Source of the DNA: a virus
Strand: one strand, 5' to 3'
Virus record (IMG/VR): IMGVR_UViG_3300035703_000033
Span: 1 to 64,000 of that record
Length of the DNA stretch: 64,000 nt
Below are positions 1 through 64,000 of the stretch, piece by piece. The notes under the pieces are model-generated. The model was not told the DNA's origin. It saw nothing but the letters and a program-made list of their open reading frames with translations, and searched no databases. The number at the start of each line of letters is the position of its first letter. The first letter of the stretch is position 1. The translations under genes were made by a program, and so were the position numbers.

Positions 1-98
1 AAGTCAATTTGGAGCGGAACTTTTCTTAAGTAATCTATTGACATAGATCTTATATCTCTGTATACTAGTACAGTAGATACAAATAATAAATTGGAAAA

Positions 99-332
99 AT
101 GTTATATTTGTATGAAAGCGGAGTAGAAATACTCAGAAGAAAGATATCTAATAAAAATATAGATACATATTGGGATAACTATAATTTTATTATATGGGAA
201 AAAAATCAAGGCGGATATTCAGATACAAAGGGTGTATTTAGAAATAATACTTGGGGAATAGCAAAAACTATAAATGTTTCTCCTAGTGGAACTTGGATTC
301 TGCCGATAAAATATGTCAAGTATTTTAAATAA
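99..332 (+). CDS. hypothetical protein
   Basis: ORF downstream of TTGACA-N17-TATACT-like promoter (38-66); overlaps next gene. Confidence 0.7.
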   Translation: MLYLYESGVEILRRKISNKNIDTYWDNYNFIIWEKNQGGYSDTKGVFRNNTWGIAKTINVSPSGTWILPIKYVKYFK

Positions 333-627
333 ATTAGGTGTAGATGAAGATGAATTTGCATGGTGGGATATTGCAGCATGCTCTGGAATGAATACAAATT
401 TATTTTATGATACATATGAATCAGATATTAATATTGCAAAAAATATAGATCAGGCTTGCCTGTCTTGTCCAGTTATAGCTATATGTTATAAAAATGGAAT
501 TAAAAATAATGAATATGGTGTCTGGGGAGGAGTTTACTTAAACTCTGGACAACATGATAAACAAAGAAATATTCATAAAACAAAAGAGATCTGGAAGGAA
601 TTAAAAAAGAAGCATGCACAGATCTAA
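313..627 (+). CDS. whiB: WhiB-family Fe-S transcription factor
   Basis: Four Cys (AAC...ACLSCPVIAIC) and YGVWGG motif. Confidence 0.92.
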   Translation: MSSILNKLGVDEDEFAWWDIAACSGMNTNLFYDTYESDINIAKNIDQACLSCPVIAICYKNGIKNNEYGVWGGVYLNSGQHDKQRNIHKTKEIWKELKKKHAQI

Positions 628-943
628 TATGTACGATAACCATCATTTTAAACATGGAATAAATATGTGGACTGGTGAACCAAAAAAACCAGTTTTTTAT
701 AATGATGAAATGAAAAAAAAGCTTAGAGAAATAAAGAGGCCACACATGTTGCTTATGGATGTGGCAATGTACCCTGATTTTTTAGCTTTGAGATTATATG
801 AAGACAACTTTTTACAATTTAGTGGAACAAAAAAAGAAGAAGTTATTGATTATGTCACAAAAGTTAAAAAAATGATAGAATCTTACGGAGTAAGATGCGA
901 ATTAGAAGGGGTACCAAGTGATAGAACCATCGGAAAAACTTAA
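614..943 (+). CDS. hypothetical protein
   Basis: 109-aa ORF overlapping whiB. Confidence 0.75.
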   Translation: MHRSNMYDNHHFKHGINMWTGEPKKPVFYNDEMKKKLREIKRPHMLLMDVAMYPDFLALRLYEDNFLQFSGTKKEEVIDYVTKVKKMIESYGVRCELEGVPSDRTIGKT

Positions 944-1091
944 TGTATTTATACCTTCAGAAGAAGAATATGGTCATGTTAAATCCCTTGGGGCTTTTGT
1001 TTCGGAAGTCTCATATACAAAAAATGGAGTTATTTACACAGAGATGATGGAAAACGAAGATTTTATAATAATTGATGAGGATATAAATTAA
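918..1091 (+). CDS. small hypothetical protein (57 aa, not in ORF track)
   Basis: GTG start after GAAGGGG; stop overlaps next ATG (TAATG). Confidence 0.6.
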   Translation: MIEPSEKLNVFIPSEEEYGHVKSLGAFVSEVSYTKNGVIYTEMMENEDFIIIDEDIN

Positions 1092-1327
1092 TGGAAAAAA
1101 TATTATGTTATTCATGCAATAAAAGCAAAGCCAATCTTAATCTGGTTAAATCTACCCTACTTGGAATTAATTTGTTTTTATGTGAATCTTGTAAGTCAGA
1201 AAAGCTAGAGCCTAGATGGGTTGTAATAATTGCTGGCAGACAAAATGGTCCAGAATCTGTAAAAGAATTTATTGCAAAGAAAAGATACAACGGCAACGAA
1301 ATTGCAGCTTCAGAATTATTAATTTAA
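1091..1327 (+). CDS. small Zn-finger protein
   Basis: CYSC...CESC pairs. Confidence 0.7.
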   Translation: MEKILCYSCNKSKANLNLVKSTLLGINLFLCESCKSEKLEPRWVVIIAGRQNGPESVKEFIAKKRYNGNEIAASELLI

Positions 1328-1361
1328 TTAATGATATATATTAAGGTATAATATATCTATA

Positions 1362-1679
1362 ATGAAAATAGATATATTTACCTTGCTTATCTCCTTATCT
1401 GCAGCAATTTTAAGCGGTATGGGTACTGCTATAATTGCTGGTATTAAAGATTCAAAAAAAGAAAAAACTAGGCAGCAAGAGCGAGAGCAAGATCATTTAA
1501 AAATGGAAATTAAAGATTTAAAAATTCAATTATATGAGCTTGAAAAACAGTTGACTGAATGGAAAGATAAATATTATAATGCCATACAGCAACTAATTGA
1601 GGTTAAATCTGAGCTAGAGCAAACATTAATTCAATTAGATCATATGAATATTCACGTAGAAGACCCTAGCACACCATAA
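1362..1679 (+). CDS. membrane-anchored coiled-coil protein
   Basis: N-terminal hydrophobic helix then heptad-rich segment. Confidence 0.7.
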   Translation: MKIDIFTLLISLSAAILSGMGTAIIAGIKDSKKEKTRQQEREQDHLKMEIKDLKIQLYELEKQLTEWKDKYYNAIQQLIEVKSELEQTLIQLDHMNIHVEDPSTP

Positions 1680-1702
1680 ATAAAAATAGTATACTGTTAT
1701 AT

Positions 1703-2269
1703 ATGACATGTATAGTAGCCCTAATTCACGAAAATAAAGTCCTCCTAGGGGGAGACTGTGCTGCGTCTGATGATAAATCAGGATTAATTTTTCAAAGAAC
1801 AGATCCTAAAGTTTTTAAAGTAGGACAATTCGGTATTGGGTTTGTTGATAGTTTTAGAATGGGTCAGATACTTCAATATAACTGGACTCCTCCTGTCTAT
1901 AAACCAACTGCAGGCTATAGAAACCTAGATAAGTTTATGAGAACTAAATTTGTTGAATCAATTAAAGATGCTTTTAAAGAACAAGGATATGGAAACTTTA
2001 GTCCAGGAACTGAAGACGGTGATCTTGGAGGCATATTTATAATAGCTGTTCAAGGAGCAGGGAGAATTTTTTCAATGGATTCAGATTTTCATATTGGAGA
2101 AGCTGATGTCATGTATATGGCTGAAGGGGCTGGCCAAGAGTTAGCATTAGGATCACTTTTCTCAACTAGTAATATTAAAACACCACGTAAGCGTGTAAGA
2201 ATGGCTTTAGAGGCTGCAGCAAAGTTTAACATGTCTGTTAGAGCACCCTTTACAATAATAGAGGTTTAG
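1703..2269 (+). CDS. Ntn-hydrolase, HslV/proteasome-beta-like peptidase
   Basis: M-T-C-I-V N-terminus (Thr1 nucleophile after Met removal), GGD..S, PKVF, GAGQELALG. Confidence 0.8.
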   Translation: MTCIVALIHENKVLLGGDCAASDDKSGLIFQRTDPKVFKVGQFGIGFVDSFRMGQILQYNWTPPVYKPTAGYRNLDKFMRTKFVESIKDAFKEQGYGNFSPGTEDGDLGGIFIIAVQGAGRIFSMDSDFHIGEADVMYMAEGAGQELALGSLFSTSNIKTPRKRVRMALEAAAKFNMSVRAPFTIIEV

Positions 2270-2284
2270 GTATATAATTTACTA

Positions 2285-2506
2285 ATGGAAGAGTTTAATG
2301 ACATCAATAATTTAAAACCAAACTATTCAAAAGCAATGGATATCAGAGGTGTTCCAACTCATGTGTGTCCATGCGGATGTCAAGTTTTTAACTTAAAAGT
2401 AATTTTTTATAATTATGAGATAGCCAGTTACTTTATAGATATGGAGTGCGCTGCTTGTGGAACAATTGCTACCGCCCCAACACCTATTGATCGAGATGGA
2501 GAATAA
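2285..2506 (+). CDS. small Zn-ribbon protein
   Basis: CPCGC...CAACG; leaderless-type start 6 nt after TATAAT. Confidence 0.7.
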   Translation: MEEFNDINNLKPNYSKAMDIRGVPTHVCPCGCQVFNLKVIFYNYEIASYFIDMECAACGTIATAPTPIDRDGE

Positions 2507-2676
2507 TGAGAAAGTCTGAAAAAATTTTACAGCTAGAACTTGAAATATATAAGCTTAGAGTTGAATTAGATCTAATTTATGATGTTTTAAATAATTTGAC
2601 TGCTGTAATTGAAGCACAAAACATGGAATCTGGCAAGTGGTATGTAAGAAAACAGCGTCCAGATTTTAACAATTAG
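2506..2676 (+). CDS. small hypothetical protein (56 aa, not in track)
   Basis: TAATG coupling to previous gene; MRKSEKILQLELEIYK. Confidence 0.6.
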   Translation: MRKSEKILQLELEIYKLRVELDLIYDVLNNLTAVIEAQNMESGKWYVRKQRPDFNN

Positions 2677-2714
2677 CTATTGACAACCACCTAACTTTAT
2701 TATATTATTTACTC

Positions 2715-3650
2715 ATGAAAAAAATGCTAACTGCGTTAGTAGTGTTGGTGGTTTCGGCGGGAACTCTACCAGCACAAGCAGCCCTAAAAAACTCAACCGT
2801 CAGCACACCTACACTAGCCATTCTTGACACTGCCCTGGATACCTCTATCCCACAGATTAAAGAAAAGCTTGTCGGAGAAGTTTGTATTTTGGATTGGAAC
2901 TCATGCCCAAATGGTCAAGCTTTTATGGAAGGCGAAGGATCATCAGTGCTTCCAATGAATATTTTATCTAATAATAATTTTAATCATGGAACACAAATGG
3001 TATCAGTAGCAATTAATAATAATCCAAATATGAATATTTTATTTGTTCGTATTATTGGTCATACTACAGATGGTCGTAGACAAATGACTAAGGCTACATT
3101 AGTGCCACGAGTACTTGAGTGGCTGTATGCAAATAAGGATAAGTACAATATCCAAGCAATTTCAATGTCACAGGGGCATCATAATTTATTGAGATCTACT
3201 GATTACTGCCCTGTAAATACAGGGTTAGATGCAGCCTTGTTAAAGCTTAACTCTGTTGATGTTCCAGTGATGTTTTCTGTTGGCAATGATAGAGACTATA
3301 GCAGAATCGATTGGCCTGCATGTAACATGTCTCCAAATGTTTTTGCAATTGCTGGATCCGAAAGCTATAATGCACCAGCAACATATAATAATCATGACTC
3401 AAGTAGAACAGATTTCTTCGATTATGGAAATCAAAAGGTTTTGCGTCCAGGTAACGTAGGTGCTTACGCTGCTGGTTCTTCGGTAGCTACTGCATCTTTT
3501 TCTGCAAAGTGGATTGCTTTAAAGTCAGCAAAAAATACATTAACTATGTCACAGCTATCTGAGGTTATTAAAAATACCTCTATTGCAATTAAGAATTCCA
3601 GGGGTGTCTCAGGAAATCTAATTAATCTAGGTGGTGCTATCAATGGCTAA
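2715..3650 (+). CDS. secreted S8 subtilisin-like serine protease
   Basis: Signal peptide (AQA-A); AILDT (Asp), NHGTQM (His), SVGN (oxyanion Asn), AGSSVAT (Ser). Confidence 0.85.
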   Translation: MKKMLTALVVLVVSAGTLPAQAALKNSTVSTPTLAILDTALDTSIPQIKEKLVGEVCILDWNSCPNGQAFMEGEGSSVLPMNILSNNNFNHGTQMVSVAINNNPNMNILFVRIIGHTTDGRRQMTKATLVPRVLEWLYANKDKYNIQAISMSQGHHNLLRSTDYCPVNTGLDAALLKLNSVDVPVMFSVGNDRDYSRIDWPACNMSPNVFAIAGSESYNAPATYNNHDSSRTDFFDYGNQKVLRPGNVGAYAAGSSVATASFSAKWIALKSAKNTLTMSQLSEVIKNTSIAIKNSRGVSGNLINLGGAING

Positions 3651-3852
3651 AGATCTAACCGTATTAGAAGAAATTATTGGTAAGGTTGCTGAAGATCTAT
3701 ATAATAAATGGGTTGCAGCTTTGCCAGAGGACCAAAAAGATAACGAAGCTTTATCTGCATTAAGTAAAAATGCATATGAGGTAACTGTTCTTATTATTCA
3801 AAACTTCATGAAGAGGTTTAATGATGCTGCAGAGGAACTAAAAGATAAATAG
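3643..3852 (+). CDS. hypothetical protein
   Basis: ATG after AGGTGG RBS. Confidence 0.7.
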   Translation: MAKDLTVLEEIIGKVAEDLYNKWVAALPEDQKDNEALSALSKNAYEVTVLIIQNFMKRFNDAAEELKDK

Positions 3853-3905
3853 GCGGTTTGGGGGAGAGTATTGACTCTCCCCCATTTATTTAGTAGGATA
3901 TAAGT

Positions 3906-4376
3906 ATGCAAACATTTCTTCCACATAAAGACTTTGCTAAAACAGCAAAGCATTTAGATCGTAAGCGATTAATTAAGCAAAGCGTAGAAAACCTTCAGGT
4001 GCTAAAGTCACTGTCTGGCTATTATGACTCTACAGGAGCCTGGGTTAATCACCCAGCAGTTAAAATGTGGAGGGGTCACGAGGACTGGTTATTCTTGTAC
4101 AATGAGGCTATCATTAAAGAGATTATAATGAGGGGATATAAGAATACAACAAGAGACACATTCGACTCAATATATCATGATAATTTCCTTGGATTAGAAT
4201 CAGAATCACCTTGGTGGCTTGGAAATGAGAGTCTACACTACTCTCACAAGGGCAGATTGTATGAAAAAGATAGCGAACTTTACTATTTTTATTCTGAGTT
4301 TGCAGATTACAAGGAGCTGGGGTATACTTGCTGCGTGTCCTGTAACTATTACTGGCCAACACATGTGGAGGCGTAA
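3906..4376 (+). CDS. pyrimidine-dimer DNA glycosylase family (MSMEG_6728-like)
   Basis: MQTFLP...LDRKRL.KQ..E..Q, W.NHPAVKMWRG, PWWLG...H.SH. Confidence 0.85.
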   Translation: MQTFLPHKDFAKTAKHLDRKRLIKQSVENLQVLKSLSGYYDSTGAWVNHPAVKMWRGHEDWLFLYNEAIIKEIIMRGYKNTTRDTFDSIYHDNFLGLESESPWWLGNESLHYSHKGRLYEKDSELYYFYSEFADYKELGYTCCVSCNYYWPTHVEA

Positions 4377-4678
4377 TGATAGTTACTGATGATAATTTTG
4401 ATAGCGTTATTAGTTCTCATAAAACAGTAATGATAGATTTTTGGGCTGAATGGTGTAGACCATGTAAAATATTTAGTCCTATTATTGAAGAAGTTTCTAA
4501 AGAAACTGGAATTTGGTTGGGTAAAATTAACATAGATGATAATAGCGTCCAGCCAGAAAAATACCAAGTGTCTTCTATTCCTACAACAATTTTGTTTAAA
4601 GATGGAAAACCAGTAAAAACTATTATTGGAGCCAAGCCTAAGCATATTATGATGGAGGAGATCAAGGAATGGATCTAA
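4376..4678 (+). CDS. trxA: thioredoxin
   Basis: DFWAEWCRPCK, SIPT, GAKPK. Confidence 0.92.
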   Translation: MIVTDDNFDSVISSHKTVMIDFWAEWCRPCKIFSPIIEEVSKETGIWLGKINIDDNSVQPEKYQVSSIPTTILFKDGKPVKTIIGAKPKHIMMEEIKEWI

Positions 4679-4839
4679 CTTTTGAAGAATGGATGAAGCT
4701 TGGTTATGATAAGGGATGGATTTCTGATGTATTTTGTGATACACATGAAGGCCCTCCACTAACAGATGAAGAATCTGAAGAATGGGAACAAGGCGGAGAT
4801 CCTTGTTCTTTCCATGTAAAAGTCATGGAATTACATTAA
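4669..4839 (+). CDS. small hypothetical protein (56 aa, not in track)
   Basis: MDLTFEEWMKLGYDKGW...C.THEG...GGDPC; RBS upstream. Confidence 0.65.
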   Translation: MDLTFEEWMKLGYDKGWISDVFCDTHEGPPLTDEESEEWEQGGDPCSFHVKVMELH

Positions 4840-4888
4840 GTTTCTGTGCTCAAAAAAGAGGCAGATAAATTAAGGAGAAATAAATTAA

Positions 4889-6007
4889 ATGAAGTCATTT
4901 AAGAAAATCGCTCTAGCCATGGTTGCAGCCATGACTACTGCTACACTCGTAGCAACACCTGCAAGTGCTGCTGTAATGACAGTTGCTGTAGATCTTAACG
5001 GAGTTGCAAATACAACTGCATCCGCTATTGCTACGCCAGCTGCTCTTCCAGTTCCTGCAGACAACACAATTGATGCAACTGATGCATTGAAGTTTGTTGC
5101 AACTGTAGACACAGGAACAGCCGTTACTGTGACAGCTACAAATGCAACTGTTGTTGCTGCTCTACACACAATTGCTGCTCCAGTAACAGCATCGTCAGGA
5201 TCATCATCTTTGACAATCGCAACTGGAACAGGAACAACTGCAACGTTTTATGTATATACTAAAACGACAGCAATCGGTTCAGTTGTCATTAACAACGGTG
5301 GAACCACACTAACATATTATGTACAGGGCACAGCAGGAAAGATCAACAATCTTATTGTTTCTGCCCCAGCTTCAGGTGCTGCTGGAACAAAGCAAGATAT
5401 TCTAGTAACAGCCACAGACGTATTTGGAAACAAGATTTCTGGAAAGTCTTTGACTGCAACAGTATTTGCTGCAACAGCAACTCTTGATTCTGCAACAGCT
5501 ACAACTGGTGCAACGCTTTCAGATTTTGGAGTTGCTACATTTAAGGCAACACTTCCAACAACTGGAAATCGTGCTCTTGTTATGTTTGCTCCAACTACAT
5601 CATCTGATGCAGTTTCTGGAGCAGTTACTGGTCTTGCAGTACCTACATTAGCACCATTTGCTGAAATTACAGTACGTGATCTTGCTGGAGAATTGGCTGC
5701 CGTACAGGCTGCTCTTGCTGCAGAAAAGACAGCACGTGCTGCTGAGGCTGCTGCTGCAGCTCAGGCTGCTGCTACTGCTAAGCTAGCATCAGATGCAGAA
5801 ATTGCTAAGCTTAAGGCTGAGGCTGTAAGCGCAAAGCTTGCTTCTGATTCAGCAACAGCTACTGCTATCGCTGCAAAGGATGCAGAAATTGCTAAGCTTA
5901 AGGCGGATAATGCTAAGGCTCTTGCTGACCTAAAGAAAGCATTCAATGCTCTCGCTAAGAAGTGGAATGCAAAGAATCCAAAGTCAAAGGTTACTTTAGT
6001 AAAGTAA
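4889..6007 (+). CDS. secreted Ala/Thr-rich surface protein (Ig-like body, C-terminal coiled coil)
   Basis: Strong RBS TAAGGAG, signal peptide PASA-A, beta-rich Thr/Val body, AEIAKLKA repeats. Confidence 0.8.
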   Translation: MKSFKKIALAMVAAMTTATLVATPASAAVMTVAVDLNGVANTTASAIATPAALPVPADNTIDATDALKFVATVDTGTAVTVTATNATVVAALHTIAAPVTASSGSSSLTIATGTGTTATFYVYTKTTAIGSVVINNGGTTLTYYVQGTAGKINNLIVSAPASGAAGTKQDILVTATDVFGNKISGKSLTATVFAATATLDSATATTGATLSDFGVATFKATLPTTGNRALVMFAPTTSSDAVSGAVTGLAVPTLAPFAEITVRDLAGELAAVQAALAAEKTARAAEAAAAAQAAATAKLASDAEIAKLKAEAVSAKLASDSATATAIAAKDAEIAKLKADNAKALADLKKAFNALAKKWNAKNPKSKVTLVK

Positions 6008-6020
6008 TTAAATTATAAAT

Positions 6021-6052
6021 ATAAAGGGGCAAGGAAGACCTTGCCCCTTTAT
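6021..6052 (+). terminator. intrinsic terminator hairpin
   Basis: ATAAAGGGGCAAGG-AAGA-CCTTGCCCCTTTAT, 14-bp stem. Confidence 0.8.
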
Positions 6053-6075
6053 CATATAAATGATAGAATATATTA

Positions 6076-6231
6076 ATGGATATGGATAACTTATACGTTT
6101 TTGTAAAAAAACAATGTATAAATGAAATTATTAAAGAAATAGAAAATTTAGAATTTCCACCAGAATGGAGGCCAAGAGACGTACTTGGCTTTATAGTTAA
6201 AAAACTTAAGGAGAAAGAACAAAAATGTTAG
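6076..6231 (+). CDS. small hypothetical protein (51 aa, not in track)
   Basis: ATG 6 nt after TGnTAGAAT (leaderless). Confidence 0.55.
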   Translation: MDMDNLYVFVKKQCINEIIKEIENLEFPPEWRPRDVLGFIVKKLKEKEQKC

Positions 6232-6461
6232 AAGGTTTTAGAACTAAGTTCAAAAGATGGTTTGGTTTTCCAAACTATTTAGATGTAAATACATTTATTG
6301 AAGATATTGATATTGAGAAATCTCAAATCAAGAAGGCACCAGCCAAGAAGGCACCAGCCAAGAAGGCACCAGCCAAGAAGGCGCCAGCCAAGAAGGCGCC
6401 AGCCAAGAAGGCGCCAGCCAAGAAGGCGCCAGCCAAGAAAACTACTGTTAAGAAGAAGTAA
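6225..6461 (+). CDS. histone H1-like PAKK-repeat protein
   Basis: (KKAPA)7 basic tail; AAGGAG RBS. Confidence 0.8.
   Translation: MLEGFRTKFKRWFGFPNYLDVNTFIEDIDIEKSQIKKAPAKKAPAKKAPAKKAPAKKAPAKKAPAKKAPAKKTTVKKK
6330..6434 (+). repeat. 15-bp tandem repeat x7 (AAGAAGGCRCCAGCC)
   Basis: Directly visible; encodes KKAPA. Confidence 0.95.
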
Positions 6462-6462
6462 A

Positions 6463-6663
6463 ATGGACTCTAAAAAGAAAAGTATAATTAAATCAATAAC
6501 CTGGCAATTCGTACACCTTGGCTTTGTAGCTGGGCTGATATACCTTTATACCCGTGAGTGGGAATATGCTTCTTTGGGAGCTTTAGCCTACCTAGCATGG
6601 GAATCAACTGCATATTATTTACATGAAAGAGCTTGGGCAAGATTTGGAAAGCATATAAATTAA
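6463..6663 (+). CDS. DUF2061-like small membrane protein
   Basis: KSIIKSITWQ...YYLHERAWARF; likely true start ATG 6463, not 6298. Confidence 0.8.
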   Translation: MDSKKKSIIKSITWQFVHLGFVAGLIYLYTREWEYASLGALAYLAWESTAYYLHERAWARFGKHIN

Positions 6664-6785
6664 TGGATCTTGTTGATATTTGTGAAATTCAGGGATGTGG
6701 CGGAAATGCAGAAAGAATTACTAGTACTGAAACCAAGATTATACAGGTTTGTGTAGACTGCTATAATCAAAAATATAAGAAATGA
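6663..6785 (+). CDS. small Cys-rich protein (40 aa)
   Basis: CEIQGC...CVDC; TAATG coupling. Confidence 0.55.
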   Translation: MDLVDICEIQGCGGNAERITSTETKIIQVCVDCYNQKYKK

Positions 6786-6845
6786 TATAATTGTAAGATG
6801 GCAGGATTTCTAGACCCTGCTAAATAACCCTATAGGAGAAAAAAT

Positions 6846-7007
6846 ATGTCAGACGGAAAGAATTTAACAGGCTTTAACGAAACAAAGCCAGCTGGTGTTA
6901 CACCATGGAGCAATAATGAGCAGTATGCTCAGGATCCAAAGGCTGCATTTCCTGCAACCGATAAGTCATCACAGGATGGCGCTGGACTAGGCAACGGCGG
7001 TAAGTAA
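6846..7007 (+). CDS. small hypothetical protein (53 aa)
   Basis: TAGGAG RBS; MSDGKNLTGF. Confidence 0.7.
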   Translation: MSDGKNLTGFNETKPAGVTPWSNNEQYAQDPKAAFPATDKSSQDGAGLGNGGK

Positions 7008-7009
7008 TT

Positions 7010-7165
7010 ATGTGCGTTGAATGCGGATGCCAGATGGTAGGCAGCGAAACTGGAATTTCTCAAATTAATGGAGGAATTCTGGATGTCTCAAGAGATGGCG
7101 AAGCTGGATTAACATTAAATATGACAGCATCTCGTGAACAAAGAGAAAGATTTATTAACGAATAA
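7010..7165 (+). CDS. small protein with MCxECGC N-terminus (51 aa)
   Basis: MCVECGCQ; tightly packed between neighbours. Confidence 0.6.
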   Translation: MCVECGCQMVGSETGISQINGGILDVSRDGEAGLTLNMTASREQRERFINE

Positions 7166-7377
7166 TGTCAGAAAATGGATCGCATACTGTTGCAGCGCCA
7201 AATGCGGAAGCGTCTGGCGCTGTAACTTCTAATGAAGCTACAAAGAAACACCCTAAACAGGGTAAGTTTAATTCTGGTATCAATAAAAAAGTCCCAATGA
7301 AAGTGGACGTAAATAAACATGGTATTAGAAGAGAAACTAGTATGCAGCCAAAACGGGTCGGCAGAAAAAAAGTATAG
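7165..7377 (+). CDS. small basic hypothetical protein
   Basis: TAATG coupling; 70 aa. Confidence 0.65.
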   Translation: MSENGSHTVAAPNAEASGAVTSNEATKKHPKQGKFNSGINKKVPMKVDVNKHGIRRETSMQPKRVGRKKV

Positions 7378-7388
7378 GTAAATAAAAC

Positions 7389-8099
7389 GTGTATGTGATA
7401 ACTGGATCCTCTTCTGGAATCGGTAAAGATCTTTATGGTTTGTTTGTTAAAAACAATATACCAGTTCTTGGGGTTGATATAAAACCAGATGCAGATTACG
7501 TTTGTGATGTTTCTTCTAAAAAAGAATTAAAAGATTTAGTTTTATTTTTAAAAGAAAATTATGAAAAAATAGATGGAGTTGTAATTTGTGCGGGAGTTGC
7601 ATCAAACTCAAGACAAATATTAAAGATTAACTATTTTGGAGCAGTTAATTTACTAAATCTAATTTATGACTATTACAATGAAATAAATGCAGTTATGGTT
7701 GGATCTATTATGTCCGTTACATCACATAAAAATTTTATGGTAAGTAAGAAAATATTAGATTCTGAAGAATATGACGACGAACTAGAAGAAATGTTAAACA
7801 ATATCAAATTAACAGATGCTTCTGCTTATTCTACAGCTAAGTTTTCTTTAACAGAATGGATGAAATATTTTGTTAATAAAAATAAATTTGCAAGAATTAA
7901 TATAATTCACCCAGCTTTGGTTGAGACAGGTTTAGTTAAAGACTTTTTAGGTAGCAAGGTTTTAGAGGTTATATACGGCAAGAGGCTAGTACAAGAGATG
8001 ATGCAGCCTATAGATGTAGCTGAAATTTTATACTTTTTGATCACAGGTGCAAAGGTATTAAATAAACAGTCTATACTTGTAGATAGAGGAATAGTCTAA
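7389..8099 (+). CDS. short-chain dehydrogenase/reductase (SDR)
   Basis: TGSSSGIG Rossmann motif, CAG, YSTAK catalytic YxxxK. Confidence 0.9.
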   Translation: MYVITGSSSGIGKDLYGLFVKNNIPVLGVDIKPDADYVCDVSSKKELKDLVLFLKENYEKIDGVVICAGVASNSRQILKINYFGAVNLLNLIYDYYNEINAVMVGSIMSVTSHKNFMVSKKILDSEEYDDELEEMLNNIKLTDASAYSTAKFSLTEWMKYFVNKNKFARINIIHPALVETGLVKDFLGSKVLEVIYGKRLVQEMMQPIDVAEILYFLITGAKVLNKQSILVDRGIV

Positions 8100-8186
8100 T
8101 CTGTATATCTTGTGGAAAATGTACTATTGAACATAATTTTTCAATAGATGATTCTGTTGATTTAGTGGAAGATTTAGGATTTTTAA

Positions 8187-8423
8187 ATGAAACAAAGAAA
8201 ACTTATTAATGGTAAGTCTGTTAATGAACTAGATTTACCCATAGGTATAGTTATATTTACTAAATCTCCTGCAAAGTGGAAAATAGTAGATATGGAGACT
8301 GGTGAAGAGTATGTTGGCTCTGAAACAAAACATCCATTTTTTAATAATTTTTTAAAAGAAAAAATTCAAAGTATGGAAATTGGATCTTTAATGAAAGTAA
8401 AAGGAGTTGCAGATGACAGATAA
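8187..8423 (+). CDS. hypothetical protein
   Basis: 78-aa ORF with RBS. Confidence 0.7.
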   Translation: MKQRKLINGKSVNELDLPIGIVIFTKSPAKWKIVDMETGEEYVGSETKHPFFNNFLKEKIQSMEIGSLMKVKGVADDR

Positions 8424-8523
8424 GTGCGCTTATTGTGATGATGAAGGCAGATATTTAGACTTTCATGAAGATCGATTTGTAAGTGTTTGTAAAAAACATT
8501 TATTTATGGAAATAAGTGGTTGA
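8413..8523 (+). CDS. small Cys/His protein (36 aa)
   Basis: AAGGAG RBS; CAYC...CKKH; stop overlaps P450 ATG. Confidence 0.55.
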   Translation: MTDKCAYCDDEGRYLDFHEDRFVSVCKKHLFMEISG

Positions 8524-9761
8524 TGAATATTCAAAAACAATTAAAGTCAGAAGATCCAAGCTTTTTACTTGATTTAAGAAATCAGTATGGCAATGCATTT
8601 TGGCTAGATTCTTATTTTTTTGCTTTTGATCCTCAATATGTTAATGAAGTTTATGTTAAGCAATACCCTAATTTCATAAAAGCTGGTGGATGGCATAAAA
8701 TAAGAAAGGGTCTTGGAAATGGCCTACTTGTAAACGAAGAACCAGAACACCTCGTACATAGAAGAATATTAAATCCAGCCTTTCATATAAAAAAAATAGA
8801 ATCTCATTTATATAAAATGCATAAAATTATAAATGAAGAAATATCTGCGCTCTCGCAAAAAGATAGTTTTGACTTATCTACATACTTTTTTGACTTAAGC
8901 TATAAAATATTAACAAATACTATTTTTGATGACGAAGAACTGAGCAAGTCAAAAAAACTTCAAGATGTTTTTTATTCAGTAATGAAAAAAGTTGGTAATG
9001 GTGAAGAGAATGAACCAGGATCTCTAGATGAAGACAGAGAGTATTTATACGATTTTATATCACGTGTTATTAAAAAAAGACTAGATAACGATGAATCTCA
9101 CGAAGACTTTTTGGATTTACTTATAGAGGCATCTGTAAGTAATAACTTATCATTAAAAGATATTACAGACGAAGTTTTAAGTATGATGTTAGCTGGTCAT
9201 GAAACTACCGCAAATACTGTTATTTGGGCTATATCAAATTCTTATAATAATCAATCAATAGTAAAAAAAATAAAAGATGAATCTGATATTTTTGTAAACA
9301 AAATAAATAAAGAAAACATATTAAATATTTGCAAAGAATTAAATTATTCAAAAAATGTAATATCAGAATCTTTAAGGCTTTATCCTCCAGTTTGGTTTAG
9401 CCCAAGACAGGCCCTTGAAGACTGCGTAATTGTTAATACAAAAATACCTAAAGATACCAAAATAATTATAAGCTCGTATGTTTCGCATAGAGATGCCAAT
9501 TATTTTGAAGATCCAAATACATTTATCCCCGAAAGGTGGGATGGTGGATTAGAAGAAAGTCTTCCATCAGGAGTATATTTTCCATTTCATATTGGTCCAA
9601 GAACATGTATAGGATATAGATTTGGGTTTTTGCAGGCTCAGATCACAGTACTAGAATTTTTTAATAAAATAAAAGTAGATTTAGTAGATGGTTTTCCAAA
9701 AACCCTGATACTGGCAACATTAAGACCTCAAAGTAAAATCATAGCTAATATAATTAAGTAA
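8523..9761 (+). CDS. cytochrome P450
   Basis: I-helix AGHETT, K-helix ESLR, PERW, heme-binding FHIGPRTCIG. Confidence 0.95.
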   Translation: MNIQKQLKSEDPSFLLDLRNQYGNAFWLDSYFFAFDPQYVNEVYVKQYPNFIKAGGWHKIRKGLGNGLLVNEEPEHLVHRRILNPAFHIKKIESHLYKMHKIINEEISALSQKDSFDLSTYFFDLSYKILTNTIFDDEELSKSKKLQDVFYSVMKKVGNGEENEPGSLDEDREYLYDFISRVIKKRLDNDESHEDFLDLLIEASVSNNLSLKDITDEVLSMMLAGHETTANTVIWAISNSYNNQSIVKKIKDESDIFVNKINKENILNICKELNYSKNVISESLRLYPPVWFSPRQALEDCVIVNTKIPKDTKIIISSYVSHRDANYFEDPNTFIPERWDGGLEESLPSGVYFPFHIGPRTCIGYRFGFLQAQITVLEFFNKIKVDLVDGFPKTLILATLRPQSKIIANIIK

Positions 9762-9799
9762 CCATTGACAAATTCTAATGTTTTTTGTATGATTAGTAA

Positions 9800-10204
9800 A
9801 TGACAGATAGAGAAGATATTTTCATACCAGAACATAAGACAAATATTTTGCCGTTTAGATGGTTTATTAACGGTGTCGTACATAGATTATCTTATTGGTT
9901 TTTTATGCGTGGACTTAAAATTAATTATAAATATGAAGATATTTGGGACAAAGCTCCCGCATTCAAGCCACCATTTTTAGATAATATTAAATTAAAGTTA
10001 TATTTTAAAATTTATCATTATTTAGATAAACCATATATGAGATGGGGAACAACTTACGTAATGTCCACAGAATTTCAGTCTCTAGTTAATATGGAGGGGG
10101 CTGAGTGGAGCGATTATGACGAAGATGGAGTACCGTACTGGGATTTATACTGGCACGAAGATCCAGTAACTGGGGATGCTTGGAGATTAATCAAGAATGG
10201 CTAA
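9800..10204 (+). CDS. hypothetical protein
   Basis: Leaderless after TTGACA-N17-TATGAT-like promoter. Confidence 0.75.
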   Translation: MTDREDIFIPEHKTNILPFRWFINGVVHRLSYWFFMRGLKINYKYEDIWDKAPAFKPPFLDNIKLKLYFKIYHYLDKPYMRWGTTYVMSTEFQSLVNMEGAEWSDYDEDGVPYWDLYWHEDPVTGDAWRLIKNG

Positions 10205-10610
10205 TTTAGAATTAGGACAAATGGTACTAAGTGGCAATGATTGGCATCAGTATGACGCTGATTGGGCTACAGATGGTCTTAATATGATCGCAGAGGTCAT
10301 TTCAGAGCTTCGTGGTAAAGAGCATGGTAGATATGGTTGGGATGCCTTGCTAACCTCAAATTCAGGCGCAGAAGAATATGTAAATGATGTGTTTGAGATG
10401 CGCTGCTACTGCTGGTGCGACGTTGCGTGGGAAGAAAACCCAGATCATCCGCATGCAAATGGATGTCCTCCAAACTTTTTATATAAGCCAACTGAGATGT
10501 TAGTAACTTGGTACAAGCATGCTAATCGTGGGATTACTTCGAATAAAAAATATCCAGGGGCAAGAACTTGGTTTGAGATAATTAAGCATTGTATTGGAAG
10601 TATAGAATGA
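10197..10610 (+). CDS. hypothetical protein
   Basis: Overlapping ORF; PNFLYK...WYKH motif. Confidence 0.75.
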   Translation: MANLELGQMVLSGNDWHQYDADWATDGLNMIAEVISELRGKEHGRYGWDALLTSNSGAEEYVNDVFEMRCYCWCDVAWEENPDHPHANGCPPNFLYKPTEMLVTWYKHANRGITSNKKYPGARTWFEIIKHCIGSIE

Positions 10611-10828
10611 ATGAAGAGTTAATTATTAAAATAACTAAAGCTAAGTACAATGGAGAATTTTCACATTGGGAAGTTGATGTTAATTCAGATACGGCTGATG
10701 TGCTTTTAGCAGGCACTGCCCCAACAATTTGGGGAGTATTAGATATGGCTACAGAATATATCTGTGAGTCAGCAGAACATGAAGAATGGTTAAAAGATGA
10801 CGCAAATAAGCCCAATTATAATATTTAA
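10607..10828 (+). CDS. hypothetical protein
   Basis: ATGA overlap with previous gene. Confidence 0.65.
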   Translation: MNEELIIKITKAKYNGEFSHWEVDVNSDTADVLLAGTAPTIWGVLDMATEYICESAEHEEWLKDDANKPNYNI

Positions 10829-11027
10829 TCCAGAAGGATTAACGCAAGAACAAGTTAATCTAATTAAGCAAGCATTAGATGATGCTTATCGTGCAGGATA
10901 TGAAACGGCTAAAGAGTTCTATCAGTTTAAGCTTAATACAACTACTACGACTAGCCCATCAACACAATGGACTGGCACATATCCGCCTTATACAATCAAT
11001 AACTGCTCATGCAGCAACGATAAGTAA
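10797..11027 (+). CDS. hypothetical protein
   Basis: ORF in tightly packed operon. Confidence 0.65.
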   Translation: MTQISPIIIFNPEGLTQEQVNLIKQALDDAYRAGYETAKEFYQFKLNTTTTTSPSTQWTGTYPPYTINNCSCSNDK

Positions 11028-11242
11028 TGCCAATCCATATACCTATTTACGTCAACGACAAGTTAATTAAAACATATCATATTGGGCGGCTAAAGGGTGA
11101 TACAAATCCTGATTCAATCAATGATTATTTAATTGTAGAAGATGATCAATTATGGACGGTAGGCAAACCATTTACTCATAGATATGGAGATGGCATTGAT
11201 ACTTGTGTAATCAAGGGTATAAATGCTATGATGGAAGAATGA
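11027..11242 (+). CDS. hypothetical protein
   Basis: TAATG coupling; FTHRYGDG motif. Confidence 0.7.
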   Translation: MPIHIPIYVNDKLIKTYHIGRLKGDTNPDSINDYLIVEDDQLWTVGKPFTHRYGDGIDTCVIKGINAMMEE

Positions 11243-11463
11243 TGGAAGATATTAAAACTCAGGCGGGTAAAGAGATGTTTAAATACTTTAATGATAACTA
11301 TGGATCAGCTATCTGGGGCCCTGCTTTAAAAGGCATACAGGCCATAGAGGAAGAAATTATAACTAGATTAGTTCAAGCGTGGCAGAAGACAGACAACCCA
11401 GATCATTTAACATATGCAGACGGTTTAGCAGATGCAGTATCTATTGCAAGGGGAGATAAATGA
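11239..11463 (+). CDS. hypothetical protein
   Basis: ATGA overlap. Confidence 0.65.
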   Translation: MMEDIKTQAGKEMFKYFNDNYGSAIWGPALKGIQAIEEEIITRLVQAWQKTDNPDHLTYADGLADAVSIARGDK

Positions 11464-11828
11464 CATACGAATATTATTATCCACCTATGGGTTATGATGA
11501 GATAGTTGCTACTCAGGGTGAAGTTATTGGACAATGGGTTATGGGAACATGGCAAGGTGATTATATATACTTGCTAAAAAATAAAGACAAATATTCTTTT
11601 TTTGTTATTGGCTACGGGTCATGTTCTGGATGCGATGCATTAGAGAGCTGTGAAAATGATGAAGAGTTTAACGAACTAAAACAAGATATTATTAATAGAA
11701 TTGCTTGGGGAACTAAGCAAGAAATTGTTGATCATATTAATAACGAGGAAGCAAATCGTTGGTATTTCCATGAAGATGGGTGGGAAGAAATTCAAAAAGA
11801 AGCATTGGATCTTTTAAATGGAAACTGA
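11460..11828 (+). CDS. hypothetical protein (YGSCSGCD motif)
   Basis: WQGD...GYGSCSGCDALE. Confidence 0.75.
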   Translation: MTYEYYYPPMGYDEIVATQGEVIGQWVMGTWQGDYIYLLKNKDKYSFFVIGYGSCSGCDALESCENDEEFNELKQDIINRIAWGTKQEIVDHINNEEANRWYFHEDGWEEIQKEALDLLNGN

Positions 11829-11982
11829 ATTAAGTAACCATTGTTGGCATTGGTCAAGACTTTCATATGTATTACCAACGCCCATGGAAGAATGCTGTAA
11901 TTGTGACAAGGTTATAAAAGAAGTAGATAGATGGAATGGAACTGATAATGGTAAATGCGAATGGGAGATTGATGAATGGTAG
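11818..11982 (+). CDS. small Cys/Trp-rich protein (54 aa, not in track)
   Basis: HCWH...CCNC; overlaps previous stop. Confidence 0.5.
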   Translation: METELSNHCWHWSRLSYVLPTPMEECCNCDKVIKEVDRWNGTDNGKCEWEIDEW

Positions 11983-12118
11983 CAATTAATGGCCCTATGC
12001 AGGGTAAGTATTATCATACTTCAGACATTACTCATACAGTTATTGATCATGTAAGAGATAACTTTAATATATTTGAGCTTAGATACTATCGCACCAAAAA
12101 TGGCTGGGCGTTTCATTC

Positions 12119-12397
12119 ATGGAAGAGAATGTATTAATGAAGAAGATGAAAGAGCCACCAATAGGCTCAATTGTTGTTGATATGGGCGGAAGCGCATGGC
12201 AAAGACATCCTGTTGGGTGGGCAGTTGCAGGAAGCGATATGTCGTGGTCATATACTTGGAATCAGCTATTAAAAGAACTTTATCGTCCTATGGACTATCC
12301 AACTCAAGAGTGGGCACCAGTATTGAATGATCCTAGATTACCTATGATTGTATATGTACCACATGAGGAATTAATTACAGGAGAAGAAGATGATTAA
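12119..12397 (+). CDS. hypothetical protein
   Basis: EPPIGSIVVD..G.AWQR motif. Confidence 0.7.
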   Translation: MEENVLMKKMKEPPIGSIVVDMGGSAWQRHPVGWAVAGSDMSWSYTWNQLLKELYRPMDYPTQEWAPVLNDPRLPMIVYVPHEELITGEEDD

Positions 12398-12569
12398 ATC
12401 ATTTATTATGGGTGCAGTACCACTTGCGTTATTTGTTTACTTAATGATGTATCATCCTTATGTAATTATAGTGATAGCCATAGCAGGGGCCTTTGCTATG
12501 GTATCTTGGATGGTTGGTACTACATATAGAGAAGAGTTTGGAGATTTGCGTGACAAAGAAGAATATTGA
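12390..12569 (+). CDS. small membrane protein (59 aa, not in track)
   Basis: AGGAG RBS; two hydrophobic segments. Confidence 0.6.
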   Translation: MIKSFIMGAVPLALFVYLMMYHPYVIIVIAIAGAFAMVSWMVGTTYREEFGDLRDKEEY

Positions 12570-12822
12570 GCAGCGCCCAGCTTATATTATCAAGGTGCAT
12601 CGTGACTGGAAGTACGGTCCAAGAGCTAGATTCTGGGATATTCTAAAGTGGTATGAAGGAAAAGATGGAAGCGGATACTGGTCTACAGCATGCAAAGGCG
12701 GGCTGGCATATACAGAGTTTGGTATGTGGCGGGCTATCAATAAACGTCTAAAGAAGATGCAATTCGGATATCAAACTAATTACTTTAGTTTAGATAAAAC
12801 TCCCATAAAGGAGCCTAAATAA
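12550..12822 (+). CDS. hypothetical protein
   Basis: Probable GTG start after GGAG. Confidence 0.6.
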   Translation: MTKKNIEQRPAYIIKVHRDWKYGPRARFWDILKWYEGKDGSGYWSTACKGGLAYTEFGMWRAINKRLKKMQFGYQTNYFSLDKTPIKEPK

Positions 12823-13109
12823 TGTGGTCATGGATATTAGCAGCAATTGGAGTTACAGGCATATTCTTTGTTGGTCGGAAGACCATATGGGGATGGCTTA
12901 TATTATTATTAAATGAATGTATCTGGATAGCCTATGCATTGGCTACAGATCAGTATGGGTTTATTGTCATGGCTACAGCCTATGCAGCAGTTTATATTAA
13001 ATCATACATAGCGTGGAAGAAAGAAGAGAAAGAAGTATCTGTCTCACAATATGAGATTAATACTCATGGTCAAATAGATCATAGATATATCAATATTGGT
13101 CGCAATTAG
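12822..13109 (+). CDS. PnuC-like small membrane protein
   Basis: WSWILAAIGVTG...KTIWGW...NECIWIAYA...QYGF, three TM helices. Confidence 0.7.
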   Translation: MWSWILAAIGVTGIFFVGRKTIWGWLILLLNECIWIAYALATDQYGFIVMATAYAAVYIKSYIAWKKEEKEVSVSQYEINTHGQIDHRYINIGRN

Positions 13110-13396
13110 TGCAGCGCAAAAGTAGAAGTAGATTTCTCACAATAACAAAGCCGTATAGAGACCAATTCAAGCGGTCTCCGCTTTGGGTCAAGGTTGTGGC
13201 GGTTATGTGTATGTCTTACATAGCTATTCCAATTGATCTTTTTGATATCCTGTTTCCCTGGATGGCATATTCAGATGACTTATTCTTGGCAGGAATCTTG
13301 CTTAAACTATTACATAAATATGGTGGATTACCAGATGAAGATAGAATAACTCCAGTAGAACTAATTAGACAAATATTTGGTAAAGATAAACATTGA
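13109..13396 (+). CDS. YkvA/DUF1232-like membrane protein
   Basis: YIAIPIDLFD..FPW.AYSDD matches Y..SPIDLIPD..P..G..DD pattern. Confidence 0.75.
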   Translation: MQRKSRSRFLTITKPYRDQFKRSPLWVKVVAVMCMSYIAIPIDLFDILFPWMAYSDDLFLAGILLKLLHKYGGLPDEDRITPVELIRQIFGKDKH

Positions 13397-13464
13397 CAAA
13401 AATTATTCTTATTTATAGAATATTGTATAAATAATCGGCGGAAAGTGAAGCGGAAAAGTAGAAG

Positions 13465-13989
13465 ATGATTTGGGAATATGGGCTCACAGCCCAAGAAGAG
13501 GCCATTTGCGTCAAAGTAGGATATCAGCGTCAAGAGCCATATTTTGGCGATCCTAGCAAAAATATAAATTATGCAGAAGGCGATCTCTGGGAAATGTGGC
13601 AACACGCCATATGTGCAGGATCTGAGCTAGCCTTTGCCCGAATGATGGGTAAGAAGGACTTTATTCCTCATGTCAACAAATGGAAGACTGAATTGGATAT
13701 TCCAGGGGTGGGTGAGATAAGGTACTCATTTAATCCTAATGGAGGCATGCGCTTTACAACTAGAGATAATCCTGATCTCAAATATGTCCTAATGATAGAT
13801 GGCATGGCCATCAGAAATCGGACGGGGAAGAACCAGGAGAGAAGAAGTACTCCCTATAAAGCTATAGGATGGCTATATGGATATGAATGTATGAAAGATG
13901 AATATCTATCCCAATATAACAATAAGACATGGATTGTTCCACAGAATAAATTAAAAGCTATGCCTAGCCATATTAAACCAGTTGACTAA
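13465..13989 (+). CDS. hypothetical phage protein
   Basis: 174-aa ORF; ELAFA...D...EIR pattern weakly suggests a PD-(D/E)XK-like fold. Confidence 0.75.
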   Translation: MIWEYGLTAQEEAICVKVGYQRQEPYFGDPSKNINYAEGDLWEMWQHAICAGSELAFARMMGKKDFIPHVNKWKTELDIPGVGEIRYSFNPNGGMRFTTRDNPDLKYVLMIDGMAIRNRTGKNQERRSTPYKAIGWLYGYECMKDEYLSQYNNKTWIVPQNKLKAMPSHIKPVD

Positions 13990-14011
13990 AATATTATAGT
14001 ATAATAATCCT

Positions 14012-14248
14012 ATGGGCATATTAGATAATCTAGAAGCGTATATAGATTTTGATCAAATAGAGAATGCATGGCGGGGTGGACCAAAATGCTATTACTGTAA
14101 CAATAGAGCCATACATATAAAGAGCTATACAGATAGCGTAGATGGAATATCCTATGAATATGAGCATTGCCAAGAGCATGCAGATATAGATGATCATTCT
14201 CAAGAAGCTCTCGATCTCTGGAAATTACATAACAAAGACCAAGAATAA
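14012..14248 (+). CDS. small Cys/His protein
   Basis: Leaderless; CYYC...CQEH. Confidence 0.65.
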   Translation: MGILDNLEAYIDFDQIENAWRGGPKCYYCNNRAIHIKSYTDSVDGISYEYEHCQEHADIDDHSQEALDLWKLHNKDQE

Positions 14249-14249
14249 G

Positions 14250-14795
14250 CTGTAGAAATTTACAGCATTTGGTCCTATCTCCTATATCCCCCTCCCAATT
14301 ATCTCCTCTCTAAGAGCCTCTAGAAGGCTTTTAATGTGGAGTAAAGTGGAGCATTGTGGAGAATATGACTATTAATTCATGTCCAAATACTATTATTATA
14401 TTAGAATAAAGATATATGAGTAATTGAACACCATCTCACAATATGGACGTAATGTCAATTTGAGAAAATTTGCAGCATATTCATCCAATTTTGTCAATAG
14501 TGGCATATTCAGGCAATTTTGTCAAGCCTTCGTAATAGAAAAATTTGGCCCATTTCGCCAAAAATTCTGATCAAATTCTGACAGATATTATATCTATTTT
14601 ATTATATTGTTATAACATTTTGTTATATTCTATATTCATTTTGTCTTATTTTGATCAAAATTTCAGGGACATTTTATAAGCTGTCGTAAACGAATTATTT
14701 GGCCCATAATTTGAACATAGAAAAAGGACCTATATATCCAAAATGTACATTATGTACAAATCGGACATATAGGTCCAGGGGAATTACTTTAACCT
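14250..14795. other. repeat-rich non-coding region between convergent gene blocks
   Basis: No ORF; GTGGAG x3, 28-bp direct repeat, AT-rich core. Confidence 0.6.
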
Positions 14796-14798
14796 ATT

Positions 14799-15050
14799 TT
14801 ACTTTGGTGCTTTATCTAACATCTTCTTTAGGTTATATGCTAGGATAAGTCCTTTACTTGTTGAGTCTTGGGAGTTTTCTACTTCCCGCCGCTCATCAAC
14901 TGATTTGATGATATAACTAACTAGTTCCATTACCTTATCAACTGTATAGATTGGTTGATTAGATAACTGCCGTGCCAATACTGCTGGATTGAAGAAATGG
15001 TCTTCCATAGCATTAGCAATGGTGTCTGCTAATTTGATTTCTTTACTCAT
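14799..15050 (-). CDS. hypothetical protein
   Basis: AAAGGCGG RBS; promoter at 15075-15104. Confidence 0.7.
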   Translation of the reverse strand: MSKEIKLADTIANAMEDHFFNPAVLARQLSNQPIYTVDKVMELVSYIIKSVDERREVENSQDSTSKGLILAYNLKKMLDKAPK

Positions 15051-15125
15051 TGTCCGCCTTTCTTAGAACCGTCGATTATATCAGAAGGGGCTGGATTTTG
15101 TCCAGCCCCTCCAATGCTTGCTGGA

Positions 15126-15272
15126 TTACTTGCTTGTTGCTGGCTTCTCTGCAGAGAACTTGATCCCCTGTTTCTCAGCTTCAGCTAGAGCTACCTTTGC
15201 AGCTCCTGAGAAACGGCCACGGCGGCCAACAGTAATGCCCTTGCTTGCTAGATATTCACGCTTTGTTGTCAT
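15126..15272 (-). CDS. Lsr2-like DNA-binding domain protein (48 aa, not in track)
   Basis: MTTKREYLASKGITVGRRGRFSGAAKVAL resembles the Lsr2 C-terminal RGR AT-hook domain; GAAAGGAG RBS. Confidence 0.75.
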   Translation of the reverse strand: MTTKREYLASKGITVGRRGRFSGAAKVALAEAEKQGIKFSAEKPATSK

Positions 15273-15398
15273 TTGATAATCTCCTTTCAAGAGATGAGTT
15301 GTTATTTATATTATATAGGATATTCACGAATTTGTAAATACCCCCGTAAGTATTTTTTTTTGCTCTTATTTCCTTTATTTAGTTATGTTTAATTAGTT

Positions 15399-15569
15399 TT
15401 AATTAACTAATTCGTAGTCATATGGTTCAATTGAGTTATCGAGCTCCAATTGGATCCATTCTGTTCTATCTGCAGAATCAGCCTTTTCATAGGCCTCCTG
15501 CAAGCTTTCTGCCTCCACCTCCAAGTAGTACTTGTCTACGAGGTCCCCATATATCTTAAACTTCGTCAT
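15399..15569 (-). CDS. small hypothetical protein (56 aa, not in track)
   Basis: GAGGAGG RBS; EVEAESLQEAYEKA motif. Confidence 0.65.
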   Translation of the reverse strand: MTKFKIYGDLVDKYYLEVEAESLQEAYEKADSADRTEWIQLELDNSIEPYDYELVN

Positions 15570-15918
15570 CTTCTTCCTCCTCTATGTTGACCAGGAATTC
15601 ACAATCAATCATCCAGTCACGGATGGCCTCATGGAGGTCCTCTGTGCCGTACTCTAATGTGAATCCATTCTTGTCTGCATCTTCCCAGAACTTATCCCAG
15701 ATTTGTTTTAATGTTGTGCCCTGTGGGATTACATCATAGTCGTTCATAGCAGAATCGTCAAACTGATGATTGTCGTAGATATCTCTTACGATGTCCCAAG
15801 ACCATACCCACACCAATGACGGGAATACAGATAGATTAGATAAACTATCTATAACCTTATTAATCTCTTCATAGTTACGGTCCCTACGTGTTTGTTCAAT
15901 TAGATCTAATTCAGCCAC
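15556..15918 (-). CDS. acidic hypothetical protein
   Basis: 120-aa ORF, overlapping neighbours. Confidence 0.7.
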   Translation of the reverse strand: MAELDLIEQTRRDRNYEEINKVIDSLSNLSVFPSLVWVWSWDIVRDIYDNHQFDDSAMNDYDVIPQGTTLKQIWDKFWEDADKNGFTLEYGTEDLHEAIRDWMIDCEFLVNIEEEEDDEV

Positions 15919-16189
15919 GTGCTTTGGTCCTTTCCTCGATTGCGAATGCTAATGCATATGTCATTGCGTAGATGTCTCCTAGGGCGTCACATTGACCTTC
16001 CCAGTACTTCCGCTCCATGGACTCCATGGCGTCGGAATAGTCGTTCTCTTCCTCCACACGCTGTGCTTCCTCCAGTTGCCGCTCTGCTTCAAACAGCATG
16101 TTCTTTAAGTGCCCATGCAAGATGTCTGTGCCAGGCAGGCCAGCGTCTACCTGCTTCTGCAGATATGGTTCTAGTTCTAGAGTATTCAT
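15911..16189 (-). CDS. hypothetical protein
   Basis: AACGAAGGAGG RBS; own promoter 16211-16232. Confidence 0.75.
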   Translation of the reverse strand: MNTLELEPYLQKQVDAGLPGTDILHGHLKNMLFEAERQLEEAQRVEEENDYSDAMESMERKYWEGQCDALGDIYAMTYALAFAIEERTKARG

Positions 16190-16407
16190 TATGCCTCCTT
16201 CGTTTCGACGAGTATATCATTGGCCACTGACAAAAGGTGGCGGGTAGCAGTAGACTGTCCTGATACATAGTTATATTCATAATCTAATTCTTTACAAGCT
16301 TTAGATTCAGGGTCAAGTTCTTCCATTTCCTGAGATATATTCTCTAGGTCCTGTTCTAAACTAATTAGATGTAATTTCATATATTCAATTAACTGGTTCA
16401 TCAACAT
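16189..16407 (-). CDS. hypothetical protein
   Basis: 72-aa ORF in operon. Confidence 0.65.
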   Translation of the reverse strand: MLMNQLIEYMKLHLISLEQDLENISQEMEELDPESKACKELDYEYNYVSGQSTATRHLLSVANDILVETKEA

Positions 16408-16552
16408 ATCCCTCCGCTAGTAGTCCCTCAAAAAAATTCCATATTTCTAATATGCCTTGTTTGGCCTCAGTATTACTTTCAGGAATATAATGCAATGCCC
16501 AATTCAGAGCACCACCAAACTCTTGTATATCCTGGTATGTATAACCTAACAT
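16385..16552 (-). CDS. hypothetical protein
   Basis: MLGYT...FFEGLLAEGY; GAGGAG RBS. Confidence 0.65.
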   Translation of the reverse strand: MLGYTYQDIQEFGGALNWALHYIPESNTEAKQGILEIWNFFEGLLAEGYVDEPVN

Positions 16553-16782
16553 TATTTCTCCTCGTCCCACTCTAGGTAATATTGGTCATTTGGATTTAAA
16601 TCATAAAACTGATTAAACCTACCTTTGATGTAATTATCATTTGACATTTCTGCAAATCTATAATCTGCATACATTTGACCTTCATCTAAATTAGACTGAA
16701 CCCAGTCTTCAACTAATTGTTCGCCAATCTCTTGATAGATTGCGTCGATAACCATTTGGTTTTCATTTTCTAAGAAACTCAT
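16552..16782 (-). CDS. hypothetical protein
   Basis: ATGA overlap with upstream gene. Confidence 0.65.
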   Translation of the reverse strand: MSFLENENQMVIDAIYQEIGEQLVEDWVQSNLDEGQMYADYRFAEMSNDNYIKGRFNQFYDLNPNDQYYLEWDEEK

Positions 16783-17558
16783 ACTTCCGCCTTTTCTGTA
16801 GATTCCAATAATACCATGTGGGTCTGACATTCTTTCATAGCCTCTTCATCTCGCCATGAACCCTCTTGGCATTCAGAGCAGAATTGACCACAGTCATTCT
16901 CACAATACTCAACACAATCATAAGATTGGCAAGCATAACAACGTGTTTCATATTCTAAGATTTCCTTAACATCACCACGAAGAATCTCTAGTTCTCCACC
17001 CCATCCTTGCTCCTCTTCATACTCTAATGTGAGCAGGCAGTTCGGAACTAGATTAGATAGTTTAGTTAGAATAGTTACAGCAGGAGACCATGCAGTCTCA
17101 TACTTATATACAAGCCAATGGTCATGACCTTCTGACTTATATTCAATTAGTTCTGTATTTGGATATTCATCTCCGTCACGGACGGCTACATCCCATTTGG
17201 TTCCCCAATTAGAATTATTCCATGAATACCAATCCTTCTGAGTTTTAGCAAACTCAACAGATTTGCGGAACCAATCAGGGTCTTTCATATCTACGCTATC
17301 ACGATTTGGTTGGCAGGCATACTCCTCATCAGTAATACCGTCATCCTTATATGAATGAATGTTGAAGAAAGCAAAGACAGGATTAGAATAAGTTACCTGT
17401 TGAATTTTGGTGGGGAAACCTGAAGATGAAATATCACCCATACCAAATGTCTCTTGTGCTAATGTAAATGGCTTATTCAGTCTATCTTTGATATAATCAA
17501 TTTCCTCTTTTGGACCTTGAATAGTCAAAGTGTTATATACCCAATTTGGCATTTGCAT
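16779..17558 (-). CDS. DUF1281/YubB-like protein with C-terminal Cys cluster
   Basis: MPNW..N.L.I.G, WYSWN..NWGTKW, YETAWSP. Confidence 0.8.
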   Translation of the reverse strand: MQMPNWVYNTLTIQGPKEEIDYIKDRLNKPFTLAQETFGMGDISSSGFPTKIQQVTYSNPVFAFFNIHSYKDDGITDEEYACQPNRDSVDMKDPDWFRKSVEFAKTQKDWYSWNNSNWGTKWDVAVRDGDEYPNTELIEYKSEGHDHWLVYKYETAWSPAVTILTKLSNLVPNCLLTLEYEEEQGWGGELEILRGDVKEILEYETRCYACQSYDCVEYCENDCGQFCSECQEGSWRDEEAMKECQTHMVLLESTEKAEV

Positions 17559-17728
17559 ATCCTTTCGTTGATATGGCTTAATTATATATCAGACCACTGA
17601 CAAATATCAATATCAAATTCGTGTGAATCACACCACATTGATCTAAAGCTGTCCCATTATATGGAATTTTCAGGAAATTTACTTGACATACGTAACAGAA
17701 ATATTGTACTCTCCGCTTTTGCGGGCAT

Positions 17729-17880
17729 AAAAAAAGATCCCCCAACTCTATACTATAAGCATTTGAGTGGGGGACTTTAAACAGGCTGCTTGGCCAAACG
17801 AAAGGAATTAAGTAAATGCCAGCATACTTAGCGACTTGGCGAATGCCTCATCAGCCGTACCTATTTTCCTAGTTACCTAG
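17729..17880 (-). ncRNA. candidate antisense sRNA with anti-RBS loop
   Basis: TGnTATAAT at 17886-17894, three-way-junction fold with G-U pairs, hairpin + U-run terminator; loop UUCCUUUCGUUUG. Confidence 0.65.
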
Positions 17881-17891
17881 GATTTATTATA

Positions 17892-18296
17892 TCATACTGG
17901 AAGAAGTTCGTCAGAATACTTCTCGCAGAAGGCGGACAGGTCCATGGTGAATAAAGCCTCATTCTTCATTCCCCTAACCTTGTTTGCCTGGTTTCTAAAA
18001 TCATCTTCCTCGTGAAGACTAAATGTTTGGTCTTTCCAATTAATCACAGGAATCTTATGCTCGTTATCTGAGATAGAATTCACCAGCAGGCCCCAGCCTG
18101 TAGCCATATTCCACTCGTCGCCAATCATCCTTGATGTAGCAATGCGTGTCGCATATGAATCGTCGTTCCACCGTGCACGTGCATGGACCACAGCATCTGC
18201 CAATCGCTTAAGCATGTCATGTCCAGCCCAGTGTCCGTATAGAACAATTGTCTCTCCGCTATCTTGTACAAATACGAAGTTTGCTCTGTCTCCCAT
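17892..18296 (-). CDS. hypothetical phage protein
   Basis: MGDRAN...LYGHWAG motif. Confidence 0.75.
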   Translation of the reverse strand: MGDRANFVFVQDSGETIVLYGHWAGHDMLKRLADAVVHARARWNDDSYATRIATSRMIGDEWNMATGWGLLVNSISDNEHKIPVINWKDQTFSLHEEDDFRNQANKVRGMKNEALFTMDLSAFCEKYSDELLPV

Positions 18297-18297
18297 T

Positions 18298-18504
18298 TTA
18301 TTCCGCCTTTTCTAGTTGAGGTACTTCTTCGGTCTTATTCAATTCTATAATTTCGAAAGCCACTTTGTCAAGGGCCTCTTTATTGTGATTATAGTGGTGG
18401 CCACAAAAAGCTAGCTCGCCTTCTACTAGTTTAACTAAATATAAAGCTTGAGCTGAGCTGCATTGGTCACAACCAATCCATCTATTTAGATCCTCAGAGG
18501 TCAT
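18298..18504 (-). CDS. small Cys/His protein
   Basis: CDQC...LAFCGHHY. Confidence 0.7.
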   Translation of the reverse strand: MTSEDLNRWIGCDQCSSAQALYLVKLVEGELAFCGHHYNHNKEALDKVAFEIIELNKTEEVPQLEKAE

Positions 18505-18649
18505 AGTCTACCGTCCCAAATTCAAGTTGGTCAGCAATTTCATCATATACTTGACCATCGTCAGATGTTTCCGCCCACAAGCGAATATTATTTATAATAA
18601 CTTCACGGGCGAATTTAACTCCGTCCTCGAATCCGTCTTGGTAATCCAT
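18494..18649 (-). CDS. hypothetical protein
   Basis: GGGAG RBS; YQDGFEDG. Confidence 0.6.
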   Translation of the reverse strand: MDYQDGFEDGVKFAREVIINNIRLWAETSDDGQVYDEIADQLEFGTVDYDL

Positions 18650-18650
18650 T

Positions 18651-18863
18651 TTATCTCCCTGTATATCCTGTCGGTTCATATTCTGATGTATAAGTTTCTG
18701 TTAGATTAAACTTATCTCTAATCCGACTTACTTTCTCTATACTACCAGTTCCAATGTTGAATGTCAATGAATCTATTAGTTGAGGATCCAATCCCATTAC
18801 CTCCGCATCCCAGTAAGCCCTTTGTAGGGCCAACTGGTTTGGAGCGGTTAACTCAAAATACAT
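18651..18863 (-). CDS. hypothetical protein
   Basis: TAATG coupling. Confidence 0.7.
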   Translation of the reverse strand: MYFELTAPNQLALQRAYWDAEVMGLDPQLIDSLTFNIGTGSIEKVSRIRDKFNLTETYTSEYEPTGYTGR

Positions 18864-19483
18864 TAGTACTCCACATCTGCATCTTCGACATCATAAGCAT
18901 CAATTACAATGTCACCATGGAATGAATCTAATGAAAGATTATCCTGCATAAAGTAACGAGCATCAAAGTCTTCAATCTCATCAAGAGGGCAGTCATAGCG
19001 AACCTCAAAGTTGATTGTTCCAGTAATTCGGATTTCCTGCTTTGGCTCATGACCAAGGATTTCACATAGGTCGTTAAGAACTTCTGCCTTCTCATAGTTA
19101 GGGTTGTACCAACCATCTGCAGACAAGTTATCTAGAATCTGACGAATCTGTCCGTTAGAAATTTCTAACTGCTGTTCCAGTCTCTTAATTCGTTCTAGTT
19201 TCCACTCAAGTTCATTAACCTTAAGTGTTGGGTATGTTGCTACACCGTCGACAATATCTTTGTATGTGACGAGGATATTGGCATCATAGTTTGTTGTTGT
19301 TTCCATTTGCTCCCTTTCGTTTGTTGGATATATTGTAGCATCAGCCACTGACAATAATACTAAAGTATTAAAACAAGATGGACAAAGCTCCTGGTCTATA
19401 GTACGATATGAATTTATAGTCATTTCAAATGACCCGTCGCAAGTTGGACAGATATATGAATGCTTATTCCATGTTGTTGTCAT
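18863..19483 (-). CDS. hypothetical protein with N-terminal Zn ribbon; nested in-frame start at 19306
   Basis: Leaderless ATG 19483; internal promoter 19332-19353 and AACGAAAGGGAG RBS before ATG 19306. Confidence 0.7.
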   Translation of the reverse strand: MTTTWNKHSYICPTCDGSFEMTINSYRTIDQELCPSCFNTLVLLSVADATIYPTNEREQMETTTNYDANILVTYKDIVDGVATYPTLKVNELEWKLERIKRLEQQLEISNGQIRQILDNLSADGWYNPNYEKAEVLNDLCEILGHEPKQEIRITGTINFEVRYDCPLDEIEDFDARYFMQDNLSLDSFHGDIVIDAYDVEDADVEY

Positions 19484-19613
19484 GCGGAATATTGTACACC
19501 CCACCACTGACAAATGTCCAGGATTTCAGGAAATTAATTTGTGATACGTAACACAATTTTTTGGCCTTTAGGTCTGGGGGCATCTCATTATGTGATACGA
19601 TAAATCTCATCCC

Positions 19614-19690
19614 TGGCGATCCATAACGGACTTGAACCGTCGACCTCTTCCGTGACAGGGAAGCGCTCTAACCAACTGAGCTAATGGACC
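19614..19690 (-). tRNA. tRNA-Asp (GTC)
   Basis: GGTCCAT acceptor, CTTCC-CT-GTC-AC-GGAAG anticodon arm, GGTTCAAGTCC T-arm, encoded CCA. Confidence 0.95.
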
Positions 19691-19695
19691 ATGTG

Positions 19696-19723
19696 GAGCA
19701 GTTTTAAATCTTGCTCAGGATTT
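19696..19723 (-). other. H-type RNA pseudoknot motif, copy 1
   Basis: AAATC-CT-GAGCA-A-GATTT-AAAAC-TGCTC. Confidence 0.6.
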
Positions 19724-19730
19724 TTATTAT

Positions 19731-20738
19731 TTAGAAGGCTTTAACCAACTTCATAATTTTATTTTTTTCTGCAGTTAAGATTGGGTCAAAACCGCTTGCA
19801 CCCGCCATTAGTGATTCAGAATTACCACGTGATGTGCGGTAGTAATCAAGGCGTTCAGTAAGTGCATTAAACGCACCCCATTTTGTGCCCTTGATGTTAG
19901 CATTAGTTGGTGAGTTATGATAAAGGTCATCAAGCAAAACAACCTTGTTTTCCCACTTAGTCAATGCAATTTTAGATGCATCTTCTTTTGGCTTAGGATA
20001 AATTGTTTGAATCAACTTAGAAAATTCTGCATCAGTAATTGCTTGGTTAAACAATTCTTGAGCCTCAATTTCAAATTGGTCAAAATAACCTAGTGCAAGA
20101 CCTAGAGTCTCACGTGCAACTTGAATTCGTCCCTCAACAGATTGAGTATGACGAATCTTGAAAGACTGCTTTGCATTACGCATTGCAAGATTCAATGTAT
20201 TTTGGCAGACAACACGAACAGGAGTAATTGCAGCCTGCACCGCAACTGAGCCGTCATGTGATGTCCAGACAATTAGATAAAGTTTTGTTTGGTCATTAGC
20301 ACCTTGTGGGTCTAATACCATTGTGCGAGGAATATCTACAGTTCCGAACACAACTTTACCTTTTTTAAGTGAGCCTGCAGATTCCCAACGGCAATCTGCG
20401 TTTGCATCATGAATTGCATCAGCAAATGCGAATAATTCTTCATTCTGCACAGGCTTGTAACGCTTTCCAACAGTTGCAAGAACATCAGTTCCGCCATTAA
20501 ATGGATTATCACGAATAACTAATTGAGCATTAGATACATCGTTCCATTCGCTAGAGATATGGTCAGTCAATGGAGACAAGCGAACATTCCAATTAGAGAG
20601 TTTCGCCTCATCAAGCATTGTTTGAGTAGTTACATCTTCATCTTGTGAGAAGATGCGGTTAGCGAGATTATGCCATGCAGGTGCACCACGTAGTGCAAAT
20701 GCAACTTCGCCATTTTCGACTTCGAGATTGTGAGCCAT
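19731..20738 (-). CDS. DUF932 family protein
   Basis: PAWH.L, Y.PVQN, ESAGSL..G, SHDGS, TPVRVVCQNTL, IRHT, GT.WGAFNA.TE. Confidence 0.9.
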   Translation of the reverse strand: MAHNLEVENGEVAFALRGAPAWHNLANRIFSQDEDVTTQTMLDEAKLSNWNVRLSPLTDHISSEWNDVSNAQLVIRDNPFNGGTDVLATVGKRYKPVQNEELFAFADAIHDANADCRWESAGSLKKGKVVFGTVDIPRTMVLDPQGANDQTKLYLIVWTSHDGSVAVQAAITPVRVVCQNTLNLAMRNAKQSFKIRHTQSVEGRIQVARETLGLALGYFDQFEIEAQELFNQAITDAEFSKLIQTIYPKPKEDASKIALTKWENKVVLLDDLYHNSPTNANIKGTKWGAFNALTERLDYYRTSRGNSESLMAGASGFDPILTAEKNKIMKLVKAF

Positions 20739-20854
20739 TTTTTTCCTTTCGATTGATTGATTAACTGAGTATAACATAGGGGTCTGACATTATCAAGAAT
20801 TAATTGTAATATGTCCGCTTTGTCTGATGTGATCAATCTCACAAAATTTGGGAG

Positions 20855-20886
20855 TTATCCACATGTCGTCGTAAGCCTGTGGATAA
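20855..20886. promoter_or_regulatory. inverted pair of consensus DnaA boxes
   Basis: TTATCCACA (20855-63) and TGTGGATAA (20878-86), intergenic. Confidence 0.55.
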
Positions 20887-20943
20887 CCCCTCACGTCTGC
20901 GGGCTTTGGCGGGGCAGGATTGATTAGATCCCGCCCCAGGCTT

Positions 20944-21201
20944 TTAAATTAAGCCGAGTTCTTCGCTTGTTAGTTTATAGTTTGTATATTTATTTACTGT
21001 TTCCATTGGTAGAAAGATTGCAAGAGTTTTCTTTTTCTTTTTACTATCATAAACATATGCACGAACATTTCCACCAAAGCGGCGAAGATTTGAAAAAACC
21101 ATTTCAGATAAGTATTCACGATTTACGCCTTCATCTGAATAAATAGTCAAATCATTTGCCTTGTTCTCATCATAGATTTCAATTCTAAATCTATTTTTCA
21201 T
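20944..21201 (-). CDS. hypothetical protein
   Basis: 85-aa ORF with RBS. Confidence 0.7.
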   Translation of the reverse strand: MKNRFRIEIYDENKANDLTIYSDEGVNREYLSEMVFSNLRRFGGNVRAYVYDSKKKKKTLAIFLPMETVNKYTNYKLTSEELGLI

Positions 21202-21233
21202 TTTGTTGCTTTCTGTTAGTAGGGATTATGGTT

Positions 21234-21264
21234 GAGCAGTTTATCGCTTGACTTGCTCAGGTCA
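21234..21264 (-). other. H-type RNA pseudoknot motif, copy 2
   Basis: TGAC-CT-GAGCA-A-GTCA-AGCGATAAAC-TGCTC. Confidence 0.6.
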
Positions 21265-21326
21265 GGGTTCTTTTCCGTTATCGTATTCTAACATAGGGGG
21301 CTAGATTTTGTCTAGCCCCCATTTCA

Positions 21327-21746
21327 TTAGAGATAACGAGCAATAGCGTTGTAGGTTGAGGTATTGACAGTTTCCTCGTCTGTCATTTTGAGAATACGAA
21401 TTGCGTTCTCAATTTCCTCTACCATCTCTTTATACTGCCAATCGTGGTAGGTATCAAAATCCTTCTTTGGCTCATCAGGCAAGTCTATTGTGCCAGCAGG
21501 TAGATTGAAAGATACTGCGATTTGACCATTGTATCGAGTATGAGCAGACAAGTCGTCAGCCTTAGCAATCTTAGCAAGTGCTAACTTAGCAACTTCCTTG
21601 TTATACTTTTCCTGAGACTTTTGGAACTTCTCCTCATTTACTTTTTGATTAGCCTTATCCTTTTGGAGTTGTGCTAACTTTAGTTCTAGTGCTTTGATTA
21701 CCTTAGTTGTGGCAATCTTTACATTTATTGCTTTTCCTCTACTCAT
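21327..21746 (-). CDS. hypothetical protein
   Basis: AACGAAAGGG RBS; promoter 21777-21798. Confidence 0.8.
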   Translation of the reverse strand: MSRGKAINVKIATTKVIKALELKLAQLQKDKANQKVNEEKFQKSQEKYNKEVAKLALAKIAKADDLSAHTRYNGQIAVSFNLPAGTIDLPDEPKKDFDTYHDWQYKEMVEEIENAIRILKMTDEETVNTSTYNAIARYL

Positions 21747-21815
21747 TTTTTCCCTTTCGTTAGTTTGTTTGAGGTGATTATAGCAGGGGCTACTGACATA
21801 ACCCCTGCCAATCAT

Positions 21816-21962
21816 TTAGTTAGCAGGAACGCTTGTCCAACGCTCTGAGCCATTTACATCAAGAAGCACACGGGCAACACCTGAAGGGTGGTTGTCAATA
21901 GCCTTGATAATTCCAACGATACCACTTTGTGTCGTTGTGTATGTCTGTCCGATTTCTAGCAT
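21816..21962 (-). CDS. small beta-rich protein (48 aa, not in track)
   Basis: AACGAAAAGGAG RBS; MLEIGQTYTT...RWTSV. Confidence 0.7.
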   Translation of the reverse strand: MLEIGQTYTTTQSGIVGIIKAIDNHPSGVARVLLDVNGSERWTSVPAN

Positions 21963-22045
21963 TTATTTCTCCTTTTCGTTATGGTGAGTATTATACACGA
22001 CCCCACCGACATTTATCGTGTTTGTTTAGTTTTTATTTTGTGAGG

Positions 22046-22321
22046 TTAGTCACACTCTGGAAGCCATGCGTCTAGGTGGTGAGCCTCTACGATAGCGTGA
22101 GCGGGAGCCTCTGTTTCTCCTCGCCAAGTAATTGGGTCTGGTAAAGAAATTAATCTACTATAATCCTCGTCATGGTATGCATCAATAGCATCTATGCAAG
22201 GTTGCACCATTGATCGTGGGACGGGTGGATAGTGATTAGCAGATAAGTGAATAGCAATACTATCCTCTAAAGATAAACCTAAATCCATTTCAGCTAAATC
22301 TGTTGCGAAGTTATTACCCAT
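22046..22321 (-). CDS. hypothetical protein
   Basis: HL..NHYPPVP...HHLDAWL. Confidence 0.75.
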   Translation of the reverse strand: MGNNFATDLAEMDLGLSLEDSIAIHLSANHYPPVPRSMVQPCIDAIDAYHDEDYSRLISLPDPITWRGETEAPAHAIVEAHHLDAWLPECD

Positions 22322-22583
22322 TTAGCACCTCATTTCTCATTGTTTCCATTTCGTCAATTGTTAGCATGAGTTCTCTAAGTTGTGTTTCATTTAGCAAAAC
22401 CTTAGTAACTTTGTCTGCGGTTGCAGAAGCAAGAATACCTGAATACATATAGATAGCCTTAGCAAAATCATGTTCAGACATTTCGTTGCGTGAGTGCATA
22501 ATTATTCGAGCGAAGTCCATAACTTCATCTTCCATAATGCTATCCCCTACTGCGGAGATAAGAGCGGTTGCTGTTGATAGCAT
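22314..22583 (-). CDS. hypothetical protein
   Basis: AACGAAAGGA RBS; promoter 22614-22635. Confidence 0.7.
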   Translation of the reverse strand: MLSTATALISAVGDSIMEDEVMDFARIIMHSRNEMSEHDFAKAIYMYSGILASATADKVTKVLLNETQLRELMLTIDEMETMRNEVLNG

Positions 22584-22638
22584 TTGTTTCCTTTCGTTTG
22601 TGTGGTGGGCTAGATTATACACTAGCCCACCGACATCT

Positions 22639-22890
22639 TTAGGCTAGGGCTAGGTAAGCCTGCCCGTAGCCTTCGTTAACACGGTCTAACTCTGCCTGAA
22701 TTTCAGGCTTAGACATTAGAGATACTTTTCCGATAAGTTCACGGATAGCAGATTGGTTCATCATAGTAAATACCTGAGTAGGCATTGTTTGTACCTGTTG
22801 ATACATAGTACCTTCAGGGTTAAGTAGTGATACGAATTCTACTCCGTCTACTGTGAACGGATAAGACTTCCAGTTTGTAAAGTCGGACAT
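22639..22890 (-). CDS. hypothetical protein
   Basis: AACGAAAGGT RBS; promoter 22922-22943. Confidence 0.7.
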   Translation of the reverse strand: MSDFTNWKSYPFTVDGVEFVSLLNPEGTMYQQVQTMPTQVFTMMNQSAIRELIGKVSLMSKPEIQAELDRVNEGYGQAYLALA

Positions 22891-23160
22891 ATTTTTTACC
22901 TTTCGTTTGTTGTATGCAGATATTATAGCGTAACCCACCGACAAATATCTTTATTTAGGGCTATATGTCGTGTGATAAACCTCACAATTTTCAGGGTGTG
23001 TCGTAACTTGACGTAACAGGAGCCAGGCCCCCACAGTCTTTTGCGGGCAGCTTAGTCGTTTGTCAAATCGACACGCCGTTTATGTTTAACTTTTCTAGAA
23101 TATTTTTTCTTGGAGGGAATGGGTTGCGCCGCATTTGATCGACGCAACTCCAAAACCTTT

Positions 23161-23352
23161 TTAATGCGAGGTAAATTTTGGAACATTATAACCACTCGCC
23201 TCATGAAATCTCGTTACATCAAAACGAGGATTATCTTTTGCAAACATTTCCGCAAAATCATTTACAATTTTAGAAAATAAAGCGGGGTGAGTTTTGTTGC
23301 TTGCATACTTTAGAATTTCTGCGGTTGCTACATAGTCTTTACGAGTCATCAT
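23161..23352 (-). CDS. small phage protein (MTRKDY...DNPRFD motif)
   Basis: Recognisable short-protein motif; overlaps upstream gene. Confidence 0.75.
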   Translation of the reverse strand: MMTRKDYVATAEILKYASNKTHPALFSKIVNDFAEMFAKDNPRFDVTRFHEASGYNVPKFTSH

Positions 23353-23555
23353 TTTGTTACGACCTTTCTTCCTTCACGATAGAAAATTTTTGTATAGCAT
23401 TTCAATGCTGGTGTGTGGATATTTACAGTTGAGTATTCGTTAGCAAATCCCCAATCGGTAAAGGCAAAGAAATCTTTCCATGCCTCGAATTCATTTTGGT
23501 ATTCTTGTTCCCAATGAATTGGGTTTTCATCATAAGCAACAGTAATTTTATACAT
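23349..23555 (-). CDS. hypothetical protein
   Basis: TAATG coupling. Confidence 0.7.
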   Translation of the reverse strand: MYKITVAYDENPIHWEQEYQNEFEAWKDFFAFTDWGFANEYSTVNIHTPALKCYTKIFYREGRKVVTK

Positions 23556-23701
23556 TACGCACCCACAATAAAATCGGTGAAATCAACATCATCAGCAACG
23601 CAAGAGCAAGGCTCCACATCATAGTCGTTTTCATTTCCCCAAAATAGGAAACCAGCACCATTACACTCATCACAAGCAACTGCGATTATTTCATTTATCA
23701 T
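23555..23701 (-). CDS. small Cys protein (48 aa, not in track)
   Basis: AACGAAAGGA RBS; CDECNGAG...CSC. Confidence 0.65.
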   Translation of the reverse strand: MINEIIAVACDECNGAGFLFWGNENDYDVEPCSCVADDVDFTDFIVGA

Positions 23702-23820
23702 TTTTAGTTTTCCTTTCGTTCGTTGTTGTTGCTAATTGTAGCAGAGAGGACTGACAAAGCCTCGGATTTACTTGCTTGGCGTGTCGCTAAAACATGCGCC
23801 TTGAATTCTTCTAGGTTCAT

Positions 23821-23943
23821 TTATAGAGCCCCTTCCTGAAATAAGCCGATTTCTAAATCTAGGATTTCTTCTGGAGTGGCTTCGGATAAATCTACCCAGC
23901 CAGCACCATCTTCATTTATTCTAAAAATTTCAATGTATCCCAT
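23821..23943 (-). CDS. small acidic protein (40 aa, not in track)
   Basis: MGYIEIFRINEDGAGWVDL; AGGTG RBS. Confidence 0.6.
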   Translation of the reverse strand: MGYIEIFRINEDGAGWVDLSEATPEEILDLEIGLFQEGAL

Positions 23944-23945
23944 TA

Positions 23946-24149
23946 TTAGTCACCTACCTTTACGGCAACTGTGCGGAATTTTGTGGAGATACCACGAGTT
24001 GGCTGAACCTCTACTAAATAAGAGTCGCAACCTTCATACCACACCGCTTTTGGGTGAGGTTCTGCGTTGATAATAATTCCCTCTAGGGTTTTTGAGAAGT
24101 ATTGCTTACCTACTAAGAGGTTTTGGACAGAGTAGACATTTGCTGACAT
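23946..24149 (-). CDS. hypothetical protein
   Basis: AACGAAAGAAAGGT RBS; promoter 24185-24206. Confidence 0.7.
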   Translation of the reverse strand: MSANVYSVQNLLVGKQYFSKTLEGIIINAEPHPKAVWYEGCDSYLVEVQPTRGISTKFRTVAVKVGD

Positions 24150-24401
24150 AAGTTGTCACCTTTCTTTCGTTTTGTTATGCTGAAATTATAGCCTAACGGA
24201 CTGACATTTTCAAATCCAAAATGCTACCAATTCGGACATTTTGAAAAAAATCTTTTGTGAATCACATCACACCGAAATGTCCGTTTTGTCTGTCAAATCG
24301 ACACGCCGTAAAATTCGGGACTTTTTATAACAGTCTCGTAACGACACGCCCGACGCCGCTGCTTTTGCGGGCCAGCTTGATTTTGTCAAGCCGACACGCC
24401 G

Positions 24402-24533
24402 TTATTTTCTAAAATCTTTTATGGTGTCTATCACATCTTGTTTTAGATCCGCCCACATGAGGCGGAATAGATAGACGGCGGAAATAACTAACCCTAGTTG
24501 TACAATGCTAGTTAGTAGTCTATTCATAGTCAT
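24402..24533 (-). CDS. small membrane peptide (43 aa, not in track)
   Basis: One hydrophobic helix; GGAG RBS. Confidence 0.55.
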   Translation of the reverse strand: MTMNRLLTSIVQLGLVISAVYLFRLMWADLKQDVIDTIKDFRK

Positions 24534-24716
24534 TTATTTATCTCCAAACATGTTAAAGATTTCTTCTACTTCATCATCTGTTAGATGGTCAATTTCAATA
24601 GCCTTAGAGAAACCGAAAATGTCTTCGTCTTCTTCTACTTCTAAATCTTCGTAGTCATCTAGGTGAGCGTATTGGTCTTTTATGTCTTCTTGAATTGTAT
24701 CCCATTTAGTCATCAT
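24534..24716 (-). CDS. highly acidic small protein
   Basis: Asp/Glu-rich 60 aa. Confidence 0.7.
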   Translation of the reverse strand: MMTKWDTIQEDIKDQYAHLDDYEDLEVEEDEDIFGFSKAIEIDHLTDDEVEEIFNMFGDK

Positions 24717-24871
24717 TAGTTATTTACCTCTACTTCTCTAACGATAAAGGAAAACCCTTTACCTAGTTTATTTAATTCTTCCATTACGGCTAAAATTTCT
24801 TCAGGCTTATTAGCGGTGTTACCTGTGCTTAGTAATTGGCTACCTTGCCATAGTGAGTAAGTGATTTTCAT
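24716..24871 (-). CDS. small hypothetical protein (51 aa, not in track)
   Basis: AACGAATAGGA RBS; MKITYSLWQG. Confidence 0.65.
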   Translation of the reverse strand: MKITYSLWQGSQLLSTGNTANKPEEILAVMEELNKLGKGFSFIVREVEVNN

Positions 24872-25034
24872 TTATTTATTTCCTATTCGTTTAGTAGTTA
24901 GTGGGTCTTATTTGCTAGGCTCACCCGCTAGGCGGTTTATTTGCTAGGCTCATACCCTTATTTAATTGTTATGCCTTTAGGCTATCAGATAGCACCGACA
25001 TTTTCAAGCCGACACGCTACCTATTTGGTGTGAG

Positions 25035-25154
25035 TTACCTCACACCCTTTTCCTTAGCCAATTGCTCGGCATAGGTAGGGTCTGTAACGCTATCAGCGCC
25101 AAACTCTAGGTAAATATCTAGATAGATATCGTCATAGTAATCGTTATAATCCAT
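25035..25154 (-). CDS. small acidic protein (39 aa, not in track)
   Basis: AAAGGA RBS; MDYNDYYDDIYLD. Confidence 0.55.
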   Translation of the reverse strand: MDYNDYYDDIYLDIYLEFGADSVTDPTYAEQLAKEKGVR

Positions 25155-25171
25155 TTTTAGTTATCCTTTCT

Positions 25172-25369
25172 TTAGTAACCTAAAACTTCTGTTCCGTATT
25201 GTGATACGGCGTCATAGAGGCTCATCATACCTTTATGGTCTTTACATCTAGGGCAGAAAGCGTTCCACCCGTCTGTTAGTGATGAGCAGAATACGCAAAC
25301 CTTATCGGTTACGCAAAAATTGTTATCTACTAAGTATTCGATTATTTCATTTTTATTTAGTGTAGTCAT
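25172..25369 (-). CDS. small Zn-ribbon protein
   Basis: CVFC...CPRC. Confidence 0.7.
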   Translation of the reverse strand: MTTLNKNEIIEYLVDNNFCVTDKVCVFCSSLTDGWNAFCPRCKDHKGMMSLYDAVSQYGTEVLGY

Positions 25370-25665
25370 TTTATGACCTACCTTTCTTTAACTTTCTTTA
25401 TACTATAATCATATAACGGGGGTCTGACATTTTTCAAGTCGCAAAACGGACATTAGAGACATTTTAAAAAATAATTTAGAAAAATCATATGAGATACATC
25501 ACATTATGGGCGCACTATCGGACAAATCGGACATTTATAGATGTATGTATCATACAAATTAAAAATATATTAACATTTTTCAAAATCTGATTTTTTAGTT
25601 GATCGCAAAATCGCCAAATTCAAAAAAATATTTTTATTAACATTTTATAAATCTGAAAATAGTAG

Positions 25666-25695
25666 TTGACTAGAATATATGAACTATGTTATAAT
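25666..25695 (+). promoter_or_regulatory. sigmaA-type promoter
   Basis: TTGACT-N18-TATAAT with extended TG. Confidence 0.75.
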
Positions 25696-25701
25696 TTACT
25701 T

Positions 25702-25914
25702 AACAGCAATTCGACGGAAGAGCTGGAGTATGGCAGAAATTTCTCGTTGTCAACAAGGGGGAATTGCATAAGAGGCCTTAACAGGTAAAGATAGTAACTT
25801 AAACTCTTAGTAGAACTAAAGCGGATCTAATTGAGCTGTTGACTTGTTCTTGATGGTAAAAAGCAATCCATCTACTCACAATTAATCTCAAAGAGAAATC
25901 TTTGGGATTTTTTT
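25702..25914 (+). ncRNA. candidate structured ncRNA 1 (~210 nt)
   Basis: Own promoter and terminator, no ORF, closing stem AACAGCAATT/AATT(GA)GCTGTT and nested stems. Confidence 0.65.
25884..25914 (+). terminator. intrinsic terminator
   Basis: AATCTCAAAGA-GAAA-TCTTTGGGATT then T-run. Confidence 0.8.
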
Positions 25915-25961
25915 GTTTTTACCTATTGACTCTAGAATTTTTGTAATGTTATACTTTAGTT

Positions 25962-26081
25962 CGGTTTGTGGGGGCTTACACTGGGAACTCAGTTATACCA
26001 AGTGTCTGCTTCTCTATCTCGTCAAAGTTTTTAACTTTGGGGGGTAGGGGGGCTTTCCTAAAAATCATAGTTTCCCAAGTA
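25962..26081 (+). ncRNA. candidate structured ncRNA 2 (~120 nt)
   Basis: Promoter TTGACT-N18-TATACT (25926-25955); two G-U-rich hairpins and possible long-range pairing. Confidence 0.55.
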
Positions 26082-26106
26082 TCATATATATTATATAATA
26101 TGTTAT

Positions 26107-26835
26107 ATGAATAATAAATACAAAGATTTCTATTTTTTACATATCAGAAAAACTGGCGGTAGATATGTAAAACTATTTATCTTGAAAAATCTAAAAAACA
26201 GTATTAATGTCATAGACACTGGAGAAAAACACTCTGGTTGGATAGATAAGATAACTCCAGAAACATATGTATTTACAGTATTTAGAGATCCAGTAAAACA
26301 AATTTGCAGTTTGTATGCTCATGCAGTTTCTCAAAAAGCTAATCTGCTTGAAATTTCTAAAAATTCTGAAGATCACTTAGATAATTTAAATAAAAATATT
26401 AAAGATATACATTTAGACAAAAAGTATCTTTTTGCTTGGCTAGAAAGAAATAAATGGGTATATAACATTCAAAGCAAAGAAATATTGCGTGGCTCTACTG
26501 AAAGTAAAAATGTAATAGATCAAATTATACAAAAATATACTTTTAATAATAATATAGATAAAGATTTGTTATATACAAGATTAAGAAGAATAAATCTCTT
26601 AGTGAGACAGACTAGCTTATATGATCCAGAACCAATAGTCAAAAAAATATGTTCTGACTTAGGAATTGATTTTATTGGCGGGGTTGAAAAAGATCAATTG
26701 ACTTTCTATAATATGGCATCATCTAATCTATATAAAAGCTTAACTGAAGAAGAAAAAGCTGAGATAGAAAAGTTGTTTGACGTAGATTGTGAAGTATATA
26801 ATAATGATGATTTATTCTATAGAGTAGTCGACTAG
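26107..26835 (+). CDS. sulfotransferase-family protein
   Basis: FYFLHIRKTGG (5'-PSB-like), FTVFRDP...SLY (3'-PB-like), C-terminal D..VY. Confidence 0.85.
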   Translation: MNNKYKDFYFLHIRKTGGRYVKLFILKNLKNSINVIDTGEKHSGWIDKITPETYVFTVFRDPVKQICSLYAHAVSQKANLLEISKNSEDHLDNLNKNIKDIHLDKKYLFAWLERNKWVYNIQSKEILRGSTESKNVIDQIIQKYTFNNNIDKDLLYTRLRRINLLVRQTSLYDPEPIVKKICSDLGIDFIGGVEKDQLTFYNMASSNLYKSLTEEEKAEIEKLFDVDCEVYNNDDLFYRVVD

Positions 26836-26859
26836 AATATTAAATGATATACTAATACT

Positions 26860-26946
26860 ATGAAACTCATAATCGCAGTAGCTGTCATAGCTATCATGGT
26901 ACATATATGTGGAATACTATTCCAAATCTATGGGCCTATAGCTTAA
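26860..26946 (+). CDS. possible leaderless hydrophobic peptide (28 aa) overlapping tRNA 5' end
   Basis: ATG 6 nt after TGnTATACT; MKLIIAVAVIAIMVHICGILFQIYGPIA. Confidence 0.4.
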   Translation: MKLIIAVAVIAIMVHICGILFQIYGPIA

Positions 26947-27006
26947 TCTGGTGAAAGCAATTGTCTTATATACAATCGAGTTTCGGTTCAAATCCGAATA
27001 GGCCTA
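26932..27006 (+). tRNA. tRNA-Ile (TAT anticodon)
   Basis: GGGCCTA/TAGGCCT acceptor, ATTGT-CT-TAT-AT-ACAAT anticodon arm, GGTTCAAATCC T-arm; followed by CAA, CCA not encoded. Confidence 0.9.
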
Positions 27007-27055
27007 CAAATAAAACAGGGGGAATCAGAGACCTACTCTCTGGTCTAAATATCCC

Positions 27056-27319
27056 ATGCTAGAGAAAAGGCTTCTAATGGGGTTTCTAGACCTTAGTACC
27101 AATAAGTCCACATATGGAATGCCAAATGAGATTCTTCTAGTCCAAGAGGCCATCAAAGCCTTTATTGACTATATTGAATCTAAATTGTCAGAATGTGACC
27201 AAGTGGAGTATAATGAAGATAGAATATGTGACCTAACTTGGAAACATGATGATTGTAGAGTATTGATGGATATTCTATTTGATCTAACATTGGAAGAGAA
27301 ATATAGGAGTAAATGGTAA
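27056..27319 (+). CDS. hypothetical protein (start uncertain)
   Basis: ORF with C...CDLTWKHDDC. Confidence 0.55.
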   Translation: MLEKRLLMGFLDLSTNKSTYGMPNEILLVQEAIKAFIDYIESKLSECDQVEYNEDRICDLTWKHDDCRVLMDILFDLTLEEKYRSKW

Positions 27320-27415
27320 ATGGTCTCTTCTACTTCCGCCGCACTTTTTTCGCACTTTTTTGTTATAAATGCTACTATATAGTAGTTATAGATAATTTAT
27401 TGAGATAGAGGTATT

Positions 27416-28006
27416 ATGTTTTATAATGATGACAAAGTTACAGCTATAAGAGATGGTGTATGGTTGTATAGAAATTTTATTTCAAAAGAAGAATGTGATG
27501 CTATTGTTAGTAAAGTAGAACAGTTGACTGAAAAAGATTGGCAAGACGGTTGGACAAGGCATCAAGGCACTTTATTTTATACTAATAATCCAGAATCAGA
27601 AAAAGCAATAGCTGAATGGTGGAGCGATAAAGTAAGTCCTCCCATACTTATTCCAGAAGTTACAAAGGTTAACAAACAGCTAAAAGAATTATTTTCTCCA
27701 GACCTATTCTTTTTGCCAGAATATAAGGTTGTACGATTAAAGCCAGGACAAAATATGAAGTCACATAGAGATAATAGGTCAGAGAATGCAGCGGTAGAGG
27801 TTAAACAAGAATTTACAATTAACTGTGCTTATACGCTATACTTAAGTGAATTTTCTGGAGGAGAAATTAATTATCCAGAGCTTGACTATAAGCATATACC
27901 TAAACAGGGAGACCTTATAATACATTCTGGATTAGTCCTGCATGAAGTTTTTGATGTAATTGATGGATTAAGATATACAATAACAGGATGGCTTTTAAAT
28001 AAATAA
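27416..28006 (+). CDS. 2OG-Fe(II) oxygenase, prolyl-4-hydroxylase-like
   Basis: HRD...YLS.FSGGE..Y...P..GD...H.V...G.RY. Confidence 0.9.
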   Translation: MFYNDDKVTAIRDGVWLYRNFISKEECDAIVSKVEQLTEKDWQDGWTRHQGTLFYTNNPESEKAIAEWWSDKVSPPILIPEVTKVNKQLKELFSPDLFFLPEYKVVRLKPGQNMKSHRDNRSENAAVEVKQEFTINCAYTLYLSEFSGGEINYPELDYKHIPKQGDLIIHSGLVLHEVFDVIDGLRYTITGWLLNK

Positions 28007-28039
28007 GCCATACGTAAGGCGGATTACGTATGGCTTATT
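28002..28039. terminator. terminator-like hairpin between convergent genes
   Basis: AATAAGCCATACGTAA...TTACGTATGGCTTATT. Confidence 0.7.
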
Positions 28040-28091
28040 GCACATATAGTGCTACAGGGAGTAAAAACTCTACCTGCTGAATAATTATAAA

Positions 28092-28247
28092 TTATCTTTT
28101 AAACAAAGTCAATATCTTATATTTTATTTTAAAAAATTTTTGGTATATCTTCTCTTCTAGAATTCCGCCCTTTGTTTCTTCTCTGTAGTGGTCAGTCTGA
28201 AAGTAAGGACTGTGCATATGTTGAGAAAAGTGATTCCTTGGGCTCAT
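28092..28247 (-). CDS. small hypothetical protein (51 aa, not in track)
   Basis: MSPRNHFSQHMHSPYF. Confidence 0.5.
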   Translation of the reverse strand: MSPRNHFSQHMHSPYFQTDHYREETKGGILEEKIYQKFFKIKYKILTLFKR

Positions 28248-28255
28248 ATATAATA

Positions 28256-28455
28256 TTATACATCATCCCCAGACCTAAATGATGGTGATGGGCCAAGAAG
28301 ATACCCATCTTCGTGATACTTAGACATTTTTTCTGTTTCTTCTGGACCTACAAGATTGTTAGACAAAAGAAGAAGTACATCATAAATTCTATGTAGCATT
28401 ATGTAGTTAACCATTTCTAGATTATCTTCTAGAGGTTTTGGATCATTTTCCTGCA
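28256..28455 (-). CDS. hypothetical protein
   Basis: LEDNL.MVNYIMLHRIYD; start approximate. Confidence 0.65.
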
Positions 28456-28637
28456 TACTTTTCCAACTGATTTTCAATATCAACAATCATATCGCTTAGT
28501 GTTAGATTTGATTCTTGAAATGTTAAAGCGTATTTCTTAAACTCGTTTACAGCCTTCATAGCCATAGGTAATGCTGGCATATGCATACATGGTATGCCCA
28601 TGCCTACTGATTTTACAAGATCTTGATTATAAGACAT
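28443..28637 (-). CDS. hypothetical protein
   Basis: Overlapping operon gene. Confidence 0.6.
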   Translation of the reverse strand: MSYNQDLVKSVGMGIPCMHMPALPMAMKAVNEFKKYALTFQESNLTLSDMIVDIENQLEKYAGK

Positions 28638-28836
28638 TATCTACCAACTTTTTTAATTTATCATACAATAATAATCCAATATTATTTTTGTATTCACATG
28701 ATAAACAATATAAATATATTGTGTCGTCATGAGTTTGATTAACAGAAAGAGGGCCTTGATCTAAAGGACAATTAATCCTTTCAACAAGACCCTCTTCAGC
28801 TAAAGCTAAGTATTTTGATACATATTGTATCTTCAA
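28627..28836 (-). CDS. small Zn-ribbon protein
   Basis: CP.D...YCLSC. Confidence 0.65.
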   Translation of the reverse strand: MKIQYVSKYLALAEEGLVERINCPLDQGPLSVNQTHDDTIYLYCLSCEYKNNIGLLLYDKLKKLVDNVL

Positions 28837-28851
28837 TTACTTCTCCACCCT

Positions 28852-29433
28852 TTATTGATTAGGGAAGTCAGATAGCCATTTGCTAGCTGCCCCACTTCTC
28901 ATGGATGACCATGAGCTCCAGTCATTTCCGCCCTGGGTCATGTGGTACGTTATCTCTGCGTTAATTACAGGATCAAACAAAAGTACGTTTGATCTTAGTT
29001 CGAATTTCTCTTTACGATCAATGCCGAGATTTCCCAACATATTAATCTGAAAAATTCCATAGGAACTGTCTCCAGTTTTCCTGTTACCGTTGTAAGCCAT
29101 AGGCCTTCCATTGGACTCTGACTTAGCAACAGCCCAAGCCGTTTTAAGGGCTTTTCCTTCAAAGCCAACAGCCCAGAGTAATTCTTTTAACTCTTTGTCT
29201 GTAAGCATCTCAGAAGGCTTGTAAACAGCGTTGCTGTATCGTTCTAAGGTTTCTTTCTTCAGTTGTTTTTCATCTTTAGCAACTAGCATTTTCTCTCTAT
29301 GAGATTCGCCATTTGCTTCCAAAGCAAGAGATGTATCAGGCCCTGGCTGAACTCCAAATAAAAACAGTAATGCAACTGCTATTGATGTCCAGCTATGAGC
29401 AACATCGCTCAATCTTTGTTTTATTTTCTCCAT
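28852..29433 (-). CDS. lytic transglycosylase (SLT/lysozyme-like) with N-terminal membrane segment
   Basis: AVAKSESNG catalytic Glu, SYGIFQIN, LFDP..NA, W..W; AGGAGG RBS before ATG 29433. Confidence 0.85.
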   Translation of the reverse strand: MEKIKQRLSDVAHSWTSIAVALLFLFGVQPGPDTSLALEANGESHREKMLVAKDEKQLKKETLERYSNAVYKPSEMLTDKELKELLWAVGFEGKALKTAWAVAKSESNGRPMAYNGNRKTGDSSYGIFQINMLGNLGIDRKEKFELRSNVLLFDPVINAEITYHMTQGGNDWSSWSSMRSGAASKWLSDFPNQ

Positions 29434-29593
29434 AGGCATTTCCTCCTCTAGAGATAACGTTATATAATAATAACATTGATACTCTAAATATGTCAAGTTA
29501 GTCAACTAAAAAAAATATTTTAAAAGTCTTTTTTTTATAATTTTCTTTTGGTAGAATTGTGTTCTTATTAATTTAAAGGAGAGGCGGAATTAA

Positions 29594-31528
29594 ATGTCCA
29601 GTACAATCGAAAACCCATATGAAAATTTCATTGCTCTATCTAGATATGCTAGATGGATGCCAGAAGAAAATAGAAGAGAAACTTGGAAAGAAACTGTAGA
29701 TCGTTATTTTGATTTTATGCTAAATCATCTTAACGAAAATTATAATTATATTCCAGAAAATAGTTTAGTAGAAGAAATTAAAAATTCTGTATACAATAGA
29801 AATGTAATGCCATCAATGAGAGCAGTCATGACTGCAGGACCTGCTCTTGATAGAGACCATGTTGCAGGATATAACTGTTCATTTGTTCCAGTAGATTCTC
29901 CACGTTCATTTGATGAAACCATGTACATTCTTATGTGTGGAACTGGTGTTGGGTTCTCTGTAGAATATAAGTATGTTAATAAGCTTCCTGCTGTCCCAGA
30001 ATCATTTGAAAAGTCTACAACAGTAATTGTTGTTGAAGACTCAAAGACTGGTTGGGCAAAGGCTTATCGTGAACTTCTTGCAATGCTTTGGGCTGGACAA
30101 GTTCCTTCAGTTGATGTTTCTAAGTTACGTCCAGCTGGAGCAAGACTTAAGACAATGGGTGGGCGTTCTTCTGGACCACAGCCACTAATTAATCTTTTTG
30201 ATTTTACAATTGCAAAGTTTAAAGGCGCAGCTGGTCGTCAACTAAAGCCAATTGAAGCACATGATATTATGTGTAAGATTGGAGAGGTAGTTGTAGTTGG
30301 AGGAGTTCGTCGTTCCGCAATGATCTCTCTTTCTAATATCAATGATATTGAAATGGCAGCAGCAAAGTCTGGTAACTGGTGGGAGAATAATACCCAACGT
30401 GCATTATCAAATAACTCAGTAGCATATTCTCGCAAACCAGAAATGGAGCAGTTTATTGCGGAATGGAAAAACTTATATGACTCAAAATCAGGTGAGCGTG
30501 GCATATACAATGTTGCAGCAGCTCAAAAACAAGCAGCAAGATGGGGACGTAGAGATCCTGAAATTCATTATGGAACCAACCCATGCTCAGAAATTATCCT
30601 TAGACCTTATCAGTTCTGTAATTTATCCGAAGTGGTAATTCGTGAAGAAGATACAACTACAACTGTAGCAGAAAAGGTCAGACTAGCAACTATTCTAGGA
30701 ACATGGCAATCTACTTTAACAGATTTTAAATATTTGCGTAAAATCTGGAAAGATAATACAGAAGAAGAGCGTTTATTAGGTGTCTCGTTAACTGGTCAAT
30801 TTGGAAATAAATTCTTTTCTGGCAAAGAAGACCTATCAAAGCTTTCAGATGCATTGGAACGTCTTCGTGAATATGCTCGTGAAACAAATAAGCAAGAAGC
30901 TGAAAGAATTGGAATAAATGAATCAGCAGCAATTACATGTGTAAAGCCTTCAGGAACTGTTTCACAGCTTGTAGGAGTTTCTTCTGGAATGCATGCGTGG
31001 CATTCAGACTACTACATACGCACTGTTCGTGGAGATAAAAAGGATCCACTCTCTACATTCTTAAAAGAGGTTGGAATTCCAGTAGAAGATGATTTTATGA
31101 AGCCAAACGATACATATGTATTTTCATTCCCAGTAAAAGCTCCTAAAGGCGCAATCACTAGAAATCAATTAACAGCAATTGATCATTTAAATACATGGCT
31201 TGTTTATCAGAGGGCATGGTGTGAGCATAAGCCATCAATTACTGTTTCTGTAAAAGAAGATGAATGGATGGAAGTAGGGGCGTGGGTGTACAAGCATTTC
31301 GATGAAGTATCTGGAATTTCTTTTTTGCCACACTCAGACCACTCTTATAAGCAGGCGCCATATCAAGAGGTTACAGAAGAAGAGTACTTAGATCTATTGT
31401 CTAAGATGCCATCAAATATTCGTTGGGAAGATTTATCTTTCTACGAAACTGAAGACGGGACCAGTGGAACTCAAACACTGGCCTGTACTTCTGATGGAAA
31501 TTGTGAGATTGTGGATATTTCGGCATAG
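29594..31528 (+). CDS. nrdJ: class II (B12-dependent) ribonucleotide reductase
   Basis: PSMR, YNCSF, GGVRRSA, TNPCSEI, CNLSE, CVKPSGTVS, C-terminal C..(G)..C; no nrdB nearby. Confidence 0.93.
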   Translation: MSSTIENPYENFIALSRYARWMPEENRRETWKETVDRYFDFMLNHLNENYNYIPENSLVEEIKNSVYNRNVMPSMRAVMTAGPALDRDHVAGYNCSFVPVDSPRSFDETMYILMCGTGVGFSVEYKYVNKLPAVPESFEKSTTVIVVEDSKTGWAKAYRELLAMLWAGQVPSVDVSKLRPAGARLKTMGGRSSGPQPLINLFDFTIAKFKGAAGRQLKPIEAHDIMCKIGEVVVVGGVRRSAMISLSNINDIEMAAAKSGNWWENNTQRALSNNSVAYSRKPEMEQFIAEWKNLYDSKSGERGIYNVAAAQKQAARWGRRDPEIHYGTNPCSEIILRPYQFCNLSEVVIREEDTTTTVAEKVRLATILGTWQSTLTDFKYLRKIWKDNTEEERLLGVSLTGQFGNKFFSGKEDLSKLSDALERLREYARETNKQEAERIGINESAAITCVKPSGTVSQLVGVSSGMHAWHSDYYIRTVRGDKKDPLSTFLKEVGIPVEDDFMKPNDTYVFSFPVKAPKGAITRNQLTAIDHLNTWLVYQRAWCEHKPSITVSVKEDEWMEVGAWVYKHFDEVSGISFLPHSDHSYKQAPYQEVTEEEYLDLLSKMPSNIRWEDLSFYETEDGTSGTQTLACTSDGNCEIVDISA

Positions 31529-31594
31529 TAGTATAATATAATTTAGGGGAAACCCTAATTCCTGGGCAAAGTGCCCAGAAACAGGAGGATCTTA

Positions 31595-31822
31595 ATGAAT
31601 CAAGATCTAAATAACGATGGAAAGGTAACAATGCAAGAGAAAATTCTAGCAGCGTTAGCAAGCTATGGTCGTCACTTTTTAGGTGCCGCTATTGCTTTGT
31701 ACATGACTGGTAACACTGACCCAGGAGATTTAATTAAGGGTGGAATTGCAGCAGTATTGCCAGTAATTTTAAAGGCTCTTAATACAAATGAGCCAGCATT
31801 TGGGTTTACCAAGAAGCAGTAA
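31595..31822 (+). CDS. holin-like membrane protein
   Basis: AGGAGG RBS; two hydrophobic helices; LN..EPAFG tail. Confidence 0.7.
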   Translation: MNQDLNNDGKVTMQEKILAALASYGRHFLGAAIALYMTGNTDPGDLIKGGIAAVLPVILKALNTNEPAFGFTKKQ

Positions 31823-31895
31823 TTAGTTAGTCGATTAGGATAGCTCCTATGCTAAAATGAGCATAGGAGTTTTCCTATTTAGGAGATTTTTGCAA

Positions 31896-32246
31896 ATGGC
31901 AGTACAAAAGAATTTTGAAGTAGATCAAAATGCTACTTTTACCTTTGAGGTTGATTATACCGAAGAGGATGAAGTCACGCCTATCGATCTTACTGGAGCA
32001 TCCGCTAAAATGCAGGTGCGTGATACCAAGGGCGGAAGTAAATTAGCTTTTACTCTAACATCCCCTTCTGGTGGAATTACTATTGACGAGCCAAATGGAA
32101 AATTGACTATTAAGATCACTCCTACTCAAACCAATAAAATGTTTTATCCTAAATCAGCATATGACATAATGGTAGTAGACTCAAACGGCAATAAAATAAA
32201 ATTGCTTGAGGGTTTTATGACACTGAGTAGGAGTGTGACTATTTAA
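31896..32246 (+). CDS. virion structural protein, BppU-N-like baseplate/fibre adaptor
   Basis: VDQNATF...PIDLTGASAKMQVR...YDI...LLEG. Confidence 0.75.
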   Translation: MAVQKNFEVDQNATFTFEVDYTEEDEVTPIDLTGASAKMQVRDTKGGSKLAFTLTSPSGGITIDEPNGKLTIKITPTQTNKMFYPKSAYDIMVVDSNGNKIKLLEGFMTLSRSVTI

Positions 32247-32695
32247 TGGCAGATATAGTAAAAGTAATAGAGCAAAAAAATAAAGTAATTGTTTCTTCTC
32301 CAGGACCTCAAGGGCCAAGGGGTAAAACCATTCTTAGTGGAAATGGTTTACCTGCCTCAAATTTAGGTTTAGAAGGAGATTTTTATTACGATAAAGATTC
32401 TGCTGCATTTTATGGACCAAAGCTTTCAGACTTAAGTTGGTCAGATGCAACAGTAATTGAATTTGCTACAACAGAAAATGTATCTTATTCAACTTCGTGG
32501 GAGCTTTCTCAAGTTGTTGGCCCAATAAATGGTGAATACTCTATACAAATAACACATAACTTAGGATACAGTCCAAGCGTTACGATTAAGTCAAGCTCTG
32601 GAGATATTGTTGAAACTGGTATCAACTACGACTCACTTAATTCACTAACACTTGTAATGGCACAACCATTTTCTGGAACAGTATACCTATCATAA
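32246..32695 (+). CDS. virion structural protein
   Basis: GPQGPRG, G..GDFY.D, ITHNLGY.PSV, FSG..YLS. Confidence 0.75.
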   Translation: MADIVKVIEQKNKVIVSSPGPQGPRGKTILSGNGLPASNLGLEGDFYYDKDSAAFYGPKLSDLSWSDATVIEFATTENVSYSTSWELSQVVGPINGEYSIQITHNLGYSPSVTIKSSSGDIVETGINYDSLNSLTLVMAQPFSGTVYLS

Positions 32696-32706
32696 GGAGA
32701 TAAAAA

Positions 32707-33774
32707 ATGGCAAGAAAATTTTTGGTAAGCGTCGACCTAAATAAAAATGAACTTCTCAATGCCAGAATTCAGAATTTAGGTAGTGCCCCATCCAGCCCAG
32801 TAACTGGTCAAATTTATTACAATACTGGAGATAATACACTTTACTTCTGGAATGGATCAGACTGGATTCCAACATCTGGTTCTCAAGAAGTAATTCAAGA
32901 TTTAATAGGCTCTTCTATAGAGGGTGGAACTGGGTTAACAAAAACCTATAATGATTCCACTGGAGTAACAACTTTAGATTTAGACAATACTGCAGTAACC
33001 CCAGGAAGTTATGGATCTTCAAATGCAATTCCAACATTTACCGTTGACGCACAGGGTAGATTAACTTCTGCAGGAGAGACAGATCTTCCAGATCCAGTAA
33101 TAACACTCTCTGGAGATGTAACTGGTTCTGCTACGATGACAGATCTTGGCGATGTTACTATAACAACTACCATACAGCCAAATTCTGTTGCGCTAGGTAC
33201 AGATACTACAGGAAATTACATTGCAACAATTTCTGGAACAGCAAATGAAATTGTTGTAAGCGGTTCTGGCTCTGAATCAGCTGCAGTTACAATTGGACTT
33301 CCAGATGACGTAGAGATAGCTGGCAATTTAACTGTAAATGGAAATTTAGATGTAGCAGGCTCAATTAATTCAGTAAATACAACAGAAGTCAATATACTTG
33401 ATAATAAGGTTGTATTGAATTCAAATGTAACTGGAGCTCCATCAGCTAATGCTGGATTAAAAGTAGAACGTGGAACATCTTCTGATGTTGAGTTATTATG
33501 GAATGAGACAGCAGATCAGTGGCAATTAACAAATGATGGAACCAACTATCATGAGGTTACTAGAAAGTATAAGCAAACACTTTCTACTTCTGCAACATCT
33601 TATACTGTCACACATAATTTAAATACTCAAGATGTTGTGGTTCAAATTTATGAAGTTGCTTCACCTTATCAGCAGGTATTTACAGATGTTGAGCATACAA
33701 GTGCAAATGTTGTAACAATCAAGTTTGCCGCAGCACCAACAGCTGGAGAATATAGAGTAGTAGTAATAGGATAA
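32707..33774 (+). CDS. tail fibre/structural protein
   Basis: Fibre motifs GQIYYNT, TPGSYG...TVDAQGR, ERGT, VTHNLNT. Confidence 0.8.
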   Translation: MARKFLVSVDLNKNELLNARIQNLGSAPSSPVTGQIYYNTGDNTLYFWNGSDWIPTSGSQEVIQDLIGSSIEGGTGLTKTYNDSTGVTTLDLDNTAVTPGSYGSSNAIPTFTVDAQGRLTSAGETDLPDPVITLSGDVTGSATMTDLGDVTITTTIQPNSVALGTDTTGNYIATISGTANEIVVSGSGSESAAVTIGLPDDVEIAGNLTVNGNLDVAGSINSVNTTEVNILDNKVVLNSNVTGAPSANAGLKVERGTSSDVELLWNETADQWQLTNDGTNYHEVTRKYKQTLSTSATSYTVTHNLNTQDVVVQIYEVASPYQQVFTDVEHTSANVVTIKFAAAPTAGEYRVVVIG

Positions 33775-33781
33775 AATAATA

Positions 33782-34156
33782 ATGGCCAAGTTTAAATCAT
33801 TATTAAATTTAGTAACACTCCAAGCAGATCCAAATTCTGGTTCTGCTGGAGATGTTTACTTTAATACTGTATCAAAAAATTTAAAGATACATAATGGTTT
33901 ATCTTGGGTTGACTTAACACCAGGTTCTTCCGATCCAGCTCCTTTTTATATGCATACACATACTTATGATGGAGATGTTCATACCATTACAATTGATAAC
34001 ATGGTAACTTTTGATGATGACATTAACAATATTGCATCAACAGAAGAACAAATTCCTGCTATAATTGGATTTGACGGCGGAAGTCCAAATTCAATATATG
34101 ACAATGTATCTTATAAAGAACTAACATTGTTAGACGGAGGCGAAATTGGCAACTAA
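33782..34156 (+). CDS. virion structural protein
   Basis: GDVYFNT...IHNG.SW; DGG motifs. Confidence 0.7.
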   Translation: MAKFKSLLNLVTLQADPNSGSAGDVYFNTVSKNLKIHNGLSWVDLTPGSSDPAPFYMHTHTYDGDVHTITIDNMVTFDDDINNIASTEEQIPAIIGFDGGSPNSIYDNVSYKELTLLDGGEIGN

Positions 34157-35240
34157 TTTCCCAGAAGAATTAGACAATTTATCTAATCCATCATCTACAG
34201 ATTCAATGCAGGGACATGCAGACCTTCACACAAATGTAAATGACGCTTTAGAGGCATTACAAACAAAAGTAGGTATAGACGGTTCAACAGACGCAACCTC
34301 TCTAGATTATAGAGTAACAGCGCTTGAGGTTGCTCCTCCAAGCACAGAAGCAAAGCTAATATATGAAACAGTAAGTAACAATACTGGTAGCGAAATAGCT
34401 AAAGGTAAAGCTGTTTACGTTAGCGGAGCAGTTGGCGCATCTGGTAAATTAAGAGTATCATTAGCATCTAATGCAGCAGAATCAACATCAACAAAAACTT
34501 TTGGAATAACTAGAGCTGCAATTGCAAATGGCTCTGAAGGAGAAGTTGTTTCAGAAGGATTGCTTCAAGGTATTAATACTGTTGGAGCAAATGACGGTGA
34601 TCCAGTCTGGCTTGGAACAGGCGGAAGCCTATTATTTGGTTTAGCAAATAAGCCATCAGCTCCATCGCACCTAGTATTTCTTGGTATAGTAATTAGAGGC
34701 GGTCAATCAAACACTGGCTCTATGTTTGTAAAAGTTCAAAATGGTTTTGAGCTAGAAGAACTTCATAATATACAATTAACAAACGTTCAAGACGGAGATG
34801 TATTAAAATATGATTCGTCATTGGGCTTATGGATAAACTCAAATGAGTTTGCAACAACATCTTATGTAGATGATGCAATATCTACTATTGGAAACTCAGT
34901 AGATTCAGTCACTACATTACTTGGTTTAGAGGGTAATAATGACCTGGTGATTTCTGGAATAGAAAATCAAACCCAAGTAGATCAGTTTGCTATATCAGAT
35001 TATAGAACAGTTAAATATCATCTACAGATATCAAGGGGAACAGATTTTTATGTTTCTGACTTTTTGTTGTTAGCAGATGGTACCAATATAAATGTAGTAG
35101 AATCAAATGTAATATCAAACACTTCAAATGCTCTTGCAAATATTAGTTTTGAAGAAAATTCAGGTATAATTAGTCTATATGTGACACCTACTGGATCTGC
35201 TGTAACAGCAAGATTTGTTAGAACGTCATTAAAGGCTTAA
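34146..35240 (+). CDS. tail fibre/structural protein
   Basis: MATNFP..LD, VQNGFELEELH, YRTVKY C-terminal domain. Confidence 0.75.
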   Translation: MATNFPEELDNLSNPSSTDSMQGHADLHTNVNDALEALQTKVGIDGSTDATSLDYRVTALEVAPPSTEAKLIYETVSNNTGSEIAKGKAVYVSGAVGASGKLRVSLASNAAESTSTKTFGITRAAIANGSEGEVVSEGLLQGINTVGANDGDPVWLGTGGSLLFGLANKPSAPSHLVFLGIVIRGGQSNTGSMFVKVQNGFELEELHNIQLTNVQDGDVLKYDSSLGLWINSNEFATTSYVDDAISTIGNSVDSVTTLLGLEGNNDLVISGIENQTQVDQFAISDYRTVKYHLQISRGTDFYVSDFLLLADGTNINVVESNVISNTSNALANISFEENSGIISLYVTPTGSAVTARFVRTSLKA

Positions 35241-35255
35241 TAAGGGGGTTGCAAT

Positions 35256-36800
35256 ATGGCAACAGTAAACAAAAACTTTAGAATTAAAAATGGTTTGGTT
35301 GTTGAGGGATCAACAGCTACCGTAAACGGCGAGGATATCTTAACCAGATCCCAAGCCGATCAATCTTATATAGTCAATTTAATTGGCGGTACAGCAACTT
35401 CACAAAATACACCAGATACTGTTGTTAAAAGAGACGGATCTGGCAACTTTGCTGCAGGAACAATTACAGCAAACCTTACAGGTGATGTAACTGGTACAGT
35501 TTCAAGCATTTCTAACCACGATTCAGATGATTTATCAGAAGGTTCTTTAAACCTATATTTCACAGATGCTCGTGCAAGAGCTGCTCTATCAAGCGGAACA
35601 GGTATAGATTATAACTCATCAACAGGTGTAATAGCTGTTGATAACACAATTGCGACAAAGACATACGCAGATAATGCAGCAGAGTCAGCAGTAAATGCTC
35701 TCGATACAGATGATATCGAAGAGGGAGCATCTAATTTATACTTTACAAATCAGAGAGCGCTTGATGCAACAGCGGCTGCTTATGACGCAGCAGGTTCTGC
35801 TTCAACAGCACAGACTGCAGCACAAGGCTATACAGATTCTCAGCTAGAAGATTATACAACAACAGCACAGCTAGATACAGTTATTGATAATCTAGGATAT
35901 TTAAAGTCAGCAGACCTTACAGGATATGCAACAGAAGGATATGCCGATGGCGCAGCATCTAATGCACAATCAGCAGCAGAAGCAAATGCATCTACATATA
36001 CAGATAATGCCATAAATGCTTTAGATACAGACGATATTGAAGAGGGTACAGTAAATAAGTACTACACAGACACTAGAGTTTTATCATGGCTTTCTGATAA
36101 AGGTGGAACTGGAATTGATATTGACTCTGTAAGTGGTCAAATATCTATAGATAATACAGTTGCAACAACATCTTATGTCGATACAGCAATTAATAATCTT
36201 GTTGATGGAGCTCCAGGACTCCTAGATACTCTAAATGAGATTGCAGCAGCAATTAATGATGATGCAAATTACTTTACAACAGTAACAAATGCAATTAATG
36301 CTAAGCAGAACAACTTAACAGCTGGCGCAAATATTGATATCACAAACGATACAATATCTGTAACTGGTTTAGATACAGATGACGTTGCAGAAGGCACAAA
36401 CCTATATTTCACAGATGCCCGTGCTCGTGATGCAGTAGATGGAACAGACCGCTCATTTACATCTGTAGCAATTAATGAAGTTTCAAAGGAAGTTGCTGCA
36501 ACTACTGGTAATATTGCAACAGCAGCAGCCACAACAGCATATTCTTGGCTAAAGACAGATTATAGAAGCGCCAAGTTTATGGTTAAAATTAAGAATGGCA
36601 CACATACAGAGGTTTCTGAAATTCTCGTAACTCTTGATACTTCTGATAATGTTTATCTAACAGAATACGGAATGTCTTCAACTAGCGGAACATCTCTTGG
36701 AACAATTTCAGCAGATGTCAGCTCAAATGATGTAAGAATCCGTGTAACACCAGCAAACAACAACTCAGAAGTTATTGTAGCTGGAACACTATTAATATAA
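35256..36800 (+). CDS. tail fibre protein with TDD..EG..NLYFT repeats
   Basis: Four (T/S)DD.(E)EG..N.Y(F/Y)T repeats; AP..LDTLNEIA motif; YRSAKF C-terminal domain. Confidence 0.85.
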   Translation: MATVNKNFRIKNGLVVEGSTATVNGEDILTRSQADQSYIVNLIGGTATSQNTPDTVVKRDGSGNFAAGTITANLTGDVTGTVSSISNHDSDDLSEGSLNLYFTDARARAALSSGTGIDYNSSTGVIAVDNTIATKTYADNAAESAVNALDTDDIEEGASNLYFTNQRALDATAAAYDAAGSASTAQTAAQGYTDSQLEDYTTTAQLDTVIDNLGYLKSADLTGYATEGYADGAASNAQSAAEANASTYTDNAINALDTDDIEEGTVNKYYTDTRVLSWLSDKGGTGIDIDSVSGQISIDNTVATTSYVDTAINNLVDGAPGLLDTLNEIAAAINDDANYFTTVTNAINAKQNNLTAGANIDITNDTISVTGLDTDDVAEGTNLYFTDARARDAVDGTDRSFTSVAINEVSKEVAATTGNIATAAATTAYSWLKTDYRSAKFMVKIKNGTHTEVSEILVTLDTSDNVYLTEYGMSSTSGTSLGTISADVSSNDVRIRVTPANNNSEVIVAGTLLI

Positions 36801-36865
36801 TTAAATAAAAGGCTAGGGGAGAGCCAGAAATCTCCCCAAAATCAAATTCGGGGGATAGGGAACTC

Positions 36866-37204
36866 GTGACAACAAACAATAAAGATTTTAAAGTTAAGAA
36901 TGGCCTTGTAGTTGAGGGTAATCAAATAACACTAGGAGATACTCCAGTGGCCTTCAATACCTCCACAAGCAAATTAGAGATTTATATAAATGGCGCTTGG
37001 CAGCCAATAGCATTTACTTCAGATATTCCAGATGTACCAGAAATTACATTTATGGATATTGGATTAGCTATTGACTATAATGGTGATCCAATATATACAG
37101 TTCAGGCTAACGGTGTAGTAACCTCAGCCACAAAATTCGCAGATGGGGGAACTCCATCAACATCTTCTTTTGGTATGACCTTTGACTCAGGTTCTATCAA
37201 TTAA
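36866..37204 (+). CDS. virion structural protein
   Basis: KDFKVKNGL N-terminus shared with 35256 gene. Confidence 0.7.
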   Translation: MTTNNKDFKVKNGLVVEGNQITLGDTPVAFNTSTSKLEIYINGAWQPIAFTSDIPDVPEITFMDIGLAIDYNGDPIYTVQANGVVTSATKFADGGTPSTSSFGMTFDSGSIN

Positions 37205-37234
37205 GAAGACAAAATGATATAATAAGGAGTAATT

Positions 37235-39598
37235 ATGGCAACAGTAAGAATTCAACTAAGAAGAGGCACAGCCGCTGAATGGACAGCCACAAACCCTGTC
37301 TTGGCCGCTGGCGAAATGGGTCTGGAGACAGACACTGGCGATTTTAAATTTGGTAATGGTACAGACACATGGAGCAACCTTGCATATTCATTAGGTAATG
37401 CAATAGATGACTACATTCCTTTATCTGAAAAGGGTGTAGCTGACGGAGTTGCTACCCTAGATTCATCAGGTTTAGTACCACTAGCACAGCTTCCAGGGGC
37501 AGCAGCTTTGGATGCAGAGGTAAGCTCAGCAATTTCTGATCATAATTCAGATACCACAAATGTACATGGTATAGCTGACACATCGATATTAGTAACAACA
37601 TCAGGAACACAAACATTAACTTCAAAGAGCTTAACTTCACCAGCTCTTACTGGAACACCTACCGCTCCAACAGCAGTAGTAGGAACAGATACAACTCAAA
37701 TTGCTACAACTGCATTCGTACAAGATGCAATCGAAGCAGTTGTAGGTGCAGCTCCAGCAGCATTAGATACATTGGCTGAAATTGCAACATCTTTAAATGA
37801 TGATGCGGATTTGGCTGGAACATTAACAACATCAATTTCAGAGAAGGTAGCCAAGTCTGGCGATACAATGTCTGGAGCTCTTGATATGGGGTCTAACAAG
37901 GTTACAAATCTTGCAAGTCCTACAACAATTTATGATGCAGCAAATAAGTTTTATGTAGATTCTAGATCAGCAGCAGATGTCGGAGGACACGCAAGCACCA
38001 CAACAAATGTTCATGGAATCGCAGATACTACACAATTAGTAGTGCAGTCTGATGAAAGATTAACAAACGAAAGATATCCTGTTCCTTTATCTGTTACAGA
38101 AGGCAAGATTGCTAATGCTGCTGTTACAGAATCAAAGATTGCAGATAGCTCAGTATCTAATTCAAAGCTTGCAGATGGATCAGTTACTACTGTAAAGATT
38201 GCAGATGATTCTGTTAGCACAGCAAAAATTGCTGATAATGCAATTTCTACAGATAAAATTGCTGATGCTGCTATAACAAATGCTAAAATAGCAGGAAACT
38301 CTATAACTGCTTCTTTAATGCAGGACAATTCAATAGATACAGCTGCAATAGTTGACAGTGCTGTAACTTCAGCTAAAATTGCAATTTCAGCAGTTGAGGA
38401 ATCAAAAATTGCAGATGATGCAGTTTCTACTTCTAAGATTCTTAATTTAGCTGTCACAGAAGATAAAATTAACACATCAGCTGTTACAGAAGGCAAGATT
38501 GCTAATGCTGCTGTTACAGAAAATAAAATCGCAGATGGTTCTGTAACTTCAGCTAAGATTGCAAATGGATCTATAGTTAATGAAGATATTTCAACTACTG
38601 CAGCAATTGCTCAGTCTAAAATTGCAGATTTAACAACAGATCTTGCAGCCAAAGCACTTGATTCAGATCTTGATGCACATATAAATGCAACTACTTCGGT
38701 ACATGGAATTGCAGACACATCTGTGCTTGCAACAGATTCTGATGTAAGTGCTGCACAGACAGCTGCAGAGGCGCATGCAGATTCTGCAGTATCTACACAC
38801 AATTCTGATACAACTTCTGTACATGGAATTTCTGATACTTCTCAGCTAGCATATAAGAATGCTGCAAATCAGACATTTACAGGAAATATGGAAGTTGATG
38901 GAAATCTTGTAGTAGATGGAGACTTTACTGTAAATGGAACAAACTTCTCTGCTTCAGCAACATCAATTGTCATCGAGGACAACATGGTTCAGCTTGCACA
39001 TCAAAATGCTGCAAATACAGTAGACCTTGGTCTTGTAGTTGCATATAATGATGGTTCAGCAAAGCACTCTGGTATTGTAAGAGATGTTTCTGCAGATAAG
39101 TGGAAGCTATTTAAGGGTGTAACAACAGAGCCAACAACCACAGTTGACTTTACACAGGGATCCCTAGATGATCTTCAGGTGAAGAACCTAGATGCTGTTG
39201 CAATTACAGCTACTGGAGCAATTACAGCATCTTCTTCTGGAGTAGTCTTTACAGATGGCACTCAGACAAAAGCTGGAGTTCCGTCTATCACACCAATTGC
39301 AGAAAAGACTGCAAACTATACACTTTCAAGCTTAACAGAAAGAGATACTCTTATTGAGGTAAATCATACAGGAGGAACTGCAGTTACAATTACTGTACCT
39401 TCAGATGCTACTGTAAACTTCCCAGTAGGAACATCAATCGATATTTTAAGAACAAATACTGGAGAAGTAACAATTGCTGGCTCAGGCGCTACAGTGAATG
39501 CTACACCAGGATTAAAGTTAAGAGCTCAGTGGTCAAGCGCAACTCTATTTAAGAGAGCGGCAAACACATGGGTACTATTCGGAGACCTAAAGGCATAA
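37235..39598 (+). CDS. long tail fibre with Mtd-N-like head and 10-aa VTxxKIAxxA repeats
   Basis: IQLRRGTAAEW...NPVLAAGE.G.ETDT; 10-aa repeats; LRAQWSSATL...W...GDL C-terminus. Confidence 0.85.
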   Translation: MATVRIQLRRGTAAEWTATNPVLAAGEMGLETDTGDFKFGNGTDTWSNLAYSLGNAIDDYIPLSEKGVADGVATLDSSGLVPLAQLPGAAALDAEVSSAISDHNSDTTNVHGIADTSILVTTSGTQTLTSKSLTSPALTGTPTAPTAVVGTDTTQIATTAFVQDAIEAVVGAAPAALDTLAEIATSLNDDADLAGTLTTSISEKVAKSGDTMSGALDMGSNKVTNLASPTTIYDAANKFYVDSRSAADVGGHASTTTNVHGIADTTQLVVQSDERLTNERYPVPLSVTEGKIANAAVTESKIADSSVSNSKLADGSVTTVKIADDSVSTAKIADNAISTDKIADAAITNAKIAGNSITASLMQDNSIDTAAIVDSAVTSAKIAISAVEESKIADDAVSTSKILNLAVTEDKINTSAVTEGKIANAAVTENKIADGSVTSAKIANGSIVNEDISTTAAIAQSKIADLTTDLAAKALDSDLDAHINATTSVHGIADTSVLATDSDVSAAQTAAEAHADSAVSTHNSDTTSVHGISDTSQLAYKNAANQTFTGNMEVDGNLVVDGDFTVNGTNFSASATSIVIEDNMVQLAHQNAANTVDLGLVVAYNDGSAKHSGIVRDVSADKWKLFKGVTTEPTTTVDFTQGSLDDLQVKNLDAVAITATGAITASSSGVVFTDGTQTKAGVPSITPIAEKTANYTLSSLTERDTLIEVNHTGGTAVTITVPSDATVNFPVGTSIDILRTNTGEVTIAGSGATVNATPGLKLRAQWSSATLFKRAANTWVLFGDLKA

Positions 39599-39608
39599 GG
39601 AGCAAATA

Positions 39609-40946
39609 ATGGCAATTAATAAAAGATCAGGAACAGGTTCTTCCGCACAGGATAACTTTATCGGACCAAATCCAGTTACTGGATTAACAGCAACAGATGT
39701 TGGTTCTGGAAGAGCATACAACGATGGTAGAATTGATTTGTCTTGGACAAACCCGTCTACTGGAAATACTCCAACAGGGTATAGAATTATTCGTGGTGGA
39801 ACTGAAATAGCAACAGTAGCTCATCCTAATAATACATACTCAAATACTGGGCTTTCTTCAGCCACTTCATATTCGTATGTAGTTCGTGCATATGATGATT
39901 ATGCTACAGCAGCAGATTCAAATACTGCTAGTGCTACAGCAACAACAGTTCCAGCTACAATGAGTGCTCCAAGTGCTACAGCTGGAGTTGATAAGGACAC
40001 ATTGTCTTGGACAGCACCAGCAAATGGTGGTTCAGCAATTACACTATATAGATGGACATCAAGCGACGGAAAGACTGGAACATCTACTGGAACATCAGTT
40101 GATATTTCTCAAGAAGCAAACACTGCACAAACATATCAAGTTAGAGCAGAGAATGCTAACGGAGCAGGAGTGTATTCTGGAAATTCAAATCAGGTTACAA
40201 CCCAGGCCCCAAGCTTCTTCGGTCCTCCAAGCTTCTTCGCCCCTCCAGGGTTCTTTGCCCCTCCAGGGTTCTTCGCCCCTCCAGGGTTCTTCGCCCCTCC
40301 AGGGTTCTTTGCCCCTCCAGGGTTCTTCGCCCCTCCAGGGTTCTTCGCCCCTCCAGGGTTCTTCGCCCCTCCAGGGTTCTTTTCTCCACCAAGCTTTTGG
40401 AAGTCTGTTGGAATTAACACTTTGATTAGAACACCTGGCGGAATGGTTTCTGCAGGACAGTTGGAAATTGGAGATGAGGTAATTGGTTTACGTATACCAG
40501 GTATACCAGATAACTATTGGTTACTTGATGACGGTTCATATGGCTCATACTCAGATTTTGTAATATCAGAAGAGCAATTAAATAATGCAGAAGAGACAAT
40601 TGTAACTGTTACAGGTAAGAGACTTCATGAGAATGCTGGAGCTGCAGCTGTTAATGGTGATATTTATACTATTAACCACTACATTCTAGCCAAGAGAAAT
40701 GGTGAAATTAAGTCTTTGAATGTTAAGGATTTATTGTCAGATGATCTTATATATAACTATCAGACAAAAGATTTTGTTCCAATAGAATCTCTTGAGATAA
40801 ATGAAGAAATTACAATTCAATCATATTCTATAAACGTAGAGCCATGGGACTTCTACTTTACAGAAAACGGTTTAACCTTTGATATGCAGGCGCTATCAGA
40901 GTCTCTGTCTGGATCTGATGATCCAGATGGTTCTGGCCCCCTATAA
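39609..40946 (+). CDS. FN3-domain protein with (FFAPPG)n repeat and C-terminal Hint-like domain
   Basis: Two FN3-like units (LSWTNP...Y.VRA; LSWTAPANGGSAIT...VRAENANG); 10 hexapeptides; Hint blocks SVGINTLIRTPGG...LEIGDEV, TINH, SINVEP.D.YF. Confidence 0.85.
   Translation: MAINKRSGTGSSAQDNFIGPNPVTGLTATDVGSGRAYNDGRIDLSWTNPSTGNTPTGYRIIRGGTEIATVAHPNNTYSNTGLSSATSYSYVVRAYDDYATAADSNTASATATTVPATMSAPSATAGVDKDTLSWTAPANGGSAITLYRWTSSDGKTGTSTGTSVDISQEANTAQTYQVRAENANGAGVYSGNSNQVTTQAPSFFGPPSFFAPPGFFAPPGFFAPPGFFAPPGFFAPPGFFAPPGFFAPPGFFAPPGFFSPPSFWKSVGINTLIRTPGGMVSAGQLEIGDEVIGLRIPGIPDNYWLLDDGSYGSYSDFVISEEQLNNAEETIVTVTGKRLHENAGAAAVNGDIYTINHYILAKRNGEIKSLNVKDLLSDDLIYNYQTKDFVPIESLEINEEITIQSYSINVEPWDFYFTENGLTFDMQALSESLSGSDDPDGSGPL
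40215..40394 (+). repeat. 18-bp tandem repeat x10 encoding FFGPPS-(FFAPPG)8-FFSPPS
   Basis: TTCTTYGCCCCTCCAGGG units directly visible. Confidence 0.97.
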
Positions 40947-40953
40947 AATATAG

Positions 40954-41493
40954 GTGAAATTTAAAGTAACAAGTACTGGTCAGGAGATAGAGAAATCTAT
41001 CTCCTATCAGTCTTTCCCAGAAGAGTTATATAATGAGGGTATATGGGGTCATTTTGCATTTATAGAAGATAAAGAAATGAATATTCGTGTTATATGTTCT
41101 GCTTATAACAATGATAGATATTCTCCAGGTACTGTTGTCGTATCGAATAAAATATTTAATGATTTTCCAATTGCTCAAAGTGCATGGAATATAAGTAATA
41201 AAATTAGTAGAATGTATGTTGATCCGTTTTATAGAAATAAAAAGGTTGCAACTTATAGTGTTATAACAAATGATATGTTAGCTAGAAAAATGGGTTATGA
41301 AATATGGTCTAATATATACGGAGAAAAAGGCGGTACTATAGCAGGCGACCAACTTTATAATAAAATATACGATTTAGGTTTTGAGGTAAAGAAAGCACAG
41401 ATAGACCTAAACGATATTTTTCAATATAGAAATTTTTCACACCCAATACATTACATAGATAAGAGACCAGTTTATGATGAATCAAGTCTATAG
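40954..41493 (+). CDS. GNAT-like acetyltransferase
   Basis: RMYVDPFYRNKKVAT resembles GNAT motif A; T.AG..L. Confidence 0.6.
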   Translation: MKFKVTSTGQEIEKSISYQSFPEELYNEGIWGHFAFIEDKEMNIRVICSAYNNDRYSPGTVVVSNKIFNDFPIAQSAWNISNKISRMYVDPFYRNKKVATYSVITNDMLARKMGYEIWSNIYGEKGGTIAGDQLYNKIYDLGFEVKKAQIDLNDIFQYRNFSHPIHYIDKRPVYDESSL

Positions 41494-42049
41494 CAAAACC
41501 AAATTTTTAAAGAAAGAAGTCAATTTTGACTTTGATATAAAAAATATAAAAGATATGTCTTTTAAAAAAGATGAGTTATTTTTTGTTGATAATGGAAATC
41601 TTAATAAAAATAACGAAATTGTTTATAAATCAAAAAATATATTTACTATATACAGCAGAGACATCCACAGCCTATATAAAAGTATATCTAGTCTATTAGA
41701 TGAATCTTGTGATTTATATGAAATAAAAAAAGATATACAGAACTATATGATTTATGGCAAAATTTCAGAGTATGGTGAACATAATAGAGGAATATGGTAT
41801 GATTTTCCAGGAATAAATATTCCATACTTACACGGGTTTTTCTTCTTTGACTCCAGCTATGAGGTTAACTTTAAAAATCAAAATAATTTAGTTAAAGAAT
41901 TAATAAATACCAATACAATTATTATCAATAAGCCGACAGATTTAATAAACATTAAATCAGAAAAAGAGTCAGAGGTAATTGAATTCTATATAGTCCCTAT
42001 TGATATGTTAAAACATAATGAACCAGGCGTATGGGTTCCAATATTATAA
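41474..42049 (+). CDS. hypothetical protein, possible degenerate DSBH/2OG fold
   Basis: LHGFFFFD spacing similar to 2OG oxygenases but no HxD. Confidence 0.6.
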   Translation: MMNQVYSKTKFLKKEVNFDFDIKNIKDMSFKKDELFFVDNGNLNKNNEIVYKSKNIFTIYSRDIHSLYKSISSLLDESCDLYEIKKDIQNYMIYGKISEYGEHNRGIWYDFPGINIPYLHGFFFFDSSYEVNFKNQNNLVKELINTNTIIINKPTDLINIKSEKESEVIEFYIVPIDMLKHNEPGVWVPIL

Positions 42050-42084
42050 AACAAATGATATAATCATATCCAAGAGAAAGAGGC

Positions 42085-42786
42085 GTGATGTTAGAAAATG
42101 CAGAGTACCTAGCAACTGGAATAGTTGTATATAGAGATGTTTTTAAAAAGGAACATAACTATGTAGAGAGATTAGAAAAGGCTTTAGGGTCAGTAGAAGA
42201 AAATAGATACGGTTGGAAGCCAGGGTATACTGGCTACGGAGCAAAAAATCTTAATTATAGAGATTGTTTTGATTTTAAGATTAAGCATAATGAAGACGGC
42301 TCTCTAAGCGCACATATGGACTGTATTAAAAAAGAAGATCAAAACGAAACAGACAAAGATTTAATTAGAATTTGGGATGATGCATATTATGCACAGGTTC
42401 CACCAGTTGACGACTATAGAAGTATGTTTAGCCTGGCACCATTAAAATATTGGGAATCTTTTAATTTTATTAAGTATGGACCAGGACAGCATTTCCAGGT
42501 ACATTCAGATCATGGATATTCTTATACGTGTGTTCTTTCTTCAGTTGGGTATTTAAATGATGATTATGAAGGCGGAGAGCTTTATTTTGATAAGCTTAAC
42601 CTAAAGATTAAGCCAAAAGCAGGAGATCTTTATCTATTCCCATCTTCATATGTATACTCTCATGCTGCAATGCCAGTCACCTCTGGTACTAAGTACTCTA
42701 TAGTTACAATGTTAGATTATTTAGAAACAGCACATACTCCAGAATATAGAAACCTGGAAGCAAGATACTCTAAAAGCCTTCTTTAA
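42085..42786 (+). CDS. 2OG-Fe(II) oxygenase, P4H-like
   Basis: HSD...YLNDDYEGGEL...PKAGD...H...K. Confidence 0.92.
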   Translation: MMLENAEYLATGIVVYRDVFKKEHNYVERLEKALGSVEENRYGWKPGYTGYGAKNLNYRDCFDFKIKHNEDGSLSAHMDCIKKEDQNETDKDLIRIWDDAYYAQVPPVDDYRSMFSLAPLKYWESFNFIKYGPGQHFQVHSDHGYSYTCVLSSVGYLNDDYEGGELYFDKLNLKIKPKAGDLYLFPSSYVYSHAAMPVTSGTKYSIVTMLDYLETAHTPEYRNLEARYSKSLL

Positions 42787-43481
42787 TGTATTCTATAACA
42801 GCCTATAATATAGGAGGTTTAGCTACCATTAGTCAGTCTCCAGTAAAAAGAGATTGGATGGAAGATACATATGATAAGCATGCCTATAATTGTTTCCCAG
42901 TAACAATTACAAATTCATTAGGGTGGAGCATATCTTTTCCAGAAGAAATTTCTTTTATTTGGGATGGCATATCAGATAGTTCAGCAGACCACGTTAAAGT
43001 TTTAAGTGGAGAAAAGTATGTTTCAACTAGAAGAGCTAATGGAACCATAAGCTTTAATTCTGGATTTGGTTTTAAAACACAAAATGACTTAAGCTTGTTA
43101 TGCATGCCAACACCAAACCAGTTTATAAGGGGTGCTCAATGTTTTACTACTTTAATATCAACATCTTTTTTTAATGGAGACTTCCCTATAGTTTGGAAAA
43201 TTACTGAGCCTATGATAAAAATAGTAATTCCTGCAAACACGCCAGTTGCTAATATTATTCCTATATCTTTAACAGAATTACAAAATTCTGAAATAAATTT
43301 TGAACCAGTAAGCAATATGCCATCCAGTAAATGTCCACCAGAATTTGCTATAAAAGCTGTTGAGAAAGCATACCAGACTGGCGGATGGACAAATTTTTAT
43401 AGAGATGCAGTAGATGCATGCGGGAACAGTATTGGGTCGCATGAAATAAAATCAATAAGATTGAAGGTAAATAATGCCTAA
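42786..43481 (+). CDS. DUF6065-like protein
   Basis: RDWM...AY.C.PV...N..GW; WK.T; P..TPV..IIP. Confidence 0.7.
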   Translation: MYSITAYNIGGLATISQSPVKRDWMEDTYDKHAYNCFPVTITNSLGWSISFPEEISFIWDGISDSSADHVKVLSGEKYVSTRRANGTISFNSGFGFKTQNDLSLLCMPTPNQFIRGAQCFTTLISTSFFNGDFPIVWKITEPMIKIVIPANTPVANIIPISLTELQNSEINFEPVSNMPSSKCPPEFAIKAVEKAYQTGGWTNFYRDAVDACGNSIGSHEIKSIRLKVNNA

Positions 43482-44187
43482 AATAACATTTCATTCAAAT
43501 AAAACTTATAATCAACCAGGACATGAATTAAATCCTAAACCAGCAAAGAAGAGCGTTCCTCAATGGTTTTCCGAATCAAGCAGGTACTGGTTTCCAGAAG
43601 TAAAAGACTCTCTTTCATTTAAAGCTTGCCCAGCATTAGTAGATGCATTTCTTGCAGGTTATGTTTTAAAAACTCCATGCGACATATATTTCCAAAAAGA
43701 GTCTAGCTCTGATGTTTTTAAGCACACTGATATATTTAAAGTTTATAAAGAACCAGGATATGATGATTTTTGTTGTTCAAGACCAGATATGCCAGGGTTT
43801 CCCAAGCCACACGGATTTGATAAACATTTTCATTGGTTTCCTAATTGGATGCCAGGGCTTGAGCCAGGCTACAGCGCTTTATATGTTCATCCATTAAATC
43901 GTTTTGATCTACCGTTCATCACCGTCTCTGGTATAATTGATAACGATAAGATGAATACCCCTGGTTTAATGCCTTTCTTCCTTAAAGAAGGTTTTGAAGG
44001 TCTGATTCCAAAGGGAACTCCATTTGTTCAGATAATTCCATTTAAAAGAGAAGATTGGGAATCAGAAGAGCAGATGTATTCCATAGAAGAGATATTTGAA
44101 AGACATAATTATCAAGCAAATAAGTTTAGAGTTCCAGAGGGCGGGGCTTATAAGAAAAAAGTTTGGTCAAGAAAGAGGTATGATTAA
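43474..44187 (+). CDS. DUF6065-like protein (second copy)
   Basis: P.PAK..VP.WF, K.CP...D....GY, HPLNR, SGIID.D, KGTP..Q.IPFKR. Confidence 0.65.
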   Translation: MPKITFHSNKTYNQPGHELNPKPAKKSVPQWFSESSRYWFPEVKDSLSFKACPALVDAFLAGYVLKTPCDIYFQKESSSDVFKHTDIFKVYKEPGYDDFCCSRPDMPGFPKPHGFDKHFHWFPNWMPGLEPGYSALYVHPLNRFDLPFITVSGIIDNDKMNTPGLMPFFLKEGFEGLIPKGTPFVQIIPFKREDWESEEQMYSIEEIFERHNYQANKFRVPEGGAYKKKVWSRKRYD

Positions 44188-44906
44188 TGAATATGAAACG
44201 TTGGGACACTAGCGGTAATTTAGCTAACTTTAATGCTAAGTCTATAACTCCATCTGGATTTTTTGGAGATTCAGATAAAAATATAGTTGAGGTTGAAGAT
44301 TTTATTACAGAAGAAGAAAATAATATATTTTTAGAGTTTGCAAGAAAAAATTCTTCTTTTGATGAAACACCAACAGAGTTTAATGAAAATGGCAATCTTA
44401 TTTATGACGAAAGACCGTGGGTAAATAGAGTAGCAACTGGAGAGACTCTATTGAAGAGTGGACCACACGTGATACCAGTTCTTACACATATGGTTACAAG
44501 ATTTCAAAAAATAATTGAAGATTTTTTTGATGTAGAAGTTACTCCTACAGGACCAGCAATTGTTAGGTGGCCAGTTGGAGCAAGACAAGAGCCACATGCA
44601 GATAAAGAGTTGCATGAGGGCCCAGATGCAGGAAAACCAAATTCTTTCCCGTGGTATGATATTGGAACTGTTTTTTATTTTAATGATGATTATGAGGGTG
44701 GAGAATTATATTTTCCAAAACAAGGTGTTGAGTTTAAGCCAAAAGCACGAGCTGCATATTTTTTCCCAGGCGATATGAACTATATTCATGGAGTAAGGCC
44801 AATAACAAAGGGATGTAGATACACTGCTCCATATTTTTGGACAATAAATAAGTTACCAGAAAAATATAATGGCCCAAAGGAGTTTAATTATGTGCCACAT
44901 AACTAA
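44187..44906 (+). CDS. 2OG-Fe(II) oxygenase, P4H-like
   Basis: HAD...YFNDDYEGGELYF...HGV...RY. Confidence 0.92.
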   Translation: MNMKRWDTSGNLANFNAKSITPSGFFGDSDKNIVEVEDFITEEENNIFLEFARKNSSFDETPTEFNENGNLIYDERPWVNRVATGETLLKSGPHVIPVLTHMVTRFQKIIEDFFDVEVTPTGPAIVRWPVGARQEPHADKELHEGPDAGKPNSFPWYDIGTVFYFNDDYEGGELYFPKQGVEFKPKARAAYFFPGDMNYIHGVRPITKGCRYTAPYFWTINKLPEKYNGPKEFNYVPHN

Positions 44907-45615
44907 ACATAAGGAAGAATGTTTTACAATTGAGCATTTTTTAACAGAAGAAGAATGTAAAGCTATTATTTCGTATACGGAGTGGTTAGCTAGCAATAAC
45001 ATTTTAGAGTGGAATCAAATATCGTTTTATGATTCATTTGCAATGGGCTTTTGGGAAGAGGATCCAACTGGTGGCTGTGAGTTATTTGGACTTCCCAAAA
45101 ATTATTTTCATGGTGTTTTAAAACAAAAAATAAAAGATGCTTGTGAAAATGCTTTAGGAAAAGATTTAGCTGAGGTTAGTTATCATGCTCAAAAATGGAA
45201 AGATGGAGCATATGCATCATTTCATTCCGATAACTCTGACGAGCATGGAAACCCTTCAGAGTTTGAAAGAAGTAAGTATGCTGCATTTATCTATCTTAAT
45301 GAAGACTTTAAAGGTGGAAATTTAAATTTTAAACATCACGATGTAAACATAAAACCAAAAGCTGGTATGCTTGCAGTTTTTGCAGGCGGGTATACAAATG
45401 AACATGAAGTTACAAAAGTTCATGGAGGTACTCGTTATACCGTAGGATCATTTTGGGATAACGCAGATGCTGTTTATACTGAAGAGCAAATTAAAGAAAG
45501 AGAAGAAAGATTAAAGAAAACTAGAGCTGAGCAAGATTTAACTTATCAGCAGTGGGCAAAGCAAAAAGAATTGGGAATAACTCAAGACTATGTTGGAAAA
45601 TACGGTGAAGTATGA
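44890..45615 (+). CDS. 2OG-Fe(II) oxygenase, P4H-like
   Basis: HSD...YLNEDFKGG...HEV...RY; AAGGAG RBS before ATG 44890. Confidence 0.92.
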   Translation: MCHITKHKEECFTIEHFLTEEECKAIISYTEWLASNNILEWNQISFYDSFAMGFWEEDPTGGCELFGLPKNYFHGVLKQKIKDACENALGKDLAEVSYHAQKWKDGAYASFHSDNSDEHGNPSEFERSKYAAFIYLNEDFKGGNLNFKHHDVNIKPKAGMLAVFAGGYTNEHEVTKVHGGTRYTVGSFWDNADAVYTEEQIKEREERLKKTRAEQDLTYQQWAKQKELGITQDYVGKYGEV

Positions 45616-46469
45616 ATAGAATAGAAATTTATCCAAGAGTAGTTGTGTATAAAAATACGCTACCTAGATGGAAAGAGTATGTAGATCTTTTAAAAAAGTC
45701 TGAATCAGAGCCACCAAGATACTACTTCAAGGATTGGGAAGATTGGTATGGTTTTGGAAAAATGATGAATCTATCAATGAATAATCCAAATGTTTCATAC
45801 AATATTGATTCTGATGATGAATATGCAAAACTACAGCAAGATTTTTTACAAGATGTAACAGATGCCTATTATAATGTTACAGCAGATTATGTAAAAACAT
45901 ACGGCATCTCTTTACCAAATTGGGTCAATAATGGTATATCGATTTGCAAATATTGGGAAAGCCCTAAGCAAAATGAAATGGCAATGCACTATCATACAGA
46001 TTATGTTGGCGCAAATGCAGATGCCCCAGGTAAAAAATTTGCTATTACTTGTACAATTTATATTAATGACGATTATGATGGCGGAGGACTATCATTTCTA
46101 AGGGAGGATACTGGTGATGTTATTGACTATAAGCCAGAGGCTGGAGATATAGTTGTATTCCCATCAGGAGATCCTATTACTGGAGCTTCTCATTATTTCC
46201 ACGGCGTAGATAGAGTCGATAATGGAGAAAAGTATTTTATAAGATGTTTTTGGTCATATGAGTTTGAAGGTACAAAAGAGTGGCATGAAGGTGTTGAAAA
46301 GTATGGAAAAGATATATGGGAAGATATGCAGCTTGAAAAAATGAAAGAGGATATAAAGTCTGGTAAATGGCATAGATATCTTGTCATGCCTGGTGAGGAA
46401 GACCCAAAGAAAGAAAGGTCTACCCCATTCTTTTTAAGGGATAAAGATGCTTATAAAAAAATTAGATGA
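45612..46469 (+). CDS. 2OG-Fe(II) oxygenase, P4H-like
   Basis: HTD...YINDDYDGG...FPS...HGV...KY. Confidence 0.92.
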   Translation: MNRIEIYPRVVVYKNTLPRWKEYVDLLKKSESEPPRYYFKDWEDWYGFGKMMNLSMNNPNVSYNIDSDDEYAKLQQDFLQDVTDAYYNVTADYVKTYGISLPNWVNNGISICKYWESPKQNEMAMHYHTDYVGANADAPGKKFAITCTIYINDDYDGGGLSFLREDTGDVIDYKPEAGDIVVFPSGDPITGASHYFHGVDRVDNGEKYFIRCFWSYEFEGTKEWHEGVEKYGKDIWEDMQLEKMKEDIKSGKWHRYLVMPGEEDPKKERSTPFFLRDKDAYKKIR

Positions 46470-47061
46470 GAATATTATCTATTATGAAAATGTATTAGAT
46501 AACCCATATGAATTTATTGAAAAAATAGAAAGTTTAGATATATCTAATAATAATTCAAGCCATATTAGCAAGTGGGAAAAGTGGAGTGCAAGTAATGCTG
46601 ATCAGCAGTACGGCATTTCTAAAAATGGTAGATTTTCTAATATGCATTACAGCACTGCGGAAGATATAGAAACCTCATTAATTTCGTATAAAATTAAAGC
46701 AATATCTGATTTATGTTTTGCTAACTATAAAGCTAACACTGGAGTGGATATGCTTAAGTTACCAGATTACTTTAGTATTAGGAAGTATGATACTGGAGCA
46801 GACATGGGAAAGCACGTGGATTCAGAGGATCCAACAGATAAGTCTCACCCAGTAGTTTCTGGAGTTCTTTATTTAAATGATAATTACGAGGGTGGAGAAA
46901 TTTACTTTCCAGAACAAGAAATTAAAATAAAGCCAAAAGCTGGAAGTATGATCATGTTTCCATCCTATAGACCATACTTTCATCACCCATTAGCAATTAC
47001 TAAAGGAAATAAATACATGATTCCATTTTTCTGGTATCCATTAGAAACGGTTTGGGAATAA
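46447..47061 (+). CDS. 2OG-Fe(II) oxygenase, P4H-like
   Basis: HVD...YLNDNYEGGEI...PKAGS...HH...KY. Confidence 0.92.
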   Translation: MLIKKLDENIIYYENVLDNPYEFIEKIESLDISNNNSSHISKWEKWSASNADQQYGISKNGRFSNMHYSTAEDIETSLISYKIKAISDLCFANYKANTGVDMLKLPDYFSIRKYDTGADMGKHVDSEDPTDKSHPVVSGVLYLNDNYEGGEIYFPEQEIKIKPKAGSMIMFPSYRPYFHHPLAITKGNKYMIPFFWYPLETVWE

Positions 47062-47068
47062 ATGTATA

Positions 47069-47728
47069 ATGAAAGCAAAACAAAATTTTTGGTCAACTCT
47101 ATATGAAAGGTCACAAACAAAAATGATGTACTTACCCAATGTTCTTGGAGATAGCTGTGTTTATTTTAGAAATACTATCTCTGAACCACAAAAATTAATA
47201 GAATTTATTGAAGAGTGCGAAAAAGATCAATCAACACATAAGTACCTAACCAGCTGGTCAGAGATGACTGACTCTATTATGTTTAAAAAGTTTTTGCTTG
47301 AAGAAAGCGATATATCAAAAAGGAATAAACAAAAGCTTCTTTATATATATAATAGCTTTAAGGCTGGGATAGACTATTGTAAAGAACATTATTCTAATTT
47401 TGCTAAACAAGAAACATCAGATATAAAGCCTTTATATCTATTTAAGTCTAAGCCACTATCAGAAGGAGAAAGAGATCAGGAGTACTCTTTGCCAGATAGC
47501 TCACAATCTATTTCTGTTTATTTGATGATGAATACAGAAGCTGAAGGTAAGGCATTCTGTTTAAATAAAGAAAAGTCTATATATATCTACCCAGAGCCAT
47601 GGAGTATTGTTATGGTTCCAGATAATCTTTCACACTCAGAAGGCATCAATGCTAATAGTGAGTTGTATTATTTAAAGACAAAGTTTGAGCTAGGGGCAGA
47701 AAAGCTGCAATGCAGTAATCTGCTATAA
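47069..47728 (+). CDS. degenerate 2OG-Fe(II) oxygenase-like protein
   Basis: Same architecture (YF.N....P..LIEFIE, Y..MN...EG, PEPWS....P....H) but no HxD. Confidence 0.6.
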   Translation: MKAKQNFWSTLYERSQTKMMYLPNVLGDSCVYFRNTISEPQKLIEFIEECEKDQSTHKYLTSWSEMTDSIMFKKFLLEESDISKRNKQKLLYIYNSFKAGIDYCKEHYSNFAKQETSDIKPLYLFKSKPLSEGERDQEYSLPDSSQSISVYLMMNTEAEGKAFCLNKEKSIYIYPEPWSIVMVPDNLSHSEGINANSELYYLKTKFELGAEKLQCSNLL

Positions 47729-47735
47729 TTAAATA

Positions 47736-49421
47736 ATGTCATATTTAGCATCAGTACTCAAAGACTACCCAGTGGGATTCTGGCCACTTTCTTCAAGTGC
47801 AGAGGATAAGTCTGGATGCGGAAATGACGGGGTTGTAAGTGGCACACATCAGTTCGGCAAAAATTCTTTAATACCGTACTCTGGTGAATCAACAAGAATA
47901 GCTGGATCATCGTATATATCAATACCGCTAGATAAAGATTATTATTCTTCTTCTGTTTTGCCAGCAATTGCAAATAGCTCAAGTTCAACAAAAGAGTTTA
48001 CTATAGAGCTATGGTTTAAGCCAGAGTCTGATTTCTTACAAGAGTCTCCTTTGTTTGCTGACGTACTAAACGGCACTGGAATTTTTTATCAAAACGGTAA
48101 TATAATATTTAAAATAGAAGACGTTTCGTTAGAGTATACATTAAGCAATATAAATAAATCTTTATATATCGCATGTATTTATGGTGTTAATAGTATGTCA
48201 ATATATGTTGACGGAGAAATTGTTGCTACAAAAAATACAGACGGTTTTAAATTTGAGGCAGAGGGTGTAGATTTTCAGGTTGGCCCAGTCGTTGGACCGT
48301 CGGATTCATTTTTAATTAATGGAATTTCTGTTTACAGGTATGCATTAAGCTCAGATCAAATATATGGAAGATTTTCTAACTTATATAATATACCTCCAAT
48401 ACAAATAGCAGATCCAAATAATGGTTCATTATTTGAGATTAAAAATAAGGCATATGGTAGAAAATTTACATTTAGTTATCCAATCGATAAAGACTGGTCA
48501 GAAATAGCAGAAAGCCCTGTAAGGCGCAATGAAGGTTACGGGTACATAGAACTAAGCCAAACTGATGGCGAGGTCTCTAAAGAGCTTATAGACGTTCTAT
48601 CAATACCATCTATGGAAGAGTACAACCACTCAGTAATAGAATGGGAGGGAGACAATGGAGTATCAATCTATATATCTCAAGATAACTCTACTTTCAATGA
48701 ATGCAAAAATGGTCTTCCTCTTCCAATATCTGATTTTACAAAAAGTGTTATTTATTTAAAGATAAAATTTACTTCAAGTAATGCTCAGCGCTTTAATCCA
48801 AGATTACATAAATTAAATATATCTTTCTTTAAAGATGTAAGAATTTATTCAGAAAATAGCGCCAGCTATATTGCAAAGTCAACGGGCGGAAGCCATGATT
48901 TTGGTTTCACGTGGAACAATAAGCCAATACTCTCACAGTCTAAATATAACGGTCTACGGGCAGAGGCTAAATTCAGTTTATACACAGACAGAGATGTCCA
49001 TACCCTAGAAACCTTTTATACACCAGATTCTCTTGAGGCAGGATCATTATTTGATCAGCTTTCATGGAATGGGGCGGGAACACTAAGTAATCCCAATATC
49101 CTAGCCCTATATATCAACGGAGAAGACAAGACATCAGAAACATCAGTCTCTGGCTTATTTGAGGTAGGACAATTACACCATGTTGTAGTAGTCCTATCAG
49201 ACTCAATTACTGAAGAAATAGTATTTAATGATGGATCAAATGAGGCCCTATATCAGTATATAACCATATATGAGAGCCAAATGGATGCAGTTACTGCACA
49301 GGCTCATTATGAGATGTATGTGGATAGTGTCTCTACTATTGCCGTCGGCGGGTCACTGTCAATGACAGAAAATTCAATAAACTACTATGATAATGATTGG
49401 GTAGTGATACAAAATATTTAA
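47736..49421 (+). CDS. LamG/concanavalin-like virion protein
   Basis: MSY...VL.D.P.GFWPL...D.SG.GN.G, FTIELWFK, IYVDG, Y.YALS. Confidence 0.8.
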   Translation: MSYLASVLKDYPVGFWPLSSSAEDKSGCGNDGVVSGTHQFGKNSLIPYSGESTRIAGSSYISIPLDKDYYSSSVLPAIANSSSSTKEFTIELWFKPESDFLQESPLFADVLNGTGIFYQNGNIIFKIEDVSLEYTLSNINKSLYIACIYGVNSMSIYVDGEIVATKNTDGFKFEAEGVDFQVGPVVGPSDSFLINGISVYRYALSSDQIYGRFSNLYNIPPIQIADPNNGSLFEIKNKAYGRKFTFSYPIDKDWSEIAESPVRRNEGYGYIELSQTDGEVSKELIDVLSIPSMEEYNHSVIEWEGDNGVSIYISQDNSTFNECKNGLPLPISDFTKSVIYLKIKFTSSNAQRFNPRLHKLNISFFKDVRIYSENSASYIAKSTGGSHDFGFTWNNKPILSQSKYNGLRAEAKFSLYTDRDVHTLETFYTPDSLEAGSLFDQLSWNGAGTLSNPNILALYINGEDKTSETSVSGLFEVGQLHHVVVVLSDSITEEIVFNDGSNEALYQYITIYESQMDAVTAQAHYEMYVDSVSTIAVGGSLSMTENSINYYDNDWVVIQNI

Positions 49422-49484
49422 TTTTGTCATATAGCATGACAAGATATGGACTTTGGCACTATAAAGTGGTAGAATAGTCAACAT

Positions 49485-49826
49485 ATGGATATCAAAAGAA
49501 CTGGATTTAAAGTTAATGACCACGAGTCAACGCTTGGCATATACGTTTGGAAAATGCCAGATGGAAGATGGATTGGCGACGACGATGGAAATTTTCTTTC
49601 TATAACCTCAAAAGAAGGTAATAGAGAAAGAATGAACTTGCTTGCTGACGCAGTTAGATCATACGGTATTTATGAAGGACAACCTCACTTTTTATCTGGT
49701 CGTAGAAAGATTGATGACGAAGAATTTGAGTATCAACAGCAGAGATTGAAATGGGGTCTAACTCCAGATCCTCTTGATATTGGTGTATACAAGGATAGTC
49801 TTAAGGAGTTAAACGGTGGCAAATAA
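49485..49826 (+). CDS. hypothetical protein upstream of portal
   Basis: GIYVW.MPDG...DDGNFL. Confidence 0.75.
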   Translation: MDIKRTGFKVNDHESTLGIYVWKMPDGRWIGDDDGNFLSITSKEGNRERMNLLADAVRSYGIYEGQPHFLSGRRKIDDEEFEYQQQRLKWGLTPDPLDIGVYKDSLKELNGGK

Positions 49827-51411
49827 TATGATGGAATTTGAAGATGAAAACAACTCTGTCGAAGAGATTGAGATTTCAAATACAGCAGACTGGATGAAGT
49901 TCTCTTCTCCAGTTGTGCAAACAAGCAATGATCCATTTAAGATTGAAAATGAAGAAATTTTAAAGGTATCAGGAATGTCTCCTACTTTCAGAAGAAAAGT
50001 AAGTAGAGATTTGCAAAAACGTTTTACTGGAATTGATGGAGCACAGACACAGCAAAATCTTTTACAGCAGGCAGTCACTGGCTATGCAATGTTTGATTTG
50101 GTTGAGCCACCATATAACCTTGAATACCTATCTTCTATTTATGAAATATCTCCATATAACTACGCAGCTATTAATGCGAAGGTGGCAAATATTGTAGGAT
50201 TAGGTTTTGATTTTATTGAAACAAGAAAAACAAATGATGCTCTTGATGAAATTGCAGATGAGAAGCAATTAGAAAGAGCACGACGAAAGCTAAGCAGAAT
50301 TAGACAAGATCTACATGAGTGGCTTGAAGATTGCAATGATGAAGAAACATTTAAAGAAACATTAATTAAGTTTTATACCGACGTTGAGTCTACAGGAAAT
50401 GGATATCTTGAAATCGGAAGAACTACATCTGGAAAGATTGGATATATTGGACATATCCCATCCAAGACAATGCGTGTAAGAAGATTACGTGATGGTTTTA
50501 TTCAGTTGCTTTATGGCAAGGCTGTGTACTTTAGAAACTTTGGCGATCAGGAAACACCAAATCCTATAGCTGGTGGACTTGATAGACCAAATGAAATTAT
50601 TCATTTGAAGAAGTATACCCCTAAGAATAACTACTATGGAATTCCAGATATTATTGCTGCTCAAAATGCAATGGCTGGAAATGAGTTTGCAGGAAAGTAC
50701 AACCTAGATTATTTTGAAAATAAGGCAGTTCCAAGATATATTATTACTGTTAAGGGTGCAAAGCTTTCATCAGAGTCAGAGCGTAAGTTGCTTGAATTTT
50801 TCCAAGTAGGATTGAAGGGTAAAAACCACAGATCTCTGTACATACCTCTTCCAGCAGATTCTCCAGACTCAAAGGTTGAATTTAAAATGGACCCAATTGA
50901 GGCGGGGTCTCAAGAGTCATCATTTAATATTTATCGTACATCAAATAGAGATGAAATATTAATGGCTCATAGAACTCCTATTAATAAGATAGGAACACCA
51001 GCTGGTGTTAATTTGGCAGCAGCTAGAGATGCCGATAAAACATTTAAAGAGCAGGTTTGCAGACCAGCTCAAGAAAATTTAGAAAAGAAATTAAATAAAA
51101 TTATTGAAGAAATGACTGATGCCTTGAAATTAAAATTCAATGAATTAACCTTGACAGATGAGGATACTCAGTCAAAAATTGATGAAAGATATTTAAGATT
51201 CCAGGTAATGACACCTAATGAAATTAGATTAAGAATGGGTCTTGTGCCAAGAGAAGGCGGAGATAAACCAGTAGATTTAGCAGCCCAGGCTGCTGAGGTT
51301 AAAGCTCAGGCACTTCAGACCAGAACTAGAGACCAGGAAAGATCCTCTAACTCCCCAGATATTTCGGGGGATGGTAGAAATGCAAAGGGAGATGGAAGAC
51401 AAGTTGAGTAG
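49816..51411 (+). CDS. portal protein
   Basis: TGNGYLE, EIIH.K, YYG.PD, YFEN.AVP, TPNE.R..GL.P..GGD; position before protease and capsid. Confidence 0.9.
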   Translation: MANNMMEFEDENNSVEEIEISNTADWMKFSSPVVQTSNDPFKIENEEILKVSGMSPTFRRKVSRDLQKRFTGIDGAQTQQNLLQQAVTGYAMFDLVEPPYNLEYLSSIYEISPYNYAAINAKVANIVGLGFDFIETRKTNDALDEIADEKQLERARRKLSRIRQDLHEWLEDCNDEETFKETLIKFYTDVESTGNGYLEIGRTTSGKIGYIGHIPSKTMRVRRLRDGFIQLLYGKAVYFRNFGDQETPNPIAGGLDRPNEIIHLKKYTPKNNYYGIPDIIAAQNAMAGNEFAGKYNLDYFENKAVPRYIITVKGAKLSSESERKLLEFFQVGLKGKNHRSLYIPLPADSPDSKVEFKMDPIEAGSQESSFNIYRTSNRDEILMAHRTPINKIGTPAGVNLAAARDADKTFKEQVCRPAQENLEKKLNKIIEEMTDALKLKFNELTLTDEDTQSKIDERYLRFQVMTPNEIRLRMGLVPREGGDKPVDLAAQAAEVKAQALQTRTRDQERSSNSPDISGDGRNAKGDGRQVE

Positions 51412-51464
51412 TCCTGCTCAACCATTATTTGCCTTTTTATATATAGCATATTAAAATTAACTAT

Positions 51465-52823
51465 ATGAATATCGAAAAATCCTATTGGTCTTCTAATGGC
51501 GATGCCATTAATTTATCAGTTCCTTTCACTAAAGTCAACCGTGAAAGACGAACTGTATCTGGCTTTGCAACGCTAGATAACATAGATCAAACTGGTGATT
51601 TGGTTACAGCAGAAGCAAGCCTAGAAGCATTTGAAAAGTTCCGTGGAAACATTCGTGAGATGCATGGATCAAATGCAGTTGGCAAAATGTTATCCTTTAG
51701 ACCAGAAACATTTTATAATCCAGAAACACAAGAGATGCACACTGGTGTATATGTAGATGCATATGTTTCAAAGGGCGCACAAGATACCTGGGAGAAAGTT
51801 CTAGATGGAACTCTTTCAGGTTTTTCTATTGGCGGAAAGATTATTGAATCAGATAATGAAGTAAATAAGTCTACAGGAAAGTCTGTGCGATTTATTAAGA
51901 AGTATGCTTTACTTGAGTTGTCCCTTGTCGACTCACCAGCAAATGAATTATGTAATGTTCTTTCTATCTCAAAGTCAAACGGACAAATGGTATATAAAGG
52001 AATTGCAGTAGAAACAGAAACAGAAAATATTTTTTATTGTGAAGAAAGCGATTCAGTTTTTCTATCGCCAGAAGAAACATATGTCTCACCAGTAAGTGGA
52101 AAGAATGCAACACTAATTGGATGGGTAGAAAAGAATGATAGCAATAAGGCTAAAGAAATAAATAAGATTCTTGATTCGTTTAAGAATTCAAGATTACCGT
52201 TGCCTGATACACATATCGCAAAACAGGCAATTGGAGAAGGAGGTAATGAAGTGGAAAACGTAGAGAATACAGAAATTGTAGAAAAGCTACGGGCACCAGA
52301 AGCTCCAGCAGTGGAGCCAGCAGCAGAAGTTGTTGCTGAGCCAGTTGTTGAAGCGACTCCAGATTCTCCTGCATCTGATGAAGATGCCGCAGAAGAAGAA
52401 GTAGCTACAGAAGACACTTCTGCCGAAACTCTCGAAAAGGCAGCCGACGTATCAGAAGTTGAGGTTGATGAACCTGATTTTGCAAAGATGCTCGGTGATC
52501 TTAAGGGATTCTTTGCGGAAACCCTTAATAAGGCGTCGGAAAACAATGCTGCACAGGTTACAGAGATTAAGTCTACTGTTGAATCTTTCAGCAAGAGTGT
52601 CGACACAAGAATTTCGGAGTTAGCAGAACAACATACTGCTTTATCAAAAGCAGTTGAAGAAATAAAGAACACAATCTCTACAGTAGAGAAGCGTGTTGAC
52701 GCAGTAGAATCAGATACTGCAATTAAGAAGTCCTCAGACCTCGGCGGGTCTCAGGAGATTACAATCAAAAAGTCAAGATGGAACGGTTCTTTCCTCGGTT
52801 CTGTCAATGAACTATTTAACTAA
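51465..52823 (+). CDS. prohead protease fused to scaffold
   Basis: HK97-type motifs V.GFA...D..GD, REMH, GFSIGG, ELSLVD.PAN; acidic coiled-coil C-terminus. Confidence 0.9.
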   Translation: MNIEKSYWSSNGDAINLSVPFTKVNRERRTVSGFATLDNIDQTGDLVTAEASLEAFEKFRGNIREMHGSNAVGKMLSFRPETFYNPETQEMHTGVYVDAYVSKGAQDTWEKVLDGTLSGFSIGGKIIESDNEVNKSTGKSVRFIKKYALLELSLVDSPANELCNVLSISKSNGQMVYKGIAVETETENIFYCEESDSVFLSPEETYVSPVSGKNATLIGWVEKNDSNKAKEINKILDSFKNSRLPLPDTHIAKQAIGEGGNEVENVENTEIVEKLRAPEAPAVEPAAEVVAEPVVEATPDSPASDEDAAEEEVATEDTSAETLEKAADVSEVEVDEPDFAKMLGDLKGFFAETLNKASENNAAQVTEIKSTVESFSKSVDTRISELAEQHTALSKAVEEIKNTISTVEKRVDAVESDTAIKKSSDLGGSQEITIKKSRWNGSFLGSVNELFN

Positions 52824-52841
52824 AGGTAGGTGAAAAAAATA

Positions 52842-53897
52842 ATGAGCAATGAACTATTAGAAAAAGCAGTTGCAGCTGATACTACCGTAACAGGTACTAT
52901 GGAAGGCGCTCTCTCAGGTTCTGGCATCCACGTTGGTGCTACATCTAAGGGTGGTCTTTTGAATCCAGAGCAGTCTGCTCGTTTTCTCGATTACATGTTC
53001 GATGCAACAGTAATCGGTAAGGTGGCTCGTACAGTTCGAATGAGAGCTGACACCACCGAGATAGATCGTATTGGTGTTGGTGAAAAGCTAATGAAGCTTG
53101 CTACTGAAGCAGATAATACTGCATCAAATTCAGCAGTTACTTTCTCCAAGATCTCTCTCACAACAAAGAAGCTTCGCCTAGATTGGGAACTTTCGACTGA
53201 ATCTCTTGAAGACAATATCGAAGGTGCTGATCTCGAAGATCATATTGCCAGAATGATGGCAACACAGGCAGGTAACGACATTGAGGATGTTCTCCTTAAT
53301 GGTGATACCTCTCTAACAGGAGATGCACTTTATAAGTCTTTCGATGGTGCTGTTAAGCTTTCAAAGGCTAACGGTCACGTCGTTGACGCAGAGGGTGCTG
53401 CAATTTCACGTGCTGTATTCAACAGCGCATTGAAGGCACTTCCACGTAAGTACAAGCAGCGTCGTGCAGACCTTAGATTCCTTTCAGGTTCAAACTTGAT
53501 CCAGGATTATCTATACTCTGCATCACTACTTGGAGATTACGGCTCAAACAACCCACAGGATATCGCTTCAAGCGTAATCCGTGGAGCTGGCGTACAGCCA
53601 CTAGGTGGCCCAGCAGGATATGTCGCACCATTTGCGTTCGGCATTCCAGTAGTTGAAGTTCCACTTCTTCCAGAAGCACAGGACGGAGACTACTCTGGCG
53701 CAACAGGAAACCACGGTGATATTCACTTGACATTCCCAAATAACGTTGTTATTGGTATCAAGCGTGATGTTACTGTATATCGTTTCTTCTGGCCACGTAA
53801 GGACTCTATCGAGTACACAATGTATACTCGTGTAGGTGTTCAAATCGAGCAGGCAGACGCTTGGGTCGTTGTTAAGAACGTAAAGGTTGCTTCCTAA
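52842..53897 (+). CDS. major capsid protein
   Basis: GGLL.PEQ..RF, E.LEDNIEG, NGD, G.P...VP; follows protease; strong terminator after. Confidence 0.9.
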   Translation: MSNELLEKAVAADTTVTGTMEGALSGSGIHVGATSKGGLLNPEQSARFLDYMFDATVIGKVARTVRMRADTTEIDRIGVGEKLMKLATEADNTASNSAVTFSKISLTTKKLRLDWELSTESLEDNIEGADLEDHIARMMATQAGNDIEDVLLNGDTSLTGDALYKSFDGAVKLSKANGHVVDAEGAAISRAVFNSALKALPRKYKQRRADLRFLSGSNLIQDYLYSASLLGDYGSNNPQDIASSVIRGAGVQPLGGPAGYVAPFAFGIPVVEVPLLPEAQDGDYSGATGNHGDIHLTFPNNVVIGIKRDVTVYRFFWPRKDSIEYTMYTRVGVQIEQADAWVVVKNVKVAS

Positions 53898-53919
53898 TTT
53901 TTAGGAATTAAACTGCCGA

Positions 53920-53954
53920 AAAGCCCCTAATTAAATTTAGGGGCTTTTCCTTTT
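53920..53954 (+). terminator. intrinsic terminator
   Basis: AAAAGCCCCTAA...TTAGGGGCTTTT. Confidence 0.8.
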
Positions 53955-53998
53955 AATTGACTAATGCTATAATTTATTTAAGTAGAATAGGAGATTTT

Positions 53999-54400
53999 AT
54001 GTCATTTGAGACATTAAAAGTATCTGAGTTAAAGAAGGTAGCCGAAGAATTCGGTGTAGATACAGAAGGACTAAAAAATAAGTCTGATATTGTGGCCGCA
54101 TTGGCTGAAGAGGGAATTACCTGGAATCTATATCAGGATACAATAAAGAAAATTGAGGAAGAATCAGTGCCAGTAGAACAAGAAGTTTTACCAAAGTTTG
54201 ATGCAACTAAAGAGATTGCTGAAGATCAAGTATTGGTTAGAATGACACGAGCTAATTTTAGATACGATATAATGGGTAAGACATTTACAAAAGAGCACCC
54301 ATTTGTTGCTATGACAAAAGATGATGCTCAGAAAATTTTTGATAAGGAGGAGGGCTTTAGACTAGCAACTCCAGCGGAAGTTAGAGAGTTCTATAACTAA
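53999..54400 (+). CDS. protein with Rho-N/SAP-like helix-extension-helix domain
   Basis: LKVSELKKVAEEFGV...K.DIV.AL. Confidence 0.7.
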   Translation: MSFETLKVSELKKVAEEFGVDTEGLKNKSDIVAALAEEGITWNLYQDTIKKIEEESVPVEQEVLPKFDATKEIAEDQVLVRMTRANFRYDIMGKTFTKEHPFVAMTKDDAQKIFDKEEGFRLATPAEVREFYN

Positions 54401-54409
54401 GCCTATAAA

Positions 54410-55393
54410 ATGGCAGAGGTATTAAAAAATACAAACGCTCCAGTTTACCATCAGGTATTCTGGAAAGGCGGTGTACAGGATGCAGATGATCTACCAGTAG
54501 TTAAGGTATATGATATTTCTGAAGATCCATTTACCGACTCTCCTTCTGAATCATACTATCTTTTAGATATAACTGCTGAAAAGGATGAAACAAACATAGG
54601 GCTGTATGCAGTTTATATACCAGTGCTATACACATCAAGTAATGCTACTCTTAGATTAATGTGGCAGTATGAAGTTGAGTCACAAGAAATGGAATACAGC
54701 CATGATTTATTTGTGGTTACTCCGTATGCAGATTTATATCAAGCATCCAATATGCTTGGCATAAATACAGATCCATCAGACCCAAACTATAGGTCATATA
54801 AAGAACTAGCAGCGGCTGAAAGATATGCAAGAAAAAGAATTGAAAACGCTACTGGGCAAAAATTTTATCTATATAATGATGTTGCCAGAGTAATTGGCTA
54901 TGGTTCAGATATTTTACCATTACCAGAAAAAATATTTAGGTTAAGAAAATTATATATGAACGATATTCTAATGGTTGATAATGTTACATATCCAAATGTA
55001 AATAATTTTGGGTTCGATGTAGAAATTTCAGAGACTGGTTTTGGCTTAAGGATAAATAAATCCAGCTTACTTGATAACACGGTATATGTAGCAAATGGTA
55101 TGGTTCCACCAACAATACATGACTCAAGTGGTGTGTTTAAGAATAATGTTGAGTACGAGATACAGGCTACATTTGGATGGAAGAAGGTTCCAGACGAAAT
55201 AGAATTAGCTGCTATAGAGTTAATGAAAGACTTTTTCTCTAAAGACACTGTTTGGAAAAATCAATATATTAAAAATATACAGACATTTGACTGGCAGTTT
55301 GAGTATAACTCTGATGTATTGAGTGGAACTGGAAATGCATATGCAGATAAGTTAATTTCTGGATATGTAATGGACAAGGTTGAAATAATATAA
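54410..55393 (+). CDS. head-tail connector
   Basis: AR..IE..TGQ.F; FGW..VP..I..AA..L; position. Confidence 0.75.
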   Translation: MAEVLKNTNAPVYHQVFWKGGVQDADDLPVVKVYDISEDPFTDSPSESYYLLDITAEKDETNIGLYAVYIPVLYTSSNATLRLMWQYEVESQEMEYSHDLFVVTPYADLYQASNMLGINTDPSDPNYRSYKELAAAERYARKRIENATGQKFYLYNDVARVIGYGSDILPLPEKIFRLRKLYMNDILMVDNVTYPNVNNFGFDVEISETGFGLRINKSSLLDNTVYVANGMVPPTIHDSSGVFKNNVEYEIQATFGWKKVPDEIELAAIELMKDFFSKDTVWKNQYIKNIQTFDWQFEYNSDVLSGTGNAYADKLISGYVMDKVEII

Positions 55394-55821
55394 TGTCATC
55401 CGTAATAGATGCCGTTTTATCCATGAGAATGGATGTATATAAACAAGTTGATTTGCAAGATCCAAATACTGGAGCATTAAAAAAAGAGTGGATGTTTGAC
55501 AGAACAGTAGATTGTCACGCAAAAGGGGTTATAAGTAATTCCGCTACCTCAAGATCTAGCGATAAGCAAACCTTTGATAATAGATATTCTAATGATCAGG
55601 TTATACAGGTCAGAACATCTGGTAGGATTACAGCAAGAGAAAAGATAACAAATATACAAAATAGAGAAGGTGTTTGTATATGGACAGAAATAAATTTTCC
55701 TAGCGACACTCCAACAGTTTTTGAAGTAGTAGGAACAACTCCTATTACAGACCCCTTTGGCAGAGTTGTAGGATATAACTCTACAATGAAGAGGTCGGAG
55801 AATCAGCAAATTGGCATCTAA
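55393..55821 (+). CDS. head-closure/stopper protein
   Basis: Position and size in neck module. Confidence 0.65.
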   Translation: MSSVIDAVLSMRMDVYKQVDLQDPNTGALKKEWMFDRTVDCHAKGVISNSATSRSSDKQTFDNRYSNDQVIQVRTSGRITAREKITNIQNREGVCIWTEINFPSDTPTVFEVVGTTPITDPFGRVVGYNSTMKRSENQQIGI

Positions 55822-56593
55822 TTTTTTATTTGTAAATGTTGCTAGCGGTTTAGAGCCATTAATGCAGTCACCGCAGCATAGCCATATTAAGCAATCAATG
55901 GTTGCTCAAATTTCTGCTGCAGTCTATTATCAAGCTAAAGTATTAGAAAAATTAGAAGACAGCGAAAGCTTTAAAAGACAATTTAGAACTGTTATATTTA
56001 ATCAGATTGAAAAAGAGTTTGGTCAGTATATAGATGCAAAAGCTAGAACAAGTCCAAAATCACTACATCACGTATATGAATGGAAGAAAATTGGACAGCC
56101 AGAGGCTAGGTTATTTAAATTAAATCAGCTAGAAGGGCAAGGCATATCATTTAAAATATCTACAGAACTTCTACCATCAACATCTTTTGTACCAACTGGG
56201 AAGGGAAGACATAGACATGTTTTCTCAAATAAGGCAGAGGTTATGGAAGCTGGAAAACCAGTTATAATTTCACCTAAGTATTCAGAAAGATTAGTTTTTG
56301 AAATAGATGGAAATACTGTTTATATGCCTAAAGGTGCATCTGTAACTGTTAATAGACCTGGAGGACCAGGAGCTACAAATCAATTCTACCTAGCAACTAA
56401 TCAATATTTCAAAAGTAATATGGTAAACTTAGCTATAAAGAACTCTGGTTTTCAAAGATTATTTACTGCATCTTTAAAGAAAGCAATGTCTGTTCCATCA
56501 GATATTAGAACTGTGAAATATAAGTTTAGTCCAAATATGATTAAAAGCCAGGCTGACTTTGCAGTAAATGCAGCATTCGGAGGTGTAATGTGA
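55811..56593 (+). CDS. neck/tail-completion protein
   Basis: Position; LHHVYEW motif. Confidence 0.6.
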   Translation: MASNFLFVNVASGLEPLMQSPQHSHIKQSMVAQISAAVYYQAKVLEKLEDSESFKRQFRTVIFNQIEKEFGQYIDAKARTSPKSLHHVYEWKKIGQPEARLFKLNQLEGQGISFKISTELLPSTSFVPTGKGRHRHVFSNKAEVMEAGKPVIISPKYSERLVFEIDGNTVYMPKGASVTVNRPGGPGATNQFYLATNQYFKSNMVNLAIKNSGFQRLFTASLKKAMSVPSDIRTVKYKFSPNMIKSQADFAVNAAFGGVM

Positions 56594-57102
56594 GTCCAAA
56601 TTATAATATAGACTCAATGTATGAGATTAGAAAGTTCTTGTGGCAAGGGCTGCAAGATGCTAATTTAATAGATGCCGATGACTACTATAGCGATAACCTT
56701 GGCGAGGCTATAAACCCAATTATTCCAGTACAACAGCTTGCAGAAATGAATCAGTTTTTGAGCGGGAAAACTCATATTGTTTATGACAAAATAGGAATGT
56801 CTTATGAGCAAAATTGGTTGATATGCTGCGAGCAATTATTATTTACGATATATTCTACAGATTTTGCAGAGATAAATAGAATTAGAAATTACATGCTGGA
56901 CCAGTTCAGACGCATGGATGAGTCGGCAAGAGATCTTAATTATTGGGAAGATGTTTCAGATATGGTTAAATTCCATAGCATATTTGTTGCAGACATATCT
57001 CCTACAGCCCCTTCAGAGGAGCTACAAGGCTTTCTGGCAGCCGATGTCATACTTGAGGTCAAATACTCTAGGATAACAGACCTAAACGGCAGATTTGCTT
57101 AA
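56590..57102 (+). CDS. tail terminator protein
   Basis: Position immediately before tail tube gene. Confidence 0.6.
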   Translation: MSPNYNIDSMYEIRKFLWQGLQDANLIDADDYYSDNLGEAINPIIPVQQLAEMNQFLSGKTHIVYDKIGMSYEQNWLICCEQLLFTIYSTDFAEINRIRNYMLDQFRRMDESARDLNYWEDVSDMVKFHSIFVADISPTAPSEELQGFLAADVILEVKYSRITDLNGRFA

Positions 57103-57205
57103 ATTGCTTTAGGCAACTGAATATTGTAAAATTATCTATAGAGGAAAGGGCCTAGCCAGCCACTTTATATATATATAAATAATTTCATGAAATAGGAGGA
57201 AACTC

Positions 57206-57931
57206 ATGGCACAAGCAGTAGGTAATGCAAGAAATATTCTTGTTGGTGCTTCACCATTGTTCCTATCAACACTAGATTCCACAGCAGCAGGTTATGATGC
57301 AGACATGGAAGCTGGAGTTGCTAAAGCAGGCACAGTTGGTGGAAATAATAAGGTCCCAGCATTTGCTTCAGGTGTATCTTATACAGATACACTAAACGCA
57401 CAGGATGCTAGATTTGGCGATGACGGAGCATACCGTAACGTTGGTTACACAAATAACGGTCTTCAGATCACCTATAACCCAACATATGATTCTGTAACTG
57501 TTGACCAGCTTCTTGATACAGCTAAGCTGTTCAAGTCTGCGATGGAAGTTATGATTGCAACAGAAATGTCCGAAGGTACTCTAGAGAACGTTCTAGTCGT
57601 TTTCGGTCAAGGAAGAAGCACTCTAGACGAGTCAGATGGAACAAAGGATGTTTTAGGTTTGGAAGCAGGTGCACTAGGTGCAGCTCCAACAGAGCGTCAA
57701 TTAATTGCAGTTGGACAAGCTCCAGGAACTGACGTTGAAGGTAATACAATTACAAGAACAGAGCGTGTATATTATGCACGTCGTGTTCTTTCAGTACAGC
57801 AGTCACAGTTCTCTTTGGCTCGTACAGCTCCAACTACATTCCCAGTAACATTCCGTCTTCTACCATCTGGTGACGCAGCTCACGCAGGTAAGGAATACGG
57901 TTTAATTATTGACCGTGTAGTTACAGCTTAA
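57206..57931 (+). CDS. major tail (tube) protein
   Basis: NILVGA, VGYT..G....Y.P...V.VDQ, E.TLEN, FPV.FR.LP. Confidence 0.85.
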   Translation: MAQAVGNARNILVGASPLFLSTLDSTAAGYDADMEAGVAKAGTVGGNNKVPAFASGVSYTDTLNAQDARFGDDGAYRNVGYTNNGLQITYNPTYDSVTVDQLLDTAKLFKSAMEVMIATEMSEGTLENVLVVFGQGRSTLDESDGTKDVLGLEAGALGAAPTERQLIAVGQAPGTDVEGNTITRTERVYYARRVLSVQQSQFSLARTAPTTFPVTFRLLPSGDAAHAGKEYGLIIDRVVTA

Positions 57932-57952
57932 TAATTAATTTTAATTATTAAA

Positions 57953-57979
57953 TAAAGCCCCCAGAAATGGGGGCTTTAT
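57953..57979 (+). terminator. intrinsic terminator
   Basis: TAAAGCCCCCA-GAAA-TGGGGGCTTTA. Confidence 0.8.
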
Positions 57980-58036
57980 ACTTGTAACCGTATAATCCTT
58001 ATGTTATAATAATTGAGACAGCCAAAGGAGGATAAA

Positions 58037-58363
58037 TTGGCAACTACGGTATATAATACAGAAGAAATTGTATTACAAAATGGAAATAAGGTAACACTTA
58101 AGCCATTAACTATTAAGCAGTTAAGAAAGTTTATGGTGGTAGTAAATAAGCTATCAGAAACAACTACAGAAGATGAAAGCCTCAGTACATTATTAGAGGC
58201 ATGTTCAATTGCATTAGAAAAGCAATTAGATGATGTTTCGACTGAAACATTAGAAGACATTTTGGACGTTCCAACTATTAACCGCATCCTAGAAGTATGT
58301 GGAGGAATTAAGATGGACGACCCAAACCTTCTAGCGGCGGCGGTTCTGGCTGGTCAGAACTAG
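58037..58363 (+). CDS. tail assembly chaperone (G-like)
   Basis: AAGGAGG RBS + TTG; between tail tube and tape measure. Confidence 0.8.
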   Translation: MATTVYNTEEIVLQNGNKVTLKPLTIKQLRKFMVVVNKLSETTTEDESLSTLLEACSIALEKQLDDVSTETLEDILDVPTINRILEVCGGIKMDDPNLLAAAVLAGQN

Positions 58364-58692
58364 ACCTTGCCGCATTGGAAGGAGAGATCTTTCTTCTCGG
58401 ACATTGGAAAAATTACGAGGAGCTAGAAGAAAATCTCTCAATGCCAGAGTTAATACAAACAATTAAGTCTATGCAAAAAACTGAAGAAGAAAAAAGAAAA
58501 TTCTTAGCTTCGCTTCAAGGTATAAACTTAAATGAAGAAGAAAATAAAGATGCTTTAACTTTTGAAGATGTCAAAAGAAGAGCTCTTGGAATAAATGCTT
58601 CAGGAGATGACGTAGTTTCACTTCAAGGAAGTTTTGCACAAGAGTCTGGTTTTGGAATTGGTATGGGGTTAGGGTATAGTAGGAGTAATTAG
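58321..58692 (+). CDS. tail assembly chaperone extension (GT-like) reached by -1 frameshift
   Basis: C-CCA-AAC slippery heptamer at 58321-58327; -1 frame open 58312-58692. Confidence 0.75.
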   Translation, partial: PKPSSGGGSGWSELDLAALEGEIFLLGHWKNYEELEENLSMPELIQTIKSMQKTEEEKRKFLASLQGINLNEEENKDALTFEDVKRRALGINASGDDVVSLQGSFAQESGFGIGMGLGYSRSN

Positions 58693-61600
58693 TGGCTGAA
58701 GAAAATATTATCACTAATATTACGGCAAGGGCTGACTTCTCAAGTCTTATAAAAGATTTGAATAGGGTAACGGCCTCATTGTCGTCCCTACAGCAAACAG
58801 TTGGCGCAACTAATAAAGCAATCTCTAGTCAAATAGATGCAATCAATAGAGGATTTGCAAATACAGTTAGAAGTACAGGACAGTTTTCTTCACACTATGT
58901 TTCTTTATCTTCAGATGTTGAAAAGTTTGGTAGAAGCCTAGACTCTGGAAGATTAAAACTAAAGGATTATTTTAGAACCTGGCAGGATCATACCAGAACC
59001 TCTGGCGGATTAATTAGAGATCTTGCAAAACAGCAAGTACAATTACAAAATGCAATCCTCCAGCCATTGGGACGAAATGCCCAAGGCTTAATGCAATTTA
59101 ATGTCCATGTTCCAAGAGGGCTTGATGTAATTAAAAATAAAACAGCTCTAACAACACAAGAGCTGAAGATTATGAATAAAGTTGTACAGGATGGAGCAGT
59201 ACAACTTATCAACTGGGGTAAGAATACTCAGTGGGCAGGACGTCAGCTTACAGTAGGTTTAACTCTTCCATTAGCAGCATTTGGTAAAGCTGCAGCAGAT
59301 GCATTTAGAAGTGCAGATCAAGAGTTAACAAGACTAACAAAGGTTTATGGCGATATAGCTGGTGCAACTTCAGCAGAGCTTGGGCAGATTAGAAATGATG
59401 TATCTAAGACTGCAAAAGAACTCGCTTCTAGCATGGGAGTTAATTTTCAAGAAACTATAGCGTTAGCAGCAGACATTGCGGCAACTGGAAAAACTGGAAA
59501 TGAATTATTATCTTCAGTTTCTGAAACAACTAGATTGGCAGTTCTTGGTGAAGTAGATAGACAAGAAGCTATGAAAGCAACTCTTGCAATACAGTCAGCT
59601 TTCAAGTCAAATACAGAAGAGCTTAGCCAGTCAATTAACTTTTTAAACGCAGTAGAAAACCAAACATCAACTACTCTTAATGACCTTGTAGAGGCTATTC
59701 CAAAGGCTGGCCCAGTTATTAAGGGTCTTGGTGGAAGTGTTCAAGATTTAGCTTTATATCTTACAGCAATGCGTGAGGGTGGAGTTTCTGCATCTGAAGG
59801 TGCAAATGCCCTTAAGTCAGCATTAGCTTCTTTAATTAACCCAACTGATGTTGCTGTTGCAAAATTTGAAGGGTTCGGTATAGATCTACTTGGTATTGTA
59901 AATAATAATGCAGGTAATGTAACACAAACTTTGATGTCATTACAAGGTGCATTAGATAAACTTGATCCATTGCAAAAGCAACAGGCAATTGAGCAGTTAT
60001 TTGGTAAGTTCCAATTCTCAAGACTTAATGCATTATTTGAAAACCTAGGAAGACAAGGAAGTCAGACGCTGCAGGTTCTTGATCTTATGAAGGCAAGCGC
60101 AGGAGATTTGGAAAATGTTGCAAGTCGAGAATTAGCAATGGTTACTGAATCAGCAGCAGGTAAATATAAGAGAGCAATAGAATCTCTAAAGGCTGACCTG
60201 GCTGGTGTTGGAGAGCAGTTCCTAAATATAGGAACAACAATAGTAACTGTATTAGATAATATTATTGATTTTGGTAAAAAGCTTCCAGAGCCACTTAAAA
60301 AGATATTAGCTTTTGGAACAGCATTCACTGCTATGGTAGGGCCAGTAATTATGTTAACTGGTTTGCTTGCAAACTTCTTTGGATACATAGTTAAGGGTGT
60401 TTTCCACTTTAAGTCGCTATTTAAGGGTGGAGAGGGATGGAGACTTCTAACTCCAGAAATTTTAGCTGCAGAAAAAGCAGGCTCTTTAGCAGAGCAAACA
60501 TTTTATAGTGATGCACAAGCCGCTACAATATTAAAGAAAGCATTAGCTGATTTATCAATGGAGTATGATGCTCTAGCAGCACGTCTTGCTTCTGGAAAAA
60601 TTTCAGTATCTCCAGCACTAACAACGATGGCTGGCTCAATAATTCAACCAGGATCTCCTGGGTATAGACCAGTAAATCCAAACCATCCTCTTGTTGGCGG
60701 AATGTCAAGCTCTCACTTAAATCCAAGAGACCCAAATAATCCAGCAACCCTATTTGGCCTAGTTCCAGGAGCCACTGGCGTAAATCAGAAAATCGGTAGA
60801 AATCCACAAATTATGATGGAGGAGAGGCTTCCAAATATTGAAGGCTTAACTTCTGTAGGTGGAGTTTCAACTGGAGTTGTAGCATCAGAGGCTGCTAGAT
60901 ATCAGGCACTTATGGCAACACTTGGAATGCAGTCTCAAAAAGAAATTGAAGATTTAAAGAAAACTATTAGAATGGGTGGAGCAGTAAGCTCTCAATTTAT
61001 TCAAACATTTGATGATATTTTGCCTTTAACAACTCAAATAACTCAAAATGTTGCAGCACAGTCAGCAGCAGTAATTGCAGAGCTAAGAGCTGGTAAGTTA
61101 ACTGTTGATCAAGCTAAGGCTCAAATTATTGCATTGAATGCACAACTTGAAGCAGATCTAGGTAGAACAGTAAGCGCATATGCTAGTTCAACTGGAAGAA
61201 GCATAGATTTAACTAGAGTGCCACTAATAGATCAGCCAGTAGTTGATGCAACTGGAAAGTCAAATATGAGAGCATTATTTAGAAAGGGCAGAATGCGTGA
61301 TATCATGCAAGCCCTTGGAAGAGCTACCAGAACAAGAACTATGGGTGCTCCATACAGCATAGAGACTACTAATCTGCCTAAGTTTAATACTGGTGGTCAA
61401 GTTTATGTGTCACCAGGAAGCGTTGTTCCTGGCCCTAACGTTAATGCGGATGTCGTACCAGCAATGCTTACTGCTGGAGAGTTTGTTGTTAATAGAGAAG
61501 CTACAGCAGCTAATTTACCATTACTACAAGCAATTAATGGTCAAGGTTCAAGGGGCCCAGGGTTTAATTTAGGATCTTCAAGAGAAATTAGAAACAGATA

Positions 61601-64000
61601 TTCTGGAAGACAACTGGCACATTTAACAGATGCAATTACTGGAGACACTCTTTCTGTAGATGCAAAAGCTAGACTTATGAGGCAGTTTGGTTTAACTTAT
61701 GATCAAGTTTCTGCACCAAGTACTAGAGTTAATAGCTCTTTATTTGCAGCATATGATAAGTTCTTTAATCAGGGTACAAATGATGGGAATTTAAGTATAA
61801 GTAAAGCAATAGATTATTTAAGTGGTAAGCCAGTATTTGATCCAAAATTTGCAAAAGGTCCAGTGGTTCATAACCCGCTAATAGCATATGAAGGAATGAT
61901 GGCAGACCTTGGAATACCAGTCAAAGACAGACCAGCATTTGCAAGATCGCTAGATGCAGCAATTGTTTCAAGGTTAAAAACTTTAGCAACATCTGGAGCA
62001 GATACTCTTTCAGATTCACCAACAAGACCTGGACAAGTTAAAGCATCCATAATTGGAGATGCCATAACAGATCAGATAGTTAGTTCAAAAGATCCAAGAA
62101 TTATTAAAGCATTAGAAAGATTAAAAACCCCTGGAGAAGTTAGAGTTTATAATCCAAGACGTGGAACAAGTGATAGGTTTTTCCCTAAAGCTACAAGTAG
62201 AATTAGTACGCTTCTTGCATCAATAGTTGCAAAAAGAAGAATGCCTTCAGTATCTGCAGCAGTTGCTGCGGCATTTCCATCAATAAGAACTAAGATTGCA
62301 GATCAGCCAGCAGCGCCAACAAGAAGCACACTACCTAGAGGAACGTTTACCCCTGGAGCATACAGAGGATATTTCCCAAGAAGAAATCGTGGCGGAGTTA
62401 TTGGATATAATTCTGGAGGTTATGTACAAGCATTGAATAATGGCGGAATAAAAACTGATCTTGGAATGCCAACAATGGGTCCTACTGCTCAATGGAGGGG
62501 AGACCATGTTTCTCCTATGCAAAGATTTAAGGGTCAAGGCGGACCAATGATGGCTGGATTCGGATTGCAGATGGCAGGACAAATGATAGGTGGTCAAGCT
62601 GGAAATGCAATGATGTTTGGCGGACTTGCAATGCAACTTTCTCCTTTGTTAGGAATGATGAAGGGTCTCAGCGCTTCAATGATTTCATTTAAGTCTATAG
62701 GAACAGTAGCAATGAGTGCGGTTACTAAGACTGTTGGTGTTCTAAGAGCTGCTCTTGTATTCTTAACGGGACCAGTTGGAGCAACAATTGCAGCATTGAC
62801 AGCAGTATCTATAGTTTTATTAAATATGAAGAAGAATGCAGAAGCAGCTGGAAAAGCAAATAGATTAGCTTTAGGCGGAACTTCTGAATCATTCTCTTCT
62901 GTTGGAATTAAAAATTATAAAACTGTTTCTGACAGACTTAAAGAAATTAATGACCAGATGGAGCTTAATAGGGCAAAGGCAAAATCTATTGCAGATTCAT
63001 ATAATCAAGCAGGCCCTACAGGTGTTACTTTATCAATCAAGCAATTAAATGAAGCAATTAAAAATGCTAAAGCAAATCAAAAAGATTACGTGGACGCATT
63101 TAACTCAATTGATCCTTCTAAGGTAGTATCTTATGCTGCACAGATTAAAGCACAGTTTGTAGCTATGGGAATGAGTGCTGAGCAGGCATCTAATCAAATA
63201 TTTGCAATAATTAAAGCTTCTGAAAAAGCATCTCAAGCATTTTCTGCTGTATCATCTTCAGAATTTAGAAATATTACAAGTCAGGTTACAGCACTTAAAT
63301 CATTATTTACCACAATGGCAAAAGCATCTAGCTCATCTCTATTTAACGCAGAAGAGTTCACACAAGGCTTAGATACGCTAGTATCTTCAGTTCTTGCATA
63401 TAGAGATTCATTAATTGGAACTAAGGATGCTGCACAAAATATATTAGATGAGTCTGATGCAACCAAGAAGGTAATGGATGAGATCAGCAAGGTAAAGAAT
63501 GCCGATGCCCAGCTAGACCAAAAGGTAATTCAAGGACTCAAGGAGCAAAGCTTAACTTATGCAACAATTTTAAATTCAGCAGAAAGCTTAGAGAGTATAA
63601 CTGCAAAAATATTACTATACCAGTCAGGATTATCAAATATAGTTGATTTAGCTGCAATGGGAGCACAGGCTGCAGTTACAATGGCAAAGAATTTATCAGT
63701 AATACAAGGTGGAATTAATAATATTACTGAAAGCACAGATCCAAAACTTAACCCATTATCAGGCTTAGCTGTTTCCATTAATGCAGCTGATAAAGCTCAA
63801 AATGCATTTAATAATAAAATTAAAGCTGCAAAAAAGATGGATGAAGATTATTATAAGAACAAAATCAAGGCAATAGATAAGGTTATAGATAAGCTTCAAG
63901 AAGAAGCAGACGAAAGAATTAAGGCAATTCGTGCAGAACAAGATGCAAGAAATGTAGCCACCGATATACAGCAAGAGCAGCTTAAGTATCAGCAAGCCCT
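58692..64000 (+). CDS. tape measure protein (partial, runs off window; absent from ORF track)
   Basis: GTG after AGGAG; helical Ala/Gly-rich reading frame with WAGRQLTVG and D.VPAMLT.GEFVV motifs. Confidence 0.88.
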   Translation, partial: MAEENIITNITARADFSSLIKDLNRVTASLSSLQQTVGATNKAISSQIDAINRGFANTVRSTGQFSSHYVSLSSDVEKFGRSLDSGRLKLKDYFRTWQDHTRTSGGLIRDLAKQQVQLQNAILQPLGRNAQGLMQFNVHVPRGLDVIKNKTALTTQELKIMNKVVQDGAVQLINWGKNTQWAGRQLTVGLTLPLAAFGKAAADAFRSADQELTRLTKVYGDIAGATSAELGQIRNDVSKTAKELASSMGVNFQETIALAADIAATGKTGNELLSSVSETTRLAVLGEVDRQEAMKATLAIQSAFKSNTEELSQSINFLNAVENQTSTTLNDLVEAIPKAGPVIKGLGGSVQDLALYLTAMREGGVSASEGANALKSALASLINPTDVAVAKFEGFGIDLLGIVNNNAGNVTQTLMSLQGALDKLDPLQKQQAIEQLFGKFQFSRLNALFENLGRQGSQTLQVLDLMKASAGDLENVASRELAMVTESAAGKYKRAIESLKADLAGVGEQFLNIGTTIVTVLDNIIDFGKKLPEPLKKILAFGTAFTAMVGPVIMLTGLLANFFGYIVKGVFHFKSLFKGGEGWRLLTPEILAAEKAGSLAEQTFYSDAQAATILKKALADLSMEYDALAARLASGKISVSPALTTMAGSIIQPGSPGYRPVNPNHPLVGGMSSSHLNPRDPNNPATLFGLVPGATGVNQKIGRNPQIMMEERLPNIEGLTSVGGVSTGVVASEAARYQALMATLGMQSQKEIEDLKKTIRMGGAVSSQFIQTFDDILPLTTQITQNVAAQSAAVIAELRAGKLTVDQAKAQIIALNAQLEADLGRTVSAYASSTGRSIDLTRVPLIDQPVVDATGKSNMRALFRKGRMRDIMQALGRATRTRTMGAPYSIETTNLPKFNTGGQVYVSPGSVVPGPNVNADVVPAMLTAGEFVVNREATAANLPLLQAINGQGSRGPGFNLGSSREIRNRYSGRQLAHLTDAITGDTLSVDAKARLMRQFGLTYDQVSAPSTRVNSSLFAAYDKFFNQGTNDGNLSISKAIDYLSGKPVFDPKFAKGPVVHNPLIAYEGMMADLGIPVKDRPAFARSLDAAIVSRLKTLATSGADTLSDSPTRPGQVKASIIGDAITDQIVSSKDPRIIKALERLKTPGEVRVYNPRRGTSDRFFPKATSRISTLLASIVAKRRMPSVSAAVAAAFPSIRTKIADQPAAPTRSTLPRGTFTPGAYRGYFPRRNRGGVIGYNSGGYVQALNNGGIKTDLGMPTMGPTAQWRGDHVSPMQRFKGQGGPMMAGFGLQMAGQMIGGQAGNAMMFGGLAMQLSPLLGMMKGLSASMISFKSIGTVAMSAVTKTVGVLRAALVFLTGPVGATIAALTAVSIVLLNMKKNAEAAGKANRLALGGTSESFSSVGIKNYKTVSDRLKEINDQMELNRAKAKSIADSYNQAGPTGVTLSIKQLNEAIKNAKANQKDYVDAFNSIDPSKVVSYAAQIKAQFVAMGMSAEQASNQIFAIIKASEKASQAFSAVSSSEFRNITSQVTALKSLFTTMAKASSSSLFNAEEFTQGLDTLVSSVLAYRDSLIGTKDAAQNILDESDATKKVMDEISKVKNADAQLDQKVIQGLKEQSLTYATILNSAESLESITAKILLYQSGLSNIVDLAAMGAQAAVTMAKNLSVIQGGINNITESTDPKLNPLSGLAVSINAADKAQNAFNNKIKAAKKMDEDYYKNKIKAIDKVIDKLQEEADERIKAIRAEQDARNVATDIQQEQLKYQQA

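Follow-up and report, generated by a model that had tools for sequence, protein, structure and literature searches.

A Hint domain with Ser at its start and Asp at its end probably cuts itself off the Phe-Pro repeat tail of a phage fibre-region protein

Bacterial intein-like (BIL) domains perform cleavage or atypical transfer instead of canonical splicing (PMC7765530, PMC8616854), and both this cleavage and the chemistry of inteins with serine as residue 1 (Ser1) are established (PMC4031507, PMC7765530). Asp can also stand in for Asn in step 3 of inteins (PMC4031507). Here we analyzed a window of 64,000 nucleotides (positions 1 to 64,000 of IMG/VR virus record IMGVR_UViG_3300035703_000033), in which the protein encoded by one gene of the fibre region ends in a domain related to these systems. 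Profile alignments and structure models identify it as a true self-processing domain of the intein/Hedgehog (Hint) type, in a Ser/Asp variety that has not been described. Our literature searches, which covered sources other than subscription journals, found no paper on a Ser1...Asp phage Hint family.

The gene is located at 39609..40946 on the plus strand, as are all other features described here, and is the final gene in the tail-fibre block, with an AGGAG ribosome-binding site 7 nt upstream. According to the ORF list and its translation, it encodes a fibre-module protein of 445 residues consisting of two FN3 modules, an FFAPPG tract, the Hint domain, and an acidic tail. The FN3-type modules span approximately residues 20-199 (39666..40205; Pfam fn3, 2.1e-7, in two stretches). 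The N-terminal module has 752 homologues, and residues 26-116 match a PHROG "tail" family. The modules are followed by a Phe/Pro repeat tract, SFFGPP...(FFAPPG)n...FFSPPSFWK (40212..40403), in which TRF finds a tandem array at 40215-40381 with an 18-bp unit encoding FFAPPG, 9.3 copies, and 94% matches. The copy number varies between close relatives. The tract ends in Lys265, which occupies position -1 of the junction K|SVG. Ser266 (40404..40406; Ser in 64 of the 64 aligned rows covering the position) is residue 1 of the Hint domain and the predicted nucleophile for an N-to-O acyl shift at the Lys265|Ser266 bond. The Hint fold comprises 160 residues, Ser1 to Asp160 (40404..40883), containing the block B motif T-I-N-H with Thr89 and His92 of the domain (40668..40679; aligned with T-A-D-H of intein 9hth) and blocks F/G, YSINVEPWDFYFTENGLTFD (40824..40883). 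In the profile alignment, the terminal Phe159-Asp160 takes the place of the intein His-Asn. The last 20 residues, MQALSES...DPDGSGPL (40884..40943), form an acidic tail lacking a +1 nucleophile. The model of this tail is of low confidence (pLDDT 64 and 51 in the final two blocks), and its end motif DPDG[SP]GPL is kept in the closest relatives. All motifs quoted in an initial annotation made from the sequence, namely the Ser start after FWK, TINH, block F, the FD end and the acidic tail, are present at these positions.

The AlphaFold check proposed in that annotation gave a model of the Hint domain with pLDDT 91.1 and pTM 0.85, and it agrees with a Hint fold carrying an intact N-terminal catalytic set (Ser1, T89/H92). 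When this model was searched with Foldseek, BIL domains, mini-inteins, and the Hedgehog Hint were matched at probability 1.00, with E-values of 2.4e-7 for BIL 2lwy (TM 0.78 on the target), 2.4e-6 for BIL2 6y75, and 8.8e-5 for Hedgehog 1at0. The 45 PDB matches listed at E <= 0.001 are BIL, intein, or Hedgehog Hint structures, with probabilities of 0.99-1.00. The profile of the family points to the same proteins, matching BIL 2lwy at 4.9e-6, including an alignment of block A, and the Ser1 intein of Aes123 PolB1 (9hth) at 4.3e-5. Since solved Hint proteins are matched both by the family profiles and by Foldseek with the AlphaFold2 model, the motif resemblance is not due to chance.

The Hint part of the 445-residue protein has no match in Pfam, PHROGs, or NCBIfam, a single-sequence search of the protein against PDB sequences returned only chance matches (E ~1), and a tblastn search of 50,697 phage records with the full-length protein returned only an FN3 match. 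The window protein and all relatives tested score under the gathering cut-offs of the Pfam Hint families. For Hint_2 (PF13403, the B-type BIL family), Intein_splicing (PF14890), and PT-HINT (PF07591), the window protein has no match, and the best relatives reach 21.3 bits against a cut-off of 28.4, 34.1 against 35.8, and 26.4 against 27.7, respectively. With a PASTA-type relative as the query, the only matches in cultured phages were distant, canonical C-terminal Hints of the Cys1/His-Asn kind, located in proteins labelled "virion structural" in jumbo phages of Erwinia and Dickeya.

The family comprises 302 IMG/VR contigs, with 92 representatives at 50% identity, and its catalytic residues are highly conserved. 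Every member covering the junction begins with Ser or Cys; among 105 clusters at 80% identity, residue 1 is Ser in 85 and Cys in 20. In the Ser1 family, domain position 89 is Ser in 64 and Thr in 28 aligned rows, and [S/T]xxH with His at position 92 is intact in 90 of 93. Asp149 is conserved in 84 of 96 aligned rows. The whole domain is under strong purifying selection (pN 0.11-0.25 versus pS 0.61-0.77). A catalytically silent domain might also be placed under such selection; it would remain attached as a folded distal knob that could, for instance, mediate binding or help the repeat tail to fold, and its Hint motifs would be historical remnants. Related Cys1 caps lack the block B His, showing that the scaffold tolerates the loss of catalytic residues, and the subtype of the window protein lacks the penultimate His and the +1 nucleophile. 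However, an invariant Ser or Cys at residue 1 (105 of 105 clusters), together with the [S/T]xxH conservation, is hard to explain without catalysis, and homologues devoid of the Hint indicate that the protein works without such a knob. We thus find a silent knob decidedly doubtful.

At the C-terminal end of the domain, the final residue of the family aligns with the mutated Asn of 9hth (N159A) and of BIL2 6tmm (N143A), and the residue before it aligns with His G:6 of both structures. The initial annotation described the end as FD instead of HN. The FD pair does align on the intein His-Asn, but it is a minority state. By cluster, the ends are HD in 40, FD in 22, YD in 10, and YN in 8, and 72 of the 85 Ser1 clusters end in HD, FD, or YD. 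With 76 of 91 aligned rows sharing it, the terminal Asp is itself conserved and thus represents more than the mere loss of an Asn. Block-F positions that aid catalysis in inteins also differ in the profile alignment, with Ser instead of Asp at F:4 and Asp instead of His at F:13. The HD subtype keeps His together with a Ser/Thr at +1 in 35 of its 40 clusters, which could favor genuine splicing, by a (mini-)intein or splicing element in which Asp160 takes over the cyclisation from Asn and the repeat tract is fused to the short C-terminal tail. Among solved sequences, the nearest relative (9hth) is a Ser1/Ser+1 phage intein, and inteins with a C-terminal Asp can splice, according to the portion of PMC4031507 that cites Amitai 2004. 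In contrast, the FD subtype, to which the window protein belongs, has a variable +1 residue and retains neither the penultimate His nor the +1 nucleophile; the window protein itself has Phe at G:6 and Met at +1, which would preclude extein ligation. The domain also contains no homing endonuclease, and its host is a variable protein, not a conserved enzyme. The same type of cap is found on unrelated N-terminal modules (FN3, PASTA, PKD), and the tails of Hint-less alleles do not resemble that of a spliced product. Splicing in the window protein is therefore very improbable, and a mobile intein was rejected because of the missing endonuclease, the non-contiguous exteins in Hint-less alleles, and the variable host proteins.

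Taken together, we consider it reasonably probable that the C-terminal domain of 160 residues is a BIL-like, non-mobile Hint autoprocessing domain whose role is that of a removable cap for a fibre-module protein of the phage. Judging from the sequence and the model, the Hint probably cuts itself off the greasy Phe-Pro repeat tail. In the folded protein, Ser266 would attack the carbonyl of Lys265 with the aid of Thr354 and His357 of block B, and the last peptide bond of the repeat tract would be converted into an ester. No splicing step is expected to follow, given the Phe in place of the penultimate His and the Met in place of the +1 Ser/Thr/Cys. Instead, an external nucleophile, in the simplest case water, would resolve the ester and yield a mature FN3-FN3-(FFAPPG)n protein of ~28 kDa that ends in Lys and a free Hint fragment of ~20 kDa. 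The C-terminal end of the mature protein would be the Phe/Pro repeat tract. The terminal Asp, predicted to sit beside the scissile bond in the site of the intein Asn, probably either assists in resolving the ester or removes the tail by cleavage. Several points weigh against this reading: the members tested score under the Pfam Hint cut-offs, residues F:4 and F:13 differ from those that aid catalysis in inteins, oxyesters form less readily than thioesters, and purifying selection on the whole domain would also fit a retained structural or binding domain that does not cleave. The initial annotation had proposed cleavage only at the N-terminus. For the window protein, which has no penultimate His and no +1 nucleophile, this is still the most economical reading, but cleavage at the C-terminus may also occur, as Asp-ending inteins can cyclise and cleave (PMC4031507).

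The genomic context is consistent with a removable cap. In gene neighbourhoods taken from IMG/VR loci, all 80 related loci have the Hint at the extreme C-terminus, where it directly follows an aromatic/Pro/Gly repeat of low complexity; the tail after it has a family median of 6 residues. In syntenic relatives, the same FN3-repeat protein is found with a Ser1 Hint, with a Cys1 Hint, or with no Hint. The Hint-less homologues stop a few residues past the repeat in unrelated tails (...RxY-COOH), which is the product expected if the Hint were removed. A dependence of the oxygenase block on the Hint was rejected, as the block is retained in Hint-less alleles; it therefore tracks the repeat protein or the phage lineage. 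Phage tailspikes and fibres can also carry a C-terminal intramolecular chaperone domain with autocleavage activity (Peptidase_S74 type), which removes itself once its job is done. The likeness of the phage Hint to these domains is a functional analogy only, as fold and mechanism are unrelated and no match in sequence or structure was seen between them.

Directly downstream of the Hint gene is a second gene, D1 (40954..41493), for which a VIA fold search and the ESM Atlas both suggest a GNAT-like fold. The best 50 VIA rows are all GNAT folds with Z of 6.3-7.7, obtained with a mediocre model (pLDDT 59.6), and the top rows include glycine N-acyltransferase and an aminoacyl-tRNA-dependent peptide synthase. 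The ESM Atlas relates D1 to viral Acetyltransf_1 clusters at 0.95, and a Pfam search gave no match. The acetyl-CoA loop motif (Q/R)xxGx(G/A) appears as RxxGxW in relatives and is only partly kept, as RxxKxA, in the window copy. Of the 80 loci, 61 contain D1, and it frequently overlaps the stop of the Hint gene. It is usually followed by D2 (41474..42049; 64 of 80 loci), an uncharacterised gene with no match in Pfam, PHROG, or NCBIfam and with weak leads in the Atlas to 2OG-oxygenase-like viral clusters.

The position of D1 suggests that it may assist the ester step or redirect the ester to an amine. Along these lines, another molecule could supply the amine or hydroxyl that resolves the ester at Ser266, for example a virion protein through a lysine, a component of the host wall, or some small molecule. 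The FN3-repeat protein would then become covalently attached via the carbonyl of Lys265. D1 would be an acyl-transfer catalyst, or an ester trap that acylates the freed amine of Ser266. Such Hint-driven ligation has a precedent in Tetrahymena BIL2, one of the best structural matches, which forms an isopeptide bond from a Hint thioester (PMC8616854), and the transfer of acyl groups from thioesters or esters onto amines is what GNAT-fold enzymes catalyze. D1 adjoins 26 of 33 Ser1...Asp clusters versus 0 of ~29 clusters that are Cys1 or Hint-less, and a search accompanied by a control showed it to be absent from five genomes with a Hint-less allele. However, on the tree of the FN3 module, this association amounts to 5 contrasts, 3-4 of them concordant and none discordant, and it is not significant (p ~0.25) because the independent events are too few. 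D1 is also missing from 7 of the 33 Ser1...Asp clusters, and its poor model and incomplete acetyl-CoA loop weaken the case further. We consider ligation rather unlikely overall. In its most specific form, the Ser1...Asp Hint and the adjoining D1 would act as a two-part device, in which the Hint makes an oxyester of the C-terminal Lys carbonyl and the GNAT-like partner passes the acyl group to an amine of the virion or host wall, or traps or cyclises it (by acylation of the Ser amine or as a lactam of the C-terminal Lys). This is an unlikely arrangement; if true, it would provide phage-encoded, ATP-independent covalent anchoring or capping of a fibre protein. The initial annotation suggested that a lipid, sugar, protein, or amine could receive the repeat C-terminus, which is purely conjectural; for a non-water acceptor, the GNAT-like gene is the only circumstantial hint and BIL2 the only precedent.

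BIL domains (Clostridium thermocellum 2lwy and Tetrahymena BUBL BIL2, 6y75/6tmm) are the best structural and profile matches of the phage domain and are likewise non-mobile Hints in variable, non-conserved proteins of extracellular type. The phage family differs from them in having Ser1 instead of Cys1, in being phage-encoded and invariably found at the very C-terminal end, after an aromatic/Pro repeat, and in scoring under the Pfam Hint_2, PT-HINT, and Intein_splicing thresholds. It ends in [H/F/Y]-Asp, unlike the His-Asn of A-type BIL domains, and unlike B-type BIL domains as described in PMC7765530, it keeps the G-block register of inteins. Similar to Hedgehog/Hog proteins (1at0), the phage proteins have a C-terminal Hint, for which cleavage at the N-terminal junction only and transfer of the N-fragment carbonyl to an external nucleophile are proposed. 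Nevertheless, they are from phages rather than eukaryotes, use Ser rather than Cys, lack a G|CF junction, and have a terminal Asp that aligns with the intein Asn. Hedgehog-like sterol transfer was rejected, as there is no sterol-recognition region and only the 20-residue, low-confidence tail follows the Hint. The cysteine-less intein of Aes123 PolB1 shares Ser nucleophiles with the family and is, across blocks B to G, its nearest sequence relative with a solved structure. In contrast to Ser1 mini-inteins, the window Hint is not inserted in a conserved enzyme and differs at F:4 and F:13.

These observations describe a large uncurated branch of Hint domains that forms an exchangeable C-terminal cap in phage fibre-region proteins, beside the known inteins, Hedgehog, and BIL domains, with Ser and Asp in places usually held by Cys and Asn. 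Self-cleaving modules that are all-serine and cysteine-free would also have practical value as tags for protein engineering. Should the ester be transferred to another molecule, this would be the second natural case of Hint-driven protein conjugation after Tetrahymena BIL2 and might be the first to involve a dedicated helper enzyme. If the cap does cleave, it would define the maturation of a Phe/Pro-rich, possibly hydroxylated tail on virion-associated proteins of abundant lake phages.

The stretch under study is the C-terminal part of a 445-aa ORF (39609..40946, + strand), the final gene of a tail-fiber block. Two upstream genes match fiber families (35256-36797 and 37235-39595, the latter with an Mtd_N head), and downstream the 2OG-Fe(II) oxygenase and DUF6065 genes are followed by the portal, prohead protease and capsid genes. 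The source IMG/VR virus record is 109.6 kb long, with an estimated completeness of 92%, and contains the domain in a single copy. The protein starts with two FN3 modules, continues with a Phe/Pro tract (40215-40381) encoded by 9.3 copies of an 18-bp tandem repeat, and enters the Hint domain at the junction ...FWK/SVGINTLIRTPGG. The domain contains a TINH motif (40668-40679) and ends with the segment YSINVEPWDFYFTENGLTFD (40824-40883), after which there is an acidic tail of 20 residues. The motif letters and coordinates in the initial annotation were all correct when checked against the protein. The 18-bp units are nearly identical, which points to recent repeat expansion or contraction. Between close relatives, the number of FFxPPG units varies widely, from ~2 to more than 12.

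The domain of the window protein has no match in Pfam, PHROGs or NCBIfam, reaching the gathering score of none of the Pfam Hint families, and no match in a single-sequence search of PDB sequences. An exhaustive HMMER search yielded 92 representative relatives; these proteins span 150-1100 aa and almost always carry the domain at their very C-terminal end. The relatives' profile matches the bacterial intein-like (BIL) domain of C. thermocellum (2lwy, 4.9e-6) and the gp41-1 intein (7.6e-5), and a domain-only profile matches the Ser1 "cysteine-less" Aes123 PolB1 intein (9hth) at 4.3e-5. An AlphaFold2 model of the domain, built from 55 sequences, has a pLDDT of 91.1 and a pTM of 0.85. When this model was searched with Foldseek, all 45 matches listed at E <= 0.001 were BIL domains, mini-inteins or Hedgehog Hint, including 2lwy (2.4e-7), Tetrahymena BIL2 (6y75, 2.4e-6), Hedgehog (1at0, 8.8e-5) and many inteins. 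The best matches in a predicted viral structure library are uncultured-phage proteins, with "Hint domain containing", "PASTA_pknB" and "Fibronectin type III" among their automatic names. As the profile, AlphaFold2/Foldseek and viral-structure matches agree, we regard the Hint fold of the domain and its homology to Hint proteins as settled. The initial annotation had called it a Hint domain and proposed comparing an AlphaFold model with Hint folds; the profile matches to 2lwy and 9hth and the Foldseek result bear this out.

The residue register was obtained by profile alignment to 9hth and Tetrahymena BIL2. The family S/T-x-x-H motif aligns with intein block B, the last residue with the intein terminal Asn (substituted by Ala in the two crystallized constructs), the penultimate position with the intein penultimate His, and the residue after the domain end with the intein +1 Ser. 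Intein positions F:4 (usually Asp) and F:13 (usually His) correspond to Ser142 and Asp149 (domain numbering). Conservation was counted over 97 aligned rows: residue 1 is Ser in 64/64 rows covering it, position 89 holds S or T in 92 rows, position 92 is His in 90/93, and Asp149 is conserved in 84/96. The penultimate residue is H (44 rows), F (25) or Y (20), and the terminal one is D (76), N (14) or E (1). Clustering at 80% identity gave 105 clusters, 85 with Ser1 and 20 with Cys1. The Ser1 clusters carry Lys (46), Tyr (13) or Asn (10) most often at -1, end in HD (40), FD (22), YD (10) or YN (8), and have a tail of median 6 residues. The +1 residue is Ser or Thr in 35 of the 40 HD clusters, and M, A, S, R, G and others in FD clusters. 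These counts place the window protein in a subtype (FD) that, judged from its sequence, has lost two of the elements needed for splicing and has kept the N-terminal catalytic set and Asp. Purifying selection acts on the domain, with pN of 0.11-0.25 against a saturated pS of 0.61-0.77 in comparisons with nine relatives.

In Hint proteins, residue 1 and the block B Thr/His drive an N-to-O or N-to-S acyl shift, and splicing is completed by the +1 nucleophile and a cyclizing terminal residue; an intein with Asp, Gln or Glu as its last residue can still cyclize, BIL domains cleave at either end, and Hedgehog passes its ester to cholesterol (PMC4031507, PMC7765530). Tetrahymena BIL2 passes a thioester to lysine (PMC8616854). 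In the window protein, an ester would form between Ser266 (residue 1) and the carbonyl of Lys265; as +1 is Met and G:6 is Phe, transesterification would not follow, and the ester would be resolved from outside, with the Hint domain departing. The same Met and Phe make true splicing of this protein highly improbable. N-terminal cleavage without splicing, as the initial annotation proposed, is favored by the retained catalytic set and the lost splicing elements and is probably what occurs, with plain hydrolysis of the ester more likely than assisted resolution. Transfer to a nucleophile other than water, of the kind reported for Hedgehog and BIL2, is unlikely, and a silent, retained domain is less likely still. 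The conserved Asp speaks against a plain loss of the terminal catalytic residue; this Asp may serve to activate the attacking nucleophile or to remove the tail. The domain belongs to the Hint superfamily and may, by analogy, work like a BIL or Hog domain. It differs from class 1 inteins in having neither a +1 nucleophile nor contiguous-extein alleles, from Hog domains in lacking the sterol-recognition region and Cys1, and from A-type BILs in lacking the His-Asn end.

An IMG/VR scan found 302 contigs with a relative, 80 of which were fetched as loci. In 80/80 loci a low-complexity aromatic/Pro/Gly repeat (FFxPPG, FGFTP, FFPP, NYG, GAFSAF, NEPAF or poly-Pro, for example) runs directly up to the Hint junction. 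The N-terminal modules vary: among 55 members scanned, 16 have fn3, 14 have PASTA and some have PKD. The PASTA repeats, of the peptidoglycan-binding type, replace FN3 ahead of the repeat and Hint (P0014 and P0016, for example), and their presence in 14 of 55 members fits a role in contact with the cell wall and hosts that are Gram-positive (actinobacterial). Gene order persists even at only ~35% Hint identity: fiber gene, Hint gene, D1, D2, then oxygenase and DUF6065 genes. D1 (40954-41493) is present in 61/80 loci, often overlapping the Hint gene stop, and D2 (41474-42049) in 64/80. D2 gave no hit in Pfam, PHROGs or NCBIfam. In some lineages (L054, L056, L062, L073, L080, L081), a second DUF6065-like gene (43474-44187 in the window) directly follows the Hint gene, in the place of D1.

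The FN3-FN3 module has 752 homologues. Among 112 retrieved, a C-terminal Hint is present in 64 and absent from about 35 phage-type proteins. The latter end a few residues past the repeat, typically in ...G-x-x-R-x-Y-COOH; their short conserved tail is ...G-x-x-R-x-[Y/F]-COOH or FCPECTKGCPC (L083-L091, L102-L107, L112-L125; P0102-P0169). In a second IMG/VR scan, syntenic genomes showed three C-terminal end types: a Ser1...Asp Hint, a Cys1 Hint or no Hint. Cys1 Hints end in HN/K-COOH, ...IIRN-COOH or ...IAIA-COOH and often miss the block B His; block B is S-x-x-Q in the HN/K type. A single Lys is the final residue after His-Asn in 13/14 HN-ending Cys1 clusters (P0111-P0143; L123:1732-3015, L133:7992-9215). 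This one-residue "C-extein" is odd and reminiscent of the Lys nucleophile of BIL2. The existence of alleles lacking the Hint, the location of the Hint after a hydrophobic repeat and the swapping of cap types all fit a removable cap.

The oxygenase block accompanies all three end types and is retained in Hint-less allele genomes, so its presence is independent of the Hint. By genome, D1, D2 and the additional DUF6065 gene accompany the Ser1...Asp type and are absent from syntenic Hint-less genomes. At 70% identity clustering, D1 adjoins 26/33 Ser1...Asp clusters and 0/~29 others. The D1 profile, which hits the genome of the window itself at 2.1e-63, has no match in five Hint-less-allele genomes, of which four are >=96% complete; two of the five have another Hint elsewhere. 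In one of these two, the related phage genome G001, a canonical Cys1/His-Asn Hint lies behind a TIN/TVN repeat in a 1232-aa protein, again without D1. This protein (L163:843-4541 = G001:C1:102342-106040) runs from Cys-rich repeats through (TIN)n(TVN)n to a Cys1...AHN Hint, a further case of repeat plus Hint cap with another repeat, and a P4H-like oxygenase gene directly follows. The FN3-module tree requires no fewer than 11 changes of cap type and no fewer than 7 of D1; there are only 5 phylogenetically independent contrasts, with D1 concordant in 3-4 and discordant in 0 (p about 0.25). The link between D1 and the Ser1...Asp type is therefore suggestive, not demonstrated. D1 has no Pfam match and looks like a divergent GNAT-fold protein: the motif R-x-Y-x-x-P-x-x-R-x-x-G is at the expected place, the best 50 VIA rows of a fold comparison are all GNAT folds (Z only 6.3-7.7, from a weak model of pLDDT 59.6), and the ESM Atlas gives 0.95 to viral Acetyltransf_1 clusters.

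We found no description of this phage Hint family in the literature searched, which mostly did not cover subscription journals. New here are the residue-level intein register, the split between HD-Ser and FD subtypes, the three-way cap polymorphism, and the tracking of the Ser1...Asp type by D1, with oxygenases independent of the Hint. Cultured jumbo phages carry distant canonical C-terminal Hints in "virion structural" proteins. One of these, gp108 of Dickeya phage vB_DsoM_AD1 (L082:3002-4441; "virion structural protein"), combines collagen-like G-X-Y repeats with a canonical Hint at its C-terminus (Cys1, His-Asn, Thr+1), and could offer a tractable experimental model of phage fiber proteins with a Hint cap.
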